Below are positions 1-37,520 of a DNA stretch of 37,520 bases, piece by piece. The stretch spans positions 1 through 37,520 of the forward strand of contig JBFWJG010000022.1 in NCBI GenBank assembly GCA_050253335.1, written 5' to 3'. Numbering within the stretch: the first letter of the stretch is position 1; each line of letters starts with the position of its first letter. The translations under genes were made by a program, and so were the position numbers. A model generated the notes under the pieces. The model was not told where the DNA came from. It was given only the letters and a program-made list of their open reading frames with translations, and ran no database searches. Source of the DNA: Deferribacterales bacterium. Its GTDB lineage: Bacteria > Chrysiogenota > Deferribacteres > Deferribacterales > Geovibrionaceae.

Positions 1-327
1 GAAAAAACATGCGTTCTCAGCGAAACTCCGGACACCGACCTTGAGCTTGACATAGACTCCGGCTTCAAAGTCAGGAACAACGCTTACCTGCTGAAAAGCA
101 TCTTTCTCATAATACTTTATGAAGCTGTCAAAACCTCATCAGGCAAACTGGAGATAAAAGGGAAGCTCCCTCTTCTCTCCCTGAAATGCAGCAAAGGATT
201 TACCGGCTTTCCGGAAATTATACAAATTTTCTCCGAAATGTTTAAAAAATCCGGTATATTATTAGAATATGACTCGAATTCCATATCCATGAGGTTTGAC
301 TATGAAAATTTTGATTGCGGACGATGA
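1..327 (+). CDS. 3' part of a CDS truncated by the window edge; possibly a degenerate HATPase-like/phosphotransferase C-terminal domain
   Basis: Frame 1 is open from base 1 to TGA at 325-327 (EKTCVLSETPD...LLKSIFLIILYEAV...MRFDYENFDCGR*) and overlaps the start of the next gene. The function is a guess from context. Confidence 0.55.
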   Translation, partial: EKTCVLSETPDTDLELDIDSGFKVRNNAYLLKSIFLIILYEAVKTSSGKLEIKGKLPLLSLKCSKGFTGFPEIIQIFSEMFKKSGILLEYDSNSISMRFDYENFDCGR

Positions 328-664
328 GCTGCGCCTGCGGAAAGTGGTTGCACTTCATCTGAAAAAAGCGGGCTTTGCCGTTCTGGAGGCGGGAAACGGC
401 AGACAGGCTCTTGCAATGGCGAAGGAGCAGAAGCCTGATGTCATTGTTCTGGACATTATGATGCCTGAAATGACCGGACTTGAAGCCTGCGAGGCCATAA
501 AGGCTGATGCGGAGCTTTCCTCCATCCCCGTTATCCTGCTTACCGCGATGGCGGAAGCAGGCGACATAGAAAAAGGCGGAGCCGCAGGGGCGGAGTATTA
601 CCTCACCAAGCCGTTCAGCCCCAAGGATCTTATAGATAAAATAAACAGCAACTTTAAAAGCTGA
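302..664 (+). CDS. Single-domain response regulator (CheY-like receiver)
   Basis: KILIADDE, phospho-acceptor VLDIMMP, LLTA and YLTKPF motifs; ATG at 302 preceded by GAGG. Confidence 0.93.
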   Translation: MKILIADDELRLRKVVALHLKKAGFAVLEAGNGRQALAMAKEQKPDVIVLDIMMPEMTGLEACEAIKADAELSSIPVILLTAMAEAGDIEKGGAAGAEYYLTKPFSPKDLIDKINSNFKS

Positions 665-681
665 TAAAGGAGCCGCAAGTC

Positions 682-1782
682 TTGAAAAAAATTGCCTACA
701 GAGGCTCGAAAGATAATCTGAAGCAGTTTCTTCTCCTGCTAAAAGACGAATGCCAGTTTGTTCAGGAAGGGGATGAAGATCTGCTTATAATCGAGATAGA
801 CAGTGTTGAAACTCTTTTCAGACTGCCCAAGAAGTTCAGCGTTCCGGCCTTTTTCTTTATAACCACAAAAGACAGACGTGTTGTGGAATCTATCCGCCAG
901 TACTATATCTCAGGCATTTTCACCCCGCCGCTCAAGAAAGAAGATGTGGCGAAAAAACTTTCCGTGGCTCTGGCCTCGGCAAGCAAGGGAAAAAGCAGCG
1001 GCGAGCTCGACACATTAAAAGCGAAGGTTCTCGCCAAGGCAGAAAGCATACCCGCCCTGCCCGCTCTGGCGAAGGAGCTTCTGCGCCTTTCCAGAAGCGA
1101 CAACTCGCAGATTAAGGACTTCATCGTCAAAATCAAGAAGGATCAGGGGATCTCCTCTAAAATAATAAAGCTTGTCAACTCCCCCTTTTACGGCCTCAGA
1201 CAGGAGATAAGCAGCATAGACCGCGCCACGGTTCTGCTCGGCATAAACACAGTGAAAAACCTTGCTCTCGCCGTATCCACCGAAGGCTACTACGCCAAAC
1301 ACTTCAACCTGTACAAATCAAGCGGACAGCGCGTATGGGAGCACTCAGTGGCGGTGGCCATGCTTTCCGAATCTCTGGCGGAAATGCTGGGCGAGGATCC
1401 GGATTCGCTCTATCTTGCAGGGCTCATGCACGACATAGGCAAATCGATCCTTGTGGACTTTCTTGTTCAGGAGGTTGACACAACGGAAGACGAACTTGCG
1501 CAGCTCGGGATAGACCATTCGACAGTGGGCGGAACAATCCTCAAAAAGTGGGCTGTGGCCGACAGCATAGCGACAGCCGTCATGAACCACCATCACAAAG
1601 CGGAAGATATTTACTCAAAAATAGTTTATTACGCCAATAAAATAGAGCAGAACAGAAAAGACAGGGAGGAGATAATAGGCGAAATTGCGCAGGATTTCAG
1701 CAAAAGCTACGCTGATGTGAATAATGCCGTCGCCGAAATCCTGAACACAAAAGCGGATGAAATGAATGCTGATACTCAATAA
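682..1782 (+). CDS. HDOD-domain protein with a degenerate receiver-like N-terminus
   Basis: IPALP...DQGISSKIIKLVNSPFYG...WEHSVAVA...GLMHDIGK...DHSTVG...NHH motifs; TTG start after AAGGAG. Confidence 0.88.
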   Translation: MKKIAYRGSKDNLKQFLLLLKDECQFVQEGDEDLLIIEIDSVETLFRLPKKFSVPAFFFITTKDRRVVESIRQYYISGIFTPPLKKEDVAKKLSVALASASKGKSSGELDTLKAKVLAKAESIPALPALAKELLRLSRSDNSQIKDFIVKIKKDQGISSKIIKLVNSPFYGLRQEISSIDRATVLLGINTVKNLALAVSTEGYYAKHFNLYKSSGQRVWEHSVAVAMLSESLAEMLGEDPDSLYLAGLMHDIGKSILVDFLVQEVDTTEDELAQLGIDHSTVGGTILKKWAVADSIATAVMNHHHKAEDIYSKIVYYANKIEQNRKDREEIIGEIAQDFSKSYADVNNAVAEILNTKADEMNADTQ

Positions 1783-3337
1783 ACAGCTTTTTGACACATT
1801 CTTTTCCCAGAGCTCAGGCGAGTTCTTCACCAGACTTTATAATTTTCTCGAATCTGAGGAATCCGGAGCGTTCACCATATGGAAGTGCGAAGGCAACCTC
1901 TGCGAGGCTGTTTCCGGAAGGCATTCCCGTTCATCCGCCACATTCGATATTTTTGATCTGGGCTACGAAGGCGGAGCAGTTTCGGAAAACAGCAAAACCG
2001 TTGAATTTTTCGATGAAATAATAAATATCGAGTCGTCCTTTTTCCTCGAAAGCAGAGGGAACGTGATGGCCTGCATCACCTTTCACGAAGAGGCCGGAAG
2101 CGATGCGCTCACCATGCTTGAGCCTTTTTCCCAGTATCTGGGCAGCAGGCTGGACGAACTCAGAGCCCGTGACGGAAGCCTTAACACCTATGTAAACTAT
2201 CAGAAGAAAATCGACTTCGTTAAAAAAGGGAGCATGATCTTCAAGGCCATAGAGCTTGAAGAGGTTCTGGCGGTTTCACTCACGTTCTTCATGGAGGTTT
2301 TCTCCGCTGAGGCTGCGTGCGCGATTCATAAAGATAATTTCAACGCCATCGGACTGGAGGAAATATCAATCCGGGGGCTTATCAGGATAAACGGCACACC
2401 CCTCTATGACTACGTCATGGAAAACCGCCGGACTGAATTCATCGAATACGGCATAGACGCAGGCGAATTCAATGTGAAAAACCTCTTTGTGGTGTTTGAG
2501 CCCGCGCAGGATATTGTCATACTGCTGTTCAACATCCAGTTCGACATTGTGCCGGATAAGGAATTCTCGGACATAGTTTCATCAATAGTTTCCATCGCCG
2601 TGGAAAACGCCCTGAACCACGAAACCATGACCCGCCTCAAGATGGAGGAGATGGAGATGCGCACCACCGGCGACATACTGAACAAGTTTGTTCAGCGGGA
2701 TGTGCGCGTTTACGGCGATGTGGATATTCAGGGGATAAGCTACCCCGCCAGAACAGCCGGAGGCGACTTCTTCTACATCAGTGATGTGGACGGGAAAACA
2801 TTCTTCTGCGTGGCGGATGTCTGCGGCAAGGGTTATTCCGCGGCGGTTTTCACTGTTGTGCTGAGTGTTTATGTTTCTCTCTGCTCCGCCTTTGAGGGGC
2901 ATGAGAAGGTGCTTGAGAAGCTGGTGGAATCCCTCAACAGGTTTCTCATAGGAAAAAGCTTCGGAGACCGCTTCATCACGGCTTTCTTCGCCTTGTATGA
3001 TCCCAAACACAGAACACTGGACTACATCTCCTGCGGACATGAACCTGCCGTCCTCTTCGCCGAGGAAAAGCAGGAGCTTTCCTCAGGCTTTCTCCCGCTG
3101 GGCATAATCGAGGATGACTACAAACAGATTGCTGTGGAAATCCCCGCAGGAGCGTCGCTTTTCATTTACACTGACGGAGTCATAGAGTACACCCCCCACG
3201 AAAGGCTTGTGCCGGAGGTGGAAAAGCTGGTAAAAGATGGTTGCAAAGACATAGTTAATAACCTATATAACGAACTTGTAACGGATAAGGACTCCCAGAA
3301 GGACGACTTCACATGCATGTTCGTCCGTTTCAGATAA
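1766..3337 (+). CDS. PP2C-family (SpoIIE/RsbU-like) serine phosphatase with GAF-like N-terminal region
   Basis: AGGDFF, VADVCGKG, RFITAF, CGHEP, YTDGVIE and DDFT motifs. Confidence 0.9.
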   Translation: MLILNKQLFDTFFSQSSGEFFTRLYNFLESEESGAFTIWKCEGNLCEAVSGRHSRSSATFDIFDLGYEGGAVSENSKTVEFFDEIINIESSFFLESRGNVMACITFHEEAGSDALTMLEPFSQYLGSRLDELRARDGSLNTYVNYQKKIDFVKKGSMIFKAIELEEVLAVSLTFFMEVFSAEAACAIHKDNFNAIGLEEISIRGLIRINGTPLYDYVMENRRTEFIEYGIDAGEFNVKNLFVVFEPAQDIVILLFNIQFDIVPDKEFSDIVSSIVSIAVENALNHETMTRLKMEEMEMRTTGDILNKFVQRDVRVYGDVDIQGISYPARTAGGDFFYISDVDGKTFFCVADVCGKGYSAAVFTVVLSVYVSLCSAFEGHEKVLEKLVESLNRFLIGKSFGDRFITAFFALYDPKHRTLDYISCGHEPAVLFAEEKQELSSGFLPLGIIEDDYKQIAVEIPAGASLFIYTDGVIEYTPHERLVPEVEKLVKDGCKDIVNNLYNELVTDKDSQKDDFTCMFVRFR

Positions 3338-3341
3338 ACCG

Positions 3342-4040
3342 ATGAATAAGGATTTGCTCTTGGAAAAAAAATCGAAAGACATTCAGCAGATGTTCGATGA
3401 CATAGCCCCGAAATACGACTTTCTCAACCGCGCGCTCAGCTTCCGCACGGATGTCGCGTGGCGCAGAAAGGCGATTAAGCTTATGGATGTTCAGGACGGA
3501 CAGACCGTGCTTGATCTCGCCTGCGGCACTGCGGACATGATGATAGAACTCACAAAAACAGGCAAAAGCGTAACCCTCATCGGCGGTGATTTCAGCCATA
3601 ACATGATGAAGATAGGCAAGCAGAAGATGCCCGGAGGCATATTCAGCGTCAGTGATGCACACTGCCTTCCTTTCAAGGATAAATCCTTCGACCGCATAAT
3701 GATTGCCTTCGGCTTCCGCAACGTGACGGACAAGGCGCAGGGGCTGAGGGAGATGCACCGTGTCCTCAAAGACGGCGGACGGGCGTGCATACTTGAGTTC
3801 AGCCAGCCGCAGAACCCGTTTTTCGCATGGGTCTACAGGCTGTATTTCACCAAAATCCTCCCCTTCATAGGCGGCATTATCTCCGGAAACAGAAAGGCAT
3901 ATGAATATCTGCCTGAGTCCGTCTACAAATTTCCGAAGAGAGATGCCTACCGCAGAATGATCCTTGAAGCGGGCTTCAAAGAAGCGGAGTTCAACCCCTT
4001 CACATTCGGAATCTGCGACGCCACAATCTGCCGAAAATAA
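3342..4040 (+). CDS. ubiE: Demethylmenaquinone methyltransferase (UbiE/MenG)
   Basis: MFDDIAPKYDFLN, VLDLACGTAD, FGFRNV, LEFSQP and YEYLPES motifs. Confidence 0.93.
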   Translation: MNKDLLLEKKSKDIQQMFDDIAPKYDFLNRALSFRTDVAWRRKAIKLMDVQDGQTVLDLACGTADMMIELTKTGKSVTLIGGDFSHNMMKIGKQKMPGGIFSVSDAHCLPFKDKSFDRIMIAFGFRNVTDKAQGLREMHRVLKDGGRACILEFSQPQNPFFAWVYRLYFTKILPFIGGIISGNRKAYEYLPESVYKFPKRDAYRRMILEAGFKEAEFNPFTFGICDATICRK

Positions 4041-4053
4041 ACAGGCGCACGGA

Positions 4054-5319
4054 ATGGAGCGGGATTCTTTCAGGGCTTTTCTCACTCATCTCTCAATGAC
4101 GGGCAGGCTGGAGACAGCATCCGAACCTGTTTCATGCGATCTTGAAGCGGCGGAAATCGCCAGACGCGCCGTCGGCAGATGCGCCCTTCTGTTTGAAAAT
4201 CCGTCAGGCTCGGCATTCCCCCTCGTTATGAACGTCTTCTGCTCAAAATCCGCGGTTCTTGAATCGATAGGACTGAAACAGATCACAGGTGCGCCGGACT
4301 GTCTCCTTGAGGAAACCCTTCCCGAACAGTTCAGACCGCAGACAGTCGGCAATCCCCGTTTCAGATATAAAGAATTTTCAGACCTCACCTCACTGCCCGC
4401 CATACGCACATGGAAAAATGACGGCGGCTTCGCCCTCACCCTCCCCTGCGTTATAACAAAAGGCCGCACGCAGAACTGCGGCATGTACCGTGTTCAGATA
4501 CTTGACGAAAGGCGCGCTGTCATCCACTGTTACCCCGAAAGCGGAGCTGCGGAGCACCTTAGGCAGGCGGAGGAACGGGGGGAAAAAAGCATTGAAGCGG
4601 CGATATGCCTCGGCGCACCGCCGTCAGTAATCCTCGCCTCGGTAATACCCGTTAAAGCGGACGAGTTTGAAATATCAGCCGCGCTCACAGGCAGACCTCT
4701 GAAAACGGCGGAGATTAACGGGCTGAGCGTTCCCGCGGATTCGGAGATAGTGCTTCAAGGCAGAATCTCCCTCACGGAGAAGGCTGTGGAAGGCCCTTTC
4801 GGGAACTACACCGGCGGATATTCCGTGCCGGAGGCTTTCCCCGTTTTTACCCTCGAAAAGGCATACCATGCGGAAAATGCAATATGCCCGAATACCGCTG
4901 CGGGTGCGCCTGTCTCCGAAAACGGTTTTCTTGCGGACGCCGCGTTCAGACTGCTCACAAACTCCATAAAACGCAGTATGCCGGAGCTTGTTTCATTCGC
5001 TTTCCCCTCTTTCGGAGTGTTCGGGAGGATGATCTTCATCGCCCTCAAAGAAGGTGCGGACATAAAAAAAACTGCGGACAGCTTTCTCTTCAGCAGATAC
5101 GCAAACATATGTATCTTCGATGAAAACACGGACACGGAAGATACCGCCGAGTGCCTCCGTCTTTTCGCTGGGAGCAGGCTAATAAGCTGTGAACAAAACA
5201 GAATTTTCGACTGTAGACTAAAAGATACACCCTATATTTCAACTGATGAAGCAGTAGTAAATAAAGTTGACGAAAACGCATACGGATTCGGGGAATGGAT
5301 AAAAAGAAAACCGCTTTAA
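4054..5319 (+). CDS. UbiD-family (prFMN-dependent) decarboxylase-like protein, divergent
   Basis: ALLFENP, DLTSLP, DGG, NCGMYRVQ, EIVLQG and EGPFG motifs; likely start ATG 4054 (MERDSFRAFL) just after ubiE. Confidence 0.8.
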   Translation: MERDSFRAFLTHLSMTGRLETASEPVSCDLEAAEIARRAVGRCALLFENPSGSAFPLVMNVFCSKSAVLESIGLKQITGAPDCLLEETLPEQFRPQTVGNPRFRYKEFSDLTSLPAIRTWKNDGGFALTLPCVITKGRTQNCGMYRVQILDERRAVIHCYPESGAAEHLRQAEERGEKSIEAAICLGAPPSVILASVIPVKADEFEISAALTGRPLKTAEINGLSVPADSEIVLQGRISLTEKAVEGPFGNYTGGYSVPEAFPVFTLEKAYHAENAICPNTAAGAPVSENGFLADAAFRLLTNSIKRSMPELVSFAFPSFGVFGRMIFIALKEGADIKKTADSFLFSRYANICIFDENTDTEDTAECLRLFAGSRLISCEQNRIFDCRLKDTPYISTDEAVVNKVDENAYGFGEWIKRKPL

Positions 5320-5948
5320 AATTCATGGAGTTTCTGGACAGCCGCTACGCAGACGCGGAATGCTCCCTCAGGCACGAAAACCCTTTTCAGCTCCTCACCG
5401 CCACAATACTCAGCGCTCAGTGCACCGATGCGCGGGTGAATATAGTCACGCAGGAGCTGTTCAGAAAATACCCCACTCCTCAGCACCTTGCTGATGCGGA
5501 CATGGAGGAGCTGTGCGCGGACATAAAACCCACGGGCTTTTTCCGAAATAAGGCGAAAAGCCTCATAGGGATGGGCAGAAAGCTGGTCAGCGAACACGGC
5601 GGCGAAGTGCCCGGAACCATGGAGGAGCTGATCAAAATCCCCGGTGTGGGCAGAAAAACGGCAAACGTCATCCTCGGCAACTGCTTCGGCAGACCTGCCG
5701 TGGTTGTGGACACCCATGTGAAGCGCATCGCCTTCCGCCTAGGCCTCACGAAAAACACCGACCCGGAAAAGATAGAGCAGGATCTCATAAAAATCATTCC
5801 GCCGGAGCGCAGTGCGGAATGGTCGCATCAGGTGATACTCTTTGGGCGGGACATCTGCACAGCCCGTTCGCCCAAGTGCGGGGAATGCCCCGTGAGCGGA
5901 ATCTGCCCCGATTATGCTGCAAGGATGAAAAAGCATCTTAAACCTTGA
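5295..5948 (+). CDS. nth: Endonuclease III
   Basis: LLTATILSAQCTD, HhH motif IPGVGRKTANV, VDTHV, and the 4Fe-4S motif C-x6-C-x2-C-x5-C. Confidence 0.95.
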   Translation: MDKKKTALKFMEFLDSRYADAECSLRHENPFQLLTATILSAQCTDARVNIVTQELFRKYPTPQHLADADMEELCADIKPTGFFRNKAKSLIGMGRKLVSEHGGEVPGTMEELIKIPGVGRKTANVILGNCFGRPAVVVDTHVKRIAFRLGLTKNTDPEKIEQDLIKIIPPERSAEWSHQVILFGRDICTARSPKCGECPVSGICPDYAARMKKHLKP

Positions 5949-6001
5949 ACGCGGGGTTAAGGGAACTATCTTATAGAAAAAGCCTCACGGAGATTTTATT
6001 T

Positions 6002-6526
6002 ATGACGCTGAACAGGGGATTTGTGCAGATATACACCGGCAAAGGCAAGGGCAAAACAACCGCCGCACTCGGCTTGGCTCTCAGGGGCGCAGGAGCAGGG
6101 CTCAGGGTGTACATCGGCCAGTTTCTGAAAAGCGGGAAATACTCCGAGAACATCTCCGTTCATTCCCTTGAAAAAAACATAGTCATGGAAGCCTACGGCA
6201 ACGACCGCTTTATCTGCGGAGTTCCCTGCACGGAGGAGATACGCCTAGCCGAAGAAGGGCTTAAAAAAGCGAAGACAGCCCTTCTTTCCGGAGAATACGA
6301 CATAGTGATTCTGGACGAAATCAATGTAGCTCTTTCCCTCGGTCTGATAAAAGAGGATGAAGTGGCCGAGATGATAAAAATGCGCCCGAAAACCGCCGAG
6401 CTTGTCCTCACAGGGAGAAGCGCTCCCGCCTCAATAATGGAGCTGGCTGACCTCATAACCGAAATGAAGGAGATAAAGCATTACTTCTCCTGCGGTGTTG
6501 AGGCAAGGGAAGGCATCGAAAAGTAA
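6002..6526 (+). CDS. cobO: Cob(I)alamin adenosyltransferase (CobO/BtuR family)
   Basis: YTGKGKGKTTAALG, QFLK, ILDEI, ELVLTGR and KHYF...GIE motifs; ATG 6002 after GGAG. Confidence 0.9.
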   Translation: MTLNRGFVQIYTGKGKGKTTAALGLALRGAGAGLRVYIGQFLKSGKYSENISVHSLEKNIVMEAYGNDRFICGVPCTEEIRLAEEGLKKAKTALLSGEYDIVILDEINVALSLGLIKEDEVAEMIKMRPKTAELVLTGRSAPASIMELADLITEMKEIKHYFSCGVEAREGIEK

Positions 6527-6540
6527 CCCCCGCCTCCGAT

Positions 6541-6596
6541 CTGACAAATCATTAACAAACATTTGTCACCCTTTTCACACACCTAAATATAATAAT
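6541..6596 (+). promoter_or_regulatory. Four hexamers at 11-bp period (Pho-box/OmpR-family-like) followed by a -10 element
   Basis: CTGACA (6541), TTAACA (6552), TTGTCA (6563), TTCACA (6574); TATAAT at 6588-6593. Confidence 0.55.
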
Positions 6597-6649
6597 GATT
6601 TATACGGATACTGTTTTTTTCGTGAATCTTTAATTATGCAGGTGTACGG

Positions 6650-8431
6650 ATGCTTCCTCAGCACTGGAACGAATATTTGTCAAAAGTCGAGCACGCATTT
6701 CAGCCCATAGCCAACCCCTTCTCCGGAGTTACATTCGCCGTGGAGGCGCTTCTGCGCGGCTGGGAGAAATGCGGATTTGATTCCATAGCGGAATTTTTTG
6801 ACACGGCCTTCAGGGAAAACCTCCTTTTTCAGGTGGACCTGGAGCTCAGGCGGAAAGCCATGATGAAGTTCCGCACCATAGAGGGCTCCCGTAAGATGAA
6901 GCTCTTCTATAACTACGACATCCGCATTGTAAACATGCCCGACTTTGAAAAGGGGCGCACCAAGGCGCTCCTGAACGCAAACGACATTGAGCCTGATGCC
7001 TTCTGCTTTGAAATATCCGAACGCCACAAGCACAGTTTCATAAAGAACACCAAAAATATTTTCGAAAACGTTAAGCAGTACGGATGCCGCATAGCCATTG
7101 ACGATTTCGGCGCGGGCTTCGCCAATTTCGAGCTTTTCTATTATTCCGAGCCGAACTTCCTCAAGATAGACAAATTCCTCATTCAGGGGATAGACGAGGA
7201 CATCAAGAAAAAGAAATACTGCAGCAACCTTACAAGCCTCGCCCATTTCTTCGGCATAACCATAGTGGCGGAAGGGGTGGAGACCAAGAAGGAGTTCCTC
7301 ACCTGCAAGGAGCTGGGCTTCGACCTTATTCAGGGCTACTTCATACAGAAACCCTCAACGGACGCCAAAGAGATCATGCCCGTATACAACGCAGTTCAGC
7401 AAATAGACCAGACGGACAAACGGGATTTCAGCGAGGACGCCTACCTCATATCAAACGAAATAGTGAAGCTGAGCCCTGTTAACGTGAGCGAACCGGCGGA
7501 GCATGTTCTTGAAAACATACGCAACCACATGAACGTGCCCGTGGTTCCCATTGTGGATGATACGGACATGCCGCTGGGGATAATAAGCGAACGCAACCTC
7601 AAGGAATATCTTTACCACCCATTCGGAAAGGAGCTTCTGCATAACAAATCCCTCACGGTGAATATACGCAAGTTCATCACCTCCTGCCCGATAGTGGAGA
7701 TAAACGTACCCATTGAAAAGATCCTTGAGCTCTTCGTGGCGAACAAGGAATCGGACGGGGTGATTATCACCAAAGGGCTGAAATATTTCGGCTTCCTCAC
7801 CGCCCAGTCTCTACTGAACACCCTGAACGAGAAGAACCTCGCCTTCGCCCGTGATATGAACCCGCTGACCAAGCTTTCAGGCAACAGCCTCATAAACGGA
7901 TACCTGAACGATGCGTTCAGGGACGAACACAGCCAGTATTTCCTTGTGTATTTCGATTTTGACAACTTCAAGCCGTTCAACGACCGTTTCGGCTTCCGCC
8001 AGGGTGACAGAGCCATTGTTCTCTTCTCGGACATCCTGAAGAAAGACTTCAGCGGAAAGAACGAGTTCATAGGCCATGTGGGCGGGGACGACTTCTTCGG
8101 CGGCATAAGCTGCAACGGAATGGCCTGCACCCTTGCTGTTGAAAAAATCAAAAAGACAATCAAGAAATTCACCGACTCGGTAATCTCCTTCTACTCCCCC
8201 TCGGAAGTTAAGCAGGGCTATTACACAGGCAAGGACAGGCAGGGAAACGACTCAATATTCCCCCTTTTAAGCATAAGCGCGGCAATCATAGAGCTTCCTT
8301 CGGGGAGGAGGGAACACACGCCGGACGAAATAGCCAACATTCTGGCCGACCTGAAAAAGAAAGCCAAGGCATCTGAAGAAAAAATCGCCGTGGCCTCAAT
8401 AAGCGATGCTCTGGCGGAAGCGGCTCATTGA
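6650..8431 (+). CDS. EAL-CBS-GGDEF c-di-GMP phosphodiesterase/cyclase
   Basis: FQPI, EALLR, FEISE, DDFGAG, LKID, EGVET and QGY in the EAL domain; central CBS-like pair; DFDNFKPFND...GHVGGDDF in the GGDEF domain. Confidence 0.92.
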   Translation: MLPQHWNEYLSKVEHAFQPIANPFSGVTFAVEALLRGWEKCGFDSIAEFFDTAFRENLLFQVDLELRRKAMMKFRTIEGSRKMKLFYNYDIRIVNMPDFEKGRTKALLNANDIEPDAFCFEISERHKHSFIKNTKNIFENVKQYGCRIAIDDFGAGFANFELFYYSEPNFLKIDKFLIQGIDEDIKKKKYCSNLTSLAHFFGITIVAEGVETKKEFLTCKELGFDLIQGYFIQKPSTDAKEIMPVYNAVQQIDQTDKRDFSEDAYLISNEIVKLSPVNVSEPAEHVLENIRNHMNVPVVPIVDDTDMPLGIISERNLKEYLYHPFGKELLHNKSLTVNIRKFITSCPIVEINVPIEKILELFVANKESDGVIITKGLKYFGFLTAQSLLNTLNEKNLAFARDMNPLTKLSGNSLINGYLNDAFRDEHSQYFLVYFDFDNFKPFNDRFGFRQGDRAIVLFSDILKKDFSGKNEFIGHVGGDDFFGGISCNGMACTLAVEKIKKTIKKFTDSVISFYSPSEVKQGYYTGKDRQGNDSIFPLLSISAAIIELPSGRREHTPDEIANILADLKKKAKASEEKIAVASISDALAEAAH

Positions 8432-8449
8432 CAGAACATACGGCTCCCG

Positions 8450-8478
8450 TTGCAAAATTGAGCCCTTTTTGGTAACCT
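8450..8478 (+). promoter_or_regulatory. Putative sigma70 promoter of the ALDH operon
   Basis: TTGCAA-17 nt-TAACCT with a TGn extended -10. Confidence 0.4.
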
Positions 8479-8541
8479 GATTAATCCGGAAACACTGCCC
8501 GAATCACCAGTTTTCCGCACTTCCCCAATCAGGAGGGCAAA

Positions 8542-9966
8542 ATGGGTTTCAAGAAGCTGTTCATTGACGGCAAATGGACTGACACAGGATCATACCTTGA
8601 GGTAAAGAGCCCTTACGATGGCTCCGCGGCCGGTACAGTATGCACCGCAGACAGAGCGCTTACGGAAAAAGCCATTCAGGCCGCTTCCAAAGCGCGCAGG
8701 GTCATGGCCTCTCTCACGGCAAAACAGAAAGGGGACATACTGGACAAAACAGGCTCCCTCATCGCAGAATATTCAGAAGACTTCGCAAAAATCATCACCG
8801 CGGAAGCGGGCAAAGGCATAGTATTCTCCAGAGGCGAGGCGGGCAGAACCGCCGAAAATTTCAGATTCGCCGCAGACGAGGCCAGACGCCTCGGCGGGGA
8901 GCTTATCCCGTATGACGCATCAGCCTCAGGCGCAAACCGCTTCGGCTATTACAAACGCTTCCCCATCGGCGTGGTGGGAGCCATAACCCCTTTCAACTTC
9001 CCCTTAAACCTTGTCGCGCACAAAGTCGGCCCCGCGATAGCCGCAGGCTGTCCGATAGTGCTTAAACCTGCCTCGTCAACCCCGCTCACCGCCGTGCGCC
9101 TTGTGGAGGTTCTCCTTGAGGCGGGGCTTCCCGAATGCGGAATAAACCTTGTGGTCGGTTCAGGCTCCGTTGTCGGCAACACCATGGTGGAATCGGAGCT
9201 CATAAACATGCTCACCTTCACCGGCTCACCCTCTGTGGGGCTCAGCATAAAAGCGAAGGCGGGAATCAAGAAAGTCACCCTTGAGCTGGGCTCAAACTCC
9301 GCCGCTGTCATCCATGAGGACGCAGACATCGCATACGCTGTCCCCAAATGCGTTATCGGCGGGTTCGCCAACTCCGGTCAGGTGTGCATAAGCATACAGA
9401 GGATATACATCCACGAAAGCAGATATGACGAATTCCGCGATATGTTCGTGAAAAGCGTGCAGGCGAGCGGGTTCGGAGATCCGGCGGATGAGAAGGTGCT
9501 GGTCGGCCCCATGATTGAGGAATCAGAAGCGGCCAGAGTCGAAGGCTGGATAAAAGACGCTGCGGTCAAGGGAGCAAAAATACTCACAGGCGGCGGGCGA
9601 ATAGGCACAATGCTTGAGCCCACCGTGCTTGAAAACGTGGACGAGACAATGACAGTGGTCAGCGAGGAGGCGTTTGCGCCCCTTGTATGCCTCATGAAAT
9701 ACAAAACTCTGGAGGAGGCTGTGGAGCGGGTGAACAACTCCCAGTTCGGCCTGCAGGCGGGCATATTCACCAAGGATATAAAAAACGCCTTCTACGCCAT
9801 TGAGCATATGGAAGTGGGCGGAGTGATGGTGAACGACATGCCCACTTTCAGAGTGGATCAGATGCCCTACGGCGGCGTGAAGCTCAGCGGAACAGGCAGG
9901 GAAGGCCCCAGATTCGCCGTGGAAGAAATGACTGAACTAAAGACCGTGATGTTTAATCTTAATTAA
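8542..9966 (+). CDS. NAD(P)-dependent aldehyde dehydrogenase
   Basis: ITPFNFP, LKPAS, FTGS, catalytic ELG and GQVC, EAFAP and PYGGVKLSG motifs; AGGAGG RBS. Confidence 0.95.
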   Translation: MGFKKLFIDGKWTDTGSYLEVKSPYDGSAAGTVCTADRALTEKAIQAASKARRVMASLTAKQKGDILDKTGSLIAEYSEDFAKIITAEAGKGIVFSRGEAGRTAENFRFAADEARRLGGELIPYDASASGANRFGYYKRFPIGVVGAITPFNFPLNLVAHKVGPAIAAGCPIVLKPASSTPLTAVRLVEVLLEAGLPECGINLVVGSGSVVGNTMVESELINMLTFTGSPSVGLSIKAKAGIKKVTLELGSNSAAVIHEDADIAYAVPKCVIGGFANSGQVCISIQRIYIHESRYDEFRDMFVKSVQASGFGDPADEKVLVGPMIEESEAARVEGWIKDAAVKGAKILTGGGRIGTMLEPTVLENVDETMTVVSEEAFAPLVCLMKYKTLEEAVERVNNSQFGLQAGIFTKDIKNAFYAIEHMEVGGVMVNDMPTFRVDQMPYGGVKLSGTGREGPRFAVEEMTELKTVMFNLN

Positions 9967-12051
9967 ATGCTTATGAAGAAATTACTCATACTCTTCGCCG
10001 CATTCCTTGCACTGACGGGAGCGGCGGACGCGAAACTGAAACTTGACGAAACTGTCAAATCGTTCTTCCCCAAGCCCGCCAAGCTCACGGGCGGGGAGGA
10101 GCGCTGGCTGGGAACGGGAATCACGGAAGCCAAAACCGCAAACGGCTTTGTCTACTCCACGTCCTACTCCTACTACTCGCCCGATGTTCAGCAGATAATG
10201 AACATCAGGCGGAAAAAGACATTCGATGTAAAAGCCTCGATCCATGCCTACAACAACTATGTCACCGCCTTTGACAAATATGAGGAACTGGCGAAGAAAG
10301 CCCCCAAGGGCAAGGTGCAGGAGATAGGTTTCGGAGACAAGGGCGTGTTTTACTATGTCCCGAAATCAGCCTACATAAACGATGCGGACTTCACTATCGT
10401 ATTCCTCAACAAAATCTTCGTTGCGGAGATTCACGCGGATGACGGGTTCGCCCTTATGGATGCGGCGGCAAACATAAACGCAAACATTCAGCGCTTCATC
10501 CTCTCCAACATTGAGTTTTTCCTTGTGAGAAACATCAGCCTCTCCGTCACTGCCAAGGGGTTTGAGCGCACCTCGGACATTCTCGGCTTCACAGAGGAGG
10601 AGCCAAAGGAAGTCACGGTAACAGGCAGGGTGTTCAGCGAGGATTCCAAACCGCTGGCGAATGCCGAAGTTGCTGTCCTTGAAACAGGAAAATCAGTAAA
10701 AACCGCCGCTGACGGCAGCTACAAATACTCCGTCAAAATGGGCGGGAAAAAGAACGTAAACATCGCAAAAAACTTTTACCTCAAAGAGATAAAGCAGGAA
10801 AAAGCCGACGCTCCTTCCATTGAGGACGGGGTTTTCTCCGTGAATATATTCAAAAGTGACGGAACTCAGGAAACAGGTTCTGTGTGGAAGCTCGCCTTCT
10901 ACGGAAACACTGTGCACGGCAAGGCGCTTATGGGTGAAGAGGGCAGACAGCGCCTGTACCCGCTCAAGGGCTCCTTTGAGAAAGGGAAACTCTCCCTCAC
11001 GCTGGACTGCCGCGCGGGCGGCTCGTCCTTCAAATGCGTGAGGAATTTCGAAGGCACGCTTACGCCTGATGCCGTAAACGGCACATGGACGGGCACGGGC
11101 GGCGGCGGAGCGTGGAAGCTGGCCCTTAACTCATACTCCGAAATAACAGACTACATCTACCTCACGGAGGAGAACTCCGAGTTTTCCCGCTTTGTAAAGC
11201 AGGGGGGCAAAACCCGCACGGAAAAAGGCGCGCTGACTATTTCCGCCAATGATGAAAAAATCACAGGAATCCACTTCTCCCTCAAAAAGGACAGGCCGGA
11301 ATTCAACGAAGTATTCATAAAAAGCGCAAAACTTGTGCTGACCCATGTGCCCCAGCAGCAGACAGGCTCAATGCGCCTTTTCAGGTACATAACCGAGACA
11401 GAGGACGGCGTGATAGCCCCTGCGGGTGCAACCATGACCTACTCAGGGGACGCGGTGATGCGGATGGAGCCCTACGAGATAGAGGCCGATGTGACGGATT
11501 ATCTGTTTTCCGGAGCCAGAAGCGGAGTACTCATAGCCCCCGTTCTTCAGGGGAACGCATCCGGAAGCCACACCTTCGCGGGGCATAATGTAAAGCCCGC
11601 CGCTTATGCGCCTAAGCTGAAAACCATACGCTATGTTCCATCGGACGAGGCGGATAAAATAGCCCCCGTGACTGTAAAAATCAAAAACCTCAAAGGAAAG
11701 GACATGACGGGCGATAAAAACGTCGTGAAAGGGGACGGCGAGCCGGACACGGTTTTCGAGGCGGTGTTCCGTCTGCCCGGCAAAACCATAACCTCCATGG
11801 AGATTTACGGCGAGGGCACAGTAACCAGAAAGCGCAATACCGACCCCCTTGACATTTACCCTGTCATAGGATTTATTAAAAACGGCATACCGATGAACGA
11901 TGCCAGAGGCGGAGTCAAACTTCTTCTGGAAGGTACGTCCGAGAAGTTTGATCTCCACATAGCCCCCATAAAAGAGGTTGACGCGGAGAAGCTGAGATAC
12001 CGCTTAGTGATAAGCGGCGAAGTCTTTGAAGGCACAGTCGAAAAACAGTAA
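9967..12051 (+). CDS. Large secreted multidomain protein of unknown function (carboxypeptidase-regulatory-like module, beta-rich domains)
   Basis: Signal peptide MKKLLILFAAFLALTGAADA; VTGRVFSEDSKPLANAEV...KTAADGSY module; 694-aa ORF abutting the ALDH stop codon. Confidence 0.8.
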   Translation: MLMKKLLILFAAFLALTGAADAKLKLDETVKSFFPKPAKLTGGEERWLGTGITEAKTANGFVYSTSYSYYSPDVQQIMNIRRKKTFDVKASIHAYNNYVTAFDKYEELAKKAPKGKVQEIGFGDKGVFYYVPKSAYINDADFTIVFLNKIFVAEIHADDGFALMDAAANINANIQRFILSNIEFFLVRNISLSVTAKGFERTSDILGFTEEEPKEVTVTGRVFSEDSKPLANAEVAVLETGKSVKTAADGSYKYSVKMGGKKNVNIAKNFYLKEIKQEKADAPSIEDGVFSVNIFKSDGTQETGSVWKLAFYGNTVHGKALMGEEGRQRLYPLKGSFEKGKLSLTLDCRAGGSSFKCVRNFEGTLTPDAVNGTWTGTGGGGAWKLALNSYSEITDYIYLTEENSEFSRFVKQGGKTRTEKGALTISANDEKITGIHFSLKKDRPEFNEVFIKSAKLVLTHVPQQQTGSMRLFRYITETEDGVIAPAGATMTYSGDAVMRMEPYEIEADVTDYLFSGARSGVLIAPVLQGNASGSHTFAGHNVKPAAYAPKLKTIRYVPSDEADKIAPVTVKIKNLKGKDMTGDKNVVKGDGEPDTVFEAVFRLPGKTITSMEIYGEGTVTRKRNTDPLDIYPVIGFIKNGIPMNDARGGVKLLLEGTSEKFDLHIAPIKEVDAEKLRYRLVISGEVFEGTVEKQ

Positions 12052-12072
12052 ATACAGGCAAAGAAGATACGG

Positions 12073-12876
12073 ATGAAGGAATTATACGCAAAACTCAGAA
12101 CGGAACCGTTCATAATAACAGGCCCCTGCGTTATCGAAAGCAGGGAGATGATAATGAAGCTCTGCGAAAAGCTCAAAGAGATAACGGAAAGGCAGGGGTA
12201 TGTTTTCATATTCAAGGCCTCTTTTGACAAGGCCAACCGAACGTCCATAACCTCTTTCAGAGGCCCCGGACTTGAGGAAGGGCTGGACATCCTCGCCGAG
12301 GCGAAGGCACGCTTCAATGTTCCCGTAACCACGGACATACACGAACCCTCACAGGCGGAAGCCGTGGGCAAGGTGGTTGACATAGTGCAGATCCCCGCCT
12401 TTCTCTGCCGCCAGACAGACCTGCTGACCGCGGCGGCGAAAACCGGGAAAATAGTGAATATCAAAAAAGCGCAGTTCCTCTCCGGCTATGACATGGAGCA
12501 TCCGGTGCAGAAGGTTGAGGAATCGGGCAATAATAAAATAATGCTCACCGAAAGGGGGAGCATGTTCGGCTACAACAACCTTGTTGTGGACTACAGAAAC
12601 CTCATAGATATGAGCACATTCGGCTATCCGGTGATCATGGACGCCACCCACTCTGTGCAGAGACCCGGCGGTCTGGCGGGCAAAAGCGGCGGAGACGGCA
12701 GACTGGCGCCCAGCATGGCCTACGCCGCTGCGGCCGTGGGAGTGAAGGGCTTTTTCTTCGAGGTGCATGAAAACCCCGCCGAAGCCAAGTCGGACGGTCC
12801 GAACATGATTCCGCTGAACGAATTTGAAAATGTGCTGAAAAAGCTGAAGAGAGTCATGGAAGCGGTTAAAGGATAA
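12073..12876 (+). CDS. kdsA: KDO 8-phosphate synthase
   Basis: GPCVIES, KASFDKANRTS, QIPAFLCRQTD, KKAQF, DATHSVQ and SDGPN motifs. Confidence 0.96.
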   Translation: MKELYAKLRTEPFIITGPCVIESREMIMKLCEKLKEITERQGYVFIFKASFDKANRTSITSFRGPGLEEGLDILAEAKARFNVPVTTDIHEPSQAEAVGKVVDIVQIPAFLCRQTDLLTAAAKTGKIVNIKKAQFLSGYDMEHPVQKVEESGNNKIMLTERGSMFGYNNLVVDYRNLIDMSTFGYPVIMDATHSVQRPGGLAGKSGGDGRLAPSMAYAAAAVGVKGFFFEVHENPAEAKSDGPNMIPLNEFENVLKKLKRVMEAVKG

Positions 12877-12893
12877 CAAACCGCACCCGTATG

Positions 12894-12920
12894 CGAAGCA
12901 GTCTTGAACAGACTGCTTCG
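12894..12920. terminator. Hairpin between convergent kdsA and the pilin gene
   Basis: Perfect 10-bp stem CGAAGCAGTC-ttgaaca-GACTGCTTCG; no strong U-tract. Confidence 0.5.
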
Positions 12921-12927
12921 GCGCACT

Positions 12928-13545
12928 TTATCTGTCGTAGTAATAAAGCACAGTGCCCACTGTGCCTTCTGTCAGGCTGCTGCCGCACATCCCTTCCGCT
13001 GTCCATGCGGAACTGCCCAGAACACCGGCCTTTATTTTCCCTTTGGTTCCGTCCATTGTTTTATCTATCGAAGTATCAAGGCTCACGGCCGCATAGCAGG
13101 GGACATCCCTGAGCACTATCACGTTTTTGCCGTCCGCATCCTGAGCGAAATAAGCAAAGCCGAACCCGCCCTTCATAGAGGCAAGAGCCGAATTGCTTTC
13201 GTCCGAAAGCATTCCGACCGCTTTAAGCTCGCTGTAAGAGGTGTCCGGATCGTCCTGCGCTGTGCCTTCCGCGCATAATCCCGAAGGGGTTCCGTCAAAG
13301 TCGCTGAGGCTGAGAGCAAGCCCCTTTTCATCCACAAGCCCGTCACGGTCGCAGTCTCCGGCGAATCTGCCGAAGCGGTCGTAAAATGTGTACTGTATAT
13401 TTTCAAGGTTTTTCACATCAACAATGAAGCTCTTGGTCTTCGCCCCCTGAACAAGCTCTCTCCCCTTCACCACCATTCCGAGGATTATTCCGATAATAAC
13501 CAGAACAACCGCCATCTCCACCAGAGTAAAACCTTTTCTGTTCAT
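12928..13545 (-). CDS. Type IV pilin/pseudopilin with class III signal peptide
   Basis: MNRKG|FTLVEMAVVLVIIGIILG with Glu at +5; four Cys in the globular domain; start placed at ATG 13545. Confidence 0.9.
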   Translation of the reverse strand: MNRKGFTLVEMAVVLVIIGIILGMVVKGRELVQGAKTKSFIVDVKNLENIQYTFYDRFGRFAGDCDRDGLVDEKGLALSLSDFDGTPSGLCAEGTAQDDPDTSYSELKAVGMLSDESNSALASMKGGFGFAYFAQDADGKNVIVLRDVPCYAAVSLDTSIDKTMDGTKGKIKAGVLGSSAWTAEGMCGSSLTEGTVGTVLYYYDR

Positions 13546-13573
13546 AAAAATACCCGCATTTTTTCTTAAACCC

Positions 13574-13602
13574 ATCATATCAGCATTAAAGCGGCTAAAC
13601 AA
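13574..13602 (-). promoter_or_regulatory. Putative sigma70 promoter of the pilin gene
   Basis: Minus strand TTGTTT-17 nt-TATGAT with a TGn extension. Confidence 0.3.
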
Positions 13603-13662
13603 TAAAATCATCTTTCATCTTTTCCTGTTTGTTTTCCTCACTGTGTTGTTGTATTTTTATTT

Positions 13663-15006
13663 ATGAAATTTTTAGCCGCAGAATTTGAAGGAAACAGAAC
13701 GGACACAGCAACCCGCGCCGCCCTTTTTGAAAAGCGGAAAGGGCTCTTCACCCTTTCGGGAATGTTCTCCGCTAAGGCGGATGACCTGCTTTCCCTGAAA
13801 GGGAGCGAACCGCTGTTCATCTCCTGCGGCTGCCCTGATTTCTCCGCCGAAACAGTGTACACTCCTCCCGCCCTGAAAGGCTCATCCCTCAGGCTTTTTC
13901 TTAAATCAAAGGCCATGAAATCCGGCGAAAGAAGCACCGCTGTCTTCGGGAAATGCTCAAACACGGCAGACTCAGGCGAAAAAGCATGTCAGGTATACAT
14001 AATGCCTGACAGAACATACGAGCAGGAGAGCGGGCTGGACTATGAACAGCGCTCCGCCGCGGATATATTCACCCTCTCCCCAGCAGCCCTCAGCGGAATA
14101 AGCGCTGTCCTGTACCCTGACAGAACCGTTGTTCACGCGTATGCGGACGAAAACAAAGCAATAATCACCGCCTCCGCCGGAGAAAACATATTATACGCCA
14201 GAACCGCCCCGCGTCAGGACGGAACAGCGCTTGCAGACGAGCTTGACCTTACTCTGGCCTACATCACAAGAAACAGAGGCATCAGCCCCGGGCTTATCCT
14301 CCTCTCCGGCCTTTTCGCGACAGACGGACACACGGCGGACGAAGTGCGTGAGGCGCAGCCGGTGCAGGCAATCTGCGCCGCTCCCGACGGACTTCTCGGC
14401 GAATGCACGTTTGATGCGTTTCATAAAATAATAATCCCCTTCGGTGCTGTGCTGAACGGGGCAAAGTTTGACTTCACACCCGAAAAATACAGAAAGAAGA
14501 AAGCCTTCGCAAAGACAATGCTGGTTCTCAACTCGCTCCTTCTGGTGCTTCTTGTTGCCTTCACCGCGCTGAATCTCCATATGTTCTCATCCTATAAAAC
14601 AAAAACGGAAAAACTGACAGAAGCCGCATCCGCCCTGCGTGCGGACAGGGAAAAAACAGCGGAGCTTCTCGCCTCCTCCCCCTCTTCCGGATATCTGCTG
14701 ACCTACCTTGAGCTTCTTGCTGACAGAAACAAAAACCCCATAAGACACTTGCAGGCTGTGGAGCCGCTTATAATGCACATAGGATTTGACAGGGTGATAA
14801 TCAGCAGGACAGCCCCCGTTGCTGTCGCCGCCTCAAAGGAGTTCGGCACGCTCAATTCCCTCACGGAGTTTGAGGAAGAGATAAAGGCGGAGATAAACCG
14901 CCTGCAGTCCATGAAATACAGCGTTAAAGACGAAAGCAGATTCAGCTATGACGACCTCACAGCCCATGTGAAACTCAGCATAACCGCTCAGGGAGCGCCG
15001 GAATGA
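13663..15006 (+). CDS. PilM/PilN- or GspL-like alignment protein (cytoplasmic domain, one TM helix, coiled coil)
   Basis: Basic stretch followed by a TM helix (KYRKKKAFAKTMLVLNSLLLVLLVAFTAL); first gene of the secretin operon. The family is inferred from topology and position. Confidence 0.6.
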   Translation: MKFLAAEFEGNRTDTATRAALFEKRKGLFTLSGMFSAKADDLLSLKGSEPLFISCGCPDFSAETVYTPPALKGSSLRLFLKSKAMKSGERSTAVFGKCSNTADSGEKACQVYIMPDRTYEQESGLDYEQRSAADIFTLSPAALSGISAVLYPDRTVVHAYADENKAIITASAGENILYARTAPRQDGTALADELDLTLAYITRNRGISPGLILLSGLFATDGHTADEVREAQPVQAICAAPDGLLGECTFDAFHKIIIPFGAVLNGAKFDFTPEKYRKKKAFAKTMLVLNSLLLVLLVAFTALNLHMFSSYKTKTEKLTEAASALRADREKTAELLASSPSSGYLLTYLELLADRNKNPIRHLQAVEPLIMHIGFDRVIISRTAPVAVAASKEFGTLNSLTEFEEEIKAEINRLQSMKYSVKDESRFSYDDLTAHVKLSITAQGAPE

Positions 15007-15512
15007 AAATACTCGGCAGTTACAGGCTCTTTCTTCTGCTACTTGCCTCATGCGCCGTCACGGCGGGCATAGGGCTGACCGTGCTGAATCTCAATAAGTC
15101 TGCGGACAGGGCTCTGGCGGATATCAGTGCGCGCGCCTCGGTGCTCAGCGCGGAGAAGGCGGGGGCAAAAATTGACGCGCTGCACAAAGCGGCGGAAAAT
15201 GCGGATATATTCATTTTCTCCGAGAGCGACGCCCGCAGATGGTTTCTGGACGCGCTGGACAGCTTTCTCAAAAAATACGACGCAAAAGTTGTCTCCCCCA
15301 TGCAGAAGGCAGACAGCTCATTCCGAAGCAGGGTCTCATTCCGCTTCACGCCGAAAACACCGGCCGAACTGGCCATACTGCTGGAATACATGGAAAACTC
15401 GACCGCCCCAGTTTTCATAATAGAGAGCACCGCCTTCGTCAGTACAGACAGGGAAAAATACATAAACATCACTGCTGATATAATCCAGCCCTTTTACGGA
15501 GAAGGCAAATGA
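15003..15512 (+). CDS. PilO/GspM/MshJ-like membrane protein
   Basis: N-terminal TM helix, coiled coil and ferredoxin-like C-terminal pattern; ATGA overlap with the upstream gene. Confidence 0.55.
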   Translation: MKILGSYRLFLLLLASCAVTAGIGLTVLNLNKSADRALADISARASVLSAEKAGAKIDALHKAAENADIFIFSESDARRWFLDALDSFLKKYDAKVVSPMQKADSSFRSRVSFRFTPKTPAELAILLEYMENSTAPVFIIESTAFVSTDREKYINITADIIQPFYGEGK

Positions 15513-16039
15513 GAGCGGGCATTAAGGAAATCCTGATGATCGTGCTCCCCTTTGTGATAGCCTTCGGCGCCGTGTACGGCGTTTCCCTCGGCGGGGAATA
15601 CCTGACAATGCCTGCAAAAAAGCGGATAGAGCGTCTGCCCTCTTCCGCAGACAGCGCCCTGACAGCATACAGCGAACAGGCCTTCCGCCTCAGCGGCGCC
15701 GTTCTGCCCGCAGGAACAGAACACTTCACACTGCGCCCTCCGGATGACGGCGGGCTGATAGCCCAGTTCGACAACTCAGACATATACGAAAAACTCGCGG
15801 CGGCGGAAGCTTCCAGTCCGGAGGAAGCGGCGGCGGTGAGGGAAGAGCCAGAAGGCCCGCCGAAATACAGAATAAGCTCCATCCTCAAAGGGGAAGACAG
15901 GACATTCGCCGTAATTAACGGTAAAATATACCACAGGGGAGATAAAATCTCCGGAGATGAACAGATAGCCCGTATTGAAACACGCCGGATTCTTCTTAAA
16001 GGCAAATGGGGGGACAGATGGATTGCCGTAAATTTCTGA
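15509..16039 (+). CDS. MshK/GspC-like membrane-anchored protein
   Basis: N-terminal TM helix; C-terminal ISSILKG...AVINGKIYHRGDKI...IARIE beta domain immediately upstream of the secretin. Confidence 0.6.
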   Translation: MRAGIKEILMIVLPFVIAFGAVYGVSLGGEYLTMPAKKRIERLPSSADSALTAYSEQAFRLSGAVLPAGTEHFTLRPPDDGGLIAQFDNSDIYEKLAAAEASSPEEAAAVREEPEGPPKYRISSILKGEDRTFAVINGKIYHRGDKISGDEQIARIETRRILLKGKWGDRWIAVNF

Positions 16040-17535
16040 CAGTTTTGTTCACAGCGTTTTTTATCTTCGCCTGCTCCGCCAAAAAGCCGGAGCCGCCTGC
16101 GGCGCAGACAGAAGAACCTGCGAAGTCCGAACAGAAGGAAGTTAAGCTTCCCCCTCCGCCGCCCCCTGTTTTCGGAGGAGAGCTGAGAAAGCCCGATCCC
16201 CTCGAAGGGCGCCATGTCACTGTCAGCGCAGTTGAAGCGCCTCTCTCCTCAATTCTCTATATGGCGGCGGCGGAATCGGGCATGAACCTTGTGATAAGCC
16301 CCGAGATTGACATAAACAGACCTGTAACCCTGAACCTCAACCGCCTTCCAGCAAGGGAAGCCCTGAACATCATCACGGAAACAGCCGGAATATATTTCGA
16401 GACTGACGGCAACATACTCCGCATAAGACCGCTGGCGGCAAAAACATACAAGATCCCGTACATTCACACAGTAACCTCCTACTCGTCCAGACTGGGCGGG
16501 GATATAATCGGCGGCGCGGCGGAAAGCGCAGGCACAATGGCAGGCTCATACAACCTTGAGTTCACTAACCCCGGCGAAAGGAACGACCTCTTCAGGCAGG
16601 TCACCGAAGGGGTGCGGAGCATAATTTTCCCCGGCAGGAACACAGACTCCGGCAGTGAGACCAAAACAGCGGAGTTCTCCGCCTCCGGCGAAGGGTTCAG
16701 CCTCAATATGTTCACAGGCATACTCACTGTTCAGGCGGGCAGAGACAAGATTAAACTGATCGACAGATACATGGACTCCGTGCTGAAGGAAACATCCAAA
16801 CAGGTGCTCATTGAAGCCAAAATGGTGGAGGTAACGCTGAATGATACCAACTCCTACGGCATAAACTGGGACAACTTTTTCTTCAATGACCAGCTCCGCT
16901 ACAGGCAGAACTTCGCAACCTCCAGTGCGGCGGCGCTTGAGAACATCGGCCTGACCCCTGTCGCCGCAATCTCATACGCCTCAGGCGGAGCAAACGGCCT
17001 GCTTAATCTCCTCTCACAGCAGGGCAGGATCGAAACCCTCGGTAACCCGCGCATACGGGTGGTAAACGGCCAGAGCGCGATAATCTCCTCCGGCAGTCTT
17101 ATCCCCTACTGGGAAAAAAATGTTGAGGACGGAGAGGACCTCCGCCGTGTGGTTAGCTACAACAGGGTGACCATTCTGGACGGAATAATGCTCGGCGTAA
17201 CCCCCTACATACATGATGACGGAACAATAACCCTGAATATCATCCCCGTCTCCACCATGGCCGAAAAGGACAAGGTGCAGCTCGGCGAGGAGGGGGAGAT
17301 TGTGGCAAGCTTCCCTGTTCTGAACCTCAAGGAGGCGGGAACCGTGCTCAATGTCCGCAACGGCGAAACGGTTGTTCTGGGGGGAATGATAGATAACTAT
17401 GAGGAAAACACGGAACAGAAGGTTCCTTTTCTGGGGGATGTGCCCCTTGTGGGCAACCTGTTTAAGTCGGTAAATAAGCGCAAGGTCAAGAAAGAGCTTG
17501 TGATCTTCATAAAAACATCGGTGATCAGCATTTGA
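16018..17535 (+). CDS. Secretin (MshL/GspD/PilQ family), lipoprotein-type
   Basis: Lipobox-like IFAC; QVLIEAKMVEV, GINW, NPRIRVVNGQSA, GETVVLGG, KVPFLGDVPLVGNLF and ELVIFI secretin motifs. Confidence 0.92.
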   Translation: MDCRKFLTVLFTAFFIFACSAKKPEPPAAQTEEPAKSEQKEVKLPPPPPPVFGGELRKPDPLEGRHVTVSAVEAPLSSILYMAAAESGMNLVISPEIDINRPVTLNLNRLPAREALNIITETAGIYFETDGNILRIRPLAAKTYKIPYIHTVTSYSSRLGGDIIGGAAESAGTMAGSYNLEFTNPGERNDLFRQVTEGVRSIIFPGRNTDSGSETKTAEFSASGEGFSLNMFTGILTVQAGRDKIKLIDRYMDSVLKETSKQVLIEAKMVEVTLNDTNSYGINWDNFFFNDQLRYRQNFATSSAAALENIGLTPVAAISYASGGANGLLNLLSQQGRIETLGNPRIRVVNGQSAIISSGSLIPYWEKNVEDGEDLRRVVSYNRVTILDGIMLGVTPYIHDDGTITLNIIPVSTMAEKDKVQLGEEGEIVASFPVLNLKEAGTVLNVRNGETVVLGGMIDNYEENTEQKVPFLGDVPLVGNLFKSVNKRKVKKELVIFIKTSVISI

Positions 17536-18413
17536 AAAAACTCATGGCAGTCTCACTCACCGCTTTGTGCGCTGGTTTTCTCGCCGGCAGGCATTTTCCG
17601 CCTGAACAGGTTAATACAGAAACGCCCGAACTCAGGCGGACGGCGGAGTTTTCATTCGCGGAATCCGCAGTGAAAGTGAACACAGTGCCTGAGAAAGCGG
17701 AAATCCTGCCCGATGATTTATACATAAGGCTGAAAAACGAGGCTGAAAAAACCGCTGAGATAAAAGCCGCCGCTCCCGCTTCAAAGCCTGCCCAGCAGAA
17801 TGCGCCGGAGCCGCCGTTCATTGAGGACAGCGCGTCAAAGGCTCACAGGGAAGCCTCTTCCGGCATAAAAGCACTTGAATCGGGAAACTGCGCCGGAGCA
17901 TCCGTTCATCTGGAAAAGGCTTATTCACTGAAGAAAGATAAAAACATCCTCTCCCATTATCTGCTCTCCCTTCTTCTCTGCGGGGAAGCTGAAAATGCGG
18001 CGGAAAAAGCGAAGGCGGAAGCACAGTACACAGACAGCGGAGCCTTGGCGGATGTGATTGAAAACGCTGTGAAACGGGGCAGAGCGAAAGAAGCCGCGGC
18101 ATTCTTCAAATCACTGGGGATAACGGACAGCGGAAAGCTCCTCAACTCCGCAGGGCTGGCGTATGAGGCGGCAGGAGAAAAAGAGCGGGCCGCTGAAATG
18201 TATAAAAAAGCCTACCTGCTTTCGCCGGAAAATCCTTTCATATCCTTTTCCCGCGCAAGGGCGGCGGACATGGAGGGGGCTTACGCGGAGGCTGTTATTT
18301 TTTATGAAAAAACAGCCGCATCGGCAGTCAGCGCGGAGCTGAAGCACCGCTCCGTTTCACGCAGCGCCGAAATCAGGGAGCATCTGGCGGCGCAGAGCCC
18401 TCAAACTCCTTAA
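17532..18413 (+). CDS. TPR-repeat protein (MshN-like)
   Basis: N-terminal hydrophobic anchor; TPR-like helices (LNSAGLAYEAAGEKERAAEMYKKAYLLSPEN). Confidence 0.7.
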   Translation: MKKLMAVSLTALCAGFLAGRHFPPEQVNTETPELRRTAEFSFAESAVKVNTVPEKAEILPDDLYIRLKNEAEKTAEIKAAAPASKPAQQNAPEPPFIEDSASKAHREASSGIKALESGNCAGASVHLEKAYSLKKDKNILSHYLLSLLLCGEAENAAEKAKAEAQYTDSGALADVIENAVKRGRAKEAAAFFKSLGITDSGKLLNSAGLAYEAAGEKERAAEMYKKAYLLSPENPFISFSRARAADMEGAYAEAVIFYEKTAASAVSAELKHRSVSRSAEIREHLAAQSPQTP

Positions 18414-19329
18414 CATCCTTTATTATATAAGGCTTCTTATCCTGACTCTCAAAATATGTCCGCAGAACCTGCTCCGCTATAAAACCAGAGGAGATAAGCT
18501 GTATCCCGCCCAGAGTGAGAACAACTCCGAGAAGAAGCAGGGGTCTTCCCCATATGTCATGACCGAAAAGCTTCAGAAACACCATATACAGATTTATCAT
18601 CATGCCGAAAAACAGGCCGAAAAAGCCCAGAGTGCCGAAAAGGTGCATGGGGCGCTGAGAATACTTCTTCAGGAAGAGCACAAGCATAAGATCGCTTATA
18701 ACCTTGGTTGTTCTGGCTATTCCGTATTTGGACTGGCCGTATCTTCTGGGGTGGTGGCGCACATCCATCTCATCTATTCTGGCACCCTGAAGCACGGCGA
18801 GAACGGGTATAAACCTGTGCATCTCGCCGTACAGGCCGAGGTTTTTCGCTATGTCCTGCTTAAAGAGCTTCAGTGTACAGCCGTAGTCATGTATGTTTAC
18901 CCCTGTAAGGCGGGCTATAAGCTTGTTAGCTATCTTGCTGGGAAGCTTGCGGAGGATGAACCCGTCCTGCCTTTTCAGCCTTCTTCCCGCCACAACGTCC
19001 AGACCTTCCCTTTCCAGCTTCTCTATCATCGCGGGGATATCATCCGGGTCGTTCTGAAGATCTCCGTCTATGGTGACGATATAATCCCCTTTTGCGTGGT
19101 CTATTCCTGCGGCCATGGCGGGTGTCTGCCCGAAATTGCGCTTAAAGCGGATCAGCTTTGTGCGTTCGCCAGCGTGCTGTTCAATCATTTCAACTGTCCG
19201 GTCACGGGAACCGTCATCCACAAAAATTATCTCATAGTCTATATCTTTTAGAGCGCTCCTTATTTTTTTAAAAAAAGGCATAATACTTTCTTCTTCGTTA
19301 TAAAGAGGCACCACAACGGACAGCTTCAT
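18373..19329 (-). CDS. GT2 polyprenol-phosphate glycosyltransferase (ArnC/GtrB-like)
   Basis: SVVVPLYNEE, VDDGSRD, RNFGQ, DGDLQNDP and HDYGC motifs, two C-terminal TM helices; start ATG 19329 overlapping the upstream stop codon. Confidence 0.92.
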   Translation of the reverse strand: MKLSVVVPLYNEEESIMPFFKKIRSALKDIDYEIIFVDDGSRDRTVEMIEQHAGERTKLIRFKRNFGQTPAMAAGIDHAKGDYIVTIDGDLQNDPDDIPAMIEKLEREGLDVVAGRRLKRQDGFILRKLPSKIANKLIARLTGVNIHDYGCTLKLFKQDIAKNLGLYGEMHRFIPVLAVLQGARIDEMDVRHHPRRYGQSKYGIARTTKVISDLMLVLFLKKYSQRPMHLFGTLGFFGLFFGMMINLYMVFLKLFGHDIWGRPLLLLGVVLTLGGIQLISSGFIAEQVLRTYFESQDKKPYIIKDVKEFEGSAPPDAP

Positions 19330-20861
19330 TTTTCCTCCGCAACCTGTATCAGACGATAACCGGCCCATTCTTTTATTGTAACATAAGGCCTTTCAATTTT
19401 TCCTGTTTTGTCAGTATCAATAAATACAAACCCACCGCCCGGCGGGAGATTCTTGTCAGGGTTCTTTCCGTAATAAACACTGAAGGAAGGCACATTGGAC
19501 GCCCACACATTAACCTTGATATTCCTTTCCGCCGCGATAAGCGCCGCCTCTTTCACCGGAGCCTGCTTAATGTCCGCCACAAGAGGAAGATACATGGTGT
19601 TAAGTGAAATAACAGTAAAAAAAGCCAGCACGGCAACAAATGTTCTGTAGCTGAGAGTTCTCACGAAGCTCATTCCCGCCGCAGCCGCGAACATAACAGC
19701 CACAGGCGCAGTGTAGGAGACATCAAGCCTCCGCGCCGCTTCCAGAAGCATCTCCGCCGAAGCGGCACTGCCGAGCTTCGCCGCGGCGGAAGGGATGATG
19801 AACGGCAGACAGAGCAGAAGCGTGAAATAGATGAACACAGGCAGGGCAAAAAGCACCTTTTTCCTGTGGTTGTTGAAAACATAGGCGCAGAGAATGAAGA
19901 GAGGCGTCATTCCGCTGAGGATGAGATGTGGAAGCTTTGTCCCGCTGAGAGCGAAAAATATAAAAACAAAAAAGAACCAGATCATCATGTATCTGGAGAA
20001 GAAATCATTCCACAGAGGGCGGAGCCTTTTCAGCACGCTGAAAATAAGGGAAGAACCGGGAAGAAGACCCGCAAGCAGAAGCGGAATGTAATATGCAAAA
20101 CCGCCCCCCTGCCCCGCGGCCGCTCCGCTGAACCTGCCCGGATTATTCTCCGCAAGGAATCCGCTGACGAAAGCGTCCCCGTATTCCATATATTCCACAA
20201 CATACCACGGTAAAGCCACAAGGAGCATAAGCCCTATGCCTGAAGGGGAAAAAACAGCCCTTGCCCATTCTTTCATCTTCCCTGCGGAAAGAAAAAACAG
20301 GGCGCTCACCGCGAAAGGCACAAGGGCAGCCACCGGACCTTTGGTAACCGCTCCAAGTCCCGCGGCCGCAAAAGCGAGATACACATATTTTTTCCTGCCG
20401 GTTTCAAAGTGCCTGTAAACGGCAAACATTGAACCCGCCAGAAACATGTTCAGAAGCACATCGGCAACGGCAAGCTTGGCGAAAACAGAAACTATCACGG
20501 AGGAACAGGCGATAAACGCCGAGTTGAATGCCATCTCCTCGTTTCTCGTGTCCTTGACGAAGAAAAATATGAGCAGAACCCACCCGCAGGCGGCCAGAAC
20601 GGAGGGAAGGCGGAAAAACAGTTCATCAGCCCCGAAAACGCTCACAAATCCGGCCTGAAGCCAGTAAGCGAGCGGAGGATTGTCGAAATCGGGTCTCCCG
20701 TCGTTAAGCGGGGTGAGAATATCTCCGCTTTGCGCCATATGCAGAGAGCCCTGGGCGAAAGTGCCTTCTGCCGAGTCAAAAAGTGGGTTGGAAGCCGCTC
20801 CGTAGAAAAAACTGAAAAAAACAAGCAGAGAAAGCAGCAGATACTTTAAAGCGCCCTTCAA
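19326..20861 (-). CDS. ArnT-like GT-C integral membrane glycosyltransferase
   Basis: LFDSAEG, DNPPLAYW, RLPS, TKGPVA, PWY and TKLPH motifs; many TM helices. Confidence 0.85.
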   Translation of the reverse strand: MKGALKYLLLSLLVFFSFFYGAASNPLFDSAEGTFAQGSLHMAQSGDILTPLNDGRPDFDNPPLAYWLQAGFVSVFGADELFFRLPSVLAACGWVLLIFFFVKDTRNEEMAFNSAFIACSSVIVSVFAKLAVADVLLNMFLAGSMFAVYRHFETGRKKYVYLAFAAAGLGAVTKGPVAALVPFAVSALFFLSAGKMKEWARAVFSPSGIGLMLLVALPWYVVEYMEYGDAFVSGFLAENNPGRFSGAAAGQGGGFAYYIPLLLAGLLPGSSLIFSVLKRLRPLWNDFFSRYMMIWFFFVFIFFALSGTKLPHLILSGMTPLFILCAYVFNNHRKKVLFALPVFIYFTLLLCLPFIIPSAAAKLGSAASAEMLLEAARRLDVSYTAPVAVMFAAAAGMSFVRTLSYRTFVAVLAFFTVISLNTMYLPLVADIKQAPVKEAALIAAERNIKVNVWASNVPSFSVYYGKNPDKNLPPGGGFVFIDTDKTGKIERPYVTIKEWAGYRLIQVAEEK

Positions 20862-20933
20862 TCTTCACCACCGTATAATCAATGAACAGCCAGACTAGCA
20901 CAAGAGAAGCATTATGAAAACATTTCCCTGATA

Positions 20934-21638
20934 TCAGGGGTGCAGACCCTTTATATTCATGCTCTCAAGCTGTTTTTCCACATACTCCATATGCTCAAGC
21001 ATATATTTGTATGCTTTTTCAGGATCACGGTTTTTTATGGACTCAAAAATTTTTCTGTGGAGCCTGTCAACCTCTTCCGTGCCGCCTGCTGTTCTTATAT
21101 GACTGCGCACCTCGTAGGTGACTTTCGTTATCCACTCATAAACAGTGTTCATCACATGGATAATGAGAACATTGTGGGAAGCGTATGAAATAAGCGCGTG
21201 GAAGCTGGCGTCGCTTTCGTAGTCCTTTTCGGAGCCCTCCATCTCGCCGAGAAATTCCCCGAGCTGTTCTATCTCCTCTTCCGTGGCGCGTTCCGCCGCG
21301 GCTCTGGCCGCCCATGTCTCAAGCAGCTTGCGGAGCTCCATAAGGTCCTTCATGGCATCGTCCTTGTTCAGCATCTCGGTAAATGCCTGAGACAAAACAG
21401 GTGAAGCGGCGGACTGAACATATGTCCCGTCCCCCTGAATCTGGCGGAGAAAGCCGTGCGCCTCAAGCTTCTGAAGAGCTTCCCTGAGGGTGGGGCGGCT
21501 CACGCCCATCTGCACAGCCAGCTCCCTCTCAGAGGGAAGCTTTTCCCCGGGCTTCAGCTCGCCGCCGAGAACCAGTTCCTTGAGCTGTCTGTAAATTTCG
21601 TCACTAACTCTTTTCGGTTTAATCTTCTGAAATCTCAT
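20934..21638 (-). CDS. GntR/FadR-family transcriptional regulator
   Basis: LKPGEKLPSERELA...VSRPTLREAL...GTYV wHTH; FCD domain (ELRKLLE, DASFH, HRKIF). Confidence 0.93.
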   Translation of the reverse strand: MRFQKIKPKRVSDEIYRQLKELVLGGELKPGEKLPSERELAVQMGVSRPTLREALQKLEAHGFLRQIQGDGTYVQSAASPVLSQAFTEMLNKDDAMKDLMELRKLLETWAARAAAERATEEEIEQLGEFLGEMEGSEKDYESDASFHALISYASHNVLIIHVMNTVYEWITKVTYEVRSHIRTAGGTEEVDRLHRKIFESIKNRDPEKAYKYMLEHMEYVEKQLESMNIKGLHP

Positions 21639-22104
21639 TTCACCCGACCCCGCAGCGGAAACAATAATAAAACGGCGATATGACACACAGGAAAAAGAGG
21701 AAAAGCAAAAGAACGGATGCGAAAAATTCAGCAGAAGAACACTGCCGGGCTTTCATGAAACATCTATATCAGTCAGGCCTTTTTCCGCAAAGGTCTTACC
21801 CTTTTAACATCTTGCCGTTCATTAACATATACTATAAAACAACCCTGTTAGGCAACGGCTGAATACGCTGTTTTGAAAATAACAGCACAGGGTTTCGGAA
21901 CATGAAAAGAGCCTGAGAACACTGTTTAACACCCGCAGAAAACCGTGCTCTGTTTTATGAACAAATTGGTATGGAATATCTGCGGTTTTGTGTATATAAT
22001 TATCTGATTATTTATCTGAAGTAATTGCGGCTTACATTATAAATTTTATTAAGAAAGACAGATTTGCTGCAAATTTCCGGAATTCTGATCTATAAAAGGT
22101 AACG

Positions 22105-23946
22105 ATGAATTGTTCAGCTAAAACTGCAGCAGGCGTATGTGCGGTACTTCTCATTCTTTATGCGGCAGGCATGTTCTGTGTTCACGGGGTGCTTTTTTCC
22201 TACGCCGAAAAAAGGCTCACAGCCGAAGCGGCCGCCTCTGCCGATGCGGCGGCGGACACAATCCTGCGAATGCTGGAGGAGATCCGCTCGGATGCTGTTC
22301 TTCTCACTGAAAGCACGGCAGGAAGAAACGGCGGTGCTCCGGTTCTCTCCTCTTTTATGAGCATGAAGCCTGAAATATCCGAGATCATCGCCGTTGATAA
22401 AAACGGATATTCATGGTTTACAGCCGGAAGAAAAGCAACACCGCCCATCGGCGCTGACTTCTCCGCCGAGGAATCAATATCGCTGCCCCTTAAAAACGGC
22501 AGAATCTACACCGGCAGAATAAAACCCGATGAATCCGCGAATGCGCCCTGCATGGAAATAACCGTACCCTTCCCCTCCCCCGTGAACGGGGAAACCGGCG
22601 GCGCTGTAAGATTCAAGGCATCCCTGAGCTCCATGACGGAAGCCGCGGCAAAGGCCGCGCACTCAGAGATAAAAACCGCGGTGCTCATAGGCGGTGCCGA
22701 GGAAATGATCGCCGGACGGGACATAAGCCCGTCTGAAAAAACAATGCTCACCGCCTCCGCCCGCTTTGCGGATTCCGAAGGCACAACCGCCTCACAGGAA
22801 TACATAATATCATTCAGTCAGTTCAGCTTTGAGAACAGCACCCTCACAGCCGCCGCATATCTGCCTAAGTCCGGCATAGGTTCATCAGTCGCACCCTATT
22901 TCCGCTACACGGCCGCTGTTTCGGCTTTTCTTTATCTTCTGGCAGTTCCGTTCATCTTTTTTATCATCAGAAAATACAGGACTCCCTATGAAAAGCTCGG
23001 CATCAAAATGGAAAAAACCGGACAGCTCTTAGAACCTGCCCACTCTGCGCCCCTCAGAGACAAAAGCGGGGCGGAATACGCCGAATGCTTTCTGGACGCC
23101 TGCGAAGCCACAATTAACTCACTGAGACGCACAGCGGAGGAATCAGGCAGGAATGTCGCGGAGGTTGTGGAAAAGCGCACCGAACACCTCAGAAATGAAA
23201 TCAACGAGCTTCAGCGCAAGCTGAAAGAGGAATATACAAAAAACACCAAGAAAGACCAGATGATGATACGCCAGAGCCGGCTTGCCGCGATGGGCGAGAT
23301 GATCTCAAACATAGCCCATCAGTGGCGTCAGCCCCTCAACGCTCTTGCGCTGACCATACAGGATATAGAAGACTCATACCGCCATAATGAGATTAATGAC
23401 GACTACATCAGGGACACAGTGGAAAAATCAATGGAACTTATACTGCATATGTCCGTCACTATTGATGACTTCCGCAATTTCTACAAAACCAACAAGGACA
23501 TCATGGAGTTCAGCCTGAGGCGCTCCATAGACGAGGCGATGAAAATAATCAGCGCCAGCCTGAAAAACTCCAGCATTGAAACAGTGATAGACTGTGAACA
23601 GGATGTCATTGTCAGAGGCTACCCCAATGAGTTTTCACAGGTCATCCTCAACATTCTCAGCAACTCAAAAGACGCTCTCATAGACAACAGGTCTGCGGAC
23701 AGAATGATCAGAATCAGCATAGAAGCAACGAACCGCGGAGGGCGCATAATCATTGCAGACAACGGCGGCGGAATCCCCGCGAACGTGATTGAAAGCGTTT
23801 TCGACCCCTACTTCACCACGAAGGAACAGGGCAGAGGAACGGGCATAGGTCTTTATATGTCCAAAACCATCATCGAAAGCAACATGGGCGGCAAAATCGA
23901 TATCGCAAATACGGGGGACGGCACACGGGTGACCATAGAGTTGTGA
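22105..23946 (+). CDS. Membrane sensor histidine kinase with Cache-like periplasmic domain
   Basis: Two TM helices; H-box IAHQWRQPL, N-box NILSNSKDA, DNGGGI, FDPYFTTK and GTGIGL. Confidence 0.92.
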   Translation: MNCSAKTAAGVCAVLLILYAAGMFCVHGVLFSYAEKRLTAEAAASADAAADTILRMLEEIRSDAVLLTESTAGRNGGAPVLSSFMSMKPEISEIIAVDKNGYSWFTAGRKATPPIGADFSAEESISLPLKNGRIYTGRIKPDESANAPCMEITVPFPSPVNGETGGAVRFKASLSSMTEAAAKAAHSEIKTAVLIGGAEEMIAGRDISPSEKTMLTASARFADSEGTTASQEYIISFSQFSFENSTLTAAAYLPKSGIGSSVAPYFRYTAAVSAFLYLLAVPFIFFIIRKYRTPYEKLGIKMEKTGQLLEPAHSAPLRDKSGAEYAECFLDACEATINSLRRTAEESGRNVAEVVEKRTEHLRNEINELQRKLKEEYTKNTKKDQMMIRQSRLAAMGEMISNIAHQWRQPLNALALTIQDIEDSYRHNEINDDYIRDTVEKSMELILHMSVTIDDFRNFYKTNKDIMEFSLRRSIDEAMKIISASLKNSSIETVIDCEQDVIVRGYPNEFSQVILNILSNSKDALIDNRSADRMIRISIEATNRGGRIIIADNGGGIPANVIESVFDPYFTTKEQGRGTGIGLYMSKTIIESNMGGKIDIANTGDGTRVTIEL

Positions 23947-24058
23947 TAATCTCCGGACAACATCAATCAGCACGCCGATGTTCCTTTCACGGAGCAATAA
24001 CAATTGTTCCCCAAAACTTTGCATTGACTATATAACCCCGCTAATCTAAAAATTAAGT

Positions 24059-25714
24059 ATGTCTTATCTTGCATTAGCCAGAAAACTCAGACCCCAGAAT
24101 TTTGATGAAATAGTGGCACAGGAATTTGTTGTCACAACGCTGAAAAATGCCATAGAGCTGGACAGGCTTGTACATGCCTATCTGTTCACGGGGCCCAGAG
24201 GCGTAGGCAAAACCAGCACGGCGAGGATTTTCGCAAAGGCGCTCAACTGCCTTGACCCTCAGGGTGTAAACCCCTGCAACAAATGCGAAAACTGCCGAGA
24301 AATAACTGACGGCACATCCATGGACGTCATAGAGATAGACGGCGCCTCCAACAGAGGCATAGACGAAATACGCGACCTGCGGGAAGCCGTGCGCTTTTTC
24401 CCTGTCAAATGCAGAAGAAAGGTCTACATCATAGACGAAGTGCACATGCTCACCGAGCAGGCGTTCAACGCCCTGCTCAAAACCCTTGAGGAGCCGCCCT
24501 CACATGTGGCGTTCATTCTCGCAACCACGGACTCGCAGAGGATCCCCGCCACAATAATTTCCCGATGCCAGAAGTATGACTTCCGCAAAATACCCTTTGA
24601 CAAGATGCTCGAATCCCTCACGGAAGTGCTTAACAAAGAGCAGATAGAATACGAAAACGATGCCCTGAGCCTGATCATCCGCAATTCTGACGGCTGCATG
24701 CGTGACTCGCTCTCCATGCTTGACCAGATAATAGCCTTCACAGGGGGCAAGGTTGACGAAGCGAACACAGCCTTTCTCCTAGGCTTTTCAGACACCAACC
24801 TCATAGAAGACCTGCTCAAAACAATTCTTGAAGAGAACACGGCAGAGATCCCCGCTATAGTTGAAGAGATATGCGCCAAGGGAATAAGCCTTCGTTTCGC
24901 CGCCGAATCCCTCATTGAACACACGCGCAACCTTCTTTTTTACATAGCCACAGGCGGCAAAAACACAAGGGAGCTCACCAGCCACGAAGAGGAGCTTTAC
25001 CGCAGCCTCTCCGCCAAGGTCACCGAACACAGGCTTTTTGCCCTGTTTCAGGTTTTCCAGAAGCTCCTGAACGACCTTAAATTTTTCAGCTTCGAGCAGT
25101 ATGTGTTTGAGTTTGCCGCATACAAGGCCGCATCCCTCTCATCCATAATCCCGGTTTCGGGAACAGCCGCATCCCAGCCTCAGGCATCAGCCCCGCAGAG
25201 GCCGAGAACAGAACAGCCCAAAACACAGACCGCACCGAAAGACCCACTCCTTCCCCCGCAGGAAGAAGCGCCCGCTTCCGGAGACGATCCGTGGAAAAGC
25301 ATGGTGCGCCACGCCGCCAAGGAAAACGGCAAGGTTGCGGGCTATCTTGAAAATGTTTTTCTCTCCGGCGTTGCTGGGGATGAACTCCGCATAGGTACAA
25401 CGGAGGAGAAGAAGTTCTACTTCCGGATGCTGAATCAGCCGGAACATCTGAAATATCTGTCCGAGATTGCGGGCAGGTTCTTCCCCGGCGTGACTAAGGT
25501 AAAAATGGCTCTGGAAAACGAGCCGAAAAAAAAAACTCTGACTGAGACAAAGAAAGAGGCGGAAACCTACCACGACCGCAAGACAAGAAAGGAAGCGGAA
25601 GAAAACGAGCTTGTGAAAAAACTCGAAAAGGAATTTAAGGCTAAAGTCATTGATATCGAAGTGATTAAGTTTGTTCCTGAAGATGAGCCCGAACCGGAAA
25701 ACGATACCGACTAA
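24059..25714 (+). CDS. dnaX: DNA polymerase III subunit gamma/tau
   Basis: LARKLRPQ, Walker A GPRGVGKT, Zn motif C...CNKCENC, IIDEVHML, NALLKTLEEPP and SRC motifs. Confidence 0.96.
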   Translation: MSYLALARKLRPQNFDEIVAQEFVVTTLKNAIELDRLVHAYLFTGPRGVGKTSTARIFAKALNCLDPQGVNPCNKCENCREITDGTSMDVIEIDGASNRGIDEIRDLREAVRFFPVKCRRKVYIIDEVHMLTEQAFNALLKTLEEPPSHVAFILATTDSQRIPATIISRCQKYDFRKIPFDKMLESLTEVLNKEQIEYENDALSLIIRNSDGCMRDSLSMLDQIIAFTGGKVDEANTAFLLGFSDTNLIEDLLKTILEENTAEIPAIVEEICAKGISLRFAAESLIEHTRNLLFYIATGGKNTRELTSHEEELYRSLSAKVTEHRLFALFQVFQKLLNDLKFFSFEQYVFEFAAYKAASLSSIIPVSGTAASQPQASAPQRPRTEQPKTQTAPKDPLLPPQEEAPASGDDPWKSMVRHAAKENGKVAGYLENVFLSGVAGDELRIGTTEEKKFYFRMLNQPEHLKYLSEIAGRFFPGVTKVKMALENEPKKKTLTETKKEAETYHDRKTRKEAEENELVKKLEKEFKAKVIDIEVIKFVPEDEPEPENDTD

Positions 25715-25787
25715 ATTTTTTTTTAATTTTATTATTCCATTTTGAACCGAAATGAACTAAAACGACAACCTTCTGCATACAGGTGAA

Positions 25788-27551
25788 ATGGATATTTCAA
25801 AACTGAGAGCCGGACTCTCTAAATTCAGCCTGAGAAAATACCTTGACGGGCACGAAGATCTCTACATGCTTCTGACCGCCGTGGTTATAGGTCTGCTCGC
25901 CGGCGGCGGCAATATCATTTTCCGCCATATGATCAGCTTCTTTCAGGGAATTTTCTATGGAGACACCTCCGAATTCGCCCTTGAAACATTCAGAAACGCG
26001 CCCGTCTGGAAAATAATCCTCATACCCGCCGCAGGCGGTCTGATGGTCGGCATAATCTCAATTTCATTCAAATTCGCCAAAGGGCACGGCGTGCCTGATG
26101 TTATGCGCGCCATGGCGCTCAACCGCAACATATCTCCCCTTGTGGCGCTGATAAAGACCGTTTCCTCCGCCATTACCCTCGGCTCCGGCGGGTCAGCCGG
26201 ACGTGAGGGCCCCATTGTGCAGATAGGCGCGGCAATAGGCTCCGGCGTGGGCAAGCTTTTCAATTTCTCATCAAACAGAATGCGCACTGTGGCGGCATGC
26301 GGTGCGGCGGGCGGTCTGGCCGCCACGTTCAACGCGCCAATCGGCGGCGCCATGTTCGCGGCGGAAGTGCTCCTAGGCGAGTTCGGGCTCAAAACATTCA
26401 GCCCGATCATAATCTCCTCCGTTATAGCAACCGCCATATCAAGGGCTTATCTGGGGCATGAGGTAACCTTTGACGCACCCATATATGAACTTGTGAGCAT
26501 ATTCGAACTGCCTCTTTACGGAATCCTCGGTCTTGTCTGCGCGGTTGTGGGTGTTGTTTTCATACGCTCCTTCTACTTCATAGAGGGCAAGTTCGAAGCC
26601 CTTGCCGTTCCCTCATGGAGCAAGCCCGCCATAGGCGGTCTCATGATGGGCTGTGTGGCTCTCGCCTCTCCGGAAGTCATGGGCGTGGGCTATGACACAA
26701 TCATCAACGTGCTCCACGGAAGCCAGCTCGGAGCGTTTCTCATTGTTATAGTCGCGCTCAAAATAATAGCCACCTCCTTCACCCTCGGCTCCGGCGGAAG
26801 CGGCGGTCTGTTTGTCCCCTCACTGTTCATAGGCGCTGTCACAGGCGGGTTCTTCGGCTGGGTAGCGCACATGATTTTCCCCGCAAGCACAGCGGGCAGC
26901 GGCGCATACGCCCTTGTGGCGATGAGCGCCATGCTTTCCGCCACCCTGCGCGCACCCATGACCGCCATACTCATAATTTTTGAGATAACCCAGTCATACA
27001 CGGTAATCCTCCCCCTTATGATGACGGCTATTATAGCCAACCTCGCCGCAGAGAAGCTTGAGAAGGAATCGATCTTCACATGGGTGCTCACCAAGCAGGG
27101 AGTGCGCATAAAGAAAGGCGTGGAGGAAAAAATTCTGGAATCGATCCACGTGAGGGACGTTCTCTTCACCGGAGTCACATCATTCAGGGAGAACACCCCT
27201 TTCAGGGATATACTCAGCGGAATACAGTCCGCCCCTCATATGCACTTCCCGGTTCTGGACGGCAATAACTGCCTCATCGGCATGATCTCCCTTGTGGATA
27301 TTAAGGAAGTTCTTTTTGAACAGGGGCTTGAGGATATTGTAGTGGCGGGTGATATATGCACGAGGAAGAACATAATCTACCTTGAGCCGGAAAATACATT
27401 GACGGAAGCCATGGAAAAGCTGGGCAAAAAGGATCTGGAAGCGCTCCCCGTTGTGGAGAAAACCGCTGACGGACTAAAATTTACGGGGCTTCTCCGCAGA
27501 GGCGATCTCATAATAGCCTACAACAAGCGGGTTGCGGGCATCACTGACTAA
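25788..27551 (+). CDS. ClC-family chloride channel/antiporter with a C-terminal CBS pair
   Basis: GHGVP, GREGP, FNAPIGG...FAAE and GGLFVP motifs; CBS domains. Confidence 0.93.
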   Translation: MDISKLRAGLSKFSLRKYLDGHEDLYMLLTAVVIGLLAGGGNIIFRHMISFFQGIFYGDTSEFALETFRNAPVWKIILIPAAGGLMVGIISISFKFAKGHGVPDVMRAMALNRNISPLVALIKTVSSAITLGSGGSAGREGPIVQIGAAIGSGVGKLFNFSSNRMRTVAACGAAGGLAATFNAPIGGAMFAAEVLLGEFGLKTFSPIIISSVIATAISRAYLGHEVTFDAPIYELVSIFELPLYGILGLVCAVVGVVFIRSFYFIEGKFEALAVPSWSKPAIGGLMMGCVALASPEVMGVGYDTIINVLHGSQLGAFLIVIVALKIIATSFTLGSGGSGGLFVPSLFIGAVTGGFFGWVAHMIFPASTAGSGAYALVAMSAMLSATLRAPMTAILIIFEITQSYTVILPLMMTAIIANLAAEKLEKESIFTWVLTKQGVRIKKGVEEKILESIHVRDVLFTGVTSFRENTPFRDILSGIQSAPHMHFPVLDGNNCLIGMISLVDIKEVLFEQGLEDIVVAGDICTRKNIIYLEPENTLTEAMEKLGKKDLEALPVVEKTADGLKFTGLLRRGDLIIAYNKRVAGITD

Positions 27552-27582
27552 AAAAAGGGTGCGCCTTTCTGAGACGCACCCT
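27550..27582 (-). terminator. Intrinsic terminator between convergent clc and rsgA (U-tract on the minus strand)
   Basis: Stem AGGGTGCG...CGCACCCT (27556-27582) preceded on the + strand by an A-run. Confidence 0.7.
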
Positions 27583-27590
27583 GCTGAAGT

Positions 27591-28667
27591 CTATTTTCTC
27601 TTGTTTTTCAAATACTTCTTGAGCTGTTTCATTTCGCCTTTGCCGCCGAACATCCGTTTTATCTTCTCCTGCTCGGTCTGGCGGGAGCTCAGCCCGTCAT
27701 AAGCTGTTTCCCTGAGAAGCTTGAAATATCCTGCGAGGCGGCCTTCACTCAGCCCACCTTCCTCAACAGCCGCCCTGACGGCGCATCCGGGTTCTCTCAT
27801 GTGGGTGCAGTCGCGGAAACGGCAGTTTGCGGCAAGCCGCTCTATGTCCTCAAAAGCCTTTTCCAGATCCGCGGCGTAAAGGTGCAGTTCCCTCATTCCC
27901 GGGGTATCTATCACCGTTCCGCCCTCCGGCAGAAGCATCATCTCCCGGCTGGTTGTGGTATGCCTGCCCTTATCGTCGCCGGAACGGATTTCGTTCACCG
28001 CAAGGACATCACGCCCCATAAGCCTGTTGATCAGCGTGGATTTCCCCACGCCGGAGGAGCCGATGAAGGCTACTGTCTCCCCTTCCGCTATATATTTCCT
28101 CACTGTCTGCCAGCCGTTCTCCTCAAAGGATGAGCAGATGACAATCTCCGCTCCGCCGCTGACGGATTCCGTTTCCTCCAGCTTTTCAACCAGATCCGCA
28201 CACAGATCCGCCTTGGTGAGGATTATAACGGGCTTTGCCCTGCTCTCCCATGCGGCGGCGAGATACCGCTCAAGCCTGCGCAGATTGAAATCCGCGTTCA
28301 GCGCCATGCAGATGAAGACAGTGTCAATATTGGCGGCGACTACCTGCACGCCTCCGGCGGTTCCGGCCGCCTGCCTCACGAACAGGCTTCTGCGGGGGAG
28401 GATGCCGTGTATTGCGGCGTCACCTCTGCTTCCTTCCGTTCTGTCAACCATGACCCAGTCGCCAACAGCGGGAAAATCCGCTCCGGTTTCCGCCTCATGG
28501 AGCAGTCTGCCTGTCACTGACGCCTGAATCTCGCCGTTTTCTGTGATTACCTTATATAAATTGTGGTGCTGACCGGAAACTCTGGCGATGAACATTCCTT
28601 CATATTCAGCCGCTTCACCTGTCAGTTCTTCATTAAGTCCGTATTTTTTTAAATCTGTTCTGCTCAT
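27591..28667 (-). CDS. rsgA: Ribosome small subunit-dependent GTPase A, long-form paralogue
   Basis: Circularly permuted GTPase order TKAD, GSSGVGKS, GRHTTT, DTPG; Zn finger CRFRDCTH...PGC; ATG 28667 after GGAGG. Confidence 0.93.
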   Translation of the reverse strand: MSRTDLKKYGLNEELTGEAAEYEGMFIARVSGQHHNLYKVITENGEIQASVTGRLLHEAETGADFPAVGDWVMVDRTEGSRGDAAIHGILPRRSLFVRQAAGTAGGVQVVAANIDTVFICMALNADFNLRRLERYLAAAWESRAKPVIILTKADLCADLVEKLEETESVSGGAEIVICSSFEENGWQTVRKYIAEGETVAFIGSSGVGKSTLINRLMGRDVLAVNEIRSGDDKGRHTTTSREMMLLPEGGTVIDTPGMRELHLYAADLEKAFEDIERLAANCRFRDCTHMREPGCAVRAAVEEGGLSEGRLAGYFKLLRETAYDGLSSRQTEQEKIKRMFGGKGEMKQLKKYLKNKRK

Positions 28668-28734
28668 TTCATCCTCCGAAAATCTGACTTTTCCTCCGGA
28701 GGGTGTCAGGAGATATACGTTCTCCGCGCCCTCC

Positions 28735-28773
28735 TCAGGCGGGCACAATCTCCGTGTATTTACTCTTCATCAT
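28735..28773 (-). CDS. Putative leader peptide MMKSKYTEIVPA upstream of rsgA
   Basis: AAGGAGG, 7 nt, then ATG ATG AAG AGT AAA TAC ACG GAG ATT GTG CCC GCC TGA, followed by competing hairpins. Confidence 0.65.
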   Translation of the reverse strand: MMKSKYTEIVPA

Positions 28774-28892
28774 AAAAAAGCCTCCTTGTTCGGTATTCCT
28801 GTCTGTTTATAGCATATCCGCAAAAAAAGGGTTCTTTTAATCGCCCGTTTTCCCTATAATCAACCCAATTAATTAAAAGGTGTCCGAATATA

Positions 28893-31034
28893 ATGATCAA
28901 TTACAAAAACGAACTGAACAAGGGCCAGTATGACGCCGTGGTGCGCACTGATGCCCCGCTTCTTGTCCTCGCCGGAGCGGGAACGGGAAAGACAAGGGTT
29001 ATCACCTACCGCATAGCTTACCTTATAAATGAAACAGGCGTTGAGCCTGAACGCATCCTCGCCGTGACCTTCACCAACAAGGCGGCGGAAGAGATGAAAC
29101 ACCGTCTGCGCGGGCTTGTGGGCACTGCTTCCGCCTCGGTCTGGATGGGCACTTTCCACAGCATATCACTGCGCATTCTCCGCAGGGACGGCTCCGCAGT
29201 CGGGCTTAAACCCGGCTTCGGCGTAATAGATCAGGACGACCGCATGGCTCTTTTCCGTGAGGTCATCAAGACACTTAAAATTGACCACAAAAAATACCCG
29301 CCCAAACAGTATATGAACAAGATAAGCTGGTTTAAGAACACCCCGCAGTATGTTGAAGGGCAGATTCCCGATGCGGGAGCCTTCCACAGGGTGGACGAGG
29401 TTTTCAGGGAATACCAGAAACGCCTTGAGGAACAGTTTCTCATTGACTTCGATGATATGCTCAGCCTCACCATCCGCATGTTTGAGGCTTCCGAAGAGGT
29501 AAGGCAGTATTACTCCTCCATGTTTGAGCATATCCTTGTGGACGAGTATCAGGATACCAACGCGATTCAGTTCATGTTCCTGCGCCTTCTTGCCGGAAAA
29601 ACGGGCAAAATCTGCGTCGTGGGCGATGACGACCAGTCCATATACGGCTGGCGGGGGGCGGACATCCGCAATATCCTCGAATTTGACAAACACTTCTCGG
29701 ACGTGGAGATAGTGAAGCTTACAGAAAACTACCGCAGTACGGCAGATATTATCGCACGGGCAAACACCCTGATTAAAAACAATGCCATGCGCAGGGGCAA
29801 GGAACTCACCGCCCACCTTGAAACAGAAGGGGCTCTTGAGCACCACTCACTCCTGAATGAAACTACCGAAGCCGATTTTGTGACGAAAATGATCGTGAAA
29901 TACGCCGGAGAAGGGATAAGCTACGGCGATATGGCCGTTCTCTACCGCACCAACGCACAGTCGCGAAACTTCGAGGTAAACCTCAACAAAGCAGGCATAC
30001 CATACAAAGTGGTGGGCGGCACAGCCTTCTACCAGAGGCGTGAGATCAAGGATCTGCTAAGCTATCTGCGCTTCTTTGACAACAGTTTCGACAGCGTATC
30101 CTTCTCTCGAAGCCTCACCACCCCCTCAAGGGGAATAGGCACGACATCCATAGACAAAATAAAGGACTTTGCCTCCAAAAACGCAGTCAGCCTCACCGAG
30201 GCGGTGAAGCAGATGTTTTCCTCGTTCGGCAGGAGCCAGCAGGAGGCCTTCCGCCAGTATATAGGCATACTTGACCACCTCGCCTCCCTCACTAAGGTCA
30301 GCGAAATGGTTAACGCAGTCATAGAACGCACAGGCTACAAGGACTATGTTCTCGCCAACGAGAGCGAAGAGGAAGCGAAAAAGCGCATTGAAAACATATT
30401 CGAGCTTTACAACGCCGCGGTGGCCTTTGAGGAAACATCACCCGAAGGCACACTGACCGACTTTCTCGCCAGCACATCCCTCAGCACCTCCACGGACGAA
30501 GCCGCCGGAGACAGGGTAAGCCTCATGACAATCCACTCCGCCAAGGGGCTTGAGTTTGACACTGTTTTTCTCACAGGACTTGAGAACGGCCTCTTCCCCC
30601 TTTACGGCAGCATTGATGAGCCGGAACAGCTTGAGGAGGAACGCAGGCTCTGCTATGTGGGCATAACAAGGGCAAAGCGCAACCTCTATGTCACCTGCGC
30701 GGAATCACGCATTATATACGGAAACAGAACCGTGAGCGCCCGCTCATACTTTCTGGAGGAGATGGGGTTCGCCAAGGCGAAAGCGGCCTTTGCGCCCTCA
30801 AGCCGTCAGTTCGACCGCTTCCAGCCTCAGGTGAGAAAACCGGCGCAGACAGCAGGCAGCAGCGCCTCAAGCCAGACAAAGGCAGGGAAAAAGGTGCGAC
30901 ATGAAAAATTCGGCGAAGGGATAGTTATAAGCACCAGCGGGGAAGGAGCGGCGGAAAAGGCCGAGGTGTTTTTCAAAAACGCCGGAGGGCTGAAAAAAAT
31001 AGTCACTGCCTTCCTCACCTTCATTGATGAATGA
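28893..31034 (+). CDS. uvrD: UvrD/PcrA superfamily I DNA helicase
   Basis: AGAGTGKT, VTFTNKAA, VDEYQD, VGDDDQSIYGWRGA, NYRS, MTIHSAKGLEF and EERRLCYVGITRA motifs; Tudor-like C-terminus. Confidence 0.95.
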   Translation: MINYKNELNKGQYDAVVRTDAPLLVLAGAGTGKTRVITYRIAYLINETGVEPERILAVTFTNKAAEEMKHRLRGLVGTASASVWMGTFHSISLRILRRDGSAVGLKPGFGVIDQDDRMALFREVIKTLKIDHKKYPPKQYMNKISWFKNTPQYVEGQIPDAGAFHRVDEVFREYQKRLEEQFLIDFDDMLSLTIRMFEASEEVRQYYSSMFEHILVDEYQDTNAIQFMFLRLLAGKTGKICVVGDDDQSIYGWRGADIRNILEFDKHFSDVEIVKLTENYRSTADIIARANTLIKNNAMRRGKELTAHLETEGALEHHSLLNETTEADFVTKMIVKYAGEGISYGDMAVLYRTNAQSRNFEVNLNKAGIPYKVVGGTAFYQRREIKDLLSYLRFFDNSFDSVSFSRSLTTPSRGIGTTSIDKIKDFASKNAVSLTEAVKQMFSSFGRSQQEAFRQYIGILDHLASLTKVSEMVNAVIERTGYKDYVLANESEEEAKKRIENIFELYNAAVAFEETSPEGTLTDFLASTSLSTSTDEAAGDRVSLMTIHSAKGLEFDTVFLTGLENGLFPLYGSIDEPEQLEEERRLCYVGITRAKRNLYVTCAESRIIYGNRTVSARSYFLEEMGFAKAKAAFAPSSRQFDRFQPQVRKPAQTAGSSASSQTKAGKKVRHEKFGEGIVISTSGEGAAEKAEVFFKNAGGLKKIVTAFLTFIDE

Positions 31035-31039
31035 AAAAC

Positions 31040-31069
31040 TTGAAAATACCGTGCATGTAAGGATATAAT
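31040..31069 (+). promoter_or_regulatory. Putative sigma70 promoter of gatCAB
   Basis: TTGAAA-18 nt-TATAAT. Confidence 0.5.
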
Positions 31070-31187
31070 GTTATTTTTGCCCCGCATGAAACTTCGGTTT
31101 CAGGGGGTTCGGGGGATTTTTTACATAAGGAGTTCCCCTGAAAACATGGCAGAAACAGGAAATTAAATATTACAAGGGGTTATACAG

Positions 31188-31475
31188 ATGTCCATAACCG
31201 ATAAAGACGTAAGGCACATAGCCAAGCTTGCCCGTCTGAAAGTTGATGACGCGGAAGTTGAGAAGCTCGCAGGTGAACTGGGTTCCATTCTCGGCTACAT
31301 AAAGAAGCTTGAGGAGCTTGACGTGGCGGGTGTTGAACCCACATCCCACGTTCTTGACCTTTACAGCGTAACAAGGGCGGACGAGGCGAAACCTTCCCTC
31401 GGCACGGAAAGAGCCCTCGCAAACGCTCCCGAAGCCGAACACGGCCATTTTAAAGTTCCGAGAGTGATAGAATGA
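31188..31475 (+). CDS. gatC: Asp/Glu-tRNA amidotransferase subunit C
   Basis: VRHIAKLARL, VEPTSH, ALANAP and FKVPRVI motifs. Confidence 0.95.
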   Translation: MSITDKDVRHIAKLARLKVDDAEVEKLAGELGSILGYIKKLEELDVAGVEPTSHVLDLYSVTRADEAKPSLGTERALANAPEAEHGHFKVPRVIE

Positions 31476-31478
31476 TCA

Positions 31479-31573
31479 GGGCTGCATGGATGCAGACCCG
31501 CCGTGCGAAGCGAAGCCGTGTTCACCACGGCGCGAGCGTGTGCGGAAATACCGCAGGATGCAGGGATTTCCGC
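31479..31573 (+). repeat. Structured intergenic repeat, copy 1 (REP-like)
   Basis: The 43-nt core 31499-31541 matches 37102-37144 at 37/43 positions and is flanked by hairpins. Confidence 0.75.
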
Positions 31574-31599
31574 GGCAGTAAAGACACCAGGGTGATAGA

Positions 31600-33063
31600 A
31601 TGAACATTTTAAACATGACTCTCAAAGAAATGAGCGCGGCTCTGAAAGATAAAAAACTTTCCTCAAAAGAGCTGGTTTCATTTTATTCAGACAGGATACA
31701 GAAATATGACGGAGATCTTCAGGCGTTTCTCCATGTTAATGAAAACGCCCTGAAACAGGCGGAAGAGGTTGACGCGAGAAGAGCTAAGGGAGAAAATCTT
31801 CCGGCTCTGGCGGGTATTCCCATCGCTCTTAAAGATCTCATAGTGACTGATGACATGCCCACCACCTGCTCATCCCGCATACTGAAAGACTTCCGTGCGC
31901 CTTATAACGCCACTGTGACGGAACTGCTCAGAAAAGAGGGGATGGTGGTCCTCGGCAAGCTCAGCATGGACGAGTTTGCCATGGGTTCCTCCAACGAAAC
32001 CTCTTACTATAAACAGACACGCAACCCGTGGGATCTCTCCCGTGTTCCCGGCGGTTCCAGCGGCGGTTCTGCGGCTTCTGTTGCGGCGGGGCTCACCCCT
32101 GTTTCCCTCGGAAGCGACACGGGCGGCTCCATACGCCAGCCCGCCTCACTCTGCGGAATAGTCGGCCTCAAACCCACATACGGCACAGTTTCCCGTTTCG
32201 GACTCATCGCCTTCGCCTCCAGCCTTGACCAGATAGGCACATTCTCCCGCACGGCGGAAGACGGCGCAATGGTGCTTTCCGCAATCGCAGGGCATGACCC
32301 CAAGGACTCCACATCCGCATCCGTGGCGAAGAAAGACTACACCCTTGAGCTCACAGGCGATGTGAAAGGGCTCAAGATAGGCATACCCACGGAGTTTTTC
32401 GCCGAAGGGCTCGACCCTGTGGTGAAAGAGCGTGTGGAAGCGGGAATAGCAAAGCTCAGGGAACTGGGCTGCGAACCTGTGGAAATAAGCATGCCCCACA
32501 CTGACTACGCCGTATCTGTTTACTACATAATCGCCACTGCGGAGGCCTCAAGCAACCTTGCCCGTTTTGACGGCGTGAAATACGGCTACAGGGCAGAGAG
32601 CGAAAACCTGTACGACATGTACACCGCTACCCGCTCTGCGGGGTTCGGCGCAGAGGTCAAGCGCAGGATAATGCTCGGAACATACGTGCTCAGCGCTGGC
32701 TATTATGACGCTTACTACATAAAAGCGCAGAAGGTGCGTACGCTTATCAAGCAGGACTTTGAAAAAGCATTTGAGAAAGTGGACGCTATCATCTGCCCCA
32801 CATCCCCCTCGACCGCTTTTAAATTCGGCGAGAAGTCATCCAACCCCCTTGAGATGTACCTGAGCGATATATACACCATCTCCCTGAACCTCTACGGCGG
32901 ATGCGGACTCTCTGTCCCCTGCGGTTTCGATAACAAAGGGCTCCCCGTGGGGATGCAGATCCTCGGCAAATATTTCGAGGAAGGAAAAATAATGAACATA
33001 GCCCACGCCTTTCAGCAGGCTTCCGGCGTATCAACTGACGTACCCGAAGGATTTAAGGAATAG
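31600..33063 (+). CDS. gatA: Asp/Glu-tRNA amidotransferase subunit A
   Basis: Amidase signature PGGSSGGSAA, GSDTGGSIRQPA, SNLARFDG and EVKRRIMLG. Confidence 0.97.
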   Translation: MNILNMTLKEMSAALKDKKLSSKELVSFYSDRIQKYDGDLQAFLHVNENALKQAEEVDARRAKGENLPALAGIPIALKDLIVTDDMPTTCSSRILKDFRAPYNATVTELLRKEGMVVLGKLSMDEFAMGSSNETSYYKQTRNPWDLSRVPGGSSGGSAASVAAGLTPVSLGSDTGGSIRQPASLCGIVGLKPTYGTVSRFGLIAFASSLDQIGTFSRTAEDGAMVLSAIAGHDPKDSTSASVAKKDYTLELTGDVKGLKIGIPTEFFAEGLDPVVKERVEAGIAKLRELGCEPVEISMPHTDYAVSVYYIIATAEASSNLARFDGVKYGYRAESENLYDMYTATRSAGFGAEVKRRIMLGTYVLSAGYYDAYYIKAQKVRTLIKQDFEKAFEKVDAIICPTSPSTAFKFGEKSSNPLEMYLSDIYTISLNLYGGCGLSVPCGFDNKGLPVGMQILGKYFEEGKIMNIAHAFQQASGVSTDVPEGFKE

Positions 33064-33066
33064 ATC

Positions 33067-34506
33067 ATGAAATATGAAGCTGTCATAGGGCTTGAGGTAC
33101 ACGCTCAGCTCTCAACAAAATCAAAGATATTCTGCTCCTGCTCCACCGCCTTCGGAGCGGAAGCAAACTCACAGGTATGCCCCATATGCCTCGGTATGCC
33201 CGGCACGCTCCCCGTGCTGAACGAAAAGGTTGTGGAATATACTGTCAAGGCGGGGCTCGCCGTGGGATGCCGCATTGCGGAGAAAAGCATATTCGCCCGC
33301 AAGAACTACTTCTACCCCGACCTGCCGAAAAACTATCAGATCTCCCAGTATGAGCTGCCCACATGCATCGGCGGCGAAGTGCACATAGAGCTTGAGGACG
33401 GAAGCAAAAAGGTAATCGGCCTCACCCGAATCCACATAGAAGAGGATGCGGGCAAATCCATCCACGGTGAAAACCTCGGTTCCGCAGGGAACAGCTTCAT
33501 CGACCTCAACCGCACGGGAACTCCCCTTATGGAGATAGTTTCCGAGCCGGACATGAGAACAGGAGAAGAGGCGAGAGCATACCTCACCAAGCTGAAATCC
33601 ATACTGAAATATCTCGATATCGCAGACTGCAACATGGAGGAGGGCTCACTCCGCTGTGACGCAAACGTCTCCATACGTCCTGTCGGTCAGGAAGAGTTGG
33701 GCACAAAGGCGGAGATCAAGAACATGAACTCCTTCCGCAATGTGCAGAAGGCCATAGAATACGAAATACGCCGTCAGGAAAAGGTTCTGAACGAGGGCGG
33801 ACGCATTGTGCAGGAAACAAGGCTATGGGACGCGGCAAAAGGGATCACCGTCTCCATGCGCAGCAAAGAGGAGGCTAACGACTACCGCTACTTCCCCGAC
33901 CCTGACCTTGTGCCCATCGTCCTCAAGGCGGACTATGTGGAAGCCGTGCGCGCCACGCTCCCCGAACTGCCCGATGCGAAGATGGCACGCTTCATGAGCG
34001 AATACGCACTGCCTGAGCACGATGCCATAGCCCTCACAGCGGAAAAGGCATACGCAGACTACTTTGAGGAAGCGCTCAAAGGCTTCAGCAACCCGAAAAT
34101 GATCGCAAACTGGATCCTCTCAGAAGTGCTCAGCACACTGAACGAAAAACAATGCGGCATATCTGATGCGGGCATATCCCCCGCCCAGCTTGCTGAACTG
34201 GTAAGCATGATAGACAGCGGCAAAATCAGCGGCAAAATAGCCAAAGACGTTTACAAAGCCGTGATCGACTCAGGGAAAAATCCCGCCAAGATAGTCGAGG
34301 AGCAGGGGCTTGTTCAGAACTCCGACTCAGGCGAGCTTGAGGCGATCGTGAAACAGGTCATAGATGCGAGCCCCGCAGAAGCCGAGCGGTATAAAAACGG
34401 CGAAAAACGCCTTCAGGGCTTCTTCGTCGGACAGGTTATGAAACTCTCCAAAGGAAAGGCAAACCCGCAGATGGTAAACGATATTATCGCAAAGCTTCTG
34501 GGATAA
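33067..34506 (+). CDS. gatB: Asp/Glu-tRNA amidotransferase subunit B
   Basis: IGLEVH, RKNYFYPDLPK, EEDAGK, EIKNMNSF, DYRYFPDPDL and KGKANP motifs. Confidence 0.97.
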   Translation: MKYEAVIGLEVHAQLSTKSKIFCSCSTAFGAEANSQVCPICLGMPGTLPVLNEKVVEYTVKAGLAVGCRIAEKSIFARKNYFYPDLPKNYQISQYELPTCIGGEVHIELEDGSKKVIGLTRIHIEEDAGKSIHGENLGSAGNSFIDLNRTGTPLMEIVSEPDMRTGEEARAYLTKLKSILKYLDIADCNMEEGSLRCDANVSIRPVGQEELGTKAEIKNMNSFRNVQKAIEYEIRRQEKVLNEGGRIVQETRLWDAAKGITVSMRSKEEANDYRYFPDPDLVPIVLKADYVEAVRATLPELPDAKMARFMSEYALPEHDAIALTAEKAYADYFEEALKGFSNPKMIANWILSEVLSTLNEKQCGISDAGISPAQLAELVSMIDSGKISGKIAKDVYKAVIDSGKNPAKIVEEQGLVQNSDSGELEAIVKQVIDASPAEAERYKNGEKRLQGFFVGQVMKLSKGKANPQMVNDIIAKLLG

Positions 34507-34528
34507 GCCAGTTATTCCCTAAACTGAA

Positions 34529-34660
34529 AGCACCCTTTCTTTAAAAAAAAAGAAAGGGTACTCTCAGACTCTCTCCCCAAGAAACTTGTTCCTGCGTAAG
34601 CAGTTCCGTTTTTTGGGAAGAGTTTGAGAAACACTTTTTCCCGTAAAAAAGGGTTTCTCA
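34529..34660. repeat. Inverted pair of hairpin units downstream of gatB (REPIN-like; may also act as terminator)
   Basis: Hairpin ACCCTTTCTTT/AAAGAAAGGGT, long imperfect stem 34563-34585 with 34608-34628, and hairpin TGAGAAAC.../...GTTTCTCA. Confidence 0.6.
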
Positions 34661-34712
34661 TGATAAAAACCTTACAAGAACTCTCTATAAATTAAACCAC
34701 ACAGGTGATTTT

Positions 34713-35117
34713 ATGCTGGAAAAGATTGATCACATCGGAATAGCGGTCAGGAATCTGGACGAGGCGCTGAAATTTTACGGTGTCATGGGTGCGGGTGCTG
34801 ATCATTTTGAGGAAGTCCCCACTCAGAAGGTGCGTGTGGCGTTCATCAATGTCGGCGGAGTGAACATTGAGCTTCTGGAGCCCACGAGTGAGGAGAGCCC
34901 AATCGCCAAGTATCTTGAAAAGAAGGGCGAGGGCATCCACCACATAGCCTACAGGGTTCCCTGTGTAAAAACCGCTCTGGACAAGCTCAAATCCGAGGGG
35001 ATAAAGCTCATTGACGAGGAGCCGAAGCCCGGCGCTCACGGAATGCAGATCGCCTTTGTTCACCCGAAAAGCGTGAACGGTGTCCTGACGGAGCTTTCGC
35101 AGGAAGGTGCTCATTAA
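34713..35117 (+). CDS. mce: Methylmalonyl-CoA epimerase (VOC family)
   Basis: IDHIGIAV, IELLEP, GEGIHHIAY, GAHG...AFVHPK and GVLTEL motifs. Confidence 0.9.
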   Translation: MLEKIDHIGIAVRNLDEALKFYGVMGAGADHFEEVPTQKVRVAFINVGGVNIELLEPTSEESPIAKYLEKKGEGIHHIAYRVPCVKTALDKLKSEGIKLIDEEPKPGAHGMQIAFVHPKSVNGVLTELSQEGAH

Positions 35118-35120
35118 GCT

Positions 35121-35393
35121 ATGCTGTACTACATTCTGGCGGTCATAGCCGGGCTGATTCCGTCTCTTTTCCTGCCTGAGGGTTATCACGGGCGTGTGCG
35201 GAGACATCTTTTCACATTCAGCCTTGTGGGATTACTGTTTTTTATGGGCGTGAACCTTGGTAAAGACCCGCATATACTTGAAAAATTAGCTGATTTCGGA
35301 CTTACGTCCTTTATCATATCCGTATTTGTAATAGTTTTCAGCGTGGCGTTTGTCCTGCTGTTTGTTCGTTTATTCGGTAAAAAAGAATGCTGA
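35121..35393 (+). CDS. Small membrane protein, LysO/DUF340 N-terminal part
   Basis: Three TM helices; LLFFMGVNLG motif; overlaps the next gene. Confidence 0.75.
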   Translation: MLYYILAVIAGLIPSLFLPEGYHGRVRRHLFTFSLVGLLFFMGVNLGKDPHILEKLADFGLTSFIISVFVIVFSVAFVLLFVRLFGKKEC

Positions 35394-35980
35394 TTGTGCT
35401 TGTCGCTTCTGTTTTTGCAGGGGCTTTTCTTTCTTTCAACGGTCTTCTCCCTGATGTGCTTGTGAATAACAACGGCATACTGGTGGAGGCGATGCTTTAT
35501 CTCATGCTGTTTCTCATAGGCTTTGATCTGGGCACTTCCAGAGCGGGGCTCAAGGCCACTCTCAAGCCGGACAGATACCTTATCATTGTCCCTGCGGGAA
35601 CAATCGCCGGAACCATATTCGGCGGTTTCCTCTGCTCGTTCGTGATTAAGCTTTCCGCTATGGACGCTATGGCGGTGGCTTCGGGCTTCGGGTGGTATTC
35701 GTTTTCGGCGGTTATACTGGCCAAGGTGAAAAGCGCGGAACTCGGCGCTATCGCCTTCCTTTCAAATGTGATCCGCGAGAGCCTGACCCTCGTATGCGTG
35801 CCTTTCATAGCGAAATACTTCGGCCAGTACGCGGCTATTGCTCCGGGCGGGGCGACAACCATGGATGTTACTCTGCCGGTGATAGAAAAGTTCGCGGGAA
35901 GACGAGCGGCGCTAATAGGCTTTGTGCAGGGGGTTGTGCTGACCACGCTGACACCATTTATCATCCAGCTTTTTATCTGA
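35387..35980 (+). CDS. LysO (YbjE/DUF340)-family exporter
   Basis: GFGWYS, SNVIRE and GGATTMDVTLP motifs. Confidence 0.88.
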   Translation: MLIVLVASVFAGAFLSFNGLLPDVLVNNNGILVEAMLYLMLFLIGFDLGTSRAGLKATLKPDRYLIIVPAGTIAGTIFGGFLCSFVIKLSAMDAMAVASGFGWYSFSAVILAKVKSAELGAIAFLSNVIRESLTLVCVPFIAKYFGQYAAIAPGGATTMDVTLPVIEKFAGRRAALIGFVQGVVLTTLTPFIIQLFI

Positions 35981-36070
35981 CAGGTGTCTTTTAAGCGTAA
36001 ATGTAATTATTCACATACGTTCTACCAACATCTCTGTTAGAATTATTTATATATTTAATAGAGGTGTGTG

Positions 36071-37051
36071 ATGCGGTATTTCAGAATTTTATTTCTTTCT
36101 CTTCTTGCGGCGGCGGTTTTCGGCTGCGGCGGAAGCAGCTCTTCGGAAAACGGCGGGGATGAAAACAGTGTGGGCTTCACTACTGCCGATCTGACAGGCG
36201 TGTGGAATGTGAGCGGTTTCGGAAACGATCCGGACATATTTATCGACAGAGGAGAAACGGTTTACAGCGCAAACGGTGATGTCAGCACTACTCTCAGCAC
36301 AAGACAGGCGGGCGCAAACTACACCGCGGAAGTGATCAATGACGGCTCCAGAGTCGATATGATTATTTCACCCGAAATGACAATCCCGGGAATCGGCGGC
36401 GCATCGGATGACAATCAGTATTTCGGTTTCCTTGACTACGGCAAAACCATAATCCCCTACCAGAACGAATACGAATACGGCAAATATTTTCTTGGGCTCG
36501 AACTGAAAAGAGCTTCATCTTACTCTACGGCTGATCTTGAGGGCGAGTGGGAGTTTGTGGCTATTTCCTATTCCGGCGCTCAGTGGTTTGCAACAGGCGC
36601 AATCACAACTGCCGCTGACGGGACATTCACAGGTTCCTTAACAGACAACGCTGAACTGCTGTCCTCTTTTAACGGAACTTTCACCATCGACAACACAGGG
36701 CTTGTCTCGCTTACGCAGACTTTCGGCACGATAGGCTGGATGGATTCGGGCAAAACCGTATTCACACTCAGCTATTCTGACGCTGGCAATCCTCAGCTTC
36801 AGAGATACTATGTTTTCGCAAAGAAACCGTCGTCTGTTTCCCCTGCGGATTTCCAGACTTCATGGTCTGCCGTCTCAATGAATTTCATAACGAAGTACAG
36901 AGGCTGGTCATGGGTTTCCTACGGGATAGAACCTGATGAAGACTGTATTGTGGATGCGGGTAAAACTTTTCAGGCCTGTGTGAGTGACAACGGCGGGCAG
37001 ATTCTTGAATTCAGGGTCAGAAACGTAGTGAACAGGAACATGATCCAATAA
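36071..37051 (+). CDS. Lipoprotein of unknown function with internal repeats
   Basis: Signal II ending VFGC followed by a GGSSSS linker; three related segments TTADLTGVW / STADLEGEW / SPADFQTSW; GAGGTG RBS. Confidence 0.82.
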   Translation: MRYFRILFLSLLAAAVFGCGGSSSSENGGDENSVGFTTADLTGVWNVSGFGNDPDIFIDRGETVYSANGDVSTTLSTRQAGANYTAEVINDGSRVDMIISPEMTIPGIGGASDDNQYFGFLDYGKTIIPYQNEYEYGKYFLGLELKRASSYSTADLEGEWEFVAISYSGAQWFATGAITTAADGTFTGSLTDNAELLSSFNGTFTIDNTGLVSLTQTFGTIGWMDSGKTVFTLSYSDAGNPQLQRYYVFAKKPSSVSPADFQTSWSAVSMNFITKYRGWSWVSYGIEPDEDCIVDAGKTFQACVSDNGGQILEFRVRNVVNRNMIQ

Positions 37052-37064
37052 GACGAATATGATT

Positions 37065-37177
37065 GAGATTCTTCACTGCGTTCAGAATGACGCTGAGAGC
37101 GCGCCGTGCGCAGCGAAGCCGCATTCATTGCGGCGCGAGCGTGTATGTCAAATTTCCATGGATGGAAAATTTGACAT
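37065..37177 (+). repeat. Structured intergenic repeat, copy 2, plus an adjacent GAGATTCTTC...CAGAATGAC palindrome
   Basis: Core 37102-37144 matches 31499-31541; hairpin ATGTCAAATTTCCAT/ATGGAAAATTTGACAT at 37145-37177. Confidence 0.75.
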
Positions 37178-37180
37178 TAT

Positions 37181-37218
37181 AAAATAAAAAAGGCGGCACA
37201 TATCAAATGCGCCGCCTT
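37181..37218 (-). terminator. Intrinsic terminator of rpsU
   Basis: AAGGCGGCACAT...ATGCGCCGCCTT stem with an A-run on the + strand 5' side (U-tract on minus). Confidence 0.7.
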
Positions 37219-37248
37219 AAGTATAAAGACCGTTATACAACGGAAACT

Positions 37249-37467
37249 TTAATAGTACTTGTACTTTTCTTGAAGCTTTCTCTGAAGCTTCTGCTGCTTC
37301 CTTCTGGCTTTGAGAAGTTTCTTCCTGCGGACTTCCGTAGGTTTCTCATAGTAAGTGTGTTTTTTGATCTCTCTGATAAGACCTTCACGCTCTACTTTCT
37401 TCTTCAGAAGTTTGAGTGCGTAATCAACGTTATCGCCCTCAACCCTAACTGCTGCGTTAGTAGCCAA
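37249..37467 (-). CDS. rpsU: 30S ribosomal protein S21
   Basis: VRVEGDNVDYALKLLKKKVEREG...YYEKPTEVRRKK; likely TTG start at 37467 given SD spacing (GTG at 37476 is the alternative). Confidence 0.92.
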   Translation of the reverse strand: MATNAAVRVEGDNVDYALKLLKKKVEREGLIREIKKHTYYEKPTEVRRKKLLKARRKQQKLQRKLQEKYKYY

Positions 37468-37520
37468 AGTAATCACATCCTTTTTATTTGATAATTACGG
37501 TTTCAAGCACCTGATCAATA

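Follow-up and report, generated by a model that had tools for sequence, protein, structure and literature searches.

What does the leader of a long-form rsgA gene respond to, and does it act as a switch at all? The gene (27591-28667, minus strand, 358 aa; identified by TIGR00157 and by a fold model) lies in a 37,520-nucleotide stretch of a Deferribacterales genome, the whole of which is called the window below. Leaders that read stalled ribosomes usually mark genes handling drugs against the ribosome, and this is how HflXr and the ARE-ABCFs came to light. A sequence-only reading had proposed such a leader here, and each element that it named was found on the minus strand where it had been placed. 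In the direction of transcription, these are a Shine-Dalgarno (SD) sequence AAGGAGG (28781-28787), the 12-codon upstream open reading frame (uORF) MMKSKYTEIVPA* (28735-28773), a GGAGGG (28729-28734), a hairpin between GGAGA (28721-28725) and UCUCC (28709-28713), an anti-SD sequence CCCTCCGGA / CCCUCCGGA (28695-28703) and the rsgA SD region TTCGGAGG / UUCGGAGG (28673-28680), followed by the rsgA ATG at 28667. The sequence CCTCCGGAGG (28702-28693) is a perfect palindrome with a second GGAGG overlapping the anti-SD, and it is not kept in congeners. The leader layout occurs once, as a pattern, in the 2.58-Mb genome, where a uORF with a strong SD, defined by the rule used for the leaders below, precedes only 37 of 620 genes. 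A scan of the leader against Rfam 15 gave four weak matches, all far under the gathering score, and thus no described RNA family.

To describe the folding, the leader is divided into four segments. Segment 1 is UGUGCCC, from uORF codons 9-11 (28741-28747). Segment 2 is the anti-anti-SD GGAGGG-CGCG lying directly 3′ of the uORF stop (28725-28734), and segments 3 and 4 are the anti-SD and the rsgA SD region. The leader fold has a z-score of -2.6, and 3 of 200 shuffled sequences were as stable. The anti-SD:SD helix named in the sequence-only reading (3:4, -12.2 kcal/mol) is part of the minimum-energy fold. That reading had however overlooked a helix 1:2 between UGUGCCC (28747-28741) and GGGCGCG (28731-28725), computed at -13.8 kcal/mol, which sequesters the anti-anti-SD in naked RNA. 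The small GGAGA/UCUCC hairpin does exist, though not as a separate element, since it forms the tip (28709-28725) of the 2:3 stem (-18.9 kcal/mol). In these computations, naked RNA favours 1:2 plus 3:4 (OFF) over 2:3 (ON). Because helix 1:2 occupies the anti-anti-SD, the naked RNA is OFF and this copy is erm-like.

The effect of a ribosome was then computed by placing it at each codon in turn and folding the RNA on its 3′ side. With the present leader at equilibrium, the probability of the ON state, P(ON), was 0.01 for naked RNA, 0.04 at M1, 0.00 at S4-Y6, 0.42 at T7, 0.79 at E8, 0.03 at I9, 0.52 at V10 and 0.00 from P11 onward. This copy is therefore ON only at T7, E8 and V10, and unevenly so (compare I9 with E8). 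A congener leader, L004, stayed OFF at all stall positions at equilibrium (P(ON) ≤0.22). We also used a co-transcriptional model, in which the transcript ends just past the anti-SD. In that model all four genus leaders captured the anti-SD with the ribosome up to codon 9-10 and none of the four did so at codon 12; capture in this copy was ~0.55 at M1-M2 and rose to 0.8-1.0 from S4 onward. Since L004 is OFF and the present leader uneven at equilibrium, the model for this genus leans on co-transcriptional capture.

In order to follow the leader across relatives, 237 loci with an RsgA match were gathered, and 169 non-redundant leaders were kept after exclusion of 9 loci (no start codon, short upstream region or partial), 55 near-duplicates and 4 short-form controls. 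An anchored set of 74 leaders, carrying [G/T]GAGG followed by CCTCC, was chosen blind to uORFs; the exact layout is absent from the other 95 long-form leaders. An SD-led uORF translating the GAG as Glu is open in 65 of these 74, as compared to one leader for each of the two other frames. Eight leaders escaped the rule: in five, from this genus and L041, the stop comes ahead of the anchor, and in three no start reached the SD cut-off. The start codon lies exactly 13 codons upstream of the GAG in 53 of 64 cases. When 251 Bacillota genomes were searched with the layout pattern, 14 of 18 matches were upstream of rsgA, and 7 matches were obtained in controls. The idea that the leader also serves other genes was rejected, the four remaining matches having no uORF stop and lying inside coding frames.

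Covariation was examined at the flanks of the two competing helices, outside the cores used for selection, and was found in both. At position +5 of helix 3:4, 54 of 73 leaders have a Watson-Crick pair, compared with 23.5 for shuffled partners, and the pairs are of all four kinds (A-U 24, C-G 24, G-C 3, U-A 3). In helix 2:3, the counts were 47 versus 30.9 at position +5 and 42 versus 25.7 at position -1. Because the relatives are not independent, the p-values from shuffling overstate the significance. The homologue alignment suggested with the original proposal thus returned a conserved uORF frame (65:1:1) and covarying flanks in both helices. On this comparative evidence, the promoter, the uORF with its SD, the anti-anti-SD, the anti-SD and the rsgA SD travel with long-form rsgA in fixed register.

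Footprint folding of 68 leaders pointed in the same direction. P(ON) exceeded 0.5 in 60 of 68 leaders when the P site stood one or two codons short of the conserved V/A codon of the uORF; one codon past it, this held for none, and 61 were OFF. The median cost of opening the SD jumped from ~5 to ~12 kcal/mol within one codon of V, whichever footprint edge was used (+11, +13 or +15). Most relatives have a weak helix 1:2 and a uORF that continues through segment 2, which it reads as E-G or E-V. Without any ribosome 44 of 68 leaders were ON; with a ribosome stalled at the start codon the count was 43 of 67, and most relatives should therefore respond to any unfinished uORF. Overall, in constrained folding the rsgA SD is ON with the ribosome no further than codons 9-10 and OFF once it has moved past them. 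The switch logic put forward at the outset, in which a ribosome at the uORF end masks GGAGGG and keeps rsgA OFF and an earlier stall turns it ON, is therefore backed computationally by frame conservation, flank covariation and folding of 68 leaders. A ribosome-coupled switch very probably exists ahead of rsgA.

Some leaders depart from this arrangement. L022 has an insertion of ~85-100 nt between anti-SD and SD, and L068 has one between uORF and anti-SD, the elements being kept in both. A different leader was seen in L029, L043, L064 and L081, with a 5-6-codon uORF (MSVLR, MSAIR, MSAVQ, MMSVIR) ~200 nt upstream of rsgA and with a terminator-like hairpin followed by a U run. In L167, L169, L172 and L174, from distant Bacillota (~41%), uORFs of 11-12 codons with Val at codons 9-10 lie 150-220 nt upstream of rsgA, without the CCUCC layout.

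Upstream of the uORF, an extended -10-like element, TG-n-TATAAA (28806-28814, minus strand), is found without a consensus -35 and is kept in three congeners; it would place the transcription start at ~28800. A standard promoter scan of the locus gave no -35/-10 pair, and a similar -10 element occurs 33-74 nt upstream of the uORF in 37 of 69 leaders as compared to 4 of 69 in a control window. Downstream of the gene, an intrinsic terminator with an 11-bp stem and a U run (27549-27582, minus strand) faces the convergent clc gene. With the -10 element upstream and this terminator downstream, the cassette comprises a single gene. For the present copy we rejected transcription attenuation, since its leader has no terminator-like site on the rsgA strand. 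RNA contigs from a relative ~95% alike (three runs of one study) cover the leader and continue into the gene, one spanning 28633-28788 and another 28075-28725; they are a weak hint, as they carry no information on strand, level or start, and uncovered flanks mean nothing.

The inserted segment (27552-28892), defined by synteny, lies between clc, which ends at 27551, and uvrD/pcrA, which starts at 28893. It occupies this place here and in one congener. In three sister genera, represented by four genomes, clc and uvrD form a single operon with overlapping genes; the presence of the cassette at this point indicates that gene and leader arrived together. In those four genomes the overlap looks translationally coupled, and uvrD here must use a new divergent promoter. 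In a quick tree with SH-aLRT support only, built from 93 of 170 proteins and with the donor not rooted, the RsgA copies of the genus nest in a Bacillota-dominated clade (SH-aLRT 97), away from the RsgA of the sister genera. From synteny and tree, this rsgA is to all appearances a Bacillota-derived, horizontally acquired cassette. The query matched 17 of 63 genomes of the order, and no RsgA match at E ≤ 1e-20 was obtained with it in the other 46, many of them near-complete; RsgA may be dispensable in the order. Long-form rsgA was detected in 62 of 251 sampled Bacillota genomes at E ≤ 1e-60, and tblastn matches were obtained in 159 records of a plasmid collection, some of which are housekeeping copies or whole chromosomes. 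The gene is thus patchy, mobile and plasmid-borne. Among 61 flanking genes, no conserved partner was found that could serve as a clue to the inducer; same-strand neighbours are mostly unrelated to resistance, with a few GNATs, one ABC-F and one TipA. Elsewhere in the window, the list of open reading frames shows, on the minus strand, a prepilin-like gene that points away from a cluster of pilus/secretin type (12928-18413) and, at 6650-8431, a frame resembling an EAL-CBS-GGDEF signalling protein.

The protein scores 162 bits with TIGR00157 (cut-off 100) and is the only match over the cut-off in the genome. The term paralogue, applied to it earlier, therefore does not hold for this genome, where rsgA is the sole copy. 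It does hold for four Bacillota genomes that were checked, in which the long form stands beside a short CpgA-type copy; one further genome has the long form alone. The G motifs, the catalytic His and the zinc ligands are invariant in 76 relatives. The model (pLDDT 86) predicts the RsgA fold with extra N-terminal helices and a Lys-rich C-terminal helix pair. Its best PDB match is 7boi_W (E 7e-25), and none of the 12 PDB sequences matched in the fold search (23-28% identity) belongs to the long-form clade.

Long-form genes in other lineages bear on the nature of the signal. In the sister genera, long-form RsgA belongs to a distinct lineage (34-41% identical), whose leaders (L008-L018) are of another kind. 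In 10 of these 11 leaders, a uORF of 11-14 codons has [I/F]-[V/A] at codons 9-11 and often ends there; these leaders lack the GGAGG/CCUCC layout. Listeria monocytogenes long-form rsgA shows the same leader layout and boundary as the present copy: with the uORF MAIVKMENLIINTGVFYL*, the SD is computed to be freed at codons 6-10 and closed from codon 11. In this leader (L266, 3320-3431), a G-rich segment and GCUCCC replace GGAGG/CCUCC, and the gene, which from gene order is presumably lmo1332, stands between an mltG-like gene and pnp. In Streptomyces coelicolor, SCO6149, one of two RsgA paralogues, is reported as a direct WblC target, with 68.4-fold higher expression in wild type than in the wblC mutant under tetracycline and a ChIP enrichment of 29.0 (PMC7157823). 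SCO6149 is probably the long form. In large actinomycete genomes, a WblC-type promoter was found at the long-form copy in two of four loci, and the other copy lies beside aroA in two of two; SCO5211 we take to be the aroA-linked copy of S. coelicolor. Of the ten actinomycete loci scanned, two have WblC-type promoters and eight do not, and control windows have none. Among the actinomycete long-form rsgA genes, the uORFs of L285, L289, L293, L295, L296 and L297 have a strong SD and are Ala/Val/Thr-rich, and WblC-type promoters occur at L294 and L296, of which L296 may be under double control.

Together, the stall-reading geometry, the Listeria leader and the WblC-controlled SCO6149 point to translation stress as the signal. 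Our main reading is that the leader senses stalled or slowed translation broadly, acting as a translational attenuator of an accessory stress RsgA; we give it a probability of roughly 55%. In this mechanism, naked RNA of the present copy would be kept OFF by helices 1:2 and 3:4. A ribosome that runs to the uORF stop would cover segment 2, so that helix 3:4 forms and rsgA stays OFF. A ribosome held at or before I9/V10, and best at T7-E8, would cover segment 1 and leave segment 2 free; stem 2:3 would then form and open the rsgA SD. In most relatives, a stall at any point between the start codon and codon 9-10 would suffice. Since a start-codon stall leaves this copy closed (0.04), its own response would be narrower than broad. 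Natural signals would be translation-inhibiting antibiotics and other stalls, and the induced GTPase might help to mature or repair the 30S subunit under stress, as HflXr does for the large subunit. A putative protection against drugs by the RsgA protein itself is a more tentative proposal, with odds somewhat short of even.

Other readings keep the switch and change its trigger. The original one took K3-S4-K5 as a designed macrolide sensor, with macrolide/ketolide arrest there as the inducing event. The motif is indeed in this uORF, and a related one, RLR, marks macrolide leaders such as rli80/hflXr (PMC6310831). However, R/K-X-R/K is present in only 3 of 69 uORFs, K-S-K is not kept in the congener uORFs MMQKEYTGIAAA, MMLREHTEIASA and MRLKHQTEIAPA, and the two of these three congeners that lack R/K-X-R/K altogether are those whose RsgA is 95% and 88% identical. 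Moreover, equilibrium P(ON) is 0.00 at S4/K5 as compared to 0.42-0.79 at T7/E8. Because an S4/K5 stall does capture the anti-SD in the co-transcriptional model (0.81-0.98), it could act incidentally in this strain, not as a conserved design, and we consider K-S-K arrest improbable as the trigger. The conserved feature of the peptide is instead E8-I9-V10, that is [E/D/A/Q]-[I/S]-[V/A]: I/S (56 of 65) and V/A (57 of 65) stand five and four codons upstream of the GAG. In L034, L046, L051, L058 and L197 the three-codon motif is duplicated (e.g. EIV-EIA), with the second copy at fixed distance from the GAG. A switch tuned to one drug class through programmed arrest at this motif, either macrolide IAVV-like or of the phenicol/oxazolidinone type with its Ala/Ser/Thr context, would explain why the motif, 8-10 residues into the peptide, coincides exactly with the ON/OFF boundary. 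The recurrence of [I/F]-[V/A] at codons 9-11 in the sister lineage, where GGAGG/CCUCC is lacking and the RNA layout differs, argues for a role of the peptide as well. IAVV is described as a stall motif of ermA L1 (PMC12698558), and chloramphenicol is described to stall after A/S/T (PMC12121999), residues found at codon V-3 in 38 of 69 uORFs. I-A-V is present in a minority of uORFs and exact IAVV in none. Against such tuning, I and S occupy a common position but differ chemically. The codons of the motif additionally serve as an RNA arm: they pair with segment 2 (p 0.0005) or with the spacer behind the anti-SD (p <0.0005) better than shuffled partners do, upstream control codons giving no signal, and duplexes of the motif with segment 2 reach -8.3 to -11.7 kcal/mol in four genus members. 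Their conservation is thus partly structural. Since a stall at the start codon suffices to turn most relatives ON (43 of 67), tuning to one drug class appears unlikely, though it is the strongest of these competitors.

A slightly less probable alternative is a homeostatic feedback, in which 30S shortage, cold or starvation for Ile, Val, Ala or Ser cuts uORF read-through and thereby raises the amount of a 30S maturation factor. It would suit the 44 of 68 leaders that are ON without a ribosome and the function of RsgA as a 30S maturation GTPase, the only one in this genome; the antibiotic-sensing whiB7 uORF is reported to sense amino-acid starvation too (10.1101/2023.06.02.543512). Yet the leader uORFs show at no position the stretch of codons for a single amino acid that typifies biosynthetic attenuators, the present copy is OFF without translation, and a patchy, mobile, plasmid-borne gene is unlike a housekeeping loop. 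Finally, the SD-like words could be arranged by chance, without any regulatory role. The GGAGG/CCUCC cores were indeed the selection criterion, and 4 of the 18 pattern matches as well as the 7 control matches were chance occurrences; but the frame bias of 65:1:1, the fixed spacing, the flank covariation and the co-transfer with the gene make chance very improbable. The broad sensor of stalled translation stays our preferred reading. A wider proposal, on which we would not bet, is that long-form RsgA is a pan-bacterial mobile small-subunit antibiotic-response factor, the RsgA counterpart of HflXr, placed independently under several stall sensors (the anti-SD attenuator, other uORF leaders and WblC promoters), with [I/S/F]-[V/A] as the arrest motif naming the inducing drug.

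What the leader marks is a second RsgA that is widespread but annotated as an ordinary one. Should the modelled switch prove to work, it would offer a handle on the role of this extra RsgA and possibly on a route of small-subunit protection or repair. Literature searches on an rsgA leader, attenuation, uORF, RsgA paralog induction and lmo1332 returned no description of the leader, subscription papers being largely outside their scope. In the main texts of the ncRNA screens PMC11109978, PMC8632094 and PMC5737381, as far as accessible, rsgA, engC and YjeQ are unmentioned; their supplements may list the motif.

Compared with known systems, the leader belongs to an established type of attenuator, placed here before a class of gene that is not known to be regulated in this way. 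With ermC and ermA (ErmCL, ErmAL1) it shares an SD-led leader ORF and four segments that are OFF as 1:2 plus 3:4 and ON as 2:3, here by computation only. The predicted inducing position, around codon 8-9, is also shared, as judged from Ile9 of ermCL (PMC12121999) and from IAVV (PMC12698558). In contrast, the present leader controls a 30S GTPase and not an rRNA methyltransferase, rsgA leaders carry no exact known stall motif, and in most relatives the uORF crosses segment 2 and helix 1:2 is weak. Leaders of the R/K-X-R/K class are defined by a conserved motif that all but 3 of 69 rsgA uORFs lack. The toiL uORF of E. coli topAI-yjhQ also controls translation by SD masking, and stalls at several positions, from several drugs, are described to induce it (PMC12121999); in silico, rsgA leaders are ON with a start-codon stall in 43 of 67 cases and with late stalls in 60 of 68, while the present copy responds more narrowly. 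In the accessible account, toiL itself pairs with the SD and its target is a toxin-antitoxin pair, whereas the rsgA leader uses a separate anti-SD captured by an anti-anti-SD, so that complete translation would repress, and its target is a ribosome factor. As in rli80-hflXr of L. monocytogenes, an accessory paralogue of a housekeeping ribosome GTPase stands behind a uORF attenuator (PMC6310831). HflXr, however, acts on 50S/70S, with an RLR motif, transcription attenuation and demonstrated resistance reported in that source. The whiB7/wblC uORF and SCO6149 share with the mechanism proposed here the induction of a second RsgA by translation stress and sensing through a short uORF. There, induction passes through a transcription factor, and SCO6149 is listed but not characterised in the accessible text of PMC7157823. 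With RsgA/YjeQ/CpgA (TIGR00157; PDB 7boi, 5no2), the protein shares the OB fold, the circularly permuted GTPase, the zinc finger and the invariant catalytic motifs, whereas the long form constitutes a separate clade with extra terminal helices that is patchy, mobile and very probably leader-controlled.
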